Source: Bythopirellula sp. (lineage in GTDB: Bacteria > Planctomycetota > Planctomycetia > Pirellulales > Lacipirellulaceae). Taken from it: 64,000 nt of DNA. The stretch spans positions 1,056,001 through 1,120,000 of the forward strand of contig OZ244170.1 in NCBI GenBank assembly GCA_965216565.1, in the 5' to 3' direction. Position 1 is the first letter of the stretch; every line of letters starts with the position of its first letter. The position numbers and the translations under genes were made by a program. The notes below the pieces were generated by a model. The model was not told the origin of the DNA. It did no database searches and saw nothing but the letters and a program-made list of their open reading frames with translations. This document shows positions 1 through 64,000 of the stretch, piece by piece.

Positions 1-230
1 TTACAACTTGGACATAGGGGGTGGAGACTAGCATGACAACTATGTGCCTTTGCCAGCTCTATTTAGCCTGGAGCAGAATCGGAACAAGGAATAGGGGACA
101 ATGAGCCGTCTTACCTCTGTTGCCCAGTCCAAGCAAACACAACCGAGTTGCTTGCCGATGCTCTGCGCTCTGTCCCACACCTCCGTACTTGTATCTCTAA
201 AGAGGTCTCTAATACTTTGACAAAAGGAGG

Positions 231-800
231 ATGAATCCCATGATCGACTACTCAACCATTCGCGTCTCAAAACTTCAGCAACTCTGCAAGGCTGGGGCAA
301 TCAACTTGATCGACGTCCGGACACCAGTAGAGTTCCGAGAGATTCATACTGATTGCGCGCGCAATGTTCCCTTGGACAAACTATCAAGAGAATTATCTAG
401 CAGTCTATGGAACGGCACGCACGCCCAGCCGCTTTATGTCATGTGCAACAGCGGAAATCGCTCGGCGAAGGCCTGCCAAGAACTTGCTAGTGCCGGTCGT
501 GAGGACGTCTTCGACGTAGAAGGTGGCTTACAGGCGTGGATTGATACTGGACTTCCAGTGATTCGTGGCAAGAAGGCAGTCTCGCTGGAGAGACAAGTTC
601 GAATTGTTGCCGGAGCCATTGTGCTGGTGGGAGCAATTCTGGCGATGGCCGTTCATCCCTACTTCGCCGGCATATCGGCTTTTGTAGGTGCTGGCCTCAT
701 GTTCGCCGGGATTACCGACACCTGTGGCATGGCAATGATGCTGGCCAAAATGCCCTGGAATCAAGTGACAGATGAGACACCCACATGCTCTGTTGATTGA
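231..800 (+). CDS. Rhodanese domain protein with C-terminal DUF2892 membrane domain (YgaP-like)
   Basis: LIDVRTPVEF, active-site loop MCNSGNRS and VEGGLQAW, then ERQVRIVAG...FAGITDTCGMAMMLAKMPWN (DUF2892). Confidence 0.92.
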   Translation: MNPMIDYSTIRVSKLQQLCKAGAINLIDVRTPVEFREIHTDCARNVPLDKLSRELSSSLWNGTHAQPLYVMCNSGNRSAKACQELASAGREDVFDVEGGLQAWIDTGLPVIRGKKAVSLERQVRIVAGAIVLVGAILAMAVHPYFAGISAFVGAGLMFAGITDTCGMAMMLAKMPWNQVTDETPTCSVD

Positions 801-812
801 TGGGATGAGACA

Positions 813-1703
813 ATGCCGCTAGTCATATTCGGAGCCCTAATCGTTGGCCTAACCCTCGGTATGCTTGGCTCAGGAGGATCAGCCATTACTGTTCCCGTGT
901 TGATTTACATTGTTGGGCATGGAACAAAGGAAGCCATTACTGAATCGATGGCCATTGTGGGCCTGATATCGCTTGCTGCAGCGTTGCCCTATGCCCGTTC
1001 GCATCAGGTCGACTGGAGGACAGCCTTGTTCTTTGGACTACCCGGCGTGTTGGGGACTTTACTTGGAGCTTGGCTGGGAGGTCTTTCGCCAGACGCGTTG
1101 CAACTGGTCGTCTTCGGAATTGTGCTACTGCTGGCAGCTGGAGTCATGTTCATTCAGCCGCACAGTGCGAAATCGCACACTCACGTGGCAAGTAGCGAGC
1201 AGAAGGGCACAGCTGTACTGAAAATTGGTATTGAGGGAACGACCGTAGGCATTGTTACCGGTTTCGTTGGTGTTGGTGGCGGATTCTTGATTGTTCCTGC
1301 ACTGGTCCTATTAGGCAAATTACCAATGCGTCGGGCAATTGGTACCAGTCTGGTGATTATTGCAGCCAAAGCCGCCTTGGGCTTTGCCAAGTATGAGCTA
1401 CATCTTCTCGACAACAATCTTACAGCCGACTTTGGCACAGTTTTAGCTTTTGTAGTACTAGGAATCTTCGGAAGTGTGATCGGCCGTTCGATCAACGTAA
1501 GAATGAATCAACAAACACTGCATAGAGCGTTTGCATCCTTTTTAATTCTCCTAGGTGGTTTTGTGATTGTAAATGAAGGCAGCAAACTGATTGCGACTTA
1601 CCCAACTGATCAACCAGTACGACAAAGCCAATCAACAAAACAAACTATGGATATCACAGCACATGTAGCGGAGAAGAATGATGTTTCTCAAATACTTCTA
1701 TGA
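813..1703 (+). CDS. Sulfite exporter TauE/SafE family membrane protein
   Basis: Duplicated GxxGxGG motifs (GMLGSGGSAITVP; GFVGVGGGFLIVP), AIGTSL, multiple hydrophobic helices. Confidence 0.92.
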   Translation: MPLVIFGALIVGLTLGMLGSGGSAITVPVLIYIVGHGTKEAITESMAIVGLISLAAALPYARSHQVDWRTALFFGLPGVLGTLLGAWLGGLSPDALQLVVFGIVLLLAAGVMFIQPHSAKSHTHVASSEQKGTAVLKIGIEGTTVGIVTGFVGVGGGFLIVPALVLLGKLPMRRAIGTSLVIIAAKAALGFAKYELHLLDNNLTADFGTVLAFVVLGIFGSVIGRSINVRMNQQTLHRAFASFLILLGGFVIVNEGSKLIATYPTDQPVRQSQSTKQTMDITAHVAEKNDVSQILL

Positions 1704-3108
1704 CGACGCCCTGGCCCACGCTTCCTATATGGTTGGCTGCCAGCAAAGCCAGGTAGCCATCGTCGTCGATCCAGGACGAGACATCGAGCAATACCTCGCC
1801 ATGGCCAACCGCGAGCAAGTAACACTTGTGGCGGTTGCTGAAACACATATCCACGCCGACTTTGTCTCAGGCGCACTTGAGCTAGCCGATCGGGTCGGAG
1901 CGAAGCTTTACCTGTCCGATGCAGGACCGTCTGAATGGAAATACCAATTTGCTGATGACTACGAACATCAGTTGATCGTAGATGGAGATTCATTCGCCGT
2001 CGGCAAAATCAAGTTCGATGTCATGCACACACCTGGGCATACTCCTGAGAGTCTTTCATTCTTGCTCACAGATTTGGGAGGTGGTGCCGACGTGCCGATG
2101 GGAATTTTCACCGGGGACTTTGTTTTCGTCGGTTCCATTGGCCGACCCGACCTACTAGAAGAGGCAGCCGGCATCGAAAACACTGCTGAACCAGGTGCTA
2201 GAGACCTGTTCCATTCGTTGCATCGTTTTAAGCAATTGCCAGACTTCCTGCAGATATGGCCCGCCCACGGCGCCGGCAGTGCTTGCGGTAAAGGCCTGGG
2301 AGCTATCCCATCGTCGACAGTGGGCTACGAAAAGTTGTTCAACCCCGCCTTTCAATTCGAGGACGAAGACCAGTTTGTTCAATACATTCTCGACGATCAG
2401 CCAGAAGCCCCCAAGTACTTTGCCCTGATGAAGCAAGTGAATAAGGAAGGACCACAAATCCTCGGAGTGATCGGCCTACCGGAGAGGTTGGACTCTGGCA
2501 CGCTTCATTCGCTTCCAACAGGGGTAACCCTTCTCGATCTATCGCCCTCAGGTCAGTTTGCCAAAGGCCATGTACCAGGCTCCATCAACATTCCCTTGTC
2601 GATGCTAGCCGCCTGGGCTGGTTGGATTGTGAATTACGAGAAGCCAGTTTACCTCATCTCTTCCTGCAACCAGTTATCAGATGCAATGCGCATCCTCTGG
2701 AAGATCGGCTTGGAAAGTGTGGCGGGCGTGTTCGATATAGAGGTTCTGAGAAGATGCGGACTGACGACTCAATGCTATGAATCAGCCCTGCCGGAACAAT
2801 TGGCACCACGTATCAGATCGGGAGACCTAGTATTGCTAGATGTTCGTTCCGATGCTGAATGGCAGAGCAGTCAGATTCCCTGTGCCGAGCATCACTTTCT
2901 TGGTCGACTGCCTGAGCGTGTAGGTGTGCTGAGAAAAGACAAAGCCTATGTCACCCAATGCCAAAGCTCTGCACGATCGGCAATTGCAGCGAGCATACTC
3001 CAAGCCGAAGATTTCCGAGTCATCGACATGAGTGGAGGCTTGGCGGAGTGGCATGTAGCCGGTTTGCCAATTAGCACGGAAGAAAACGTAATACCATGTG
3101 GCACATGA
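1678..3108 (+). CDS. MBL-fold persulfide dioxygenase fused to two rhodanese domains (CstB-like)
   Basis: ETHIHADFVSG, HTPGHTPES, FTGDFVFVGSIGRPDL, PAHGAGSACG; a pseudo-rhodanese followed by a rhodanese with QCQSSARS. The start may be the second ATG at 1681. Confidence 0.9.
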   Translation: MMFLKYFYDDALAHASYMVGCQQSQVAIVVDPGRDIEQYLAMANREQVTLVAVAETHIHADFVSGALELADRVGAKLYLSDAGPSEWKYQFADDYEHQLIVDGDSFAVGKIKFDVMHTPGHTPESLSFLLTDLGGGADVPMGIFTGDFVFVGSIGRPDLLEEAAGIENTAEPGARDLFHSLHRFKQLPDFLQIWPAHGAGSACGKGLGAIPSSTVGYEKLFNPAFQFEDEDQFVQYILDDQPEAPKYFALMKQVNKEGPQILGVIGLPERLDSGTLHSLPTGVTLLDLSPSGQFAKGHVPGSINIPLSMLAAWAGWIVNYEKPVYLISSCNQLSDAMRILWKIGLESVAGVFDIEVLRRCGLTTQCYESALPEQLAPRIRSGDLVLLDVRSDAEWQSSQIPCAEHHFLGRLPERVGVLRKDKAYVTQCQSSARSAIAASILQAEDFRVIDMSGGLAEWHVAGLPISTEENVIPCGT

Positions 3109-3173
3109 TTCTCCACTTACCTGGATAGTTTGTAAGAGTTTTCAGCACCCAACTACTTTGTAAGGAAAAAGCG

Positions 3174-4772
3174 ATGGCCAGCAGAATTGACCTCACCCAG
3201 TATGGCATCCACGTTGAAAATATTCGCCGCAACCTTGCACCTGCAGTTCTCAACGAGCACGGTGTCCTCTTCGATCAATCGCAACTAACCGATTGCGGTG
3301 CGATTGCCACCGACTCAGGAGACAAGAAAGGTCGGAGCCCTAAAGACAAGAGGATTGTCGAAGAATTAAGCAACAAGGACGACATCTGGTGGGGGGATGT
3401 TAACATTCCACTGTCCGAAGAATCTTTTGCCAAGAATCGAGATATTGCGATCAGGTATCTCAACTCCTGCGACCGTCTCTATGTGATGGACGGATTTGCC
3501 GGTTGGGACAGCAAACATCAAATCAAAGTGCGGATTATCTGTTCGAGACCATATCACGCACTATTCATGAACAACATGTTGATTCGGCCAAACCGCCACG
3601 AGTTGGAGAGTTTTGGAGAACCTGATTTCGTAGTCTTCAACGCTGGAAAAGCAGAGGCAGATTCGAAGGTGAATGGGGTCGAAACCAAAACCAGTGTTGC
3701 TCTCAACTTTGGTAGCGGAGAGTTTGTAATATTGGGATCACAGTATGCAGGTGAAATGAAAAAGGGTGTATTCACCATCATGAATTACCTGATGCCCAAA
3801 CGAGATGTGCTATCGATGCATTGTTCGGCGAATCAAGGCCCGCATGGCGACGTGACGCTCTTCTTCGGTTTGTCAGGAACTGGCAAGACGACTCTCTCGG
3901 CCGACCCAGACCGCGATTTGATCGGCGACGATGAACACTGCTGGACCGAGGATGGTATCTTCAACATTGAAGGTGGGTGTTATGCCAAGTGCATCGACCT
4001 CAATGCCCGCGACGAGCCGGAAATTTACTCAGCCATCCGCTATGGAGCTGTATTAGAAAATGTGGTGCTTAATGCACAGACTCGGAAAGTCGATTACCAA
4101 GATGCGTCGAAGACACAAAACACGCGTGCAAGCTACCCAATCGAGTTCATCCCGCACGCCAAGATCCCCTGCATGGGAGGGCATCCTCAGAACATCGTTT
4201 TCCTAACTTGCGATGCGTTCGGAGTTCTTCCGCCCGTCTCGCGATTAACGCCGGAGCAGGCGATGTATCACTTCATCAGTGGCTATACTGCTAAAGTTGC
4301 TGGCACGGAAGTGGGCGTGACAGAACCCGAAGCAACTTTCTCCGCGTGTTTCGGGGCACCTTTTCTGGTTTGGCATCCTGCCAAGTATGCCGAATTGCTT
4401 GCGGCCAAGATGCGTGCTCATCACGCGGACGCCTGGTTGGTCAATACCGGATGGACCGGCGGTGCCTACGGCAATGGGCATCGGATAAGCATTAAGCACA
4501 CCCGGTCGATCATTCGCGCAATTCATAGTGGCCATCTTCGGGAAAGTGATTTTGCAACCGATCCCGTTTTCGGCCTCCAGATTCCTACGCTAGTACCACA
4601 TGTGCCCAGGGAAATCCTAATTCCCAGAACCACGTGGTCTAGTCCCGATGCATTTGACGAAACCTCAGCAAGACTATCCAGATTATTCTGTGAAAACTTT
4701 GAAATGTTCGCGGATGGTGCCGACGAATCGGTTCGCGATGCGGGGCCAGTGATGGCAGTCGCAAGTAGCTAG
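3174..4772 (+). CDS. pckA: Phosphoenolpyruvate carboxykinase (ATP)
   Basis: YAGEMKKG, MHCSAN, FFGLSGTGKTTLS, LIGDDEHCW, FNIEGGCYAK. Confidence 0.97.
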   Translation: MASRIDLTQYGIHVENIRRNLAPAVLNEHGVLFDQSQLTDCGAIATDSGDKKGRSPKDKRIVEELSNKDDIWWGDVNIPLSEESFAKNRDIAIRYLNSCDRLYVMDGFAGWDSKHQIKVRIICSRPYHALFMNNMLIRPNRHELESFGEPDFVVFNAGKAEADSKVNGVETKTSVALNFGSGEFVILGSQYAGEMKKGVFTIMNYLMPKRDVLSMHCSANQGPHGDVTLFFGLSGTGKTTLSADPDRDLIGDDEHCWTEDGIFNIEGGCYAKCIDLNARDEPEIYSAIRYGAVLENVVLNAQTRKVDYQDASKTQNTRASYPIEFIPHAKIPCMGGHPQNIVFLTCDAFGVLPPVSRLTPEQAMYHFISGYTAKVAGTEVGVTEPEATFSACFGAPFLVWHPAKYAELLAAKMRAHHADAWLVNTGWTGGAYGNGHRISIKHTRSIIRAIHSGHLRESDFATDPVFGLQIPTLVPHVPREILIPRTTWSSPDAFDETSARLSRLFCENFEMFADGADESVRDAGPVMAVASS

Positions 4773-4847
4773 AGTGATCTGAACCTATTAGAGGCAAGGA
4801 GAGTATCCTTTAGTATTCAATCAGATAATCAGGTTAGAAGCTTTCCG

Positions 4848-5699
4848 ATGCCAAGAAAGAAATCCTCTCGCAAGAAGACCTCGCCAAAAGTGAGCTGCAA
4901 GTACACTGTTCACCTGATAGCAGCGGCAGCAGGGGAACTTCTGCACGGGTTGGCAAACGTTGCAATCACTCAGTTCCCTGATATTCAATTTCAAGTTGTC
5001 TTACACTCATTGCAAGACACCATCGAAAAGCTCGAGTCAACGCTAGCAAAGATCGCGGGAGACGAGTCGATTGTTTTACATGCCCTGGCCGATGAATCAG
5101 CAAAACATGCCGTCCGCGAGAAATGCGTGGCCCGACGCATTCCGCAATTTGATGCAACCGGTGAGCTGATGAGATTCTTTTCGAGATGTGTGGGTGCACT
5201 CCCTCGAAACGATGTTTCACGCTTGCACAGAATCGACTCGCATTACACCAAGCGCATCGCTGCGATGGAATTCACAATGGAGCATGACGACAGCCTAGGG
5301 CTAAAGTCACTCAAGGAGGCAGATGTCGTTATTTTAGGTGTTAGTCGTGTGAGCAAAACTCCAGTTGCACTCTACCTTGGCTCAAGGGGATACAAAGTTG
5401 CCAACGTATCGCTGACTCCCGAATGTGGCATCCCCAAGGAACTTGCAAGGCTTTCTAAGAAGAGGGTCGTGGCATTTACTATGCAACCCAAAAGGTTACA
5501 ACAGATTCGCAATGAACGAGCCAACAGTATTGGTCTTAAAAACACTGCCTATAATGATTTGCGGAGCATCACTCATGAGTTAATGGACGTAGAAACGGAG
5601 TACAAAAGTCGTGGTTTCGAGGTTATCGACGTGACGAATCTTACAATAGAACAAACGGCCGCAAAGATCATAAACTTAATTGATTCCAAACACAGATGA
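4848..5699 (+). CDS. PPDK/PEP-synthase regulatory protein (kinase/pyrophosphorylase, DUF299)
   Basis: RIAAMEFTMEHDD, ADVVILGVSRVSKTPVALYL, GYKVANV, IDVTNLTIEQTA. Confidence 0.9.
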   Translation: MPRKKSSRKKTSPKVSCKYTVHLIAAAAGELLHGLANVAITQFPDIQFQVVLHSLQDTIEKLESTLAKIAGDESIVLHALADESAKHAVREKCVARRIPQFDATGELMRFFSRCVGALPRNDVSRLHRIDSHYTKRIAAMEFTMEHDDSLGLKSLKEADVVILGVSRVSKTPVALYLGSRGYKVANVSLTPECGIPKELARLSKKRVVAFTMQPKRLQQIRNERANSIGLKNTAYNDLRSITHELMDVETEYKSRGFEVIDVTNLTIEQTAAKIINLIDSKHR

Positions 5700-5720
5700 A
5701 TTCATGAGCTTACAGCATTG

Positions 5721-5747
5721 TGACCTGCCCCGAATAGTGACTCCAGT
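5721..5747. mobile_element. Isolated IS3-family-like terminal inverted repeat
   Basis: TGACCTGCCCCGAAT resembles TGACCTTCCCCCGAAT at 21688, which lies beside an IS3 transposase remnant. Confidence 0.5.
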
Positions 5748-5822
5748 GTTCAAGTTGCGTTATGGATTGTTAGCCGCCTAGTACTGTGAAACTGTGAATA
5801 GTTCAGTAAGCAGGCTCCTCAG

Positions 5823-6503
5823 TTAGATACGTGTCCGATTGCGAATTAGAGAGAAGATGACCGAAACGATTACTCCCAACGACATGACCTTAGGCTCAGG
5901 AATAGGAGTAACGAAAGTTCTGAATCCTCTGTCCTGGTGCTCACGAGGGTTTAAGCCTGTGTCGAACTGATGATGGAAATAAAAAGCTTGGCCGCCTTCG
6001 TAGCTAGAATTCGTCGTAGACCAAAAGTATCGCGCTCCGTATCGAGTTGTCTTTGCTGAAAGAACTATTGCAAGCTGCTGCCCCAGACTTACTTCAAAAC
6101 TTTGGTCCCCAAGCTCGACCCCCGTGAATAGTGTAGTTAGAGGAGAATACGGAACTTCAAATGGTAAGAGTTCGACTTTAGCCAAAATATCTTCTGACTT
6201 GGTGATCGGATGCCCGAACTGGTCTGTTGCTACGATTTCGATTTCCAATGGCACGCTCGGTGCGAGAGAGTCTGTTCGAGATAACTGCAATTCAATGCGG
6301 TTTAGCGTTCCCGATGCGTCGGATGTGAAAGTTTGCCCGAGCGTAACGATTCTGGATACTGGAGAACCGCCTATTACCGGGATTGCCATGAAATCGTTGT
6401 CCACGACACGAGTGTCGGATGCTACTACGTTCGCGCAAGTGAGAAGCACTCCCGATGTCAAGCAGGCTCGTATAGCTATCGCAAGTGTTTGAGCCCTACT
6501 CAA
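5823..6503 (-). CDS. PEP-CTERM sorting domain secreted protein
   Basis: N-terminal signal peptide; C-terminal IPEPKVMSLGVIVSVIFSLIRNRTRI (PEP, TM helix, basic tail). Confidence 0.8.
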   Translation of the reverse strand: MSRAQTLAIAIRACLTSGVLLTCANVVASDTRVVDNDFMAIPVIGGSPVSRIVTLGQTFTSDASGTLNRIELQLSRTDSLAPSVPLEIEIVATDQFGHPITKSEDILAKVELLPFEVPYSPLTTLFTGVELGDQSFEVSLGQQLAIVLSAKTTRYGARYFWSTTNSSYEGGQAFYFHHQFDTGLNPREHQDRGFRTFVTPIPEPKVMSLGVIVSVIFSLIRNRTRI

Positions 6504-7051
6504 GAGTCGTTGTTCCTATGCCAAGAGTTCTGGTTCACAACTAAATTGTGTTGCTACGATTATATAGCTACGAAGCAAACTCTACAAAGCCCGCCAATCC
6601 CCACTCGGCCTCTCTCTTAGTAAAACTAACCCTCAGGGGCGTTTGTTAGTATGCTTAGAACGATGAAGCCGATGCGTGTTAGGCATTGCCCAAAAACTGC
6701 TTTGGCGTGCTCAGCCGGAACAGGTTCGGAAATTGCCGTTTCTCGCTTCGGTCGAAATCACCGAGGCAAGTTACGATGAGTTGACATTGGGTAGAACAAG
6801 TTGGTGCCATCAGGCTTTCCCGAGCCGACTTGTCCTTTTTCAACCACTTTGCATGCCATCGAATTGACAGCAAGATTGTCCCTCGATTGGTAGTCCTTTG
6901 TCTCCAAAGCGACGTTAAGGGCAAGACTCTATGAATCGCATACCAGCTTAGAAGAAATTCACCGCTGCGAGTTAGCGTGTTTCAGCAAAACGCGTCGGGT
7001 TATTCCACTTCGATCAATTCGGCATAATTCTAATCCAATAGTTCTGGAGGA

Positions 7052-8485
7052 TTAGTTGCCGCGTTTTCGAAGCTGATCCTCCATCTTTACTATGCTGCTC
7101 ACATGATCATCTGCTAGAGACTGAAGGCGGGCAATTATCTCGGGATGTCTATCTGACAGGTTGTGACGCTCTTCTGGATCGGAATCCAAGTGGTACAGTT
7201 TGGGAGTATTGGGCTTTCGCTTGTTTTCACCAATTCCATAGCAACCTTCGGTGATGAAATGGGCCTTCCAGGGACCTGAGCGAACTGCATAGAGTTCTTC
7301 CTCACGCCAGTAGAACATCTCCAGACGCGGGCTGGCTGAATTGGCATCTGTCAGAATGCCTGAGAGATCGTAGCCATCAAGGGTTCGGTCGTCGGGAAGT
7401 TCGACCCCCGCCGACGCGCAAAACGTTGGAAGCAGATCCAGCGTGGATCCCATTTGCGACTGGACGGCCGGCTTGAGGTTGTCCGGCCACCAGAAAATGG
7501 CTGGCACTCGCATGCCACCTTCGAAGGTAGTTCCTTTGCCCTGCCGCAGATGTCCAGCAGAACCTCCATGGGGACCCATCGACAGCCAAGGGCCGTTGTC
7601 GGACGTGAACACAACAAGCGTATTCTCAGCAATCCCAAGGTCTTGCAACTTCTGTAAAATCTCTCCGACGCCTGCGTCGATTTCGGAAACCACGTCGCCG
7701 TACAATCCCCTGCGACTAGAGCCGAGAAACTCCTCGCCGGCAAAGAGAGGGACATGAGGTAAATTGTGCGCGAGGTAGACGAAAAAATGTTCGTCTTGGT
7801 TTTTTACGATAAAGTCAATCGTGGCCTGGGTATACCTTTTGGTGATGGTACGCTGGTCGGCTGGGCTCTCGATCATCTCCTTGTCGTGAAGTATGGGGAC
7901 CTGATACTGCTCGATCGTAGCCTGAAAGTTGGCATTGCCGTGGGCCTGTTTCTTGTAGGATAGGTAGCCCTCTTGCTTGTCCATGTCATTGGAGTAGGGG
8001 ATGCCCCAGTATGTATCGAAGCCATGTTCGGTCGGGAGAAACTCCGGCAAATGTCCCAAGTGCCATTTCCCGATGGCTGCAGTGGCATAACCTGCAGTCT
8101 GAAGTAGCTCGGCGAGAGTCACTTCGCTGGCGGGCAGTCCTCCCAGAGAATCGGGGAAGAAAACTCGCTTGGTGACAGACATCAGTCCATTGCGAATCGG
8201 GTACCTTCCGGTCAGTAGCGCGGCTCGGCTAGGCGTGCATACACTTGCTCCCACATAGAAGTTCGTCCACTTCTGTCCCTCTGCCGCCATGCGATCGAGG
8301 TGGGGCGTCTCGATTGTAGGGTGTCCGAAACAGCCGAGATCGCCATAGCCCAGATCGTCGCAAAAGATGACCACAAAATTTGGCTTCTCCGCAGCCATGC
8401 CAGGTTTGCAATAGGCCAGACAGACAAGTGCGAGAATCAGTTGCGAGAGATGTGTTACCAGCCAGGTGATTTGGGTCGTGTTCAA
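7052..8485 (-). CDS. Sulfatase (arylsulfatase A-like, Cys type)
   Basis: [37 protein letters not shown]. Start placed at a TTG overlapping the upstream stop; the ORF track extends to 8656. Confidence 0.92.
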   Translation of the reverse strand: MNTTQITWLVTHLSQLILALVCLAYCKPGMAAEKPNFVVIFCDDLGYGDLGCFGHPTIETPHLDRMAAEGQKWTNFYVGASVCTPSRAALLTGRYPIRNGLMSVTKRVFFPDSLGGLPASEVTLAELLQTAGYATAAIGKWHLGHLPEFLPTEHGFDTYWGIPYSNDMDKQEGYLSYKKQAHGNANFQATIEQYQVPILHDKEMIESPADQRTITKRYTQATIDFIVKNQDEHFFVYLAHNLPHVPLFAGEEFLGSSRRGLYGDVVSEIDAGVGEILQKLQDLGIAENTLVVFTSDNGPWLSMGPHGGSAGHLRQGKGTTFEGGMRVPAIFWWPDNLKPAVQSQMGSTLDLLPTFCASAGVELPDDRTLDGYDLSGILTDANSASPRLEMFYWREEELYAVRSGPWKAHFITEGCYGIGENKRKPNTPKLYHLDSDPEERHNLSDRHPEIIARLQSLADDHVSSIVKMEDQLRKRGN

Positions 8486-10110
8486 ATGGGTGCCCTCTTC
8501 AAGGGAAGAAATACCAAGACCAGTAGCAAGAGAATTGCTGCTCGCGGCTCCGGGACAGCCGCGACCGTAACCTGGACCGTTGAATTCGTGTAGTTCGCTT
8601 CCCACTCCGCGAGATCGAACGCGCTGAATGGCGTCGAAGATTCGCCGCGCTGCCAACTTAGAAAGTCTATCCCATCGACCCGCCCGTTGATGTCGAAGTC
8701 GCCCGCCATTGGCAACTGCGCCCCCTGGATAAACACGATGTCGTCGAAGTAAGCGGCCCCGCTATTCACACTGGTTGGCCCCACGTTGTTCACCCACAAC
8801 GTTGCTCGAACTTCATCAATGTTCGCATTGTTGGGTATCAACACATTCTCCAGACTGACAAAAGACCACTCGTCGGTAGGACTATTGGAGTCCAAGGCAA
8901 CAACTCTTTGGTCGCCCAACAAATTGTCGTTCACGTCAAACCATTGGATCCTTAGCGAAGCTTCGCGCGTGCCAGTTAAAGGGTCGTCCGAAGGGTGAAA
9001 GACCCAGGCCCCCAGGGAATAGACCTCGTTGATGTCAATGTCCGCACCCACCTGAAACTCCTGACGAATGATCCCGGGCTTTGCTTGGCCGCTCGCTTGG
9101 CCAGGGGCCAAGCTTAATGACTGCCGACCTGTGTGGGCATAGTAGGCATTGGTGTTGGCATTGTGGATGGTCGTCCACTCGTCGGAACCGGATGTCTCGT
9201 ACGTTGGTGCCGAGAGGTAGGGCGCTTCGGAGTTCGGATTCAGAAGCATTCCACCCCCGGGAATCACCTCCTCTTCGCCCACATAAAGTCGGCCCAGCCT
9301 GGTTAGCTCGCAATTGTTTTCGAACAGCGCAGATGAGGTAAGAAACGGATTGTCGCGGCTTCCTGGAAACCATGCATACCGCTCCACATAGCTGCGACTT
9401 TCAAGTTCCGGCAGCACTTCAGCCATGAAGTTGTAGACTTGTTGATCGGTAAAGCTGTTGTCTTCGGGAGTGGTGGCCTCCCCGTCGCGGACGGCGAATT
9501 CAGTGATCCATATCGGCAAATTGTACGTGTTGTGGATGCTGTCGATGTGGTTGAGAAAGACCTGTGGATCGGATCCTCCGTAGCGGTGGACAGCTAGAAA
9601 GTCGACCTGCAAGTTCGGATCCGCTGCCACACCGGCCATGAATTGCGACAGCCAACCGTTACTGGTGTTGGCCACCGCAGGGCTACCAAGACGAAGTCCC
9701 GTGGCTTGCAGAGTTGGCCACAGGTTCAATGCCTCTTGGACTGTCATGTTTGCTTGCGAGGCAAGATCGGGTTCGTTGAAGCCAAGCAGCGTGTCGTAGA
9801 GTCCTGACTGCTGGCCTGCGGTCCAAGTTGTCTGATAGTTCCCCGGTGCGTTTCTTCCCCAAGACATGGGGACAAAGCTCGTTCTTTCTGGTAGCGACTC
9901 AAACCCCGAAAGCGGTTCAGCCCCCCAACTATAAAACCAGGGTACGTTTAGGGAGTCCAGCTTTTGCAAATTGGAAGCCTGATGCGGCTGAGCGAGCGAC
10001 ATGCCGGCACCGCGCTTGGCGGAGTTGGCCCAAGGCTGGACCGCTAGGCATACCGATTGCATCAAGCAAACAAAAGCAATGCAGTGGATCCAGATATGAC
10101 GAGAAACCAT
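8482..10110 (-). CDS. GH128-like (Glyco_hydro_cc) glycoside hydrolase with CBM-like domain, dockerin-like motif and PEP-CTERM
   Basis: WFYSW, FVPMSWG, LLGFNEPD, LGSPA, DFLAVHRY, PIWITEF, VERYAWF; then GDFDINGRVDGIDFLSWQ and VPEP+TM. Confidence 0.85.
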   Translation of the reverse strand: MVSRHIWIHCIAFVCLMQSVCLAVQPWANSAKRGAGMSLAQPHQASNLQKLDSLNVPWFYSWGAEPLSGFESLPERTSFVPMSWGRNAPGNYQTTWTAGQQSGLYDTLLGFNEPDLASQANMTVQEALNLWPTLQATGLRLGSPAVANTSNGWLSQFMAGVAADPNLQVDFLAVHRYGGSDPQVFLNHIDSIHNTYNLPIWITEFAVRDGEATTPEDNSFTDQQVYNFMAEVLPELESRSYVERYAWFPGSRDNPFLTSSALFENNCELTRLGRLYVGEEEVIPGGGMLLNPNSEAPYLSAPTYETSGSDEWTTIHNANTNAYYAHTGRQSLSLAPGQASGQAKPGIIRQEFQVGADIDINEVYSLGAWVFHPSDDPLTGTREASLRIQWFDVNDNLLGDQRVVALDSNSPTDEWSFVSLENVLIPNNANIDEVRATLWVNNVGPTSVNSGAAYFDDIVFIQGAQLPMAGDFDINGRVDGIDFLSWQRGESSTPFSAFDLAEWEANYTNSTVQVTVAAVPEPRAAILLLLVLVFLPLKRAPI

Positions 10111-10135
10111 AAAAAACAGTCTGTGAAAAGTAGAA

Positions 10136-10540
10136 TCACTCACTCTGCAGTTCAAAGTCAATCACGTTGCTTCCTGGCTCCACTTTCGCGGTTAGCTCAG
10201 TCTTGCGATTATACTTGACCGGTAACTGCTTTTGAGTTTTTTCGCCCTCTTTGGTAACGGGGTCGATACGCACGCTATGCGTCCCTACGGCGGCTCCCAT
10301 CGTGCCTCGGAGGTACTTCAATTCATAGTATCCGTTCTGATCGGTAAATCCACCGGAAGATCGGAATCCTGGTTGTGAGAATAAAACTCTCAGGCCTGCC
10401 TTTGGCTGCCCATCCAGAGTGACCGTGCCAGAAACGGTTCCTAGCGGAGGTTGATCGCCCTTGCTGCACCCGTAGCAGAGCGATAAAGCAAACGCCAAAG
10501 CAATTGCGGAGGGACGATAGCTAGTGAAACTATGGGCCAT
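10136..10540 (-). CDS. Planctomycete lipoprotein with carboxypeptidase-regulatory-like domain (DUF1559 partner)
   Basis: Lipobox-like LCYGC, VSGTVTLDGQP, GFTDQNGYYEL, GAAVGTHSVRI, LPVKYN...LTAKV...N.IDFEL. Confidence 0.85.
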   Translation of the reverse strand: MAHSFTSYRPSAIALAFALSLCYGCSKGDQPPLGTVSGTVTLDGQPKAGLRVLFSQPGFRSSGGFTDQNGYYELKYLRGTMGAAVGTHSVRIDPVTKEGEKTQKQLPVKYNRKTELTAKVEPGSNVIDFELQSE

Positions 10541-10605
10541 CTTTTTGTAATTGATGAGGATTCCTAGATTGCCTGAGATGCTACTAATATAACTTGAGTA
10601 TGACA

Positions 10606-11751
10606 TCAATTCCGTTCAGGCAAAACCTCTTCACCTGCTCGCGTGCCCAACGCGAAATAGACGACCGGGTCCATGTTTTCGCTAAGAAAGATTGCTGACC
10701 CATCGGCAAAAGCGAACTGCGCTCCACCGGGATGCTGACTTCCTGCCGACTCAGGTGAATCGGAATTGATCCCCAGCGCCAGACACGTTTCGCCAAGGCC
10801 CGTGTTATGTCGATCGACGATATAAATCGTTTCGCCGACGTCGGTAAAAGTGCTAAACGCATTGGAGAGTCCGCCTCGAAACCAACCGTCCCAGCTACGG
10901 GTTGCCAAACCTCCGCAAAACCCACCGCTCGTATCGTCGCCCCAGTTGCGCTGCAGTTCCCCGAGTAGGATCGTAGAACTCAAGCCATCAGTAATCTGAC
11001 CGGTCCGTGCACCCCGTTTCGGCTGCATCACCCCGATGACAGAATTGTCGGGGCCCGCACATGCCCAGCCCTTGTACAATTCTTTGGTCGAGTTGTTAAA
11101 GCAATTTCCTGAGCCATAGCACGCTCCATAGTCGGTCCCGCCGACACTAACCCCCAATGAGCCAGCCCAGGGCTCTACGGGTTCGGCTCCAGGATTTTTC
11201 TGCAGCATCTGAGGGTTGTCGCCTACACTTTGCCGTCGTGAGGGGCAGTAAAGAAAGGGGATATCAACTACCCGATAATTCAGGACCTCAATATTGTGGG
11301 CCACACCATACTCGAAGTCCCATTGATCGTGCAAAGCAGATAGCTCGATCTGTGGCAGGATCTCCACGATCCAACTTTGTCCCTGATATCCATTCACATT
11401 GGCAACTTGGATCTCTTCCAAGTGCTTAGGGTTGTTTGCTGTTGAGGGAGGATTCCATTTGAGTCCACTGATGGCAAGCGAACCAGCCGGGAACTTTCCC
11501 TTCATCGCCACGCCAGGAGGAAACTCTTTTCTCGCACTCTCATAGTTCAAGCAACCGAGCGACAACTGCCGAATCTGGCTGAGGCATTGTGCACGCCGCG
11601 CCGCTCCCCGAGCCGACTGCACGGCAGGCAATAGAAGGCCAACCAACGTGCCGATGATGGCAATCACCACCAGCAATTCAACTAGCGTAAAGGCACAGTG
11701 GTGGTCGTGCTTGGGAGCAAGATCTTGGAGACACTTCCGGTTAGGTATCAT
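10606..11751 (-). CDS. DUF1559 protein with prepilin-type N-terminal cleavage/methylation domain
   Basis: AFTLVELLVVIAIIGTLVGLLLPAVQSAR, CPS, ITDGLSSTILLGE, H-X9-DG motif HPGGAQFAFADGS. Confidence 0.95.
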   Translation of the reverse strand: MIPNRKCLQDLAPKHDHHCAFTLVELLVVIAIIGTLVGLLLPAVQSARGAARRAQCLSQIRQLSLGCLNYESARKEFPPGVAMKGKFPAGSLAISGLKWNPPSTANNPKHLEEIQVANVNGYQGQSWIVEILPQIELSALHDQWDFEYGVAHNIEVLNYRVVDIPFLYCPSRRQSVGDNPQMLQKNPGAEPVEPWAGSLGVSVGGTDYGACYGSGNCFNNSTKELYKGWACAGPDNSVIGVMQPKRGARTGQITDGLSSTILLGELQRNWGDDTSGGFCGGLATRSWDGWFRGGLSNAFSTFTDVGETIYIVDRHNTGLGETCLALGINSDSPESAGSQHPGGAQFAFADGSAIFLSENMDPVVYFALGTRAGEEVLPERN

Positions 11752-12973
11752 TCAAATCCTCTGATACTCTATTCCTACCTGGCCTCCGCAGTGCGATGCC
11801 GCAAGTCGCTGCGGCCAACAACACAACTGTCGCAGGTTCAGGAACCGAGGACACCGCCGCCGCGAGCGACGTTTGCCCATAATTGTTCTCCCAATCCATG
11901 AGATCGCTGGCACTGAGATTGTCTACTTGCCACTTGAGGAAGTCGAGACCATCAACCACACCGCTGCCATCGAAATCGCCAGCCAAGCCAGTGACAGCCG
12001 CGGGGTCGAGAGTGACGAACGTACTATTGGGGTCGAGAAAACCAAACGTGCCTGAGACGGCCAGATTATCGATCTGCGCTTCGGCAAAGTCTGTGAGTGA
12101 GCCCGACCAACGGAACCGGAACGAGGCCGAGTCACCAGGAAACAACCGAACCGCTGTTGGTGTGGGGAACGATGCTGCGACACTGGCCGAGATATTGTGG
12201 ACGTTTACATTCGATTCGCTTGAAGGGAAGTCGATTACCGAATCATTAGGGTCGGCCGGATCGATGGTGATGGGATGGAAATCCGGAACTTCGGTCCCCG
12301 TGCTAGCCCGAATCAAGTTTGCATCGAACGCCCCATTCGGATCACCTGCCAGATAAATCAAATCAAGCTGCTTGGGTGCATTGGCATTTTGCGAGCGAGC
12401 ATCGAAATGGATTCTCTCCAGTCGGAAGATATAGTCGCTTTCGTTGGTAATCGAAAAATCGCCAAGTTCCTGGTTGCCATTGGCTCGGAACTTCCACGAG
12501 CTCCCGCTAGAACCTTGCATGTTAACGCGAGCACCAGCTGAACCATCTGCCAACGGGACATCTTCGATTTCGATTCCAAAAGGTGCCGATCCGACAGTTT
12601 TGCTGCCAAAGGTTGAGCCTTGCAGGAAGCTATTGTTCGTCGATTGGCCATAGCCGTCCCAACCGAGGATAGAAGAACCGGCGCCGATTCTGCCTGTTAG
12701 ATAGACTCCGCCACCGGGTACAGCGGCATGCGATCCCACAGGCGTGGGATCGAAAGTGGAGTTGCTATCCGGGGTGTTGTCTGAGATTCCCGTGTTGTTT
12801 GGCTGGACAGCATTGGGGTCGGCGTTGTCGAATGTTTGCCAACCGATAGCGTGTAGCACGGGGTTGCCTCCGTTGCTATTGGAATCGACAACCGCTGTCG
12901 CACTTTGGCCTAGCATAACTACGCCCAAGAACCCAATTGTTGGCAGTACCTTGGAAATCATGCGCGATGTCAT
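11741..12973 (-). CDS. PEP-CTERM secreted protein with dockerin-like motif; paralog of 13085-14071
   Basis: Signal peptide, GDFDGSGVVDGLDFLKWQ, VPEPATVVLL...RR; long blocks shared with the neighbouring gene. Confidence 0.85.
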   Translation of the reverse strand: MTSRMISKVLPTIGFLGVVMLGQSATAVVDSNSNGGNPVLHAIGWQTFDNADPNAVQPNNTGISDNTPDSNSTFDPTPVGSHAAVPGGGVYLTGRIGAGSSILGWDGYGQSTNNSFLQGSTFGSKTVGSAPFGIEIEDVPLADGSAGARVNMQGSSGSSWKFRANGNQELGDFSITNESDYIFRLERIHFDARSQNANAPKQLDLIYLAGDPNGAFDANLIRASTGTEVPDFHPITIDPADPNDSVIDFPSSESNVNVHNISASVAASFPTPTAVRLFPGDSASFRFRWSGSLTDFAEAQIDNLAVSGTFGFLDPNSTFVTLDPAAVTGLAGDFDGSGVVDGLDFLKWQVDNLSASDLMDWENNYGQTSLAAAVSSVPEPATVVLLAAATCGIALRRPGRNRVSEDLNDT

Positions 12974-13014
12974 CTCTCGTGTTCCTAGATGTCTATTATA
13001 CAAATACGCAATTT

Positions 13015-13045
13015 AAGCTGCGGGTCACCGAAGTGCCCGCAGCTT
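13015..13045 (-). terminator. Stable intergenic hairpin with cUUCGg tetraloop (terminator or mRNA-stabilising element)
   Basis: Minus strand AAGCTGCGGGCAC-TTCG-GTG(A)CCCGCAGCTT between the two PEP-CTERM genes; the U tract is weak. Confidence 0.6.
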
Positions 13046-13084
13046 GTTGCAGTTTTTCCAATTCAATTAGTTTCTTCGCAACTG

Positions 13085-14071
13085 TTAAGCCGTTTTGCGA
13101 CGACGCGTAGCCACCAGCATCGAGCCGAATGCCAATAAACCCAAGGCCGTAGGCTCTGGAACCGATGTGGGATTCAGTTCGATGAAGTTGTTCCCCCCAT
13201 TCAAAATGCCAAATGTACCGGAGATCGCCAAATTATCGATCTGCGACTGGGCAAACGCGCCTCCGGAGTTTGTCCACCGGAATCGGAACGAAGCCGAGTC
13301 GCCTGGGAACAAACGAACCGCGGTTGGCTGAGCAAACGAGCTGGCCACGCTGGCCGAAATATTCTGAACACTCGGTGCCGAGGCAAAGTTTGACGCATTA
13401 ATCACATGCAAATCGGGGACTTCCGTACCAGTGCTAGCGCGAATGAGGTTGCTACTTCCACTTGCAAGATAAATGACATCTAAGTCCTGTGGGGAATTTG
13501 CAGCGCCTCGTCTCGCGTCGTAATGGATTCTCTCTAAGCGGAAAATATAGTCGCTCTCGTTGGTGATGGAAAAGTCGCCGAACTCCTGATTGCCGTTTGT
13601 TTGGAACTTCCAGGAACTCCCATTCACACCATTTTGGTTTTGCTGGGTACCAGGTGTGGTTTCTGTGCCAGCGTCGGGCACATCCACAATGTTTATCCCA
13701 AAGGGTGCCGAGCCCACAGTGCTGCTACCGAAGGTTGGTCCCTGCAGAAAGTTGTTGGCCGTATTCTGGCCGAAGCCTGCTCGACCAAGCACCGAAGCAC
13801 CGGCGCCAATAATGCCGGTCAAATAATGACCACCATTATTAGATCCGAAAGGTGTGGAATCGAAGGTCGAATTGCTATCCGGTGTATTGTCGGAGATGCC
13901 CGAGTTGTTGTTCGCACCGGCATTATCAAAAGTCTGCCAACCAAGGGCGTGCAAGTTCGAATTTCCGCCATTGCTAGGGGCAATGACCGCTGCCCTAGCC
14001 ACGTCGGAAGTGACGAACAGTGCCAATAACACCACTCCCACTAAGCAAGTAAACGTCTTTGTTGGATTCAT
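13085..14071 (-). CDS. PEP-CTERM secreted protein
   Basis: Signal peptide (ARA-A), Asn/Gly/Ser-rich body, VPEPTALGLLAFGSMLVATRRRK. Confidence 0.88.
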   Translation of the reverse strand: MNPTKTFTCLVGVVLLALFVTSDVARAAVIAPSNGGNSNLHALGWQTFDNAGANNNSGISDNTPDSNSTFDSTPFGSNNGGHYLTGIIGAGASVLGRAGFGQNTANNFLQGPTFGSSTVGSAPFGINIVDVPDAGTETTPGTQQNQNGVNGSSWKFQTNGNQEFGDFSITNESDYIFRLERIHYDARRGAANSPQDLDVIYLASGSSNLIRASTGTEVPDLHVINASNFASAPSVQNISASVASSFAQPTAVRLFPGDSASFRFRWTNSGGAFAQSQIDNLAISGTFGILNGGNNFIELNPTSVPEPTALGLLAFGSMLVATRRRKTA

Positions 14072-14140
14072 TAGTCAACTCCCAATCGAATAGAAAAGAA
14101 AAGGTCTTATGTAAAAGGCTTCTTGCACAAGTGCTCACGA

Positions 14141-15820
14141 TCATAACTCGTGTGGTTGAGACGCAATGTCGTACTTTTTCATCAGTGCTTTGGAAAGCTT
14201 AGTAGCCTCGCTCTCGGTGAGGCCTGTGTCATAAATCATCAGTTCACCTAGGTCGCCGAGAAAATTGGTGTTCAGCAAAAACATGTGAGAACCAATATAA
14301 CGGGGCGTCTCGGTGGGCTCCAACTTCGGAGCCTTCGCCTTAGCTACAATTTCACCGTTGATGCTCAGTCTTGAGGTATCGGTCGTAGGATCATAAACGC
14401 TGATTGCCACAACGGGGCTGTCATCTATTATTTGTTTGCTCTTCATTCTACCAACGGACACATATTTTCGCTCACCTTCGTCATTGGTTAGATAGCCGGT
14501 GTAAATTCGACTGACTAGCTGCTTTTGATCGTTGATACGAAGCACTACGTGGGGAGGACCATTCAAGTTAACGATTTGACGTCCATTTTCATTGATGCCC
14601 CATTTGTCAACGAGCTCAGTATCCATTTGGAAAACCACGGCAACCGACTGGGCTACCCCGAGCTTCAATGGCTCGGTGACCAGAAACTTCCCGCGATCGA
14701 AGCGGATGGCTGGCCGCTCGCCGAGTGCCCGTTCCACTCGCAGAGGCCGTTTGGCTTTGTCTACTTGCCAGGCGTTTTCCGTCGCCTGATTCGATTTCGT
14801 GCGCAAGTCTCCCCAGGCAGAAATCCTGCCAGCTTCGTCCGTTTGGTAGCGACGTTCCGCCGAAAGCCACAGAGACAGCTTGCGGTCAACGATCGGGGGC
14901 GACGGTAACTCCTCTTCCTTGAATTCGATACGAGTAAAACGTTTGGGCACGGCAGCGATGCGGTTAGATTCCAATTGATCGCGGCTTACCCGCACCGCCA
15001 TGTCGTCCGTCAAATGCAATTCGTCGTTTCTGCTTTGAGTGGCATCTGATCGCACTACAACTTCGCCTTCGAAGACATGGGTTTCCGTGACCCCATCTTG
15101 ACCAACGAACAGCCCGAAACTCGTTCCCAGGTCAATGGCATCGCCGCTAGGAGTGCTGACGGTAAAACCATGCGCCGACTCTGGGATCTCGGCCGTCAAT
15201 TTGCCATGGGCAAGAATGCCCCGCATCGAAGACTTGACCGTAAAGGTAACAGGCGCTTCCAGAGTTACTTTTGCGCCACTCTTAAACTCAAGCTCCATCA
15301 AGCCGCGGGCCATTTTCAGAGTTTGGCCAGGGCCTAGCTGCGATGTAGAAACCACCGACCAGCGGTCCCCTTCCCAATCGCAATCAACTTTTCGGACGAT
15401 GCGAGCAACACTATTGTTCAAGAATTGCGATCCACGCTTAGCTTCGCCGGCAATCTCACCCTGCGATGGATCTGTCACGGTCGAGAGGTTGGTGCCCAAC
15501 GAAAACCAACTAAATAGTGCGACAGTCGCCAGTGAGGCTGCCAGGATTAAAAGCGGGACCTTCCAAGAGCTAGAAGCATTCGGAAGACTCACAGCCTTGG
15601 AAGCACCAGCCCTTTCGGCCCGCTCTTTCGATGGAGTTCCGATGCGCTGATCGTGCATCCATGCCAGAACTCCATGCAAGCTGGCATGTTGACAGAAGAT
15701 GTCTCGCGCTTCTTCGTTTTGCCCCATAAGTTCAAAGAATTGCTGGAGCTGCTGCTCCGAGGCGGTCTCCTCTAGGTAGCCCGCAATCAATTCATCGAAG
15801 TTTTCAGAAAGCTTGGTCAT
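14141..15820 (-). CDS. FecR-like anti-sigma factor with C-terminal LamG/concanavalin-like domain
   Basis: N-terminal anti-sigma helices, one TM, FecR core (GAKVTLEAP, GFTVSTP, DLGTSFG, HVFEGEV), C-terminal GDLGELMIYDTGL. Confidence 0.88.
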   Translation of the reverse strand: MTKLSENFDELIAGYLEETASEQQLQQFFELMGQNEEARDIFCQHASLHGVLAWMHDQRIGTPSKERAERAGASKAVSLPNASSSWKVPLLILAASLATVALFSWFSLGTNLSTVTDPSQGEIAGEAKRGSQFLNNSVARIVRKVDCDWEGDRWSVVSTSQLGPGQTLKMARGLMELEFKSGAKVTLEAPVTFTVKSSMRGILAHGKLTAEIPESAHGFTVSTPSGDAIDLGTSFGLFVGQDGVTETHVFEGEVVVRSDATQSRNDELHLTDDMAVRVSRDQLESNRIAAVPKRFTRIEFKEEELPSPPIVDRKLSLWLSAERRYQTDEAGRISAWGDLRTKSNQATENAWQVDKAKRPLRVERALGERPAIRFDRGKFLVTEPLKLGVAQSVAVVFQMDTELVDKWGINENGRQIVNLNGPPHVVLRINDQKQLVSRIYTGYLTNDEGERKYVSVGRMKSKQIIDDSPVVAISVYDPTTDTSRLSINGEIVAKAKAPKLEPTETPRYIGSHMFLLNTNFLGDLGELMIYDTGLTESEATKLSKALMKKYDIASQPHEL

Positions 15821-16350
15821 TCAGCTCTTCCTTCAGACTGAAGCTTAATTTCGATACAGTCCATCAATAGCCGACGTATGCGATGCAACGTCATACCCAA
15901 AGCGGCAGGAGTTTTACCCATCGACTTTGCCAGTTCTTTCACCGAAAGTTGTTTGCCATAACGATCGGAAAGCAGATCGCGATGGCTATCTGAAAGTTTC
16001 TCAATGCAAGTAGTAAGAAATCTCATTCGTTGATCTGTATTCTTAGTGGCCTGTTCTGCGGCTTCGGCAACCTGGCTGATTAAACGCTCATCAAACTGGT
16101 GCCGGTCTCGTCCACGGTCACGTCGGTACGCCAACACTTGGAAGTAAGCCACCTTGGTCGACCAAGCATCGAAGGAGACAATTTCTGGATACTCATCCAG
16201 TTTTTTCCACAAAACCAAATTGGTTTCCTGCAACACGTCCCTGGCTTCGTCGGGGTTGCGAAGCAGCGACATAACGTAAGCAAAAAGCCGAGGTTGGCTG
16301 TTTGTCAAATCGCTAACAAACTGTTCCGTCAGTGGTCCTTGATTATCCAT
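15817..16350 (-). CDS. ECF RNA polymerase sigma-70 factor (Rhodopirellula/Verrucomicrobium type)
   Basis: ARDVLQETNLVLWKK, FDAW, region 4 CIEKL...RY...LHRIRRLLMDCI; overlaps the anti-sigma start. Confidence 0.93.
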   Translation of the reverse strand: MDNQGPLTEQFVSDLTNSQPRLFAYVMSLLRNPDEARDVLQETNLVLWKKLDEYPEIVSFDAWSTKVAYFQVLAYRRDRGRDRHQFDERLISQVAEAAEQATKNTDQRMRFLTTCIEKLSDSHRDLLSDRYGKQLSVKELAKSMGKTPAALGMTLHRIRRLLMDCIEIKLQSEGRAE

Positions 16351-16411
16351 GTATCCTCAGACCGTTGAGATCGATTTTCCCCGGGAAATGATACCGAATG
16401 TCCTATCATAG

Positions 16412-16532
16412 GTACCAATAGGGGCTCACAGATAACGCCCGGACTCTCAAGTTGTCAATTTTTTCTGATTATTTTGAGGGCTATCAAAGATATTCGCCAG
16501 AACTTTGTTATTCTCGGGCAAAACTGCGGTAC
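16412..16532. promoter_or_regulatory. Divergent pair of candidate ECF promoters GTTAT-N15/16-GGTAC
   Basis: Minus strand 16436-16412 GTTAT-N15-GGTAC facing the sigma gene; plus strand 16507-16532 GTTAT-N16-GGTAC facing the sulfatases. Confidence 0.45.
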
Positions 16533-16627
16533 ATGACGGAGAAGCAATCTACACCTACACTGCCGCCAGATTCTGATATTTGGCCTGGATTAGTCGAATC
16601 ACTGGAACTCACGAACGTCAATTCTCG

Positions 16628-18181
16628 ATGCATAAATTTCTGTTGTTCATCTTCTTGTGCCTCGGGCTATTTCAACAGAACTTTGCAGGTGCTGCCGATA
16701 GAGCAAAGAGTCCAAATGTACTCTTTATTGCAGTTGACGATCTTAAGCCAGAGCTTGGCTGCTATGGTGCGACACACATTCATTCGCCTCATATCGACAG
16801 ACTAGCGGCGAGGGGCACCGTATTCATGAACGCCCACTGCCAGCAAGCGGTATGCAGTCCTTCCAGAACAAGCTTGCTAACAGGATTGCGACCCGATACC
16901 ACGCAGGTTTGGGATTTGAAGACCAAGTTTCGAGACAAGCTGCCCAATGTGGTCACCATCCCCGAGTATTTTCGCAAGAACGGCTACGAGACCGTCGGAT
17001 TGGGAAAAGTGTTCGACCCACGGAGTGTGGACGGACAAGGCAAGATGGATGCACGCTCGTGGAGTCGTCCTTATCTGCACCCCTGGGCACCTGCAGATTC
17101 TACCTTCGGATATCGTGATCCAGCGCAGGTGAAACGAATCCGCCAAGGCCGACCTAGGGCAAGAGCCGCCGGCATCACTGGGCGCAAGAATGTAATGAAA
17201 TATCTCAAGGTGCGTCTAACCACCGACCTGGCCGATGTCCCGGACGAAGCGTATTCCGATGGCACCCATGCCGCTAAGGCAGTGGAATTAATTGGCGAAT
17301 TGTCTCGAGACGACAAGCCGTTTTTCTTGGCCGTTGGATTCAAAAAGCCGCATCTTCCTTTCTGTGCACCAAAAAAGTATTGGGATCTGTACAATCGCAA
17401 GGAGATCCAGACATCAGCTAATCAAGAGATGCCCACTGGTGCGCCGTCCTACCATTTTCAGGATTCTTGGGAATTGCAGAACTACGATGGCTTCCGCAAA
17501 TCCTCGCCTCTGTCGGAAGCGGATCAACTGCGTATGATTCACGGCTACTATGCCTGCGTGTCATATATAGATGCTCAAGTCGGTAAGTTATTTGCGGCGT
17601 TGGAACAGGCTGGCATCGCTCAAGACACAATTATCGTTTTATGGGGAGACCATGGCTGGCATCTGGGCGACCATGGGATGTGGTGCAAGCACACCAATTA
17701 CGAACAGGCGACTCGTTCGCCATTAATTATCTCTGCGCCTGGTCAATTTCGACCGGGTGGCAAAAGCTCCGCACCGGCCGAATTGCTCGACGTATTTCCG
17801 ACACTCTGCGATTTGGCAGGCTTGCCCCTACTTACAAACTTGCACGGAACGAGCCTGGAACCGGTGCTGGAAAACCCCGACGAAGAGGTCAAAGAGGTTG
17901 CCATCTCTCAATACCCTCGATATCCGAATAAAAATGCAACCATGGGATACGCATTTCGAACGAAGCGTTTCCGCTACATTGAGTGGGTTCAAAAAAAGTT
18001 CAAACAAGGAGCCGCCACCGGGCCAGTCGTCGCTCGTGAACTTTACGATTATGAGACTGACCCGCTAGAAACGCACAATCTGATTAACGAACCTCAGTAC
18101 AAGGAAGAACAAACCAGATTGCAGGCACTTGCCGAAAGATTCCGTTCCGATACCACAACCCCTGTTGAAAAGCTGAACTAG
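16628..18181 (+). CDS. Sulfatase (iduronate-2-sulfatase/choline-sulfatase-like)
   Basis: Signal peptide, PNVLFIAVDDLKP, CSPSRTSLLTG, GFKKPHLPF, WGDHGWHLG. Confidence 0.93.
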   Translation: MHKFLLFIFLCLGLFQQNFAGAADRAKSPNVLFIAVDDLKPELGCYGATHIHSPHIDRLAARGTVFMNAHCQQAVCSPSRTSLLTGLRPDTTQVWDLKTKFRDKLPNVVTIPEYFRKNGYETVGLGKVFDPRSVDGQGKMDARSWSRPYLHPWAPADSTFGYRDPAQVKRIRQGRPRARAAGITGRKNVMKYLKVRLTTDLADVPDEAYSDGTHAAKAVELIGELSRDDKPFFLAVGFKKPHLPFCAPKKYWDLYNRKEIQTSANQEMPTGAPSYHFQDSWELQNYDGFRKSSPLSEADQLRMIHGYYACVSYIDAQVGKLFAALEQAGIAQDTIIVLWGDHGWHLGDHGMWCKHTNYEQATRSPLIISAPGQFRPGGKSSAPAELLDVFPTLCDLAGLPLLTNLHGTSLEPVLENPDEEVKEVAISQYPRYPNKNATMGYAFRTKRFRYIEWVQKKFKQGAATGPVVARELYDYETDPLETHNLINEPQYKEEQTRLQALAERFRSDTTTPVEKLN

Positions 18182-19765
18182 ATGCATTTTTCTCCAAACG
18201 AAATAGTGGCTGTTTTACTAGCCTCAATCTCGGTATTTCAATCGGGGGTTTTAACCAGAGCTGCAGAGGCTGAGCACCAAGCTTCGCCAAAGCAGCCCAA
18301 CATCCTTCTCATATTCACCGACGATCACGCCTATCAGGCCATCAGTGCCTATGGCTCGCGCATCAACCAGACACCCAACATCGATCGCCTTGCCGAGCAG
18401 GGAATGCGATTCGACCGCTGCTATGTGACAAATTCCATCTGTGGACCCTGTCGGGCAACAATTCTCACAGGGAAGTACAGCCATCAGAATGGCTTCTACG
18501 TGAATGGAAACATGAAATTCGATGGCTCCCAGCAAACATTTCCAAAACTGTTGCAACAAGCCGGCTACGAGACTGCCATCATCGGAAAATGGCACTTGGG
18601 TTCCGACCCCACAGGCTTTGACCATTGGGACGTCTTGATTGGACAAGGGCCATACTACAATCCTCCCATGATCCGCAACGGTGAGAAGCTCGAGCGTACC
18701 GGCTACACGACGAAGATTATTACCGACCTGACCATGGATTGGCTTGCAAAAGGTCGCGACAGCGAGAAACCCTTCCTACTCATGTACCAACATAAGGCCC
18801 CCCATCGACCTTGGGATCCCGGGCCAGAGCAAATGCACCTATACGACAAGGTCGACATCCCCGAGCCACCCACATTGTTCGAAGACTATTCAATCCGTGG
18901 CCTTGCTGCCCGTCAACAGGATATGACGATCGCCGAGACGATGAGCGATCGCGACCTAAAACTAACGCCACCGGGAAACCTTACTCCCAAGCAACAAGCC
19001 GAATGGGACGCCACCTACGGCCCCAAAAATCAAGCCTTTCGCGAGGCAAATCTCACTGGCGATGATCTGACCCGCTGGCGGTACCAGCGTTACGTGAAAG
19101 ACTACCTACGTTGTGTTGCTGCGGTCGACGATCAGATTGGCCGTGTGCTTGATTACCTGGATGAATCGGGGCTCGCCGAGAACACGATGGTTATTTACTG
19201 TTCCGACCAAGGATTCTATCTGGGAGAGCATGGCTGGTTCGACAAGCGCTGGATGTACGAAGAGTCGCTGCGCACACCTTGCCTCGTTCGTTGGCCGGGA
19301 GTCATCGAGCCGGGGACCTACAACGAGGATATCGTCTCGCCACTCGATTTCGCTTCGACCTTCCTGGAAGCAGCTGGTGCCAAGGTGCCAGATGACCTGC
19401 ATGGTCGATCCCTCACTCCCCTGATGCGAGGGGTGACTCCCGAGGGTTGGCGCACCAGTTTTTATTATCACTATTACGAGTATCCCGGCTGGCACTATGT
19501 ACGCCGCCATTACGGAGTGACGGACGGACGGTTCAAGCTGATGCATTTCTACGAGGACGATGTCGACGAGTGGGAGCTCTACGACCTGCATAACGACAGG
19601 GCCGAATTGAACAATGTGATTGACGTTGGGGCCTACAAGAATACGCGCCATCGGTTGAGCAAAGAATTGCAACGCCTAAGGGAAGAATTGCAGGTCCCCG
19701 AGCAGGATCCCGAATCCACCAGAATCAAGCATTTACCTCCCCGCGTCCGCCGACCGCAACCGTAA
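18182..19765 (+). CDS. Sulfatase (N-acetylglucosamine-6-sulfatase-like)
   Basis: [55 protein letters not shown]. Confidence 0.93.
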
Positions 19766-19856
19766 ACCTCGTTCTTGCCAGTGCAGAATTTCTGGTTGCA
19801 CTCGGAATAGAATGCTGCTGAAACAGTTGTTCGTTCCTAGATAAGAAGGCTGATCC

Positions 19857-21290
19857 GTGACATATACAAGTTCTAAGTGGGGTTTGGCCGCATTGCTAGT
19901 GAACCTCAGTTTCTTAATAGCTCCTTCCTCAGGGGAACAACCCAACCTACTCGTGATCCTTGCCGATGACTGCACCTATCGCGACATCGGTTGCTATGGC
20001 GGTCAAGCCGCTACTCCCAACATCGACCAGTTGGCCGATGAGGGGATGAAGTTTGAGCGATGTTTTCAAGCGGCGCCCATGTGCTCGCCCACTAGACACA
20101 ATCTCTATACAGGTCTGTATCCTGTAAAAAGTGGAGCGTATCCAAATCACACCATGGTCTACCCCGATGTGAAGACCGTTGCCCACTATCTCAAGCCACT
20201 TGGGTATCGGGTCGTACAAACAGGAAAGTTGCATGTGAATCCAAGGGAGAATTTCCCTTGGGAACGCATCGGCAAAGGCTGGAGTGATCCCACCAGGCAA
20301 GAGCTAGAACAGTTTTTTGTCCAGGAGGCCAACAGCACGCAACCATTTTGCTTGTTCGTCTGCTTCAATAGCCCCCATGGCCCCTGGAACAAGGGCGACG
20401 CTTCGGCGTATCCGCCCGCAGGGATTCGTCTTCCTCCCTATATAGTTGATACGCCTGAGGTACGCGAGAACTTCGCTCGGTATCTTGCCGAAGTCACTTA
20501 CTTCGATCATCAGGTGGGAGATATTCTTGAATCGCTTGATCGCAATGGCCTCGACGAGTCTACCGTCGTTGTGGTTCTTTCTGAACAAGGCAATTCGTTT
20601 CCGTTTGCCAAGTGGACGTGCTACGACCATGGTTTGCAGTCGGCCATGATCGTGCGCTGGCCCGAGCAAGTAGAATCTGGAACCCGATCGGACGCGATGG
20701 TCGAATACGTCGACATTACCCCTACCTTGATCGACTTAGCTGGGGGGGAACCCATCGTAGGACTAGACGGTAAGAGTTTCGCACCGGTGCTACGTCAAGA
20801 AAGCGATCACCATAAAGACCACGTCTTTGGGATCATGACCACACGCGGTATCAACAATGGATCTGAGGCTTATGCGATTCGCTCGATACGGAGTGAACGC
20901 TACAAGCTAATCTTGAATCTTAACCACGAGTCGAAGTTCAAGAGCGTTACTATGCAAGCCGATTTCTATCGATCGATGATCCAAAAAGCGAATTCCGGTG
21001 ATCAGAATGCAAAACGACTTGTGGATGCCTACGCGCGTAGACCTCCTATCGAGTTTTACGATATGCAATCGGATCAACTGGAATCTGAGAACCTGGCCAA
21101 CGTCCCAGCCCACGCTCAGAGGATTGCTGACCTTAAGGCGCAGTTGGAAGCCTGGATGGCCAGTCAAGGCGATCTAGGTTTGCCAATTGAGAGATCCGCC
21201 GAGTTGCGTCAGCCAAAGCACACGCCTAAGAATCGGCGGTATAGCAAATCCGAAATCGAGCAATGGATCACCCGTAGTAGAGACAACTAG
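19857..21290 (+). CDS. Sulfatase (N-sulfoglucosamine sulfohydrolase-like)
   Basis: PNLLVILADD, CSPTRHNLYTG, GKLHV, SEQG..FPFAKWTCYD. Confidence 0.9.
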   Translation: MTYTSSKWGLAALLVNLSFLIAPSSGEQPNLLVILADDCTYRDIGCYGGQAATPNIDQLADEGMKFERCFQAAPMCSPTRHNLYTGLYPVKSGAYPNHTMVYPDVKTVAHYLKPLGYRVVQTGKLHVNPRENFPWERIGKGWSDPTRQELEQFFVQEANSTQPFCLFVCFNSPHGPWNKGDASAYPPAGIRLPPYIVDTPEVRENFARYLAEVTYFDHQVGDILESLDRNGLDESTVVVVLSEQGNSFPFAKWTCYDHGLQSAMIVRWPEQVESGTRSDAMVEYVDITPTLIDLAGGEPIVGLDGKSFAPVLRQESDHHKDHVFGIMTTRGINNGSEAYAIRSIRSERYKLILNLNHESKFKSVTMQADFYRSMIQKANSGDQNAKRLVDAYARRPPIEFYDMQSDQLESENLANVPAHAQRIADLKAQLEAWMASQGDLGLPIERSAELRQPKHTPKNRRYSKSEIEQWITRSRDN

Positions 21291-21550
21291 CGCAGAGTTT
21301 GCACCAGTCTTTAAGTGATGCACAGTTCATTGAGACGCAAGCTCAAAGTCGATTCTGTTATGACCGCCTTCTACTTCTCGGGTAAGCTCCGATTTATTGT
21401 TGTACCTGGCTGGGACTGTCTTGTTGACTGTGCTTGTCTATTCCACGTAATACTTCAGCTTGACTTTGTGGCCACCGACGACCGCACCCATCACACCCCG
21501 GCAGTACTTTAGATCGTATTCGCCTTTTTCGTTTGCAATACTCCTCGACG

Positions 21551-21741
21551 CTCGAAACCTTCAACGGCAAGCTACGAGATGAACTCTTCAACGGCGAACT
21601 GTTCTTGAGCATGGAAGAGGCCCGCTCCGCCATCGACCGTTGGCGGCAAGACTACAACCACCACAGACCCCATAGTTCGTTAGATACTGACCTTCCCCCG
21701 AATTTAGTACCAGCCTAAGTGAGAGAATCGGGGGAAGGTCA
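21551..21741 (+). mobile_element. IS3-family remnant: integrase-core C terminus plus rearranged terminal repeats
   Basis: ETFNGKLRDELFNGELFLSMEEARSAIDRWRQDYNHHRPHSSL, then a 14-bp perfect inverted repeat TGACCTTCCCCCGA...TCGGGGGAAGGTCA (21688-21741). Confidence 0.85.
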
Positions 21742-22261
21742 AAAATAGGGATCACTTAGATACCGTTCGAGCGACTCCCACTCCTCTGCTGCACAACCGG
21801 GCAACGTGTGTCCATAGAAGACTTTGGAGTTCACGATTCCCCCGAGGACAAGTTTGCACTTATTGCGCTACGCCATAATTCCCCAGATCATACTCTGCCC
21901 ACACCTTCAGCAGCCAGTAGTGAATCTACTTGATACATAAACTCAGGCTGCCAAGAGACCCACAATGTTGTCGCAGGAGCAGTACCGCAGTAATAACGTC
22001 TGACTGACGCGGCGACAAATTCAAGGAGCACCTGATGGAGAGACCTTAGCGCCTAGTCTGAGGAATTGTGTCCACAGAGACTTACCCACGAGAGCTGCTA
22101 GGGATCGCTGAGCTAGCTGTATTAGTAAGACTGAAAACGGCATCAAGGTTTTAGCCACGCTCTCGGATGAGAGTGTTTCATGGCTGACATACCTCCATAA
22201 AAACCCCGTGTGGCATCGCCAACACGGGTAAGTAAAGAAAATATATAGAGTACTGCTACAA

Positions 22262-23952
22262 TCAAGTCTTGCGGCTAGGCCACTCCCCTGGAAAACCTAC
22301 CAACGGTTCAAACTGGTACTGCTTGTGTTTGTGGCGCCGCAAGCGACTCCGCCCTGCTGGCACTTCCTTGACGGGAACATACCCGTCAGTCAGGCCTGCT
22401 TTGATCATGCGGCGGTGTAGTTTCTTGGCCCGTTGGACCACCGGCTGGGTAACACCAACCTGCGTGGCGATTTCACGCTCTTTTAGGTAATTCTCGCCTT
22501 GCGATAGCTCCCAGATCAGCTGGCGATATCGTTCCGGTTGCGGTGGATCGAAGAGATCTACGACGAACTCAGCCGAATAGTTTGATCGGACCGGCTTGCA
22601 ATCGGCGAGCTTCTCTCGCAATACGGCGCTTCCACCGCTCTGAGCGAGAGCTTCGGTAAGATTATCTAGCTGACGCTTGGCATCAGTAATCTCCCCACCT
22701 AACTGCCGGTGCCGTTGGTTGCGAGTCGATAGAACCTGCTCAGTTTGGCTCTCGACAGCAGCCGCCAACGCTGCGTCGTAGCCAGGCAACTGACCGATCG
22801 CTGCTGCAATCGCCCCCACCAATTTCTCACCAGCAATGTTGAGATTCAAGCTGACAGAGTTCCAGCATCGGTAGCTAGCCGCACCGCTACACACTAGCGT
22901 ACGTCGATCTTTTTTGCCCTGACAAGTCATGATCCGGCCGCAGACGCCACAGCAGACCTGCTGGGCCGGCCACTGGGTCCGCTTTTTGGGAACGCCTTTG
23001 CGTGGATCAGAAATCCCTTCTTTAGCGCGACGATGGTTTTCATTGCGCACTTTGAGCAGCTCGTTCACTTCGTCAAACAGATCAGGCTCTAGGAATGCCA
23101 AATGCGGGCACTCACGAGTCCGGAGCATTTCAGGCGGTGCTGCCACGGCTCGATACTTGCCCGACTTGTTGACGCGCCTGCTCATCTTGCGATTGCGCTC
23201 GCGGAGACCCTTTAGGAGTGGATTCCGTGTGACCCGGCCTACCATCGTGCCATCCCATTTAGAACCCCTGCATAGTGGACCGACGGGCACTCCCTGCTCA
23301 TTAAGCCAGTCGGCGACTTCCGCAAAGGAAGCACCTCCCTTGAGTTTGTCGAACCACTCGCGATAGATCGGCTCGGCCCCAGGGTCCTTACTCATCGCAT
23401 CGTCAGTCTTACTACCAGGTTCTTTACGGTACCCGTAGATGAGGTGCTGGCACATGCCGCCCTGATCGAACAGGTTTTGGTGGCTCCGCTGGATACGCTT
23501 TGAAGTATCAGCGTTGTACAGCTCATGACGCATAAAACTAAATCCTGCCGACATTTGCCAATTGGCTCTTCCGGTATCGACGTCTCCATGGACGGCAATC
23601 ACTCGAGTATCATGGTCCCGGCTAGCTCACAGAAACTTTGGGCATGGTAACGCCGGGAGATACGGCTGAGATCTTCACAGAGGACGAGATCGATGTCGCC
23701 GTTTTCGACTGCCAGTTCGGCTTCGTGCAATTCCTGCCGCTCAACGTCCTCTCCGCTGCCCGTGCCGGCGATCACCTGCACTTCGACAGGACCCGACCAA
23801 ATCTGCTGTAGATAGGCTCGCAAGCGAGCTTCTTGGTCAGCGTTCGAATCTTCTCGTTGTTTACCCTCGCCAGGACTACTGACGCGGCAAATCATTAGTA
23901 CGTTGAGAATGTTGCCATTCTTCGGCGAAAGAGGGGGATCGATAAAAGACAT
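22262..23952 (-). pseudogene. Large serine recombinase, frameshifted
   Basis: Catalytic CRVSS and EDLSRISR in ORF 23599-23952 (RBS AAGGAG upstream). Recombinase domain, zinc ribbon (CGVCG...C...C) and coiled coil in ORF 22262-23602. A 1-nt frameshift near 23617-23619 joins them. Confidence 0.85.
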
Positions 23953-24171
23953 ACTGCATCTCCTTTTGCGGAGATGCCGAGCCAAAACCTGATTGGCACA
24001 GTGTGCCAATCAGGGTGATAGTTCCTGAGACCTCGTGATAACTGTTGAATACAGCTGATACACCGCAACTTATTACAGTTAAATGACTTTGCAACGCAAA
24101 GTGCCATCTTGCAATGCGTTACGATGAGCCGCGCCGCGATCCCGCGGATCGCCGGGGCGACATCGAGAAGA

Positions 24172-24209
24172 CCCCATCTCCTAACCCCTTTCCCGAAGAC
24201 GGGGAGGGA
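24172..24209. repeat. Degenerate solo copy of the CCCTCACCCC..CCCTCTCCC...GGGAGAGG palindrome family
   Basis: CCCCATCTCCTAACCCCTTTCCCGAAGACGGGGAGGGA resembles the repeats flanking the DUF559 gene. Confidence 0.6.
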
Positions 24210-24222
24210 GACATGGTATTCT

Positions 24223-25035
24223 TCACACCAACGACGCCAACACTTCCTCCACCACATAGGGTTTGCCAAATACAGCAGAGGCTCCAGCGGCGTGAGCCTG
24301 ATCAACATGCTCCTGGCGAGGAAAGTCGAGCAACAGGGTCACTTTACCCTCGACCTGCGTGCAGAATACATTCAACTCTTCGAGTTGCCTCGCGTCGAGT
24401 TGGGCTCCGTCGAAGATCCCCGCTCTAGCCCGGGCACTTTCGGTGCGGTTCGCCCAAATCGGCAACGCACCGGCGAGTTGTAAACTCTCGGCTAAGGTCT
24501 CAAACACAGAATAGTCCTCGGCGTGGATCGCCACCGTTTGAGTGAGCTCCGTCGATACTGAGTCAGAACAAAAACGCCCCGCCTGCAAGTGATCGAGAGG
24601 TAATGACCAACTAGGAAATTTTCCAGCGGAGAGACGATCCTGCGCAGCGTGCCACCAGCTAGCCAATTCGTACCAATAGAGACGCAACACACCGGTCGGT
24701 GGTGAGTCTGTCCTCAGCCCACCCTCGCACCAGGACCCGACCACTACCAAGATGCGTGCTAGCGGGGCTAACTGCTGTAGCTGGTCGACATCGTTTTGTC
24801 GTACTAGCCCCGGCAAGGGTTGCGCGATGAGTATCAGCTCCGGTGCTACGTCAGATTGCGCCAGGGCACGGCATGCCTCGGGCACGGACTCAACGTGTGG
24901 AAAGTCGTGCCACGGTTCAATCGATCTGACGGCCAACTGGAACTCGCTCTGACGCCATGGGCCGACGATCAGAGCGTCAATCAATCGATCGTCGATTTCT
25001 AGAGAAGAATCGGTGGTGGTCGCCAGCTTGGTCAT
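24223..25035 (-). CDS. Hypothetical protein with two degenerate receiver-like domains
   Basis: Long ORF; PELILIAQ and C-terminal LLLDFPR...AGASAVFGKPY resemble receiver folds. Confidence 0.65.
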   Translation of the reverse strand: MTKLATTTDSSLEIDDRLIDALIVGPWRQSEFQLAVRSIEPWHDFPHVESVPEACRALAQSDVAPELILIAQPLPGLVRQNDVDQLQQLAPLARILVVVGSWCEGGLRTDSPPTGVLRLYWYELASWWHAAQDRLSAGKFPSWSLPLDHLQAGRFCSDSVSTELTQTVAIHAEDYSVFETLAESLQLAGALPIWANRTESARARAGIFDGAQLDARQLEELNVFCTQVEGKVTLLLDFPRQEHVDQAHAAGASAVFGKPYVVEEVLASLV

Positions 25036-25124
25036 AGAAATAAGGGTCAATTCTTAAAGCGGTGGTGCTATCAGTTGGAATGTGTCCGGGCGTTCAGAAT
25101 GGATTTCTCACACGCGAAGCGTAG

Positions 25125-25184
25125 TGTCATTCCGAGGTCCGCCGAGGAACCTGGCTAGATCCCTCGGCGGACCTCGGGATGACA
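25125..25184. repeat. REP/MITE-like palindrome (TGTCATTCCG...CGGGATGACA family)
   Basis: TGTCATTCCGAGGTCCGCCGAGG pairs with CCTCGGCGGACCTCGGGATGACA. Confidence 0.8.
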
Positions 25185-25292
25185 GTTCCTGCCGTAGCTG
25201 AACTACTGGCCCGAATACCGGGGCGCCTATCAAACTCCAAATAGAATTGTCGCTTAACGAAGCCAAAACTGTCTAGACAAATCCTAGATTAA

Positions 25293-25372
25293 GTGAGCCG
25301 CACGCGCTAGCGTCGGGTAGCACGTGAGCAAGCCCAGAGATCGTGACACCCGAGGCTAGCGGCTACGGTTCA
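25293..25372. repeat. REP-like inverted doublet (GTGAGCCG...GCTAGC family)
   Basis: TGAGCCGCACGCGCTAGCGTCGGGT and ACCCGAGGCTAGCGGCTACGGTTCA are imperfect inverted copies. Confidence 0.65.
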
Positions 25373-25478
25373 ATGTTTTGGCTGCTATAGGTTCTGACTG
25401 CATAGGTCGAAGTTGCTATTGAATAATCTCAAACATTGAGTGCCAGCATTCACCTCAAGAATCTCTCGACAATTCGCC

Positions 25479-25658
25479 TTGACAGTATTTGGCCCAACCC
25501 GCACAATCCGCGTCGCTCAAGAGGAACCTACCCAGAGGCTCCTTAGAAACCGAGCAGAAGTGCCAAGCGGATAAGGATATCCGTGGCAGAATGATCGGGA
25601 CGACCTTCACCCCCAAGGGAAACGGTTGGCTCGAAAACCCCGGGCAAGGAGGCCTGGT
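25479..25658 (+). promoter_or_regulatory. Sigma70-like promoter and GGA-hairpin (CsrA-type) leader of the mur-like operon
   Basis: TTGACA-N17-CACAAT (25479-25507); hairpins CGGATA-AGGA-TATCCG (25568-25583) and CCGGGC-AAGGAG-GCCTGG (25640-25657, over the RBS). Confidence 0.6.
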
Positions 25659-27134
25659 ATGTCATTCTCAACAGACACTCAGCGCGCAGGCGTTGAGCTC
25701 GACGAACTTTTCAATGAAGCCACGCGAACCGGCGCCGGCGGTATATTCGCCACGTCCTGCGTGAGCGATTGGCGACAAGTCCAGCCGGGCGATGTATACG
25801 TTGCCCTTCCCGAAGGCTGTGGACTTGACGATGCCGAAGACGGACATCAGCACGCGGTGCGTGCGGTTTCCTGCGGTGCGATTGCCGTCGTATGCGAGCA
25901 ACCAGTCGCTGTGTTCGATGTGCCCACCTATCTGGTTTCCGATAGCCGAATTGCACTTGGTCAACTTTGTCAGGCACTCGTCGAATACCCCACAAAGACA
26001 CTACCAACTATCGGTGTGACAGGAACTCACGGCAAATCGACCATCATTGCTTTGGTCGATGCCATTTTCTCTGCGGCCGGTCACGAGTGCGGAGTGCTGA
26101 GTAGCCTCACCGGTTACGATGGCATGTCGCATTGCCCCGGGATCAGTGATATTCCCTCGGCCCCCACTTGGGCTTCTCGTTTGGCCAACATGGCATCTGC
26201 CCCTTGCAGTCATGCCGTGGTCGAACTTTCGAGTCGCTCGCTTAGCCAACACACGGTTGCCGGCATCGAGCTCGATGCTGTTTGCGTTAGCAACGTCACC
26301 GCAGCTCATCTCGATCGACACAACTCCGTCCAAAGCTACCGAGAGATTAAAAAGAGGGTCCTCGATCTCCTCTCGCCAACCGGCGTTGCGATTTTGAATG
26401 CGGACGATTCCGTTTGCATGCAATGGATCTATCAGGTGCCAGGTCCCGTCTTGACCTACGGACTGGGCGATCAAGCGGAGGTTCGCGGCCGAATCCTCGA
26501 AACCTTCTCGAATGAACAAACTTTCATGCTCTCTGCAGGCAGCGAATCGGTTGCCGTTTGCACTTCGATCGTTGGCGAGCACCACGTCTCCAATTGTCTG
26601 GCAGCGGCGACGGTGGCACTCAGCTATGGCATAGATCTGCAGACGATTGCTAAGGGATTGGAAGCCGTTACAGAGCTACCGGGGCGTATGCAACGCGTCG
26701 ATTGTGGCCAGGGCTTTCCCGTCTACGTTGATGCAGCCGAGTCTCCCGAGGCGCTTAGCACCGCGTTGCGAACTGCTCGCAAGGTCACCAATGATCGTGT
26801 GATCTGTGTGTTTGGCGATTGCCGCAATGATTCGGCCAGTCAGCAATACACGATGAACCAAATAGTGCAGCGGATGGCTGATCTGGTGATCGCCACCAAT
26901 CCACTCGAAGAATCAATCGGCGAAGACGGAGCCATCGTCGAAGTGGCTCCCGATCGGAGTGCCGCGATTGCTTGGGCCGTAGCCATGGCGGAACCAGGCG
27001 ATGTCGTGGTAATCGTCGGATCGCAAACGAGCCCCAGCCGCACTTTCGGCCAGGCGAATACTCCTGGCGACGTTGAAATTACCCGCGAATTGTTACACCA
27101 GCGAAACCGCCAGACGTTTGGCGTGGTTGCTTAA
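25659..27134 (+). CDS. Divergent MurE-like Mur ligase
   Basis: DWRQVQPGDVYVAL, GVTGTHGKST, ELSS, NVTAAHLDRH, LNADD, PGRMQ. The canonical DYAH appears as DAAE and DNPR as TNPL. Confidence 0.85.
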   Translation: MSFSTDTQRAGVELDELFNEATRTGAGGIFATSCVSDWRQVQPGDVYVALPEGCGLDDAEDGHQHAVRAVSCGAIAVVCEQPVAVFDVPTYLVSDSRIALGQLCQALVEYPTKTLPTIGVTGTHGKSTIIALVDAIFSAAGHECGVLSSLTGYDGMSHCPGISDIPSAPTWASRLANMASAPCSHAVVELSSRSLSQHTVAGIELDAVCVSNVTAAHLDRHNSVQSYREIKKRVLDLLSPTGVAILNADDSVCMQWIYQVPGPVLTYGLGDQAEVRGRILETFSNEQTFMLSAGSESVAVCTSIVGEHHVSNCLAAATVALSYGIDLQTIAKGLEAVTELPGRMQRVDCGQGFPVYVDAAESPEALSTALRTARKVTNDRVICVFGDCRNDSASQQYTMNQIVQRMADLVIATNPLEESIGEDGAIVEVAPDRSAAIAWAVAMAEPGDVVVIVGSQTSPSRTFGQANTPGDVEITRELLHQRNRQTFGVVA

Positions 27135-27136
27135 TT

Positions 27137-27664
27137 GTGAATGAGGTCAAGATGGACTGGTCCGATACCGTGTTGTTCGAACCCAAGCTCTACGTAGGCG
27201 AAAACACTTCGCAAGATGAGGTTCGAGAGTTTCATGTGCGGGGTGTGACTCTGCTGCAGGGAAACTTAGGAACTTACGACGATACCGACTTCGCAATCAA
27301 CACCATGCGAGGGCATCACGCCAGTGGACGTCGAATAGTGCTGTGCAATACATCGGGAATTGTTGAAGACTACAGTAGCGTCGAGCGTCAGCTCGGGCAC
27401 GCCCTCGTCCAGGAGGGAGCCGCTGAGTTGCTGATTAGCTGTGGTAAGAATGGTCGCGAAGTTGCCATCGGGGCTCGCGACCAAGGTTTACATTTAGCCA
27501 ACGTGATTGTGTGCTCCGATATGCCTTCGGGTTGCGAAGTACTGACCAATCAGTTGCAAATGGGAGATACTGTTTTACTGCTAGGCGTCGACGATGCGGT
27601 CCGCGCTCGGTTGGTACTCTCGTTGGAAAAGCGCCTGGCGATTCAAGCCCGGGCAGCTGCCTAA
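27137..27664 (+). CDS. Stand-alone MurF-like C-terminal domain
   Basis: GRRIVLC, ELLISCG..GREVAIGA, QMGDTVLLLG resemble the MurF C-terminal domain; no P-loop domain. Confidence 0.65.
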   Translation: MNEVKMDWSDTVLFEPKLYVGENTSQDEVREFHVRGVTLLQGNLGTYDDTDFAINTMRGHHASGRRIVLCNTSGIVEDYSSVERQLGHALVQEGAAELLISCGKNGREVAIGARDQGLHLANVIVCSDMPSGCEVLTNQLQMGDTVLLLGVDDAVRARLVLSLEKRLAIQARAAA

Positions 27665-27930
27665 AGCATGTTTCAATTGATGGACCATTAACAATAAAGA
27701 GAAAGCTTTGTCGTAGGTCGTGTTGGATTGCGGGGTCTGACTGACCGCCCTCCCTGGGGTAGGAGCACAATAGCTCGTCAGGGGCAGTTTCTGGGTCAAC
27801 TGCTCGGACGAGTGCTTCACGATGAAGCTTATGTCTGGGCGCCGAGGCGGCGTTTACCGTCGCCTCGGCTGCTCAGCGGATACAACGCAACCAACCGAGT
27901 TGCAACACATTCCCGACGAGAACGATCCCG

Positions 27931-29109
27931 ATGTCTGGTGCTCCCCATGTACTCTTCGCCGGTGGTGGAGACCCAAGCCACGTCAATCCGGGGCTCTCCG
28001 TTGCCAGGCAGCTTAGTCGACGCTTGCCCGAAGCGGCAATTACCTTCTCAGGCCCGAACGCTTCGCCACATCGGCATCGAATCCGTACTGCCGGTTTCCA
28101 GTATCTAGGAATTCCCTCGCGTCCTGCCCCCAATAACCCAGCGCAGGCGCTGCGATATGTTACAGACAATTTTGCCGGTTATTGTGCGGCAAAGTGGAAG
28201 TTGCGCGAGGAAAATGTCTCGCTCGTTGTTGGGCTCGGTGGCTACGACAGCAGTCCCATGGTTAAAGCGGCAATCTGCCGGGGGACGCCAGTTATTCTGC
28301 TAGAACAGAACCTGATGCCGGGCAAGATCTCGCAATCGCACAGCCACAAAGCGGCATTGATTTGTACCGCGTTCGAACAAACCAAACCCCATCTGAGTGT
28401 TCTCTCCCGACCGCTCTGCTCGGGATATCCAATCAGCCCTCATTTCGAAGAGCTATATCGCGTCAGACAAAGTTACGAGCGTTCGACTGTCTCGAAGCCG
28501 ACTGTCTCGAAGAACGTCGACGACCGACCCAAGAAAAAGCAATTAGTTGTTCTGGGCGGTGTGGGCGGATCGAAGGCGTTAAACAAAGTTGTACCCGGCG
28601 CATTGCGACAACTGGGTTCAGTGGTCGACGAATGGCAAATCATTCATCAGACGGGTGATAGACAACTCCAGGAGACAGAACGAAAATACCAAAAGGCCAA
28701 ACTCGACGTCCTGGCTGTCACCACAATCGATGAATTGGCATCGATCGTTTTTGATAGCGATTTGGTTATCTGCCGAGCGGGGGGGAATACTCTCGCAGAG
28801 TTGGCATTGGCAGAAGTTCCAGCGTTACTCGTGCCCCTTGCGGAGGGCGATAACGGTGTGCAAATGGCAAACGCCAAGTCGTTCCGCGCGGCAGGCGCCT
28901 GCCGGCTTGTTGAGGAAGTTAGCCAAATCTCAGCACTGCAGTCAGCCATGACCCGAGAACTCAGGCAACTGATGACCGACGTCACGTTGCGAAGCGAAAT
29001 GCGGCGAAAAATTGCCACCTTCTCTCGGCCCCGTGCCTCTTCTGATATTGCCGAAGCGATCTGTGATACGCTCTATGGCAAAACTGCACCTACGCGGATC
29101 GCTGCTTAG
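27931..29109 (+). CDS. Divergent MurG-like GT28 glycosyltransferase
   Basis: FAGGGDPSHVNP, GLGGYDSSP, LEQNLMPG, LGGVGGS, HQTG, CRAGGNTLAEL, QMANA. Confidence 0.85.
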   Translation: MSGAPHVLFAGGGDPSHVNPGLSVARQLSRRLPEAAITFSGPNASPHRHRIRTAGFQYLGIPSRPAPNNPAQALRYVTDNFAGYCAAKWKLREENVSLVVGLGGYDSSPMVKAAICRGTPVILLEQNLMPGKISQSHSHKAALICTAFEQTKPHLSVLSRPLCSGYPISPHFEELYRVRQSYERSTVSKPTVSKNVDDRPKKKQLVVLGGVGGSKALNKVVPGALRQLGSVVDEWQIIHQTGDRQLQETERKYQKAKLDVLAVTTIDELASIVFDSDLVICRAGGNTLAELALAEVPALLVPLAEGDNGVQMANAKSFRAAGACRLVEEVSQISALQSAMTRELRQLMTDVTLRSEMRRKIATFSRPRASSDIAEAICDTLYGKTAPTRIAA

Positions 29110-29127
29110 CAATACCACTGTATTGAG

Positions 29128-29322
29128 TGAAATGGGGACTGGCTCGCGATTGCGATTTCTCGCATTGAAATTGCTAACGTGTAGCCGCAATCGTGTGCCT
29201 GTACCCATTTCAAGCGGGGTCTACAAATGGGCCGTCGAAAAAAAGGGACAGGCACGTCGACGCCACGGGCGAAGAGGGTTCAAACGGGCAATTTGCATCG
29301 AGCCAGTCCCTGTTTTTCGACT
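29128..29322. repeat. Two adjacent GGGACTGGCTC/GGGACAGGCAC-type inverted-repeat elements
   Basis: 29128-29212 and 29234-29321 each have inverted ends; 29298-29322 is the exact reverse complement of 40438-40462. Confidence 0.8.
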
Positions 29323-29342
29323 TGCGAAATAGCGCTGCAGTA

Positions 29343-30362
29343 CTAATACGCGTCGACTTTCGCTTTCCCGCGAAACGTCCAGTAGACGATTCCTGTGTAA
29401 GTCGCCACCAGCGGCATGCCGATCAGAGCGAAGATGAACATGATGCCAAGTGTGGTATCGCTCGAGGATCCGTTGTAAATCGTGATGCTGTCCACGCCGT
29501 CCGTAGCGGCGTTGCTCGCAGTTACCAGGTTGGGAAAAATCGCAAACCCCACCAGCATTACCTGGCAGGCGATGGTCAGACAGCTAGAGAGAAACGCCCA
29601 ACCAAACTTCTTATAGAACACACACCGGGGGATGTTGGCGATCGCCAGGACATTGACGATCACAAATCCCGCGATCCACGGTGCGTGTTCCAAGTTGGGC
29701 CGTGCTTGGGGCACCATCACCAGCGTCGCCGTGGTCGTGAGATTGAAGAAAACCAGGAATGCTCCCCAAGTGTGCCAAATCCAGCGACCAATGCGGGCTT
29801 GCAATACTCCCTCGGTCTTCAGATGGAGATAGAGTGCGCCGTGCATGGCGAACATCACGACTGTCATCACGCCGACGAGTATGGGATAGGGTTTGAGTAG
29901 TTCTGTGAATCGACCCGCGAACTCGCCTCGCTCGTTGAGCTCGATCCCCGCCAGTCCGTTGCCCACTAGCAAACCAAATAGGAACGACGCCACCAGGCTC
30001 GATCCGAAAAACGCATAGTCCCAACAGGTTCGCCACACGACCGAGGGATTCTTACTGCGGAACTCCAAGCTTACGCCGCGAAAGATGAGGCAGAACAACA
30101 GCAACATAAAGGCATTGTAGAAGCCCTCGAAAATTGTTGCGTAGGCTTCGGGAAATCCCGCCAGCAACGCCCCGCCGAACGTGACAAGCCATACTTCGTT
30201 CCCGTCCCAAATGGGGCCGATGGAACTGATGGCCAAACGCCGCTCGGTATCAGTTCGGGCCAGGGGGTGCAGAATTCCCACGCCCAGGTCGAAACCATCC
30301 AAAATGGCATAGCCAGCCAGCAGCACTCCCAATAGAACAAACCAAACGAGATTTAAATCCAT
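29343..30362 (-). CDS. cydB: Cytochrome bd ubiquinol oxidase subunit II
   Basis: YAILDGFDLGVG, IGPIWDGNEVWL, FRGVSLEFR, YWTFRGK. Confidence 0.97.
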   Translation of the reverse strand: MDLNLVWFVLLGVLLAGYAILDGFDLGVGILHPLARTDTERRLAISSIGPIWDGNEVWLVTFGGALLAGFPEAYATIFEGFYNAFMLLLFCLIFRGVSLEFRSKNPSVVWRTCWDYAFFGSSLVASFLFGLLVGNGLAGIELNERGEFAGRFTELLKPYPILVGVMTVVMFAMHGALYLHLKTEGVLQARIGRWIWHTWGAFLVFFNLTTTATLVMVPQARPNLEHAPWIAGFVIVNVLAIANIPRCVFYKKFGWAFLSSCLTIACQVMLVGFAIFPNLVTASNAATDGVDSITIYNGSSSDTTLGIMFIFALIGMPLVATYTGIVYWTFRGKAKVDAY

Positions 30363-30377
30363 AACCGCAGTTCTCTC

Positions 30378-31919
30378 TCAGTTCGGTTTGTCTCGGGGAT
30401 CAGTCAATGAATCGCGATGGCCTGTCCAGGTGGATGCGGCTTCCATCACTCCTCCCGGCGTTGTCTCATGGTCTCTGCCAATGGGCTCCGGTCCATGGGA
30501 TATCTTCTGATGCAAGACGAACACCCAGACAAAAAATAGCAAAATATAGATCGCACCGAACATGATAATCGAACCGACTACCTGTTCGCCGCTGATAACC
30601 GCCGACACGCCATCGGTGGTCCGCAAACCTTCAGTTTCCTGGTAACGGAAATGGCCCGCAGCATCGACAATTGGCTCGCCCTGTTCGTCCGTTTCCAGAG
30701 GGGCGTAGACGATCCACGGCTGGCGCCCGACTTCTGCGGATACCCACCCCGCTTCGTTCGCAACAAATGCTGGGATCACCGAACCGACAAACACCCACAT
30801 CAACCAACGTTTTTCAAACAAAGCTCCTCGCCAGCGTAAGAATGAGCCAATGACAGTCAATGCAGCAAAGAACACACCAATGCCAATCATTAAGTGATAG
30901 CTGAAGAACGAAATCGCGATCGGCGGACGGTCTTCTTCGCGAAACTTATCAAGACCAATCACAGGCTCGTCAGCATCGCCAAAGAGCAGCAGGCTTAGTC
31001 CACCGGGGATCGAAACATTCCCACGAATCGTCTCGGCTTCTTCGTCTGGGAATCCGAGAATGCTCAAGTCGCCCGGTCCCGTGTGGAAATGCCCTTCGAA
31101 TGCGGCCATCTTTACTGGCTGTGTTTCGTAAACATTCTGGGCCTGCATGTGTCCACTGACAAACATCGCCAAGCTGGAGACCGTCGCCAGAATCAAGGCG
31201 CCCGTAAACGAGCGGCGAGCAAAGTCTTCGTGCCTTTTATGCAGGATGTACCAGGCCGAGATGCTCATGATGAACGCAGCGCCGAGGATAAAGCAGCCGA
31301 TCCAGACATGTACTAATCGGTGTATCGAGGAGGGGTTGAACACCATTGCCCAAAAGTCGGTGATCTCTGCCCGACGGATGACCTCGCCGGCGACAACCCA
31401 CGGCTCGCCGTCCCGGGTCATCTCCACAATATGATGCCCTGTGGGAGTTTGCTGCCAACTATTGGCAATCGTGATCCACACCGAGCTAAAGATCGAACCA
31501 AGGGATACCATGAGCGTGGCAAAGAAGTGGAACTTCGGCCCGACGCGATCCCAGCCAAACACAAGGACAGAAAGAAAACCGGACTCGAGGAAGAATGCAA
31601 AAATCCCCTCGGCGGCCAGTGCAGAACCGAATACATCGCCGACAAACCGAGAGTAGGCAGCCCAATTGGTTCCAAATTCGAACTCCATCACGATGCCAGT
31701 CGCCACGCCAAGGGCAAAATTCACCGCGAAGATCTTGGTCCAAAAACGGGCCGCTTGCTCGTAGACCGGTTCCTTGGTCTTGAGATACATCCCTTCCAGA
31801 TAAACGAGCACCACTCCCATACCAATCGTGAGCGGCGGGAACAGGTAGTGAAACATGATGGTCAGCGCAAACTGAATGCGAGACAGCATCACGACGTCGA
31901 GTTCAGCAAAGAGATACAT
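30378..31919 (-). CDS. cydA: Cytochrome bd ubiquinol oxidase subunit I
   Basis: [60 protein letters not shown]. Confidence 0.97.
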
Positions 31920-32000
31920 GAAGTCGCCCGGGTTTTGTCTCCGTGGTAAAACCAACGCACTATTCTAAATCTAACCGAGGAATTCTCGCCGATGTAACCC

Positions 32001-33101
32001 CTAGCTATCCAAAGGCACCGCTCCGAGCTTGTCGACTGTGCCGGGGAGGATCGGTTCGCCGGAATGCGAGCTGGCAACAGCGGCAAAACAGAGCTCCAAA
32101 CTCCGCAGATTATTGCGTGCACTGTGCGAAGGCTGCCTATTTTCTGCGATGGCCAGCAGAAGCTCTGCCATCGTGCCGTGAAATCCGCCGGGAAACCAAC
32201 TTCCAGATAACTTGGGCGAGAAGCTTCCCTCTTCGTTCTCCACATAGACAGTCTGGGTCTTGTTATCCGTTCCCGAGCAGCGGATGATGCCCCGACTGCC
32301 GGTGACGACCGTCGTTTCCCACCCGCCTTGCGGCACGTGCGCATCGAAAGCCAGCGACACCTGCGCGTTCGGGTATTCCACCACCACCTGAGCCAACAGA
32401 GGTGGTTCGATCTTTTGCGAAGGGGATTTGGCGACGCTGGCGTACACGCTCTGCGGTTGCTGATCGCCCATCACGGTCGTCACAAAGTCAAACCAGTGGA
32501 TGGCAAAGTCGTACAGAATAAGATCTTCGATTTTCGCAAACTCAGTCCCCTCTACCCAACTATGATCCCAATGAACGCCGCAGTGGAGGCCGAGTACATC
32601 GCCAATCAGGCCCGCCCGGACTGCTTCGCGTGTGTAACTGAAATGTGGTGCCCAGCGGGCGTTCTGATTCACCGCCAGCAGTACGCCCTGCTCGTCCGCC
32701 AAATCGGCAAGGCGTCTCCCAGTCTCCAGGTCGAGCACATACGGTTTTTGGCTGAGAACATGCTTGTCGGCATGAAGAGCGTCTTCGATGAGGGCGGCGC
32801 GAACCTCTGGGTGCGTGGCAATGTCGACAACTTCTAGAGATTCGATCTTTAGCAGGGCCCGGTGATCGTCGAAGACTTCGGCACTGGGATAGTATTCGTC
32901 GCGGCGTTGTTTTGCCGAGTCCAGGTCAACATCGCATAGGGCCACGATTTCGTAGCCGGCGTCGCGGTAAGCCTGGAGGTGGTAATCCGTAATTCCGCCG
33001 CAGCCGATTAGCCCGATCGGAGGCCGATACGATTCCGGGTCTTTCGGCTGATATTGGATTTGAGGGAGGATCGATGAGATCTCATCTCGGCTGCTGGCCA
33101 T
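32001..33101 (-). CDS. Gfo/Idh/MocA family oxidoreductase
   Basis: IGLIGCGGI, HVLSQKP, VNQNARW, DFAIHWFD. Confidence 0.92.
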   Translation of the reverse strand: MASSRDEISSILPQIQYQPKDPESYRPPIGLIGCGGITDYHLQAYRDAGYEIVALCDVDLDSAKQRRDEYYPSAEVFDDHRALLKIESLEVVDIATHPEVRAALIEDALHADKHVLSQKPYVLDLETGRRLADLADEQGVLLAVNQNARWAPHFSYTREAVRAGLIGDVLGLHCGVHWDHSWVEGTEFAKIEDLILYDFAIHWFDFVTTVMGDQQPQSVYASVAKSPSQKIEPPLLAQVVVEYPNAQVSLAFDAHVPQGGWETTVVTGSRGIIRCSGTDNKTQTVYVENEEGSFSPKLSGSWFPGGFHGTMAELLLAIAENRQPSHSARNNLRSLELCFAAVASSHSGEPILPGTVDKLGAVPLDS

Positions 33102-33403
33102 GGGGAAGATATCGAATCGTTGTGGGCATGTCGATTGTCAAAAGGAAGGTCGTCAGCAGCATACCAGCATCCGAACCAGATTTCTACGATTGGTCGAGCG
33201 GCCGATACGTGGGGTATATCCACCCCTTTTGAATTTGAAACTGACTCCTCCGACTCATATACAATGTCGACATCAAAGAACGGTTCATGGCTGTCAGGAA
33301 GTGGCGGTTGAAAAATATGGCTAATGCGTTACCGTGGAGGTCTGTAAATCCTGCATTTCACCAGCCTCTAGGCTTGGAAACTCTATAAGAATCAAATATC
33401 TCC

Positions 33404-33787
33404 ATGGCAAAAAAGTCTGAGAGTAAGAATAAACGCATTCTGCTAGTCGACGATGATGCCGAAATCATCGAATCTTTGCGACTTGCGCTCGAAGCCCACG
33501 ACTATGAAGTCCTGATCGCCCGCGACGGCAATCAGGGGCTCGCACTCATCGAGCGAGAGACGCCCGACCTCGTAATTCTGGACATGATGATGCCCAAGCG
33601 GAGCGGCTTTCTTGTGCTGGAACGCCTTAAGAGAATGGGCGAGAAAAAGCACCGCATCATCATGATCACCGCCAACGAAGGTGCCCGGCACAAAGCCTAC
33701 GCCGAAATGCTCGGCGTCGACGACTACGTCCGCAAACCCTTCCCGATGGATCGACTGATTCAAAGCGTACAGCGGTTGTTAGGGTGA
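33404..33787 (+). CDS. Single-domain response regulator
   Basis: ILLVDDD, PDLVILDMMMPKRSG, MITA, YVRKPF. Confidence 0.95.
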   Translation: MAKKSESKNKRILLVDDDAEIIESLRLALEAHDYEVLIARDGNQGLALIERETPDLVILDMMMPKRSGFLVLERLKRMGEKKHRIIMITANEGARHKAYAEMLGVDDYVRKPFPMDRLIQSVQRLLG

Positions 33788-33863
33788 GGCTTTGAGGCTG
33801 GAAACTTCGAGGCGGTAGGTCAAGGCCATAGACCTCGAGTCGCGATTTGTGAGTGTTTAGATC

Positions 33864-34220
33864 ATGCGAGATCATCGCAAGCTACGTGCATTTCAGCTGG
33901 CTGACGAACTCGTAATAGAAGTCTACAAAGCCACTAAATTGTTACCTCGCGAAGAACAATTTGGGCTCACAAGCCAGATGCGGCGATGCTCAGTCTCTAT
34001 CCCATCGAATATTGTCGAAGGTTATGCTAAAGAATCCCTAGGGGACTATGTGCGATTTTTGAACATAGCCTATGGTTCGTCTCGGGAGCTTGAATACCAA
34101 ATCTCGATTTGTTCTAGATTGGGATACCTCGACAGTGAAAAGACACTTTCTCTCAATAGGCTAGTCATCGAGACATGTAAGGTCCTAGCGGGACTGATCA
34201 AATCGTTGAGAAAAAACTAG
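33864..34220 (+). CDS. Four helix bundle protein (23S rRNA-IVP family)
   Basis: EEQFGLTSQMRRCSVSIPSNIVEG, FLNIAYGSSRELEYQ. Confidence 0.93.
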   Translation: MRDHRKLRAFQLADELVIEVYKATKLLPREEQFGLTSQMRRCSVSIPSNIVEGYAKESLGDYVRFLNIAYGSSRELEYQISICSRLGYLDSEKTLSLNRLVIETCKVLAGLIKSLRKN

Positions 34221-34282
34221 GCCCAAATTGGAGGCTTCAGCTAACCCTCCTCCAGCCTCGAAGTCTACCGCCTCCAGCCTCC

Positions 34283-35026
34283 TCAACCCATCGCAATCGT
34301 CCGTGCCAGTGGTTGCAGGATTGAGTCGATCACGTAGTCATCGAGCACTTCGTGGCACAGTTCGTTGAGCCTTTCGATCGTGCCGAGGTAGCTTTGGTCA
34401 GCGGCCAGGCTGCCGTATTGGCGGGCGGTGACGTAGACGCTGATCTGCTCTTCCTGATACTCGCCGGTGCGAATCTGATAGGCGTTCGAGCGAGATTCTA
34501 GACTGATGCGACATTGCAGTCGGCAATTCTCGTCGAGTGAGAAAGTGAAGTTCGGCTCGTAATTAATTGCCGTGGCTCCAGGCATGTGCATGAACTTTTC
34601 GAATGCAGGGCACAATCCTAGTGCTTCGGCGATCAGCTGGTTGTGATTGCCGCGATACGAGAAATCGAAGCCAATCAGTAGATCCAAGGCTTCGCAATCC
34701 ATAGGGCTTATCGACAGGGCATACGGTGCGACTTCCAATGCATGTCGATGCTGATCGAGCACGCTTTCCATCGATTCTGGATTCACCTGGCCAGAACAAA
34801 CGCGGCGTGCTTCGACCGTGCACCAGCGATAGTTTCCCTTGTCTTTATCTTCTTCGAGAATAAAGTCGTGTTTGTCACGAGAGTAAAAGTTTCGCATCTC
34901 CGGATACTTTTTCTGCATCTGTTCGAAGTAGTGCAGAACAGTCTCGCGATTGCTGGGAAGCTCCATCTCCGTGCTGAGATTCATGTTGACGTAAAAGTCG
35001 TCGGATAGCGAACTATAGGGATTCAT
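34283..35026 (-). CDS. Hypothetical protein
   Basis: Clean 247-aa ORF with globular composition; no family recognised. Confidence 0.75.
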   Translation of the reverse strand: MNPYSSLSDDFYVNMNLSTEMELPSNRETVLHYFEQMQKKYPEMRNFYSRDKHDFILEEDKDKGNYRWCTVEARRVCSGQVNPESMESVLDQHRHALEVAPYALSISPMDCEALDLLIGFDFSYRGNHNQLIAEALGLCPAFEKFMHMPGATAINYEPNFTFSLDENCRLQCRISLESRSNAYQIRTGEYQEEQISVYVTARQYGSLAADQSYLGTIERLNELCHEVLDDYVIDSILQPLARTIAMG

Positions 35027-35300
35027 CGAATAAATAATTCCTCAAGCGGGCGAATAATAAACGGCCAATGCCCAGACGGTATTATGTTCCCAGTGCGTGT
35101 GAAAAGTACAGGACCCTAGCATGAGGGGCCTAGTCGACGGCTGCTTGCAGTAGCTTGCCAGAGGCTGGGAACTGGCCTCTACCTATGGTATGGTCAGCAG
35201 CATGGAATCTGTCAACATTTCGGGAGGCAATTTGTCTTCCAAATGCATCCCCATGTTCAGGCATTGGCAGTAAGGATAAACAGCGTTAAGGAGCGATGAT

Positions 35301-35831
35301 ATGCAAACTATTACGTTTCAAACCGACTTGGGAGCGACTGCGATCGCGTGTTCGGGTCAAAAGGTTGTAGCACTAACTTTTGGCCATTCTACCGAGTCGG
35401 CCGCATTGAGAGCCCTTCAGCGCCGCGTTAATGATAGCGCTTCGAATTCCTCAGTGCCCGTTGAACAAGAACTTGAGCTAGAGGATTTGATCGATCGTTT
35501 GCAGGCGTTCGCTCAGGGAGAACCTGACGCCTTTTCCGATATCGAGGTGGACGACAGTTATGGAACAAATTTTCAATGCCGCGTGCTGAAAGCATGCCGA
35601 GCTATTCCCTATGGGGAAACCCGAACTTACGGACAGCTAGCGAAAGCTGCCGGTCGTCCCGGAGCGGCGCGGGCCGTGGGATCTGTGATGTCCGGAAATC
35701 GCGTACCGCTGATTGTGCCCTGTCACCGTGTTGTGCCTTCATCCGGAGGCTTGGGTGGATTCTCTGCGCCACAGGGAGTAAAGATGAAACGCCGCTTGCT
35801 CGACCTGGAGCAGTCGCCCGTTGCCGTGTGA
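35301..35831 (+). CDS. ogt: Methylated-DNA--protein-cysteine methyltransferase
   Basis: IPYGETRTYGQLA, ARAVG, IVPCHRVV; RBS AAGGAG. Confidence 0.93.
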   Translation: MQTITFQTDLGATAIACSGQKVVALTFGHSTESAALRALQRRVNDSASNSSVPVEQELELEDLIDRLQAFAQGEPDAFSDIEVDDSYGTNFQCRVLKACRAIPYGETRTYGQLAKAAGRPGAARAVGSVMSGNRVPLIVPCHRVVPSSGGLGGFSAPQGVKMKRRLLDLEQSPVAV

Positions 35832-35857
35832 CGAGTGCAAGCCGAACGCGCTAGTTG

Positions 35858-35927
35858 CACCCGTAGCTGGATTCGCAAACATTCAGCAGGGCGAACTTCT
35901 GAATTCTTGCGAATCCAGCTACGGGTG
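35858..35927. repeat. GTAG-type REP doublet
   Basis: 21-bp perfect inverted repeat CACCCGTAGCTGGATTCGCAA/TTGCGAATCCAGCTACGGGTG between convergent genes. Confidence 0.85.
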
Positions 35928-35941
35928 ATTTGGATTTAGCG

Positions 35942-38900
35942 CTAAGCCGCTTCCAGCGAACGACAGTGCTGAGCCAATTCAATCCAACGGCTAATGCGTT
36001 TGGCCGAAGGTGCTTCTGCGGAGCGTAGGATACGTTGTCCCTGCTTCGTCTCGCAAAACTCTTGCACGCGTGAAATCAGTTCCGTCGGATCAAACGATGA
36101 GATCTCATTTGGCTTGGTCAACCCGCAGGCCACCAAGAGCATTGCACCATACCCGTGCAGTTCAGGAATTTGGCACACAAGCCGTGCTTGATTTTGCCAT
36201 TCGAGAATTGTCTTGCTGCGGATGTGTCGGGTATCGAGCAATTCTGCTGTGGACTCTGGATCGGCTTCCAGCAGGTCGTTAACGGTGTGGATGCCCACCT
36301 TGGCCAGTCGCTCTGCAGTCTTGGGTCCGATAGAAGGTGCCGCTTCAACATCACTCGAAAGTTCGAGATGGAATCGCCATTCATGACTTTGCCGGTCTGA
36401 TCCATTGCTGCTCGTGCGACGAGCATCGCCATTTCTTCGCGAGCGCGATCCGTTGCTGCGCGAGCGATTACCTCGTGATGCATTGCGTCGCGAAGAATTG
36501 CTGGACGAACTAGCGCCCCGACGAGAGCTTCTTTCGCGGGCTCCACCAGCCGCATAAATCCAGTCGTCGGTGCGGCTACGTGAATAGCGACTTCGATTTG
36601 TCTCAAAACGACCGTTGCGTTCAGACTCCAGGAAACTTGAAATCAAAGTCCACAGGTCTCCCGTATGGGCGTGCCGCAAGTCGTGCGGCGACATGATTCC
36701 CACCGCGGTTAGCAATTGGGCATCGTTCAGCGTTAGCTCAGGCACTTCGCACAACAGCCGCATGTGCGATTGCCACAGCGAGACGGTTGCTTCGGAAATG
36801 TCATCACGATCAAGCCGTCTGGCGATCGTCTTAGCATCGGCGTCGAGCAGATCGCCCACCGTATGGATTTCCAGTCGCGAGAAAACCGTGGCGGTGTCTT
36901 TTCCTAACACGGGGAACTCATTCAGCGAGCTGTGTGTCGATAGATAAAATACAGCTTCAATGTTGCCTGCTCCGTGTCCCGAAGCGAGTCTCAAGCCGGG
37001 ACTTTGCTCCCCATCGAACGTCTCACGAACAAGACGAGAGGACTTCTTTTTCACGGAGGTTGTTCGCGGCACGGGTGCTAGAGCTTCCCTGCCGAGTTCA
37101 ACAATGTGTGTGCTCAGAGATTCAAACGAATCGAGAGCCCGGGAATGGTCGGTAAGGAGCAAAACTTGATGTCCGGCTCTGCCGAAGCGATCAAGAACTC
37201 CCGCCATCACTGCCGCGTCAGCTGGGTCTTGCCGCAAGAAGGGCTCATCGAGCACCAGCGGTAGAGTCACGCCCTGCGTCGCAAAGGAACTGACAAGGCT
37301 CAATGTGAGTGCCAGGTAGAGTTGATCTCGCTCAGCCGGCTTGAGCGAGCCGGCATGGTGCGCTTGCCGTTGTTTGTCGACCACTCGAATCGTTTGCTGA
37401 TCTCGACTCAGACGCACCTGGGCAAACTTACCATTGGTGAGTTGCGCGAAGATATCTGAAACAGTCCAATGGTCAGCAAAACCTTGGGCCGGATCAAGAA
37501 CCTGCACATCCAGAGCCTGCTTGAGCAGGGATTCCAGTCGATCGATTTCCGCCCTGTCGGCTTCAATGGAAGAGCCTTCCACCAAACCAGCGCGCTCTTC
37601 TTGTAGTCGTTTCCAAGTAGTTTCGAGCTGCACAACCTCACGACCCAAGGCGGAAAGCTGGTTCAAAAGTTGGTAGCGATCTCGTTCGAGTAGGCCCCGC
37701 ATTTCTGCAGCGTCAGACTCGTTGGCCCAGTTGGCATCGCGGTGGCTTGCGGAAACATGGTGCCCATGTTGTTCGCAGTCGCAGTAATCCACAACGGGCG
37801 ACGTAGGAGTGACGGGACCCGCATAGTGAGGCGTGCGGGCAGACTCCAAGAGTGCTTCCCTATTGGTCAGCAGTTGCTCCAAACGGTCGGCCAACTCGAT
37901 CTGCACTCGATTCAGTTGGTGCAGTTCGTTCTGCACTGCTTGACGTTTTGCATTTCGCTGCTGTTCGGAAATCTGTCCGCACAGGCTGTAAACTTGTTTG
38001 CGGAGTAGTTCAGCAATGGGCGAAAAACGTGCGTGGGCATCTTCCTCAATCGAATGTTGCGACTGGGTTGTGCGGGCCAATTGGGCGACTTCGCTATCGA
38101 GGTCGTCAATCAATCGCTCCAGAACTCCAACAGTCCGCCGACTCTCAGCAAGAGCCGTAACGCGCGGGGCAGAGCCATCTGCCGTTAACTTGGCGAGTTC
38201 CGTATGCAGGTTGGCAGAGCGTGCCTGAGTATCGGTTAGGGTTTGACGACAGCGGAGGATTTCTTCGTCGAGTTCCCGGAGCTGGCGTTCATGCTCGTCT
38301 GTGCAGTGGTGCGAGGGGCGAGTTGAATGTTGATCGAGTGAATGGTAACGCAACGTGGTATCGAGGCGTGAAAGCTTCGATTCAACGTCTTGCAGCTGCG
38401 ATTGAAGCTCGTCGATCTGTTGGCGGCGGTTCTTGAGTGCTGCATCGACTTGGGCGGCTTCCTGCTCCAAGAGGTGACTATCGCGTCGGCCTGCGTGCAT
38501 GCGCTCTTCTAGCTGTTGGGCGATCGCATTGCGACGTCGTACGAGTTCTTCTACCCGCTGTTTATCGATTGGCTTATGGGCTACCGCGTTTCGATTCTCG
38601 TGCGGAAGCTGTGCGCCTAGGTATTGGGCAAACGGCGAGTCCAGCAGCAGCAAAGGATCTGGGGCAGATTGAAAATCGACGGCCAACAGGTTGGCGGCGC
38701 TCTTCAAGGGCAAGTCGCCTAACGCCGAGTGCAGCCAACGTGTGTCGGTGTGCTGGCCATCGGTGCCGGAGACAAACAGTTGGCTGCCTCCCTGACCGTG
38801 GTTCTTTCGTTCGAGCACATAGTCATTCGCATCTTTGCATACAAGGAGCGTTCCGCTCGCTACGGCGTCCTCGGGACGTACTCGAAATCGATGCGCCGAC

Positions 38901-39058
38901 TCGGTTTTGCCATAGAGAAGGTGGGCGATGAGCCCTGCCAGGGCACTTTTGCCGCCACGATTGCCAGAGTGAATTACGTTTAGGCCTGGTACGAGTCCGT
39001 CGAGGGAAACCTGGGGACAAGCGCCATTGCCGGTGAGATTGATTCCTGTAATTTTCAT
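35942..39058 (-). CDS. SMC/Rad50/YhaN-like coiled-coil ATPase-fold protein fused to two DUF4332 (HhH-like) domains
   Basis: MKITGI...GLNVIHSGNRGGKS, long coiled coil, ERDQLYLAL, LPLVLDEPF; two C-terminal repeats (LGKDTA...WQSHMRLLCEVP; IGPKTAERL...WQNQARLVCQIP). Confidence 0.8.
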   Translation of the reverse strand: MKITGINLTGNGACPQVSLDGLVPGLNVIHSGNRGGKSALAGLIAHLLYGKTESAHRFRVRPEDAVASGTLLVCKDANDYVLERKNHGQGGSQLFVSGTDGQHTDTRWLHSALGDLPLKSAANLLAVDFQSAPDPLLLLDSPFAQYLGAQLPHENRNAVAHKPIDKQRVEELVRRRNAIAQQLEERMHAGRRDSHLLEQEAAQVDAALKNRRQQIDELQSQLQDVESKLSRLDTTLRYHSLDQHSTRPSHHCTDEHERQLRELDEEILRCRQTLTDTQARSANLHTELAKLTADGSAPRVTALAESRRTVGVLERLIDDLDSEVAQLARTTQSQHSIEEDAHARFSPIAELLRKQVYSLCGQISEQQRNAKRQAVQNELHQLNRVQIELADRLEQLLTNREALLESARTPHYAGPVTPTSPVVDYCDCEQHGHHVSASHRDANWANESDAAEMRGLLERDRYQLLNQLSALGREVVQLETTWKRLQEERAGLVEGSSIEADRAEIDRLESLLKQALDVQVLDPAQGFADHWTVSDIFAQLTNGKFAQVRLSRDQQTIRVVDKQRQAHHAGSLKPAERDQLYLALTLSLVSSFATQGVTLPLVLDEPFLRQDPADAAVMAGVLDRFGRAGHQVLLLTDHSRALDSFESLSTHIVELGREALAPVPRTTSVKKKSSRLVRETFDGEQSPGLRLASGHGAGNIEAVFYLSTHSSLNEFPVLGKDTATVFSRLEIHTVGDLLDADAKTIARRLDRDDISEATVSLWQSHMRLLCEVPELTLNDAQLLTAVGIMSPHDLRHAHTGDLWTLISSFLESERNGRFETNRSRYSRSRTDDWIYAAGGARERSSRRGASSSSNSSRRNASRGNRSRSNGSRSRRNGDARRTSSNGSDRQSHEWRFHLELSSDVEAAPSIGPKTAERLAKVGIHTVNDLLEADPESTAELLDTRHIRSKTILEWQNQARLVCQIPELHGYGAMLLVACGLTKPNEISSFDPTELISRVQEFCETKQGQRILRSAEAPSAKRISRWIELAQHCRSLEAA

Positions 39059-39292
39059 CCGTGTGCATCCTTGCGGGAGAAATTGGTGTTTTCGAAACAG
39101 TCGTCTGGGATTAATAACTGTTTGAGCAGAAAAAATAGCCCAAAAACGATATTTCGACAACATGAATCTAGCATTGCTAGCTGAGCTGATGTCTGATCGA
39201 ATGCTGCGATATGCAGCGATTGTCGTAACATCGCGAGCCGTGGCGTCTTCGCCCACGGCAGGCCATTCACTCAACCGATACATCAGAAAGCC

Positions 39293-40417
39293 GTGGACAA
39301 AAGCAACCACTTCGATTCGATCGTGATTGGTGTGGGTGGCGTGGGTAGCGCAGCCCTGTGGCAACTTGCGAGCCGCGGCGAACGCGTGCTGGGCCTCGAT
39401 CAGTTTCAGCCGCCGCACAAGCAGGGGAGTTCGCACGGGCAGACGCGCATCATCCGTCAGGCCTACTTCGAGCACCCCAATTACACGCCATTGCTCTTAG
39501 ATGTCTACAACCAGTGGCAGGAACTTAGCGAGCAAACGAGTCGCCAACTCTATCACGAAGTGGGCGTTTTGCAGATCGGGCCTTCCGAGGGCGAGGTCAT
39601 CCAGGGAGTGACGCTCTCTTCGCAGACGCACCAGCTCCACATCGAAGAGCTCTCCGCCGCCGACATCTCCCAACGCTGGCCAGTGCTGCGTGTGCCCGAG
39701 GAATTGGTCGGCGTGTACGAACCGCGCGCCGGCTACCTGCATGTCGAACAGTGTGTGCAGGCGCAGTTAGATGCGGCTGCGAGCGCTGGCGCCGAGCTGC
39801 GAACCGACGTCGAAGTGCAAGCCTGGCAACCTGGGCCGCCGGTTCGCATAGCGACCACTGCCGGTGATTTCCAATCAGATCGCCTCGTTATTGCTGCCGG
39901 AGCCTGGGCAGCCAGCCTGTTACACGATCTCGGATTGCAACTTGAAGTCCGTCGTAAAAGCATGTTCTGGTACGAGCCCGCCAATGAGGCTAGGTCCGAC
40001 TATCAGGACGTTCCCTGCTTCCTCTACGAGCTGCCGGCAGGGGTCTACTACGGACTTCCCAGGCATGACCGGCGCGGCGTCAAACTCGCAGAGCATTCTG
40101 GCGGAAACGTTGTGAAAGATCTCGCGACTGTGCCTAGAGAAGTGGACCCCACCGACGTCGAGCGCTTGCGCTCTTTCTCGCAGCAATATCTGCATGGACT
40201 TCCGCCGACGCATCGAGATCACGAAGTGTGCATGTACACGATGAGCCGCGACGGGCACTTCATCGTCGATCGGCATCCACAGCACCCGCATGTGGCACTG
40301 GCAGCGGGGCTATCGGGTCACGGGTTCAAGTTCACCCCGATCCTCGGCAAAGCCCTGGCCGACTTGGTGCTGGAAGGCCGCACCGCTATGCCGATCGACT
40401 TCTTGAGGTTGCGTTGA
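39293..40417 (+). CDS. solA: Monomeric sarcosine/N-methyltryptophan/pipecolate oxidase family flavoprotein
   Basis: IVIGVGGVGSA, GSSHGQTRIIR, CMYT (covalent-FAD Cys), GLSGHGFKF. Confidence 0.88.
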   Translation: MDKSNHFDSIVIGVGGVGSAALWQLASRGERVLGLDQFQPPHKQGSSHGQTRIIRQAYFEHPNYTPLLLDVYNQWQELSEQTSRQLYHEVGVLQIGPSEGEVIQGVTLSSQTHQLHIEELSAADISQRWPVLRVPEELVGVYEPRAGYLHVEQCVQAQLDAAASAGAELRTDVEVQAWQPGPPVRIATTAGDFQSDRLVIAAGAWAASLLHDLGLQLEVRRKSMFWYEPANEARSDYQDVPCFLYELPAGVYYGLPRHDRRGVKLAEHSGGNVVKDLATVPREVDPTDVERLRSFSQQYLHGLPPTHRDHEVCMYTMSRDGHFIVDRHPQHPHVALAAGLSGHGFKFTPILGKALADLVLEGRTAMPIDFLRLR

Positions 40418-40481
40418 TTAGGCAGCGCCTTGCCGCGAGTCGAAAAACAGGGACTGGCTCGACGCTGAATAGAAGACAGAA

Positions 40482-40576
40482 GTAGGGTGGGCCACAGCGC
40501 AGCGACGGCCCACCGTCCCGGCAAGTTTTAAGCGAGTGAAATCGGTGGGCTGCCGCTCCGCTTTAGCCCACCCTAC
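40482..40576. repeat. GTAG-type REP doublet
   Basis: GTAGGGTGGGCC...GGCCCACC and GGTGGGC...AGCCCACCCTAC. Confidence 0.8.
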
Positions 40577-40686
40577 GCATGATAGTGGCAACAAACTTGC
40601 CATTGCGTCAGTGCTCGTGGGTTTTCAACACATAGTTTCGCAATCACGAGCCATTCCCCATTCCAAGTTCACAGAACGCCGTAGTA

Positions 40687-42093
40687 TCAGCCAGCCCCGG
40701 CTTTTCGCGGATCGGTACGGGAGATGATTTCGTTCACGCCGGTCTTGTTGAACCCTTTAAAGCCATCGTTGCGTTCTAAGATCTCCAAGTGAGACCCGAT
40801 CGCACCTTGATTACGAAAATGTTCGGCTTCGTTGGGAGAAATCGCCCCTTTGGCTAGGGTTGCCTCGAGACGATCTTCATCAACCTCCCAGTTCTCGCCA
40901 ATCGTGAACGCTTGACGCAGGAAGGTAGAATCGGTGAAGGGGGCCATGGATTCGACGCCGGCCTCCGCCAGTTGCACGCGGGCCGCATCAAAGTCGAATT
41001 GACATTCCAAGTGATGCATCCCGGCTTGCAACAGCGACTCACCATGCAGGGAACACCACAGGCCCACAGTGCCCAGATTGTCCAGCGGCGGTAGACCTTG
41101 ATGTGCAAAGTCGCCGCTGACTTCCTCTGGCGAGAGGTCCACATCGGCGAACACTACGATCCCGGCCCGCGGCTGCTCCATCACCTGGGCGCCCCAGCCA
41201 GCTTCGTCGCCGGCATAGGTGCGTTCGCGGCATACCAAGCCAAGTTTTTCAAGTACCGCCACCAATGGGGCAAAGCCTGCGCGGCTCGAACGGTAGGTGT
41301 GGTGATCGTGATTCGCCCAGCCAAGCCCTAGCTTTTGCTGCCTCTCGTACTGCACACGAGCGGCATGGTTGCGGCTCTGCCAATATCTGCGTTCGCCTGC
41401 GAAGAACAAATCGCACGCCCAATCCACTCCAAGATCGGCCACCGCCGCGTCGATCAGTTGGCCACACAATTCGAATGCTTCGTCCTCACTGGCGGCATCG
41501 TTTTGAAAAACGCGAGTGCGCTGCGCAAAGGCGCGAAGATGCTTGGAAGCTTGAGCGATCTGTTTATTGCTACAGGTCGGCCAGCTAAAATCGGGATGGC
41601 CGTGACGCTCGATGCCGGCAAGGCATGGTCCTTTTGTTCTGTCGAGTAGCGCGAGCCGCAGCGTGCTCCCAGGTTTGCCCAGGTGCGTGGTTTTGTTGCT
41701 CCCATACGCAAGAGAGAATTGCTCAACGCATTCGACCTTGATGCCCAGCACGTTTTGGCCATCGTTGTGGTCAATGTTTTGTTCGTCGAATAAGGAAGTA
41801 GAAAACACCACTGTCGGAAAGATACCGCCCGGGTGACGCCATACGGTGTCGGAGCTGTCGTCCGCAGTAAATCCCACGTTTTGCAGAGTTTCCGGTGTGC
41901 AGAGATCATGGTCCTGGAGAAAGAAGGAATCAACCCAATCCAGCAATCGAGTTCCCGTCTGCTCCAGCAGTCGAGTTCCCAATTGATCGATATCGGGGCT
42001 CTCGTTACGGAACGAATTCAGAAGGCGATCAATTACTTCGGCGGCAGCCGGTTGTGGCTTCCACCCAAAGTGATGCAAGCCGTCGCTAGGCAT
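40687..42093 (-). CDS. Putative VOC-fold alpha-keto-acid dioxygenase (HPPD/HglS-like)
   Basis: NHDHHTYR, AGMHHLE, FLRQAFT and HLEILER...GFKGFN align conceptually with the His/His/Glu triad and C-terminal helix of HPPD/DUF1338 enzymes. Confidence 0.6.
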   Translation of the reverse strand: MPSDGLHHFGWKPQPAAAEVIDRLLNSFRNESPDIDQLGTRLLEQTGTRLLDWVDSFFLQDHDLCTPETLQNVGFTADDSSDTVWRHPGGIFPTVVFSTSLFDEQNIDHNDGQNVLGIKVECVEQFSLAYGSNKTTHLGKPGSTLRLALLDRTKGPCLAGIERHGHPDFSWPTCSNKQIAQASKHLRAFAQRTRVFQNDAASEDEAFELCGQLIDAAVADLGVDWACDLFFAGERRYWQSRNHAARVQYERQQKLGLGWANHDHHTYRSSRAGFAPLVAVLEKLGLVCRERTYAGDEAGWGAQVMEQPRAGIVVFADVDLSPEEVSGDFAHQGLPPLDNLGTVGLWCSLHGESLLQAGMHHLECQFDFDAARVQLAEAGVESMAPFTDSTFLRQAFTIGENWEVDEDRLEATLAKGAISPNEAEHFRNQGAIGSHLEILERNDGFKGFNKTGVNEIISRTDPRKAGAG

Positions 42094-42273
42094 GCCAAGT
42101 TCCCCTTTGTGGATTGGAGTTGTCGCTGGCGAGGCTCATGCCATAGGATGAGCCCAGCTAAATTGTATTCACTAAAAACATCCTGGTTATCTTTTGTATA
42201 GTCTGCTGGGGCATCGCGGAACAGAGCCCGACGACAGTATTCGCGTTCCACAAACTGAAGAATTAGGTTCGAT

Positions 42274-43404
42274 ATGCATCGTGTGTTACTAATGGGTGCC
42301 GGCAAAATTGGCCGGATGATTACTCGACTCTTAATCGACTCGGGAGACTACCAAGTCACGGTTGCCGATGCCGATATGGATTCGCTCGCACGACTGTCGA
42401 AGCAGGCGGGAATCGACACATTACAAGTCGACGCGGCAAATCGCGAACAGCTAGTGGCGGCAATGAAAGATTGTCAGGCCGTGATCTCAGCGCTCAGCTT
42501 TCGATTCAATCCCCTCATTGCCGATGTGGCGCTCGAAACGGGTTGCAGCTATTTCGATTTGACCGAGGACGTAGAGACCACGCGAGCTGTCCGCAACGTT
42601 GGGGAAAAAGCGGCCGAAGGCCAGATCTTCATGCCCCAGTGCGGGTTGGCTCCTGGTTTTATTTCGATCGTCGCCAAGCACCTGGCCGACACGTTCGACG
42701 AGCTCGATACTGTCCACATGCGCGTGGGGGCTCTGCCCCAGTTCCCCACGGGTGCCCTCAAATACAACCTCACTTGGAGCACCGATGGGCTAATCAACGA
42801 GTATTGCAATCCTTGCGAAGCAATCCACGAACATCGCAAGGTGGATCTGCTCGCCTTGGAAGGATTCGAGCACTTCTCGCTCGATGGCGTTCGCTACGAA
42901 GCGTTCAACACTAGTGGCGGACTTGGTACCCTGTGCGAAACGCTCGAAGGCAACGTGCGCGAGCTAAATTACAAAACCGTCCGCTATCAAGGTCACCGCG
43001 ATCAGGTGTTGCTGTTAGTGAATGAGTTGCGCCTCAGCGAACGGCGTGATTTGTTGAAAGATATCCTTGAGAACGCTGTGCCGGTTACTTTTCAAGATGT
43101 GGTCGTGACTTTCTGCACCGTCACCGGCAAACGCGATGGCCAGTTTGTGCAATTGAGTGACGCTCGAAAAATCTACAATGTCTCGATTAATGACGAGAAC
43201 TGGAGTGCGATTCAGATAACCACAGCTGCGGGAATATGCACGGTTCTCGATATGCATTTCACCAACCAACTTCCCAGCAGTGGTTTTGTACGGCAAGAGC
43301 AGGTCGATTTCACCAAGTTCCTCGCAAATCGCTTTGGCAAGTATTACGATTCCCAGGTCTCCAGCAAGTTTGCAGGCGGAGCACCATCTAACAACGACGA
43401 TTGA
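42274..43404 (+). CDS. Lysine 6-dehydrogenase / saccharopine dehydrogenase family protein
   Basis: GAGKIG, YFDLTEDV, QCGLAPG, YNLTWSTDGLINEY, EAFNTSGG, YKTVRY.GH. Confidence 0.88.
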   Translation: MHRVLLMGAGKIGRMITRLLIDSGDYQVTVADADMDSLARLSKQAGIDTLQVDAANREQLVAAMKDCQAVISALSFRFNPLIADVALETGCSYFDLTEDVETTRAVRNVGEKAAEGQIFMPQCGLAPGFISIVAKHLADTFDELDTVHMRVGALPQFPTGALKYNLTWSTDGLINEYCNPCEAIHEHRKVDLLALEGFEHFSLDGVRYEAFNTSGGLGTLCETLEGNVRELNYKTVRYQGHRDQVLLLVNELRLSERRDLLKDILENAVPVTFQDVVVTFCTVTGKRDGQFVQLSDARKIYNVSINDENWSAIQITTAAGICTVLDMHFTNQLPSSGFVRQEQVDFTKFLANRFGKYYDSQVSSKFAGGAPSNNDD

Positions 43405-43409
43405 GTCCT

Positions 43410-44948
43410 ATGAATACAGCAGTAGAAGCAGCGACAAAAGCACTAGGCATCCACCTCCCCGCCCAGGCGGTAGCCGTCGGTGGCCAGTGGCAGGAGGGCA
43501 CCGGAGAGAAACACGTCGTGCGATCGCCAATTGATGGCAGCACGTTGATTGAGTTTCCATTGGCCAGTGCCGACCAAGTCGACGAGGTCACCGCTCAGGC
43601 TGCCGAGGCGTTTACGGCTTGGCGAGTTTTACCAGCACCAGTGCGGGGCGAATTTGTTCGCCGCTTTGGGCAGTGCCTGCGAGAAAACCTCAACGATCTC
43701 GCCACCCTTGTCAGTTGGGAAGCCGGCAAGATCACCGCCGAAGCCGCTGGCGAAGTGCAGGAGATGATCGACATCTGCGATTTTGCCGTCGGACTGAGCC
43801 GCCAACTTTACGGCAAGTCGATCGCCAGCGAACGTCCCGGGCATCGTCTCACCGAACAGTGGCTGCCGCTGGGACCGGTGGGTGTGATCTCCGCGTTCAA
43901 TTTTCCCGTCGCCGTATGGGCTTGGAATGCAGCGATAGCCTGGGTCTGCGGCGACCCTGTGGTTTGGAAGCCTTCCGAGAAAACACCACTAACGGCAATC
44001 GCCTGCCAGGCTCTCGCTGCTAAGACAATTCAAGAGATGTCCGAGGTCCCGCCAGCAATTTCTTCACTAGTGATTGGCAAAGCCGACGTCGGTCAGCGAC
44101 TCGCCGAGTCTCCACACTTGCCGCTAGTCTCCGCCACCGGTTCAGTGCCGATGGGACGAGCCGTCGCCCAAACCGTAGCCGCCAGATTGGGCAAATCGCT
44201 TTTGGAACTAGGCGGAAACAACGGCATGATCGTCGCTCCGTCGGCAGATATGGAACTTGCTGTACGCTCGATCACTTTCTCCGCCGTTGGCACTTGCGGC
44301 CAACGTTGCACCACGTTGCGGCGTTTGATCGTCCATAACTCGGTGGCCGACGGGCTCCGCGATCGATTGCTAGAAGTCTTCACACAACTGCCGATTGGCA
44401 ATCCAACGGCAGAGAGCACGCTCATCGGTCCGTTGATCGACGAACAGGCAGCCGATGCCATGGATCAGGCGCTAACCACCGCGGCAGAGCAGGGCGGTAC
44501 CGTTCACGGTGGGGGACGCGTGACAGACAACGTCCCCGAGGGCGGAGTCTATGTGCGACCGGCATTGGTGGAAATCGATGCCAATGCCGAGATTCTGCAG
44601 CAGGAAACGTTTGCCCCGATCCTGTACTTCATGCGTTACGACAATCTGCAGGAGGCGATCGCCCTTCACAACAATGTGCCGCAGGGACTCGCCTCGGCAA
44701 TTCTCACGACCGACGTCCGCGAGGCCGAATTGTTTTGCTCGGCTGCTGGTTCCGATTGCGGGATCGTTAACGTCAACATTGGCACGAGCGGTGCGGAAAT
44801 CGGCGGTGCCTTCGGCGGCGAGAAAGAGACGGGTGGTGGGCGAGAATCTGGCAGCGATGCCTGGAAACTCTACATGCGTCGTGCCACCAATACGGTAAAC
44901 TATTCGGAAGAATTGCCGCTGGCCCAAGGCATTAAATTCGACGTGTAA
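43410..44948 (+). CDS. ALDH7-type aldehyde dehydrogenase (piperideine-6-carboxylate/aminoadipate-semialdehyde dehydrogenase)
   Basis: GEVQEMIDICDFAVGLSRQLYG, ISAFNFPVAVWAWN, LELGGNN, GQRCTT, GAEIGGAFGGEKETGGGRESGSDAWK. Confidence 0.93.
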   Translation: MNTAVEAATKALGIHLPAQAVAVGGQWQEGTGEKHVVRSPIDGSTLIEFPLASADQVDEVTAQAAEAFTAWRVLPAPVRGEFVRRFGQCLRENLNDLATLVSWEAGKITAEAAGEVQEMIDICDFAVGLSRQLYGKSIASERPGHRLTEQWLPLGPVGVISAFNFPVAVWAWNAAIAWVCGDPVVWKPSEKTPLTAIACQALAAKTIQEMSEVPPAISSLVIGKADVGQRLAESPHLPLVSATGSVPMGRAVAQTVAARLGKSLLELGGNNGMIVAPSADMELAVRSITFSAVGTCGQRCTTLRRLIVHNSVADGLRDRLLEVFTQLPIGNPTAESTLIGPLIDEQAADAMDQALTTAAEQGGTVHGGGRVTDNVPEGGVYVRPALVEIDANAEILQQETFAPILYFMRYDNLQEAIALHNNVPQGLASAILTTDVREAELFCSAAGSDCGIVNVNIGTSGAEIGGAFGGEKETGGGRESGSDAWKLYMRRATNTVNYSEELPLAQGIKFDV

Positions 44949-45018
44949 CGAAAGCTGCACTCTACATGGACCTTTGGCTGCGATCCCCGTTGCTTCACTC
45001 GCAAATAAGGTCATCTCG

Positions 45019-45942
45019 ATGAATCGTCGCAATTTTGTCGCGCTAGGCAGCGTGGCAGGTGCTGCCGCACTCACAGCCGCCACTTCCCTGGCAGAGGAAA
45101 ACCAGGTGGATGCTGAACTCAAGTTCCAACTCAAATATGCTCCCCACTTTGGAATGTTCAAGCACTCCGCAGGCGACGACCCCATCGCCCAGCTACGCTT
45201 CGCCGCCGACCAGGGTTTCACGGCCTGGGAAGACAACAACATGGGCAAACGCTCCGCTGAAGAGCAGAAGAAGATTGCCCAAACCATGGAAGAATTGGGC
45301 CTCGAAATGGGGGTCTTCGTGGGCAGTAGCATCAACTGGAAGAAGCCTACTTTAACAACCGGCAAGAAAGAGCATCGCGATAAGTTTCTGGAAGAAATCC
45401 GGGCCTCGATCGATGTAGCCAAGCGTGTCCGGGCAAAGTGGATGACAGTCGTGCCGGGACACGTCGATCTCCGCCAAGAGCTGGACTACCAAACAGCGCA
45501 CGTGGTGGACAGTTTGCGCCGGGCGGCTGAACTCTTGGAGCCACACAACTTGACGATGGTCTTAGAGCCACTCAACTGGTGGACCAACCACGCAGGACTA
45601 TTCTTGGATCGCATTCCCCAGGCATTTCAAATCTGTCGGGCCGTCGACAGTCCCGCTTGCAAGATCCTGTTCGATATTTATCACCAGCAAATTGCCGAGG
45701 GCAATCTGATTCCCAACATCGACAAAGCCTGGGACGAAATCGGGTACTTCCAAATCGGCGACAACCCCGGCCGCAAGGAACCCGGCACCGGCGAAATCAA
45801 CTACCGAAACGTATTCCGGCACATCCATGCCAAGGGTTTCGACGGCATCCTCGGCATGGAGCACGGCAACAGCCAAGCAGGCAAAGCCGGCGAGCAAGCG
45901 GTGATCGACGCCTACGTAGCCGCGGATCGCTTTAGCGAATAG
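45019..45942 (+). CDS. Tat-exported hydroxypyruvate isomerase/xylose isomerase-like TIM barrel protein
   Basis: MNRRNFV twin-arginine signal, VLEPLN, ILFDIYHQQ, DNPGRKEPGTGEINY, GMEH. Confidence 0.9.
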   Translation: MNRRNFVALGSVAGAAALTAATSLAEENQVDAELKFQLKYAPHFGMFKHSAGDDPIAQLRFAADQGFTAWEDNNMGKRSAEEQKKIAQTMEELGLEMGVFVGSSINWKKPTLTTGKKEHRDKFLEEIRASIDVAKRVRAKWMTVVPGHVDLRQELDYQTAHVVDSLRRAAELLEPHNLTMVLEPLNWWTNHAGLFLDRIPQAFQICRAVDSPACKILFDIYHQQIAEGNLIPNIDKAWDEIGYFQIGDNPGRKEPGTGEINYRNVFRHIHAKGFDGILGMEHGNSQAGKAGEQAVIDAYVAADRFSE

Positions 45943-46437
45943 CCCCGACAGCGGCGGCAGATCATAGCCAGGGTCGTAAGACCCTAATTCAAGTCCCCCG
46001 CCCACGTCTGCGGGGGAGGCCAGTTTTCAAAGCAACATAGTGGGGAGGGGGTTTTGGGAGAACGCGATGAATCGACTTAACTCAAACATCTTATTGAAGT
46101 GGGTGCAATGAAACTAAATAAACCCACCTCACGAACTCCAATACAAAAACCCAATAAACAAAAGCAAAGCGAAGCAAAACGACATGAGGTACCAGAAACA
46201 CCCAGAGGGTGAATCGGGGCCTTTCACGCCGGTGCCCCACAAGTGGAAGTCGTCTAGCACGTCAGCTACCCTACTTTCTTATCTCTCGCCTGTCAGGAAT
46301 TCGGCAAACTTCCACTACTACAACAATTAGCTGGGAGTCTAGTGTAGACGCATGAAGTTGTAGACGCATCAACTTGCCAGAACCCTAAAAAGTTTTTGTG
46401 TCCGTTGTGTGTCGTGGTCTAAAGAACTCTATCAACC

Positions 46438-47403
46438 TTACACATCGATCCCCGCCAACTCGGCAGCCGACTGTAAATCACCCGCGGCGGTGGTGGCTCC
46501 CAGCCCCGTCACGCAGCGGGCACCTGTAGCCGCAGCGAGTTTGCCTGCCTTCTCGACGGGCCAACCTTTCAGGATTCCCGTCAACAGCCCGCCGAAAAAA
46601 CTGTCGCCCGCGCCGGTCGTGTCGATCACTTCTCCTGGAGGAGTGATGGCGGGCAGTTCGACATACTGACCAGTGCTGGGGCTGAGCAGGGCACCTTCCG
46701 AGCCCAGCTTGATGCCGAGTATTCCTTGCGATCCTGCGGTGCGATAAGCGTCGATCATCTTTTGGGGATCTTCTTCGCCCGTCTGATGTTTGGCCTCGTC
46801 AAAGCTGGGTACATAAATGTCCAAGTGAGGCAGACATTCCGCCAGAGGATCCATGCTGCCACCGTCGCCGGAGGCATCGAGTGCGGTCACACAACCGGTC
46901 CCGCGGATGGCCGCCAACACCTCAGCCAGATCCTGCTGCAAACTTGGCAAGAGCGAATAATAGCCGAGCAACATCGATTTGCTGCGAGCGAAGAGTTCCA
47001 GATTGTCCAAAAAGATTCTCTTATCAAGTTGTTTGGGCGCGCCGACCGCGTGCATGAAACTTCGCTCGGCATCGCTGTCGATCAGCACGGCCGTGGTACT
47101 CGATGAAGCCGTAGGGTGCGTCATCAAATAGTCGGTATCGATACCGTCGGCCGCATACCGGCTGCGAATAATCTCGGCCCAACTGTCGTTGCCAATATAG
47201 GTGAACGCCGCCACCTGCATCCCCAACCGGGCCATCGTGATTCCCGAGTTAGACACGATTCCCCCAGTGGTGAGCTCCAGGGGTTCGGTACGAACGAGTT
47301 TGCCGGCACCAATCGGTTCGCTCAGCGGCACAGGACGCACCAGCACATCAACCACACACGAACCACAAACCACACAATCGAATTCCGGTTGTTTAGCATT
47401 CAT
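46438..47403 (-). CDS. PfkB family carbohydrate kinase
   Basis: GGIVSNSGITMARLG, IDTTGAGDSFFGG. Confidence 0.93.
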   Translation of the reverse strand: MNAKQPEFDCVVCGSCVVDVLVRPVPLSEPIGAGKLVRTEPLELTTGGIVSNSGITMARLGMQVAAFTYIGNDSWAEIIRSRYAADGIDTDYLMTHPTASSSTTAVLIDSDAERSFMHAVGAPKQLDKRIFLDNLELFARSKSMLLGYYSLLPSLQQDLAEVLAAIRGTGCVTALDASGDGGSMDPLAECLPHLDIYVPSFDEAKHQTGEEDPQKMIDAYRTAGSQGILGIKLGSEGALLSPSTGQYVELPAITPPGEVIDTTGAGDSFFGGLLTGILKGWPVEKAGKLAAATGARCVTGLGATTAAGDLQSAAELAGIDV

Positions 47404-47606
47404 AATTCCCAGAATACCGTTGCCAGAGCGTGGAAGACAGTCCCCAAGGTGCCATTCGCGTCGGTGGGATGCGCAGGAATATGGCTACTGGTCGGCACAC
47501 CAATAAGGCGGTGGTAACTTAGAGGACAGAGCGATCTGCCAAGGTCCATGTACGCGAGGTGTTTGACGCTATAAACCGCAAGTCAAAAAAAAGCGAAGCG
47601 CTATCT

Positions 47607-48171
47607 GCCCCCTCTCCCCGGATATCTGGGCGACTGTAGGTTTATTGAACGCGTAATTTACCGATCGACAGGGGAGAGGGTTGGGGTGAGGGAATCTCGA
47701 CTAGAATCGCATTTCTTCTTCCACACCAACAAATCGTGCGATCGCAAGCGCGACTGATTCTACATCACTAAGGACGTCATCGTTGCAGAACCGCAAGACG
47801 CGCCATCCTGCCGCTTCCAAACGCTGTTGCCGAGCCTGATCACGCTCTAGTGTGTAGTCATGATAATCGCCGTCAAGTTCCACGACCAAACGATGCTCGA
47901 TGCAAGCGAAATCCGCGATTGCACTCTCAATCGGAAACTGTCGGCGAAACTTAATCCCACATAAGCGTCGACCTCGCAATACTTGCCAGAGAAGTGCTTC
48001 CGCTTTCGTCTGTCGCACGCGAAGTTGTCGGGCTCGCTCGGTCGTGATTGGATCTTGTTTAGATGGCATTGTCTCGAGTGGTCCCCTCACCCCAGCCCTC
48101 TCCCCGGTTACAGAGAAGTTGAACTCGACTGTCTAAGTTTACATCAAACCACGCTTCAGGGGAGAGGGGGC
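47607..48171. mobile_element. Candidate DUF559 nuclease cassette bounded by inverted palindromic repeats
   Basis: 13-bp perfect outer inverted repeat GCCCCCTCTCCCC/GGGGAGAGGGGGC; 22-bp inner inverted repeat with one mismatch (47671-47692 vs 48084-48105). Confidence 0.7.
47701..48069 (-). CDS. DUF559 (Vsr-like) endonuclease
   Basis: ARQLR..QTKAEALLW..LR, KFRRQ, ADFAC, VELDG..H, GWRVLRF.N. Confidence 0.93.
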   Translation of the reverse strand: MPSKQDPITTERARQLRVRQTKAEALLWQVLRGRRLCGIKFRRQFPIESAIADFACIEHRLVVELDGDYHDYTLERDQARQQRLEAAGWRVLRFCNDDVLSDVESVALAIARFVGVEEEMRF

Positions 48172-48310
48172 ATGTGACGCTGCGCGTCGGTGGGACCTTT
48201 AAACGACGAGATTGAACCGACCTTCCGTGTGTCGCTTTATCGTCCTGTGCATACTCATGAATGTGCAACGTCCGGCTCTTCGCGGAAGCGTTGCACACAC
48301 GATGCCTAAC

Positions 48311-48344
48311 AAAAAAACCTCCACCATCGTGAAATGGCAGAGGC
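48311..48344 (-). terminator. Rho-independent terminator
   Basis: Minus-strand hairpin GCCTCTGCCAT...ATGGTGGAGG followed by T7, just after the stop at 48374. Confidence 0.75.
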
Positions 48345-48373
48345 TTGTTCAGCTCGTAGAAATGTCGTCGCTA

Positions 48374-49294
48374 TTAGCGACCTGCAGGTACGGCGTACCA
48401 GCCATCGGCATCCGTTGCGGGAGCATGACTCACCGTGTGCGTCTTCGCAGGCTGCGAGTAGACGGCCTGACGGACCGGGACGGTGGGACCGCGCGAGGCA
48501 GTTAGATCACGAGGATCAAACAGCCGTGGTGCTTCGAAGTAGGTACTGGCATCTTCCTCGGCCACTGGCTTCGGATCGTTCGTAGAATCGGTGGTCACCG
48601 GACGCTGCGCGTCGTAGTTCGTCGAGCCAGGAACAGGTTCGTTGGGTGCCAAAGTAGGTTGCGGAGTTTGCGGTCCTGCACTCGGTTGTGACGAGTACGA
48701 TGGAGTTCCGGCGTTACCCGCACAGTTGGCACATCCCGTGCTGGGCTGCGAATAAATCGCTTGGCCCACGCCGCCCGAACAACTGGAGCAAGACGAGGTG
48801 GCACATGTCGAGCAAGTGTCGCAGGAACCATAGCCGCAACCGCAAGGGTTGCAGGAACATGGACTGCATCCACAAGCATTACAGCTGGATACGACGGGGC
48901 TCATTACCACCTGACGGGCAACCGCGTAATTGGTCGTATACGACAGTGGTGCATAGGACGTCACATAGGGACGATAGGAAGCCGAGTAAGCGTAGGCTGC
49001 CGTGTAGGGAGTGTACGACGTTGTGTACGTCGGGGCGTAAGCCGCGGTGTAGGGGGCATAGCCTGCGGTGTATGTTGCCGCCGGAGCATAGCTTCGTGAT
49101 CTCCAACGATCGAGAAGTTTACCCGGGTACCAACCTGTGTAAACCGGTTGCGTCACAACTGGCGAATAGGCCACGGTGGGGACAGCGCACGTTGAACACT
49201 GAGCGACGGAAGTCGACGCAGTCATCAACAGCAAGGAAGCTGCTACCAAACAAGCCAGGGCAATACGCATGGAACGAAAGTTCATAGTTTTCAT
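48374..49294 (-). CDS. Secreted Tyr-repeat, Cys-rich low-complexity protein
   Basis: Signal peptide, YTAxYAP-like repeats, CNACGCSPCSCNPCGC cluster, Pro/Thr-rich tail. Confidence 0.75.
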   Translation of the reverse strand: MKTMNFRSMRIALACLVAASLLLMTASTSVAQCSTCAVPTVAYSPVVTQPVYTGWYPGKLLDRWRSRSYAPAATYTAGYAPYTAAYAPTYTTSYTPYTAAYAYSASYRPYVTSYAPLSYTTNYAVARQVVMSPVVSSCNACGCSPCSCNPCGCGYGSCDTCSTCATSSCSSCSGGVGQAIYSQPSTGCANCAGNAGTPSYSSQPSAGPQTPQPTLAPNEPVPGSTNYDAQRPVTTDSTNDPKPVAEEDASTYFEAPRLFDPRDLTASRGPTVPVRQAVYSQPAKTHTVSHAPATDADGWYAVPAGR

Positions 49295-49829
49295 CTCGTA
49301 AGACTCGAAGTGTGAACGAGGGACAGTTATCCCCCAACTATTAGGTTTAATCTGCCGACCCATTGGTTGGCAACCATTTTCTGGCCGCACGACCAATTTG
49401 GTCAGGATTTCATGTTGGGGAGAGTTTGCGTTTTAGGGAAAAGACGGCGAGAGAAGCGTCCTCTTTCGACAAGTTTGCTGGCACTCTTATGAACCAACAA
49501 ACAGGTCGCGGCAGCCATGCCCCGCATTTTGACGACAGGATCTTCCTGCGGCCAAAATACGTATAGATAAGTGTAGCCTACGATATCGAGGTGATCGCGA
49601 ATTCATGCAGATACCAAGACCGTAGGGACTGCCATGTCGCAAAAATGCATCATGCGAAGGTGGGAATAGTGTCCCACTGCTGATACGTTGCTGCGCATCC
49701 TTTCGTTCGGAAAAAAGTGTGGCGTGAATGCAACGCTATCGAGGTTTCGTGTGCGCTGGTAAGGATTACGCGGCACTTGACAAGATTGTCACTTGCACGG
49801 ATGGCAAAATATAGAACTCGGGCGGACGA

Positions 49830-51470
49830 TTACTTTAACGCATCCAAGTAGCGATGAACGCAGGCAACGGCCAGCGACCCATCGCCCACGGCAAATCCGC
49901 AACGCTTGGTGGTACCCGCCCGCACGTCACCCGCCACCATGATCCCCGGCACCGAGGTTTCCACTTCGCAGGGCGCGCGATCAAGGGGCCATTGGTCTTC
50001 ACCACCGATTGCAGCACCGGCAAGGACGAACCCTTTTTCGTCCAGCGCAATGGAGTCAGGGAGCCAGTCGGTGTGCGGTTTTGCTCCGATAAACAGAAAC
50101 AGCGCGGCGCAATCGATCGTCGCTTCGTCCCCGGACTTGTTGTTTTTCACTCGAATCGAATCGAGTGAGTCATCACCGGTAATCTCCGCAACTTCGGTAT
50201 TCTTCATCACTTCAATCTTGGGATGTTTGTCTACCCTTTCGCACAAATAGGCCGACATGCTTTTCGAGAGGTCGTCGCCGCGGATGAGTATCTTCACCTG
50301 ATTCGCCGAGTCGGCTAAATACATGGCTGCTTGTCCTGCTGAGTTCCCTCCGCCAACCACAACCGCCGTGGCCTCTTGGCACACTCGCGCTTCCACCGAC
50401 GTGGCAGCATAATACACCCCGGCACCCTCTAAGGCCCGACACCCGGGAAGGTCGAGTTGCCGATAGTGAACTCCACTCGCCACCAGCACGCTTCTTGCGC
50501 GAGCCACCTGCCCGGTACAAAGATGCAAATGGTGCTCGCCTGAATCGACCGTTTCCACCGACTTGACCGTGATCGGGGCGATGAATTGAGCCCCAAATTT
50601 CAATGCCTGCAGATAGCCCCGATTGGCCAACTCGCTACCGCTGAGTCCGGAGGGAAATCCGATGAAGTTTTCGATTCTCGAGCTGCTGCCGGCTTGGCCT
50701 CCGGGTCCAACGCTGTCGACAACAAGCGTGTTGATCCCTTCTGAAGAGGCATAAACGGCCGCAGCCAATCCCGCCGGCCCGCAACCCACAATGACCAGGT
50801 CGAACAGTTTCTGATCGACATTCCGCGAGATTCCAATGCACTCCGCCAACTTTGGCAGCGAAGGATTGCCGACCGTATGACCGTTGCAATGCACAACTGG
50901 CATCGGCATGTCGCTGGCCTCCAGGCAATTGATTTGTTGCTGGCCCTCCTCCGAAGTCGCTTCGTAAAACCTGTGCGGCACGTGATTCTTGTAGAAAAAC
51001 TCGCGGATGCGAGAGGTCTCGCGCATCGCGGGCTCGCCAATTAAACGAACTCCCACAAAATCGGATTCCTCCAGCATCTTCCGCCGCATTTGCACAGCTT
51101 CCAGCAGCATCTCGCTCACCCGTGGACATTGTCCTAAGAGCTTTCGCAATCGTCCGGCACATAAGCGGTAGGTGCTCACCGGCCCGCAAGCAATGGCGGT
51201 CACCACCGCGCTCCGCCCGGTCAAAAGATCTACGTCGCCCACAAAGTTGCCGGAACCATGTTTGATGATCAGACGTTCCTGATCTTTACATTTTTCAACA
51301 ATCCGCACCTCACCGCTTTCGATGACATGAAACGGATAGTCTTTCTGGCCCTGCGAAATGAGTTCCTCTTCCGCTGAGTACGAAACCGCATCGGCAATTT
51401 CGGCCACATGGCCCATGATCTCTGTATCGAAAACCGGAAAGGCCGTCTGTTCAATCGACGATACACTCAT
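49830..51470 (-). CDS. cNMP-binding domain fused to thioredoxin-reductase-like FAD oxidoreductase
   Basis: N-terminal cNMP fold (VIESGEV, GNFVGD); GCGPAGLAAAVY, SRIENFIGFP, VGGGNSAGQAA, AGDVR. Confidence 0.9.
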   Translation of the reverse strand: MSVSSIEQTAFPVFDTEIMGHVAEIADAVSYSAEEELISQGQKDYPFHVIESGEVRIVEKCKDQERLIIKHGSGNFVGDVDLLTGRSAVVTAIACGPVSTYRLCAGRLRKLLGQCPRVSEMLLEAVQMRRKMLEESDFVGVRLIGEPAMRETSRIREFFYKNHVPHRFYEATSEEGQQQINCLEASDMPMPVVHCNGHTVGNPSLPKLAECIGISRNVDQKLFDLVIVGCGPAGLAAAVYASSEGINTLVVDSVGPGGQAGSSSRIENFIGFPSGLSGSELANRGYLQALKFGAQFIAPITVKSVETVDSGEHHLHLCTGQVARARSVLVASGVHYRQLDLPGCRALEGAGVYYAATSVEARVCQEATAVVVGGGNSAGQAAMYLADSANQVKILIRGDDLSKSMSAYLCERVDKHPKIEVMKNTEVAEITGDDSLDSIRVKNNKSGDEATIDCAALFLFIGAKPHTDWLPDSIALDEKGFVLAGAAIGGEDQWPLDRAPCEVETSVPGIMVAGDVRAGTTKRCGFAVGDGSLAVACVHRYLDALK

Positions 51471-51665
51471 GAAATGCTTGCCTCATATCTGCTTAGTAAA
51501 TAGGACAGCAATCATTTTAGACGATAGCCGGCAGTCGCCAACAGTGCCGCGGACCCGTTGTGGCGGACTCCCGTAATTTCGTGGTTAGAAGAATCGCACC
51601 TGCAGTGTACAATCTGCAATCGCAATTGCGCAAATGTCTCAGATTCTTCTGGAGAAACGTTCAAT

Positions 51666-52682
51666 ATGTATACGCGACGGAATATCCGTTGGAGCGTTGT
51701 GTTTCGGTTTGCCTGGAGGCAGATTCTGGTGTTCGCAGCTTGGAGTGCGTTTGCGGTCTGGCTATTTCAATATTTGCAAGCCCGAGGAATCGATGGCAGT
51801 TTGCCCATGGCATTGCTCGGCACCATCGGTGTGGCGGTCGCGTTTTACATTGGATTCAAAAACAATCAGTCCTACGATCGCAATTGGGAAGCCCGCAAAA
51901 TCTGGGGCGGGATTGTCAACGCCAGCCGAAGTTGGGCCAACCTCGTCCTTAGTTTCATCTCCTCGGCCCACGCTCAGGAAAACGTGGAAGCGAGCGAGGT
52001 GGAAGCCATTCAGCGCAAGATGATTTATCGCCACTTGGCTTGGATGCACGCATTGCGGTTCCAACTGCGCAGAAAAACCTCCTTCGGTTTCCAGCCGAAA
52101 GGAGCGCAGCGGCGATTCATGCAGCCGACCGAAATCGACGCCATGCGGAACGAGTTGAGGGAGCTTCTCTCCGAAAAAGAACTCAACGTTGCCTGCACGC
52201 GCGTCAACTCCGCAACGCAACTTTTGAGATTGCAAAGCGAACACTTGCGCCAGGTGGTGGAACAGCATCATCTGACCGAGGAGTTTCGATTGATTGCCAT
52301 GATGGAAATCGTGACGGAACTCTATGCTCTGCAAGGAAAATGCGAACGTATCAAGAATACGCCCTTCCCACGTCAATACGCTTACTTCAGCAATGTCTTC
52401 ACCTGGATCTTCATTACGCTGCTGCCATTCGGTATTGTGGGAGAATTGGCGGCTCGAGATGGCGGATGGATTTGGGCCACGGTTCCGCTCGCGACGGTTG
52501 TGTCTTGGATGTTCTACACAATGGAGGCAGTTGGAGATTCGAGCGAAGACCCGTTCGAAAACTTCATCAACGATGTCCCCATGACAGCCCTGTGTCGCAC
52601 CATCGAAATCGATCTCCGCCAGATGATGAGCGAAAAAGACGTGCCGCCCCCGCTCAAGCCGATCGACGACATCTTGATGTAA
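51666..52682 (+). CDS. Bestrophin family ion channel
   Basis: FKNNQSYDRNWEARKIWGGIVN, CERIKNTPFP, EDPFE...DVPM. Confidence 0.92.
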   Translation: MYTRRNIRWSVVFRFAWRQILVFAAWSAFAVWLFQYLQARGIDGSLPMALLGTIGVAVAFYIGFKNNQSYDRNWEARKIWGGIVNASRSWANLVLSFISSAHAQENVEASEVEAIQRKMIYRHLAWMHALRFQLRRKTSFGFQPKGAQRRFMQPTEIDAMRNELRELLSEKELNVACTRVNSATQLLRLQSEHLRQVVEQHHLTEEFRLIAMMEIVTELYALQGKCERIKNTPFPRQYAYFSNVFTWIFITLLPFGIVGELAARDGGWIWATVPLATVVSWMFYTMEAVGDSSEDPFENFINDVPMTALCRTIEIDLRQMMSEKDVPPPLKPIDDILM

Positions 52683-52844
52683 TTCTTGATAGGAACCATT
52701 CCGGAACAGTCTTCACAGCGACATTCTGTCGTCAATCTTTGGTCTGAGGATTTCTACGCTTGTCCCTTGGCTCCGCTGGCCAATACTCTTTAGCAGACAG
52801 AAGACAGAGAGTGTGGGAAACGGAGCGCAAAACTCACCAAGCCG

Positions 52845-53924
52845 ATGCCAAACAACGCGATGAGCACACAGCAATCATCTACTAGCGAGCGTAACCAACG
52901 ACGGGCCAAAAAGGCCCAGTTGCATTACGTCAACAGCTTCGATGAGGGGATCACGCGGAGGCGTTGCGGTAAGGGTTTTACTTACGTTTCCGCGAACGGA
53001 AAAACCGTGCGGGCCAAGCAAACTCGCAAGCGGATCGATAACCTGGTCATTCCTCCCGCCTGGGAAGATGTATGGATTTGCCCGAAGTCCAACGGGCATA
53101 TCCAGGTTCGTGGTCGCGACGAGGCAGGACGGATCCAGTACATCTATCACGAACGCTGGCAGGCGGTCAGCGCTGCCCGAAAATTTGATCGACTACATCT
53201 CATGGCCGAGTTGCTGCCGCGCATCCGCCGCCGGGTTCGCAAGGATTTAGGGGTGAAGAAACTCTCAAAAAAACGAGTCCTCGCCGCGGTCGTCCGGCTA
53301 CTAGATAAAGCCAAAATGCGGATCGGTAACGAGCAGTATGCAGAAACCAGCGGTGCCCGGGGGGCCACGACGATCGCACCAGAGCATGTCGAGATCGAAA
53401 ATTTCTCGGTGACGCTCGACTATCCTTCCAAGAGCGGCAAGCATCGCGAGATCGAGTTTTCCAACAGAAAAGTCGCCAAGGTGCTCAGCGAATGCGAGGA
53501 GCTCGACGGTCAGTATCTTTTTTGTTACCACGCCAAGGACGATCGTCTGTGCCGAGTCGACTCGACGGACGTCAATGAGTACCTGAGCGAGATTACGTCG
53601 AAGGGGGTCTCCGCAAAAGACTTTCGCACCTGGTGGGGCAGTGTGCAAACTCTTTCTGCCCTCGCCGATATCGATCCAGATTTAACCGCCCGGAAACGGA
53701 AGTCGCAAATAAATAGGGCCATCGAATCAGCCGCTTCGCTGTTGGGGAACACCAAGGCCGTTTGCCGCAAGAGCTACGTCCACCCCGGCATCATCGCCGC
53801 GGCGGAGTCGGGAGAACTGCCCAAGCTGCTCGCAGATTTGTCGATCGCGTCGGTCGAAAATCAAGAACTCTCGCAGGATGAACAGCAGTTTGCCGCGCTG
53901 CTCCCGCATCTCGAATTTTCATGA
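52845..53924 (+). CDS. DNA topoisomerase IB (bacterial poxvirus-like)
   Basis: IPPAWEDVWI, GRIQYIY, RIGNEQY, KSGK, AKDFRTW, LGNTKAVCRKSYVHP (catalytic Tyr). Confidence 0.95.
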   Translation: MPNNAMSTQQSSTSERNQRRAKKAQLHYVNSFDEGITRRRCGKGFTYVSANGKTVRAKQTRKRIDNLVIPPAWEDVWICPKSNGHIQVRGRDEAGRIQYIYHERWQAVSAARKFDRLHLMAELLPRIRRRVRKDLGVKKLSKKRVLAAVVRLLDKAKMRIGNEQYAETSGARGATTIAPEHVEIENFSVTLDYPSKSGKHREIEFSNRKVAKVLSECEELDGQYLFCYHAKDDRLCRVDSTDVNEYLSEITSKGVSAKDFRTWWGSVQTLSALADIDPDLTARKRKSQINRAIESAASLLGNTKAVCRKSYVHPGIIAAAESGELPKLLADLSIASVENQELSQDEQQFAALLPHLEFS

Positions 53925-53938
53925 TCGCGGGCGAAGGG

Positions 53939-54253
53939 TTAATCGTCGACTTCCAAGCCACGCTCCCACTCAGCGTAGGGTGTGTTCTTCGCCATGTGAC
54001 GGTTGTAGTCGGGCGCCCCGTCGTCCCACCAAACCTCACCCCGTTCGCCCAGGGCTACCTTGGCTGCATGCACTTGCGTGCGCGCGGCAGAGAGCTCCGC
54101 CTCGTCTTGTGCATGCTTCACCGCCCGACGCGCATCCATTAGTTCCGCGACGAAGCGCTGACGTTCCTCTTCCGGCAAACTTGGATCCGTACAACGCCAC
54201 AACCGCCCCTTCACAAGGAAGTAGCGACCATCCGGCGTCACAGGATACTTCAT
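53939..54253 (-). CDS. Small hypothetical protein (TPDGRY...GERG..WW type)
   Basis: TPDGRYFLVKGRLWR and AKVALGERGEVWWDDGAPDYNR match a small uncharacterised family recalled from memory. Confidence 0.8.
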   Translation of the reverse strand: MKYPVTPDGRYFLVKGRLWRCTDPSLPEEERQRFVAELMDARRAVKHAQDEAELSAARTQVHAAKVALGERGEVWWDDGAPDYNRHMAKNTPYAEWERGLEVDD

Positions 54254-54338
54254 ACCCCAAAGCCCACCAAAAAAATTCCGGCGCTAACCGTGATGCCGCA
54301 GTTCACTCGCCGCGACGAGCAACACAAGGCAGCAAAAG

Positions 54339-54599
54339 CTACTTAGGAACCTGCGGCCGACTAAAGCCAATGTTATCCAGTGCCTTGTATACTTCCTCCA
54401 GCGTCTTCTCGCCAAAATTAGAAATACTCAGCAAGTCGGCACGGGTACAATGCAACAGATCGTTGACCGTAAAGATGCCCTTTTCTTCCAGGCAATTGGT
54501 CGTGCGAACCGCCAGGCCAATTTCGGCCGTGCTCATCTCGAGTCGATCTTTAAGACCCTGGTTGGCGAGTTCAGTTTGATTGAGAGGTATGCGCGTCAT
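54339..54599 (-). CDS. Stand-alone RNA polymerase alpha-subunit C-terminal domain protein
   Basis: LAVRTTNCLEEKGIFTVNDL...LLSISNFGEKTLEEV matches the alpha-CTD consensus; RBS-like GAAGGAG upstream. Confidence 0.88.
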   Translation of the reverse strand: MTRIPLNQTELANQGLKDRLEMSTAEIGLAVRTTNCLEEKGIFTVNDLLHCTRADLLSISNFGEKTLEEVYKALDNIGFSRPQVPK

Positions 54600-54822
54600 C
54601 GCACGGGCTCCTTCCCTTAAAATGGATTCAACTGTCCCTATGATCCATGGTCGTCGTCGACCATCCAAGTTGGGCGGAAGTATACCAGTTTTTCTCGGTT
54701 GAAATCAAGAAAATCGCCCGCGAACGCCGTTTTTTTCGTATCGGCAATATCGTGCTGTCATTGGCGCAATTCACCACGGCACTCTACGATGAAGACAGCA
54801 AGTAAGCCCACCAGCTCCAAGA

Positions 54823-54928
54823 AGCAGCAACTCAAGAATTACTTTGTCATGGAGTCCCTCGCCCCCTTGGGGAAAGGCTAGGTGAGGGGATCTCAAAAAA
54901 CAGCCGAAGTAATTCTTGAGTTGCTGCT
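54823..54928. repeat. MITE-like element: 22-bp perfect inverted repeat enclosing a DUF559-type palindrome
   Basis: AGCAGCAACTCAAGAATTACTT/AAGTAATTCTTGAGTTGCTGCT around CCCTCGCCCCCTTGGGGAAAGGCTAGGTGAGGGG. Confidence 0.75.
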
Positions 54929-54957
54929 GAGAATAGCCAGAATAAGCAAAACTAAAT

Positions 54958-57282
54958 ATGCCAGCCGATCCTCTCTTCCAATCCCTCAATGAGCCGCAGT
55001 GCGAGGCCGTCCGCCACATGGAGGGCCCCATGCTGGTGCTGGCCGGTCCCGGTAGTGGCAAGACACGAGTCGTTACGCACCGTATCGCCCATCTGCTTCG
55101 CGAAGGCGTGCCGGCGTCGCAAATTCTCGCACTCACCTTCACGAATAAAGCCGCTGAAGAAATGGCTGCCCGTGTCGAGCAACTTGCCCCAGGGCAGGAA
55201 GTTTGGGTCAGCACGTTCCATCGCTTCGGAGCACGCATGCTCCGCAACTACGCCCAGTACCTGGGCCTGCAGCCGAACTACACCATCTACGACACCAGCG
55301 ATTCCAAACAAACGCTCGCCCGCGTCATCGAAGCGGGCAATTTCAAAACCATGCACTACACCCCCGACCGCATTGCCGCGGCCATCAGTGCAGCCAAGAA
55401 CAAACTTATTACCCCCGATCGCTACGAAGCCCGTGCAGGCAGTCCCCTCAGTCACATTGTGGCCGAGGTCTATCCCGCTTACCAAGCACGTCTGCTCGCT
55501 TCTTCGGCTGTCGACTTCGACGATCTCTTGTTGCACGTCGCCAACTTGCTTTATCAAAATGAAGAAATCCGCGCCAGCCTCGACGACCGCTATCGCTACA
55601 TCATGGTCGACGAGTATCAAGATACGAATCATGCCCAGTACGTGATGTTACGCGCGCTCTCGGTCGATCATCCCAATCTGGCAGTCACTGGTGATCCCGA
55701 CCAATCGATCTACGGTTGGCGTGGGGCCGATATCAATAACATTCTGCAGTTCGAATCCGACTACCCCGAGGTGCGCGTCGTCCGATTGGAACGCAACTAC
55801 CGTAGCACAAAGCGAGTGCTGCAGGTGGCCGACCAACTCATTGGCTACAACAAACGTCGCAAGCAGAAGGCACTGTTCACTGAAAACGACGAAGGCGCGC
55901 AGGTCCGCCTGGTGGAATATGCTACCCAGGACGAGGAGTCGCAGGGAATCGCACAACGCATTGCCGAGGAGGTTACCTCCGGCGCACGCCGACCCAGTGA
56001 CTTTGCCATCTTCTATCGGGTGAATGCCCTTTCGCGATCGCTGGAGCGGGCGCTCCGCGAAGCCGGGGTCCCCTATCAAATGATTCGCGGCCAGGAGTTT
56101 TATCAGCGCAAGGAAATCAAAGACGTGCTGGCCTACTGCCAATTGATGAACAACCCCCGCGACGATCAAGCCGTGTTGCGGACGATCAATACGCCAGCGC
56201 GAGGCATTGGCCGCAAGACGGTCGACCGGCTTTCCGAGTACGCCTACACCTATGGCGTGTCGTTGATGGAGGCGGCACGCGAAGCGGCCCAGGTCGAAGC
56301 CTTGGCCGCCCGTTCGGTGAAGAGTGTGCTGAAGTTTGTGGCACTGATGGATAAGCTAGGTGAACTGATCAACGGCGACATGGAAGAAATTCTCGGGACG
56401 ATCATCAACGAATCCGGTTATCGCGGGCACCTGAGCGAGAGCGAATCGGAAGAGGACCTCAACCGCCTGGCCAACATCGAAGAACTACTCACTGACGCCC
56501 GTCAGTTCGACGAGCAAAACCCGGGCGGTGGCTACCTGGAAACTTATCTGGAGAACGCCTGGCTGGTGAACGAAACCGATTCTTGGCAGAGCGACAACGA
56601 TAAAGTGACAATGATGACGCTGCACGCCGCCAAAGGATTGGAGTTTCCCGTGGTTTTTCTCGTCGCGGTCGAGCATGGCCTGTTACCGCACGAACGGAGT
56701 ACAAACGACGAATCTCAATTAGAAGAGGAACGCCGCCTCGCCTTTGTCGGCATCACCCGAGCCGAGGAAGAACTGCAACTCAGCTACGCCATCCAACGCG
56801 ACTTCCGCGGCCAGCGCCGCCGCACGGTCCCCAGTTCATTCCTGATGGAAATGCCCCGTGAAGAAATGCAACTCACCCAAGTCGCCAGCCATCAAGATCA
56901 CTGGAGCGAAATGGACTGGCTGGAGGGGGATGCCGGCGGGCAAGCTGGTGAGGAAGATTTCCTCGCCGATGATCTTTCGTTCGATGTGGCAGAGATGGAA
57001 TCGGAATCGAAATCGAAGCCCGTTAGCGACAAATGGCAAGTTGCCGCCGCCCAAGTCACCACCGCCGCACAACTAGCAGGCGACGAATCCAAATCAGCGC
57101 CCCGCGCCGAGCCCGACAGTTTCGCGCAAGGCATGACCGTCGTCCACCCCGAGCACGGCCTGGGGAAAATCGTCGCCCTCTCCGGCGCCGGCAAAAACCG
57201 CCGCGCCACCGTCCGCTTCGCTACGGCGGGAGAAAAACGCTTCGTCCTAGCCCACAGCCCGCTACGACCAGCGGGCAAGTAA
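54958..57282 (+). CDS. pcrA: ATP-dependent DNA helicase UvrD/PcrA
   Basis: AGPGSGKT, TFTNKAA, VDEYQDTN, GDPDQSIY, NYRST, TLHAAKGLEF, EEERRL..VGITRA, C-terminal Tudor-like domain. Confidence 0.95.
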   Translation: MPADPLFQSLNEPQCEAVRHMEGPMLVLAGPGSGKTRVVTHRIAHLLREGVPASQILALTFTNKAAEEMAARVEQLAPGQEVWVSTFHRFGARMLRNYAQYLGLQPNYTIYDTSDSKQTLARVIEAGNFKTMHYTPDRIAAAISAAKNKLITPDRYEARAGSPLSHIVAEVYPAYQARLLASSAVDFDDLLLHVANLLYQNEEIRASLDDRYRYIMVDEYQDTNHAQYVMLRALSVDHPNLAVTGDPDQSIYGWRGADINNILQFESDYPEVRVVRLERNYRSTKRVLQVADQLIGYNKRRKQKALFTENDEGAQVRLVEYATQDEESQGIAQRIAEEVTSGARRPSDFAIFYRVNALSRSLERALREAGVPYQMIRGQEFYQRKEIKDVLAYCQLMNNPRDDQAVLRTINTPARGIGRKTVDRLSEYAYTYGVSLMEAAREAAQVEALAARSVKSVLKFVALMDKLGELINGDMEEILGTIINESGYRGHLSESESEEDLNRLANIEELLTDARQFDEQNPGGGYLETYLENAWLVNETDSWQSDNDKVTMMTLHAAKGLEFPVVFLVAVEHGLLPHERSTNDESQLEEERRLAFVGITRAEEELQLSYAIQRDFRGQRRRTVPSSFLMEMPREEMQLTQVASHQDHWSEMDWLEGDAGGQAGEEDFLADDLSFDVAEMESESKSKPVSDKWQVAAAQVTTAAQLAGDESKSAPRAEPDSFAQGMTVVHPEHGLGKIVALSGAGKNRRATVRFATAGEKRFVLAHSPLRPAGK

Positions 57283-57313
57283 AGAAGTGGCACCCAGCGA
57301 GGCATTAATAGAG

Positions 57314-57550
57314 CTAATGTCGTATAAGCAGAGATTCGAATACAGCGAACAAAGCTCCAAATCCTGTACCAACTAGAAATCCGACTGCTGCAGATTGATC
57401 AAGACTTGGCCCAGGTTTACCACGATTTAGAATACGCAAGGCAACTGCTATTAAGCATCCACAAATTCCGTATGTAAACGTCTTGATAACTATGGTAACG
57501 AGAACAGGATCAAACATTTGCCAAACCATGGATAGGGAGACTAAAACCAC
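57314..57550 (-). CDS. Possible small membrane protein or gene fragment
   Basis: Hydrophobic 78-aa ORF in an AT-rich stretch; start uncertain. Confidence 0.3.
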   Translation of the reverse strand: MVLVSLSMVWQMFDPVLVTIVIKTFTYGICGCLIAVALRILNRGKPGPSLDQSAAVGFLVGTGFGALFAVFESLLIRH

Positions 57551-57738
57551 AACACATATGCATTTCTCGATTCCACTGACTTGTGGCTACTTCCCTCATG
57601 ACCAGAACCAATTTGGCTATCGATAATTCTGCAAGTGCGGCTACAGTGCCCAGATGTAATGTAGGTGACCATCTTCGCTCAACCACGCGGCTCCTAGTTC
57701 CCAATAGTAGCTGCTAAGTGAGAAGGATGATTAGCATT

Positions 57739-58755
57739 TCATTCATCACCGCCTGGGAATACCTTCCGCCAATCGTTTTTCATGTCTACGACCGTCCAGT
57801 TATTTCGTTGGGCCTCTACAAGAGCTTTATCTAGTCGGCCGACGTGAGATTCTCGATCGTACGCCCACTCCCGCTTCGCGTCGGTGTGATGGACGATGAG
57901 GCAAAACCGCGGACCGTCACCGGCTGAAGTCCATTGCAGCATTTCCAAGTCTCCGTCCGAGTTCCCAAATGCTGCAACCGGACGTCTCCCGATGTGATGA
58001 TTGATCCCCACAGGCTTGCCTGCCTTGTCGTCGATGAAATTCAGTTCTGGCAGACGTACCAAAACTGGTTTTTCTCCGCGAAACTTAAACTTTGTACGGA
58101 TGCTGCTGCCAACAACTTGTTCGGGCGGGATCCCATAGATGTTTTCCGTCCATGGTCGCATGAACTCGATTCCGCCACCAGACACAATGAACGTCTTGAA
58201 CTCATTGTCGCGTAAGTATGCCAGCAATTCGAGCATCGGCTGGTAGACCATCTCGGAGTAGAGTCTGCCCGTTTGGGGATGCTTTGCAGTAGCAAGCCAT
58301 TCGGTCACGATCTCGCTGAACTCTTCAGTTGTCATATCCGCATGGGTGGCCATGATCAACTCGAGCAGGGCTTTTTCACCACCTGCCGAAGCCGATTTCA
58401 AATCTCCGTTCAGTATCGAAGCGTAAGGTTCTTGTGTCTCCCATTTAGGATGTTCTGGCGACAGAGCCTTCACACGATCGATTGCAAACAGTGCTTGGAA
58501 GTACACCGGTTGCTCAGCCCACAGGCAGCCATCGTTGTCGAACGTAGCGATTCTCTCGCTGGGTGTGATAAATTGTGGCGAGTTCTCATCGACCACGTTC
58601 CCGACGAATTCCATGATCGATCGCTTAGTAGTCCCTTCGTTCCACGACGGCAAGGGATCAGCAGCGAAACCATAAGCAGCCCAAAACAACGTAACAATAG
58701 TTACGAGTCCCATCTGCATCGCAACAGATTCAAACGATTTATTTAAGAAACGCAC
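57739..58755 (-). CDS. Secreted HAD-family hydrolase (acid-phosphatase-like)
   Basis: DPLPSWN, FDNDGCLW, IVSGGG, FGNSDGD. Confidence 0.92.
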   Translation of the reverse strand: MRFLNKSFESVAMQMGLVTIVTLFWAAYGFAADPLPSWNEGTTKRSIMEFVGNVVDENSPQFITPSERIATFDNDGCLWAEQPVYFQALFAIDRVKALSPEHPKWETQEPYASILNGDLKSASAGGEKALLELIMATHADMTTEEFSEIVTEWLATAKHPQTGRLYSEMVYQPMLELLAYLRDNEFKTFIVSGGGIEFMRPWTENIYGIPPEQVVGSSIRTKFKFRGEKPVLVRLPELNFIDDKAGKPVGINHHIGRRPVAAFGNSDGDLEMLQWTSAGDGPRFCLIVHHTDAKREWAYDRESHVGRLDKALVEAQRNNWTVVDMKNDWRKVFPGGDE

Positions 58756-60321
58756 TTAACTACCTTTGTTAGCCGACTTGATTTGCTCGATCACTTTTTC
58801 CAGATTGAACGAACCGGGAGTCTGGCTCGGCGGATAATCAACCATTGTCTTCAAAAAGCGTCCGGCAAGATCTTGCATGGGTACGAGCACGTAGACACGG
58901 TCAATGTACCAATCCCAATAGGTGTTTGAATTCTCAAACGCCTTTTCAAACGGATCACGACGCAGATTGAATAGATAAGGAATTCGCAGTTCGATGAAAG
59001 GCTCCTGCCAAACTCCGAGTTGTCGACCGCGATTCGCGAGGAAAACGGCTTTCCATGGTTGATAGCGGATTGCAACGATTTGACCATCATCGTTGACATA
59101 CCAGAATTCTTTGCGGGCAGACTCTTCGGTTTCGCCCTTTAGATATTCCAACTGGTTGTAACCATCAAGATGTTGACGGTAGTTGCGACCGATGGCTTCA
59201 TAGCCGTCGAGCAAATCTTCCTTGATATCATCCTTGCCAGAGGCAGCAGCGAACGTGGGTAGCCAATCTTCGTGCGACACAATTCCGTTGAGAGTCACGC
59301 CAGCGGGAAACTCGCCCGGCCAACGCACAAAGGCAGGTACTCTGTAGGCACCTTCCCAATTCGAGTTCTTTTCCCCATGAAATGGAGTCGTCCCCGCGTC
59401 CGGCCAAGTATTGTAGTGAGGACCATTGTCAGTCGAATACTGAACAATAGTGTTATCCGCGATACCAAGCTCATCGAGCAAGTCGAGCAACTCGCCAACA
59501 TGCATGTCGTGCTCAACCATGCCATCTCCATACTCATCCTGGCCAGATTTGCCTCGCTGAGCCTCTTTCACATGAGTGCGGAAGTGCATGCGAGTTCCAT
59601 TCCACCAGCAGAAGAAGGGTTCATCTGCCTTCACTTTTCGTTTGATAAAGTCTTTCGCTGCCGCAACGGTCTCGTCATCGATAGTTTGCATCCGTTTGCG
59701 ATTCAGTGGTCCGGTATCTTCAATCTTTTGTGAACCATCTTTCTGTGCGAAAGATTTGATTACACCTCGAGGACCAAATTGTTCACGAAACGTTTTGCCG
59801 TTAGGCAAAGTTAAATTAGTTGGATAATCTTCGTGCTCCGGTTCTTCTTCCGCATTGAGGTGGTAAAGATTGCCAAAGAACTCATCAAAGCCATGGTTTG
59901 TCGGTAGGTGGGTATCTAAATCACCTTGGTGGTTCTTGCCAAACTGGCCAGTTGAATACCCAAGTGACTTCATCACCGCAGCCATCGTCACATCGGTCTC
60001 TTGCCAACCTTCCTTAGCCCCGGGCATACCGACTTTGGTCATGCCGGTGCGAACCGGAACCGTACCTCCAATGAACGCGGCGCGTCCCGCAGTGCACGAC
60101 TGCTGCGCGTAATAGTCCGTGAATGCCAAACCTTCACGAGCGATGCGATCGATGTTGGGCGTCTTGTAGCCCATCATGCCTCGACTATTGTGACTAATAT
60201 TCCACGTACCAATGTCATCGCCCCAGATGACTAGAATGTTAGGCTTGTCGGCTCCAATGACCGGGTTGCCGAGCGTCGCTGCGACCACCGTGATAACTGC
60301 GTAGAAAATTGCAATACGCAT
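58756..60321 (-). CDS. Arylsulfatase (CxAxR type)
   Basis: PNILVIWGDDIG, SCTAGRAAF, GKNHQGD, TDNGP. Confidence 0.93.
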   Translation of the reverse strand: MRIAIFYAVITVVAATLGNPVIGADKPNILVIWGDDIGTWNISHNSRGMMGYKTPNIDRIAREGLAFTDYYAQQSCTAGRAAFIGGTVPVRTGMTKVGMPGAKEGWQETDVTMAAVMKSLGYSTGQFGKNHQGDLDTHLPTNHGFDEFFGNLYHLNAEEEPEHEDYPTNLTLPNGKTFREQFGPRGVIKSFAQKDGSQKIEDTGPLNRKRMQTIDDETVAAAKDFIKRKVKADEPFFCWWNGTRMHFRTHVKEAQRGKSGQDEYGDGMVEHDMHVGELLDLLDELGIADNTIVQYSTDNGPHYNTWPDAGTTPFHGEKNSNWEGAYRVPAFVRWPGEFPAGVTLNGIVSHEDWLPTFAAASGKDDIKEDLLDGYEAIGRNYRQHLDGYNQLEYLKGETEESARKEFWYVNDDGQIVAIRYQPWKAVFLANRGRQLGVWQEPFIELRIPYLFNLRRDPFEKAFENSNTYWDWYIDRVYVLVPMQDLAGRFLKTMVDYPPSQTPGSFNLEKVIEQIKSANKGS

Positions 60322-60546
60322 TACGTTTGCTCCTGCTATGGGAAGCGAAGTGAACAGAACAAAAAGTGAGGCCTTAATGTATCAGTTCAAATCGATCGGT
60401 ACAAATTACTGAACCGTTGGTACCGGAATAACTTATAGGATCTTGGAACAGTAATACAACTTGTACTGATGGTTCAGTCTCTCAGTTTCCGAAAAAACAA
60501 TGGAGAATCACCCCCAGGCGGATTAGATCTACACTTCAATTGCCTT

Positions 60547-61779
60547 ATGAAACGACTCAATCAAATACTTATTTGCCTAGTCGTTTCGGTCAGTATTGTT
60601 TCCACTGGTTATGCAAAAGGGCCACTCACAGGTGACTGGCATGGTAATCGAGATTGGTTGGCCTCGCAGGGAATTACATTTGACCTGGATGTTGCAAGCT
60701 TCTATCAGGGAATCGCAACTGGGGGCCTCGAACAGCACTTTCAATATGGAGGGCACGGCGACTACGTCACAAACGTAGACTTTGGCAAGCTTGGGCTCCA
60801 ACGGGGATTGTTTCTGAAAGTGCGAGCGGAGCACCGGTTTGGCAGGAACATCAATACCGATACGGGCGCATTTCTACCAGCAGCAGTCTTGGCGGATCTT
60901 CCTGTTGTCGACAGTGAGGAACTTTTTCTGACCAATGTGCTGCTTACGCAGGCATTTTCTGAGCGCTTCGCTGTGTTCTTTGGAAAGCTCGACACTCTAG
61001 ATGGCGACGTAAACGCGTTCGCGCACGGTCGCGGGAAAACTCAGTTCTCCAACATCGGTTTTGTTTCAAATCCGATTGCTCTGCGGTCAATTCCTTACTC
61101 CACACTGGGCTGTGGATTCTCAGTTCTCGATGAGGGTGGAGAGCCGGTCTTTACTTACATGCTTCTGAATGCGATTGACACTGTGGAGACCGACGGATTT
61201 AGTGAATTGTTCGCAGAAGGTGTCGCCATGGCGGCAGAATTAAGATTAGCAACTGAGTTCGGGGGCCTTCCGGGTCACCAACTGTTCGCTGGAACTTGGA
61301 ATAGTCGCGACTATGTCGAATTAGGCCAGGACCCCAGACTTGTGTTGCCGAATGTCCCTATCAATGAAGTAGTTGGATCTTGGTCGCTTTATTGGAATTT
61401 CGATCAATATCTGCATGTCGATCCAGCGGAGTCGTCACGCGGGTGGGGAATGTTCGGCAGAGCCGGAATCGGAGACGACGATACGAATCCTCTTGCATGG
61501 TTCCTGAGCTTTGGAGTCGGGGGTCATAATCCGTTGTCTGGCCGAGGCGCCGACACATTTGGAGTTGGCTGGTTTGTTGCTGCCACCAGCGACCAAATAG
61601 GCCCAATTCTTGAGATTCCCTTTGGAGCGATCAGCGATGGGCATGGTGTCGAACTATTCTACAATTGGCAAGCCACACCCTGGTTGAATATGACCCCCGA
61701 TTTGCAGGTAATCGTGCCAGCACGCGAAAACGTAGACACTGCGCTTGCTTTGGGTGTTCGAGCTGTAATGAAGCTGTAG
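60547..61779 (+). CDS. Carbohydrate-selective porin, OprB family
   Basis: Signal peptide, LTGDWHGNRDWL...GI, C-terminal ELFYN...MTPDLQ...LGVR. Confidence 0.88.
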   Translation: MKRLNQILICLVVSVSIVSTGYAKGPLTGDWHGNRDWLASQGITFDLDVASFYQGIATGGLEQHFQYGGHGDYVTNVDFGKLGLQRGLFLKVRAEHRFGRNINTDTGAFLPAAVLADLPVVDSEELFLTNVLLTQAFSERFAVFFGKLDTLDGDVNAFAHGRGKTQFSNIGFVSNPIALRSIPYSTLGCGFSVLDEGGEPVFTYMLLNAIDTVETDGFSELFAEGVAMAAELRLATEFGGLPGHQLFAGTWNSRDYVELGQDPRLVLPNVPINEVVGSWSLYWNFDQYLHVDPAESSRGWGMFGRAGIGDDDTNPLAWFLSFGVGGHNPLSGRGADTFGVGWFVAATSDQIGPILEIPFGAISDGHGVELFYNWQATPWLNMTPDLQVIVPARENVDTALALGVRAVMKL

Positions 61780-62094
61780 CTTCTTCCACGTCGATATGGT
61801 CTACCGCTTCGTTCGTTCGGGCGGCAGAGTTTGTCCAAGCAGCAGTCTTTTGGGACCATATTCCGACGCTCACCGCAAAGAATTGCTCAAAGTCTGCTGT
61901 TGCGGGTGATAACTCAATTGGCCATCTAATAAGGCTTTCTTAGTTCACATTCACGCATTTATTGGTAGGCTTGAGTGAACGCCCCATCCACCATTCGTAG
62001 TCATCGTCGGCAAGGATTCGATGCTGAATCGACCCCGTTAGAGAATACTTGGCTCAGTGAGCAAGTTGGCTAAACAAAAAAGGGACTAGAGACC

Positions 62095-63012
62095 ATGAAA
62101 GTCTTCATTAGATTTGCTGTTCTGCTGACTGTGGTGCTTCATCATCAAATTTTGCAAGCCCAGGTAGACAAGACTGACGCAGACGACATAGCAGCAATTC
62201 GTGCCGCAGGTGAAGCGTATGCAGAAGCTTTTCAGGCCAAAGACGCTCAAGCTGTCGCCGCATTGTGGTCTCCAGACGCAGTCTACTTAAATCGCTTAAC
62301 GGGTGAGCAAGTAGTAGGGCGATCTTCAATTGCTGAGGAATTTGAAAAACTTTTTGACTCTGCAGAAAAGCTAAGACTTAGCTTGGAAGTGATTTCAATT
62401 GACTTTGTATCGCCCAACGTGGCACTGGAAGAGGGCATAGCCACCTACTCATCTGCAGACGCAGTCTCAACTGAAGAGTCGACTACCGAAGTGATCAGTT
62501 ATTCGGCAGTCTATGTTCGTCATGACGGGAAGTGGCTTCTAGATCGCGTTACCGACAAACCAATACCACCCACAAGATCTAACTACGAACACCTGAAACC
62601 ATTGGAATGGATGATCGGTAGTTGGGTTGATGACGACGAAACCGCCCAGGTGGTAACAGATTGTAAATGGACGAAGAATCGAAATTTTATATCTCGATCT
62701 TTCGCAGTTTCCTACGGCGATCAAATCAGCTTATCTGGTATGCAGTTCATGGGATGGGATCCCGCTGTCAAACAGATTCGCTCCTGGACTTTCGACTCGG
62801 ATGGCGGTTTCTCCGAGGGCACGTGGACTCGTGACCAAAACAAATGGATTGTGAACAAACAAGGAATTGTGCACACCGGGGAGCGGGCGCTGGCGACGAA
62901 TGTCATCAAAGAAATTGATGAGAACTCATTCAGTTTCCAGTCGATCCACCGGACTGTGGATGGTCAGTTGCTGCCCAATATTACAGAATTCCGAGTGATC
63001 CGCATTCGCTAG
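62095..63012 (+). CDS. Secreted NTF2-like/DUF4440 (SgcJ/EcaC-type) protein
   Basis: YAEAFQAKDAQAVAALW, DGKWLL, LEWMIGSW, IRSWTFDSDGG. Confidence 0.85.
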   Translation: MKVFIRFAVLLTVVLHHQILQAQVDKTDADDIAAIRAAGEAYAEAFQAKDAQAVAALWSPDAVYLNRLTGEQVVGRSSIAEEFEKLFDSAEKLRLSLEVISIDFVSPNVALEEGIATYSSADAVSTEESTTEVISYSAVYVRHDGKWLLDRVTDKPIPPTRSNYEHLKPLEWMIGSWVDDDETAQVVTDCKWTKNRNFISRSFAVSYGDQISLSGMQFMGWDPAVKQIRSWTFDSDGGFSEGTWTRDQNKWIVNKQGIVHTGERALATNVIKEIDENSFSFQSIHRTVDGQLLPNITEFRVIRIR

Positions 63013-63063
63013 ACCAATCGCGCGAGCAACGCTCACCAATAATACAAGTGAGGGACGATAAAT

Positions 63064-64000
63064 ATGAGACGAACTATTGTTGGTATCGCCGCGATTGCAA
63101 TGCTCACCTGGCTGGTAAGTGAAGACCTAGTGGCGCGAGGTCCACGGGGTGGAGGCGGCGGCCGCGGTGGTGGCATGCGTGGTGGAAGTATGCGGGGTGG
63201 AGGTGGACGCAGTCCTTCGATGGGTGGTGGTAGATCTTCGCGAAACTACCCCAGCCGACAGATTAATCGCGGGCAACCAGGCGGTAGCTCGCGACCAAGC
63301 AATCTGGCGCGACCTGGTGCAAATTCCCGACCCGCTGGCGGTCAGCTGGGCGGAGGAGTCAGGCCCAGTGCTGGAAGCAGGTCGGGCGGTGGACAACTCG
63401 CCGGAAAGGCACGACAGGGAGCCGGCACTAGGCCCACTCAAGGGCAGCTCAATCAGTTTCTCGATATCAAGAGCCCAGGCAATCGACCATCTCCTCGGCT
63501 CGATGGAAGTCAGTTTGGACCAGCCGTTGCGGGTGGATTGGCCGGAGGGGCTGCTGCCGATTTTCTCCACGACAATGGCGCTTCGGGACAACGACTTGCC
63601 GAAAGGCCAGGAACAGGGCAAAGACCAGATTTTGCCAATAGGCCTAGCGTCGGAGGAAGGCCCGATCTGGGTGAAGGACCGCTTGCTGGTTCGCGTCCAG
63701 GAACAGGTACTCGCCCGAGTTCAAACTTGCGTCCAGGAGATCGAGAACGCCCCGGAGTGAGCACCCGCTTGGCGAACCATCAACCCGGACGGATCGACAA
63801 CCGCCAACAGTGGAACAACAACCGCCTGCAAAGAAGGACGCAGGTTCGAAGCCAAATTGCGCGGCATCCACCGCGACGCGATTTCTGGCTGAGTCATCCG
63901 AATTGGGGGCGTTGGAGATGGAATCGACCCTATCGATGGGCCACTTGGGCTGCAGTCGCCGCGTGGTTCCCCGCTTGGGGCTGGTCGGAACCCGCCATCT
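63064..64000 (+). CDS. Secreted Gly/Arg-rich planctomycete protein (often mis-named protocadherin), truncated by the window end
   Basis: Read by hand, absent from the ORF track. Open from ATG 63064 to the end: signal peptide, RGGGGGRGGG repeats, RP repeats, WRWNRPYRWATW. Confidence 0.85.
   Translation, partial: MRRTIVGIAAIAMLTWLVSEDLVARGPRGGGGGRGGGMRGGSMRGGGGRSPSMGGGRSSRNYPSRQINRGQPGGSSRPSNLARPGANSRPAGGQLGGGVRPSAGSRSGGGQLAGKARQGAGTRPTQGQLNQFLDIKSPGNRPSPRLDGSQFGPAVAGGLAGGAAADFLHDNGASGQRLAERPGTGQRPDFANRPSVGGRPDLGEGPLAGSRPGTGTRPSSNLRPGDRERPGVSTRLANHQPGRIDNRQQWNNNRLQRRTQVRSQIARHPPRRDFWLSHPNWGRWRWNRPYRWATWAAVAAWFPAWGWSEPAI

Follow-up and report, generated by a model that had tools for sequence, protein, structure and literature searches.

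A two-domain VOC-fold protein adjoining lysine-degradation genes in Bythopirellula is a probable 2-oxoadipate dioxygenase/decarboxylase

A 64-kb stretch of Bythopirellula sp. DNA (the window) encodes a 468-aa protein, hereafter X, which is probably an Fe(II)- and O2-dependent enzyme converting 2-oxoadipate to D-2-hydroxyglutarate. On the best explanation, X belongs to the HglS lineage of two-substrate alpha-keto-acid oxygenases as a remote member with two domains, and its family seems to represent another version of the iron enzyme that completes lysine breakdown, substituting for HglS in many planctomycetes. Fold, residue alignment and lysine linkage support the original prediction of a divergent 2-oxoadipate dioxygenase/decarboxylase. 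A literature search, with subscription journals mostly outside its coverage, found no paper on the X family or on planctomycete lysine catabolism.

Organization of the locus

The open reading frames agree in coordinates and strands with the predicted arrangement, in which a lysine-dehydrogenase (LysDH)-family gene and an aldehyde dehydrogenase (ALDH) gene are divergent from the X gene and a SolA-family gene lies alongside, convergent with X (Table 1). The ALDH gene starts with TTG, overlapping the stop codon of the upstream LysDH-like gene, and has an alternative ATG at 43410. No sigma-70 consensus site was found between 38800 and 45200. The gap between X and the LysDH-like gene spans approximately 73-320 bp across 41 related loci, and no regulator site was found in these intergenic regions, where the commonest 7-mers resemble -10 boxes. 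The REP-like repeat has 15 blastn matches genome-wide, two self-matches included, and is outside the lysine pathway.

Table 1. Features of the X locus (window positions) and domains of X (residues)
Feature	Position	Strand	Basis or remarks
SolA-family flavoprotein	39293-40417	+	ORF check
Palindromic REP-like repeat	40479-40580	.	Between SolA and X, 3' of each convergent gene
X, 468 aa, probable 2-oxoadipate dioxygenase/decarboxylase	40687-42093	-	Fold, residues, conservation, HglS exclusion and swap
Divergent intergenic region, 180 bp	42094-42273	.	Between X and LysDH-like gene
Saccharopine/lysine-dehydrogenase-family protein	42274-43404	+	Pfam PF03435 and PF16653
ALDH, piperideine-6-carboxylate dehydrogenase (Pcd/AmaB, ALDH7 type)	43401-44948	+	NF050084 above cut-off
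X N-terminal domain, degenerate VOC/HglS-like	residues ~10-170
X helical linker	residues ~176-221
X catalytic HglS-like VOC domain	residues ~223-465		H264, H361, E437 (metal, predicted); R268 (distal carboxylate, predicted)

The ALDH scores 787.7 bits against the piperideine-6-carboxylate (P6C) dehydrogenase model NF050084 (cut-off 730), which bears out its proposed ALDH7-type identity. The LysDH-like protein has its best PDB matches in 3abi (PH1688, E 7e-23) and 3ic5 (E 4e-22), annotated in the PDB as an uncharacterised protein and a putative saccharopine dehydrogenase, with no NCBIfam equivalog among the matches listed; PH1688 is presumably a lysine 6-dehydrogenase. The LysDH-like gene of the window is coupled to Pcd and encodes a probable L-lysine 6-dehydrogenase of the saccharopine-dehydrogenase fold, which would convert lysine to aminoadipate semialdehyde/P6C.

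The flavoprotein passes the solA/MTOX model NF008425 (424 against a cut-off of 257) and best matches 7exs in the PDB (E 5e-92). Eukaryotic-type pipecolate oxidases belong to the sarcosine oxidase family, and SolA could still be of that type. The suggestion that SolA is the pipecolate oxidase of the pathway was not supported: it scores 19.2 bits against a cut-off of 600 on the AmaA model NF050086 and lies near X in 7/80 related loci, no more often than two control neighbours (6/80 each). It is probably a syntenic bystander. One genome carries SolA beside LysDH-Pcd without X.

Fold and active site of X

The X family comprises at least 6,182 protein clusters. At E 0.5 X matched no Pfam family, PF07063 (DUF1338/HglS) included, and no NCBIfam HglS model was matched, NF049974 and NF050083 included. 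Searches of PDB sequences by single sequence or profile returned nothing useful, and no 4-hydroxyphenylpyruvate dioxygenase (HPPD) or hydroxymandelate synthase (HMS) model or solved chain was matched in Pfam, NCBIfam or the PDB by either route. The ESM Atlas returned unnamed clusters only, with no usable named match for residues 220-468, and no match to plasmids was found.

To place X structurally, its AF2 model (pLDDT 93.5) was compared by VIA with solved structures, including the DUF1338/HglS proteins of rice (FLO7, 6w1k), Shewanella (3lho), Ralstonia (3iuz) and P. putida (6w1g/6w1h) and YdcJ (2rjb). All top matches are DUF1338/HglS, led by rice hydroxyglutarate synthase 6w1k (Z 16.0, rmsd 3.0, 210 aligned), followed by 3iuz (15.6) and 3lho (14.8), with HMS (12.0) and HPPD (9.3) below. 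A second model gave an identical top three (6w1k Z 15.4, rmsd 4.2, 217 aligned) and scored 11.9 and 11.6 against P. putida HglS. Overall, X shares the VOC barrel of HglS/DUF1338 over residues ~218-467 at Z 11.5-16.0, with 13-17% sequence identity in the structural alignments; the proposed HglS/HPPD-like VOC fold is therefore recovered, closest to HglS rather than HPPD. The earlier picture of X as an HglS-like VOC protein stands, except that an additional degenerate N-terminal VOC-like domain of ~170 residues, followed by a helical linker, makes X two-domain, unlike HglS. The N-terminal fold is suggested by VIA matches at Z 5.5-6.2 and weak profile matches in whole-protein searches, and whole-protein hhalign picked up this domain alone. 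It lacks the triad and probably has a structural role.

All the motifs ascribed to X were located: NHDHHTYR at 261-268, GMHHLE at 358-363, LRQAFT at 392-397 and LEILERNDGFKGFN at 436-449. In HglS the metal ligands are H70, H226 and E294 and the substrate arginine is R74, with R74A inactive (10.1101/2020.01.30.927905). X has His-x3-Arg, His and Glu in matching order and aligned positions, R268 corresponding to R74. By hhalign, H264, R268, H361 and E437 of X align to H40, R44, H164 and E234 of a short-HglS alignment (which itself matches the HglS structures 3lho, with E 2e-111, and 6w1k, with E 2e-52), in agreement with the predicted His-His-Glu ligands, although the profile score for the C-terminal domain is weak (probability 4.9%, E 0.008) and global-mode alignment was unsuccessful for two of the three pairs. 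The His-His-Glu and Arg pattern and the motif order follow HglS end to end. The triad residues sit on beta-strands of the AF2 model, and we infer from the structural match that they cluster around one metal site. All four residues are invariant in 119/119 close homologues; among 78 distant homologues the triad is retained in 67, R268 in 70, and both in 65.

Genomic linkage and exchange with HglS

A LysDH-like gene is present in 44/80 related X loci, divergent and adjacent in 41, compared with 6/80 for each of the two control neighbours; the anticipated linkage to lysine genes in relatives is thus present and exceeds chance. A class III aminotransferase lies directly upstream of X in 15/20 loci of family f92, and the aminotransferase partners of X vary by lineage. 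One protein is a fusion of X to a class III aminotransferase. The best candidate for 2-aminoadipate transaminase in the source genome scores 240 bits against a cut-off of 650, and all aminotransferase matches fall outside the window, as had been proposed. The genome also encodes two YdiJ-like proteins, the best scoring 603 bits against the equivalog cut-off of 1350.

PF07063 was not found in a search of the source genome. Among 251 genomes of the source class, X is present in 87, after removal of one match with two stops (E 9e-4), and PF07063 HglS in 52, with none possessing both (expected 18), a statistic that is overstated because related genomes are not independent. When the largest X family was left out, the remaining 191 genomes contained 30 X and 52 HglS, with an expected co-occurrence of 8.2. 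Exactly one of the two is present in 89 of the 93 Pcd-positive genomes (X in 65, HglS in 24, neither in 4), compared with either in only 50 of the 158 Pcd-negative genomes; 22/87 X genomes in the class sample lack Pcd. The 37 LysDH-positive genomes divide similarly into 23 with X, 12 with HglS and 2 with neither. Of the nine HglS-bearing genomes in the source's own family, seven have HglS as the gene immediately upstream of LysDH, with Pcd next in 6/7, and in these seven relatives HglS occupies the position of X at the source locus. X and HglS therefore adjoin LysDH-Pcd at equivalent positions and have complementary distributions, but short HglS is co-directional with LysDH whereas X is usually divergent from it.

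Alternative functions of X

The earlier view of a lysine cluster stands insofar as X is linked to lysine genes, but the family also occurs in anammox genomes and in arginine (ast) clusters. Of 61 anammox-order genomes, 24 contain intact X but just one contains Pcd, and neither LysDH nor YdiJ was found in the five genomes tested for each. Short HglS is present in one possible anammox genome. X also lies beside a complete ast cluster at two near-identical loci, which count as a single case, and at three others it follows an ornithine-aminotransferase-like gene. These contexts, the mostly missing lysine genes of anammox genomes and the differing aminotransferase partners would fit an HglS-type oxygenase whose preferred or additional substrate is a different 2-oxo acid, either one arising in arginine or ornithine catabolism or some other dicarboxylic one, with the family split by substrate. 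This is nevertheless improbable for X: R268 is retained in 12/12 rows of the anammox alignment, the neighbours at the source locus are LysDH and Pcd, with HglS in the same position in relatives, and P. putida HglS is active on 2-oxoadipate only (10.1101/2020.01.30.927905). The ast context, moreover, fails to separate X from HglS, since authentic short HglS is found in ast clusters at 4/15 loci. A broader proposal, which we consider rather unlikely, is that X is a second, unrecognised HglS family taking the place of PF07063 in planctomycetes and in further phyla, and that two separate anammox clades lacking the lysine pathway have retained it for another use, either as a 2-oxo-acid-driven oxygen sink or with a different 2-oxo acid from an adjacent PRK06836 aminotransferase.

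Retention of intact X in anaerobic anammox bacteria would also suit an O2-independent VOC metalloenzyme that works as an epimerase, isomerase or glyoxalase-like lyase on an intermediate of the lysine pathway or on its damage product, and methylmalonyl-CoA epimerase and glyoxalase I are among the fold matches (Z 7-8.5). These matches, however, reach about half the Z of the HglS structures over fewer residues, the ligand and Arg pattern tracks HglS throughout, and neither the exclusion of PF07063 nor the positional swap with it would be explained, making this function very unlikely. HPPD carries a C-terminal E-I-x-x-R...GF motif. X shares this motif and, like HMS/HPPD (2r5v, 3zgj, 1cjx), has two VOC-type domains with a C-terminal catalytic one, a His-His-Glu triad and, by analogy, a predicted decarboxylation-hydroxylation chemistry of the same class. 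Foldseek, too, ranked HMS and HPPD first (E ~2e-8), with HglS absent among the matches listed. An HMS/HPPD-like enzyme for an aromatic 2-oxo acid, with the lysine genes as chance neighbours, is nonetheless exceedingly improbable: the Foldseek TM-scores are 0.21-0.29 with rmsd near 20, and this pointer was set aside because the scores are under 0.3 and VIA places HglS higher (Z 8-13 for HMS/HPPD, whose substrates are aromatic). No recurrent aromatic-catabolism cluster was found among X neighbours, and the frequent LysDH linkage also argues against chance.

Proposed pathway and significance

In the favoured reading of X as a 2-oxoadipate dioxygenase/decarboxylase, LysDH would convert L-lysine to P6C, as its family suggests, and Pcd, by its equivalog match, would convert P6C to 2-aminoadipate, from which an unlinked aminotransferase may yield 2-oxoadipate. 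By analogy with HglS, X would hold Fe(II) through H264, H361 and E437 and chelate the 2-oxo-acid end of the substrate while R268 grips the distal carboxylate, and with one O2 would carry out decarboxylation and hydroxylation to give (probably D-)2-hydroxyglutarate. A YdiJ-like FAD/Fe-S dehydrogenase encoded elsewhere could then form 2-oxoglutarate. Described lysine routes comprise LysDH-AASADH(Pcd) and AmaB-PP_4108-HglS-YdiJ of P. putida (10.1101/450254). The proposed route shares with them the ALDH7-type conversion of P6C to 2-aminoadipate and the succession of 2-oxoadipate, D-2-hydroxyglutarate and 2-oxoglutarate. It differs from that of P. putida in its entry through a LysDH-like enzyme instead of the pipecolate oxidase AmaA, and in that the transaminase and D-2-hydroxyglutarate dehydrogenase are unlinked and under equivalog cut-offs.

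The chemistry of X is probably already known, and X would add a degenerate duplicated-VOC architecture to the small group of two-substrate alpha-keto-acid oxygenases. Its retention in oxygen-shy anammox bacteria is surprising and raises the question of an O2-using enzyme in anaerobes. The proposal provides a testable function for a family missed by the copies of Pfam and NCBIfam searched, and in 65 of the 93 Pcd-bearing planctomycete genomes sampled X would fill the step after 2-oxoadipate, which would otherwise be a gap in the model.

Genes of the locus

The four open reading frames of the original prediction, their orientations and all of its quoted motifs are present in the window sequence. 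The aldehyde dehydrogenase (Pcd) scores 787.7 bits against the curated cut-off of 730 bits for the piperideine-6-carboxylate dehydrogenase model, in agreement with its ALDH7-type assignment. The 376-aa lysine-dehydrogenase-like protein (LysDH) possesses a saccharopine-dehydrogenase fold according to Pfam, and its nearest structures are PDB 3ic5 and 3abi, the latter of which we take to be lysine 6-dehydrogenase. The flavoprotein is of the SolA/sarcosine-oxidase type, as proposed, and its score against the pipecolate oxidase AmaA lies far under the cut-off.

Features of the window and of comparison loci (window positions unless a locus is named)
Feature	Position	Strand	Remarks
X, 468-aa hypothetical protein	40687-42093	-	
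LysDH	42274-43404	+	
Pcd	43401-44948	+	
SolA	39293-40417	+	
Palindromic REP-like element	40479-40580		between convergent genes; about 10 further copies or part copies in genome
Large AAA_27-like protein	35942-about 39055	-	ATPase start of AAA_27-like type, a coiled coil and two DUF4332/HhH domains; synteny with X in 6/80 loci; a match resembling a paralogue at around 180-183 kb in the genome
247-aa ORF	34283-35026	-	no Pfam match
X with phosphoglycerate dehydrogenase and GlcD-like oxidase	L243:5890-10649		
Short HglS at ast cluster (example)	L136:8253-15907		
Anammox-order X locus (example)	L153:6778-9354		

Predicted fold and active site of X

Two AlphaFold2 models of X reached a pLDDT of 93.5. 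Structural comparison against 48,161 chains gave rice hydroxyglutarate synthase (HglS, PF07063/DUF1338) with 2-oxoadipate as the best match (6w1k; Z 16.0, rmsd 3.0, 210 aligned), spanning X residues 218-467, followed by 3iuz (Z 15.6), 3lho (14.8), hydroxymandelate synthase (HMS; 12.0), YdcJ (11.5) and HPPD (9.3). The second model returned the same top three, with Pseudomonas putida HglS at Z 11.9 and 11.6. The closest likeness is thus to HglS, as expected. Foldseek by itself put HMS and HPPD at the head of its ranking, at poor TM-scores.

HglS is defined by H70, H226 and E294 and the substrate arginine R74, according to 10.1101/2020.01.30.927905. A reference alignment of eight planctomycete PF07063 proteins (short HglS), which matches 3lho and 6w1k strongly, places H40, R44, H164 and E234 onto H264, R268, H361 and E437 of the X C-domain over 211 columns; with a profile score this low (probability 4.9%, E 0.008), the alignment backs the register, not homology by itself. 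These four residues are invariant in 119/119 close homologues, and of 78 distant homologues 67 retain the triad, 65 of them together with the arginine. A divergent subgroup in alignment A2 lacks at least one triad residue or R268 (P0254, P0256, P0258, P0262, P0225, P0246, P0249, P0266 and similar proteins), the full triad being absent in 11/78, and its sequences suggest a possible non-catalytic or re-purposed branch.

The N-terminal domain of X, spanning residues about 10-170, aligns with the beginning of short HglS (probability 32-36%, E about 4e-4); it also matches the X C-domain weakly (E 0.006) and small VOC proteins at Z 5.5-6.2. Its first-His position is His in 55/78 homologues and Ser in the window protein, and its Arg and Glu positions show no conservation among the 78. 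From sequence and model, we read the domain as a putative degenerate duplicate.

Gene neighbourhoods

Of at least 594 genome loci, the best 80 were used for counting neighbours, and the counts are hence biased to close relatives. The anticipated linkage to lysine genes was found: a LysDH-like gene is present in 44/80 loci (41 divergent and adjacent, three co-directional) and Pcd in 33/80, against 6/80 for each of two unrelated control neighbours, a level close to that of SolA (7/80). Among 80 metagenome loci, 33 carry LysDH and 25 carry Pcd. In family f92, 20 of the 57 loci were examined, and in 15 of these the gene immediately upstream of X encodes a class III aminotransferase (PRK05769); two other loci (L203, L223) hold X together with an aminotransferase and Pcd. 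A fusion of the class III aminotransferase to X (P0273, 899 aa) is a single record from one Isosphaeraceae MAG, possibly an artefact of read-through or of a frameshift. X adjoins a full ast cluster in one case (L228/L229), and short HglS lies within ast clusters in 4/15 loci, so the lysine-gene and ast contexts are both common to X and HglS.

At four loci (L135, L136, L138, L139), short HglS faces the 3' end of an astA-astD-astB cluster in convergent orientation, two of these clusters also holding a class III aminotransferase and an M20 hydrolase; this may hint that the ast-like cluster also handles lysine. At L243, the genes after X encode phosphoglycerate dehydrogenase and a GlcD-like FAD 2-hydroxyacid oxidase, both of them plausible users of D-2-hydroxyglutarate.

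Distribution of X and HglS

A PF07063 search of the window organism's genome (94.3% complete, one contig) found none. The class sample of 251 genomes includes 87 with X (leaving out one spurious match) and 52 with PF07063, with none holding both against 18 expected; without f92 (191 genomes) the counts are 30, 52 and zero against 8.2. The phylum sample (251 genomes, some in common with the class sample) holds 20 X and 19 PF07063 with no overlap against about 1.5 expected, and p-values for such exclusion are overstated because kin genomes are not independent. Pcd-positive genomes (n=93) divide into 65 with X, 24 with HglS and four with neither, Pcd-negative genomes (n=158) include 22 with X and 28 with HglS, and LysDH-positive genomes (n=37) comprise 23, 12 and two with neither. 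Of the nine HglS-bearing genomes in the window organism's family, seven have short HglS immediately upstream of LysDH, with Pcd next in six, and the known enzyme occupies in these relatives the place held by X at the window locus. Searches of a congeneric genome (G386, 97% complete) found X, HglS, LysDH and Pcd all absent, so that within the genus the whole cluster comes or goes together.

X has at least 6,182 homologues among 8,000 scored candidates and matches 695 clusters at 50% identity. Named relatives are planctomycetes, the closest being Lacipirellulaceae-like, and three of ten distant representatives carry the names Aminicenantes, Chlamydiia and Peregrinibacteria; an Atlas search returned only clusters without names. 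The listings from literature searches, and passages of PMC6397837 on LysDH, showed no account of the family.

Proposed reaction and pathway

The fold match to HglS, the aligned residues and the distribution make a 2-oxoadipate dioxygenase/decarboxylase, as originally predicted, the most likely identity of X. By analogy with HglS, X would bind Fe(II) by H264, H361 and E437, R268 would hold 2-oxoadipate, and O2 would be used to release CO2 and hydroxylate the substrate, probably yielding D-2-hydroxyglutarate. For the flanking steps, the 2-aminoadipate transaminase model scores at best 240 against 650 bits in the genome, below cut-off, and there are 16 PF00155 matches. Two YdiJ-like proteins, also under cut-off, could take up the product, a role taken from 10.1101/450254. 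That paper also reports sarcosine oxidases next to DUF1338 genes of actinobacteria. In one genome lacking X, SolA is still found beside LysDH-Pcd; on these two arrangements SolA may have a role in the pathway, though an unsupported one.

Anammox bacteria are anaerobes, and X is present in 24/61 genomes of the anammox order, with hydrazine synthase in 5/5 members tested. Their X sequences form two well-supported clades in a FastTree of 47 sequences, and all four residues are kept in the nine aligned. PF07063 was found in 0/61 and Pcd in 1/61 of these genomes, and LysDH and YdiJ in 0/5 each of those tested; a PRK06836 aminotransferase lies upstream of X in 5/7 loci of family f29 and 0/4 of family f74. 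The order's loci L151-L163 hold intact X in genomes without Pcd, LysDH or YdiJ. With an intact X in anaerobic hosts that mostly lack the lysine genes, the protein may have a different substrate or role in this lineage. X itself, which gave zero sequence matches in Pfam, NCBIfam and PDB, fails the PF07063 sequence test, yet is predicted on this evidence to work like HglS.
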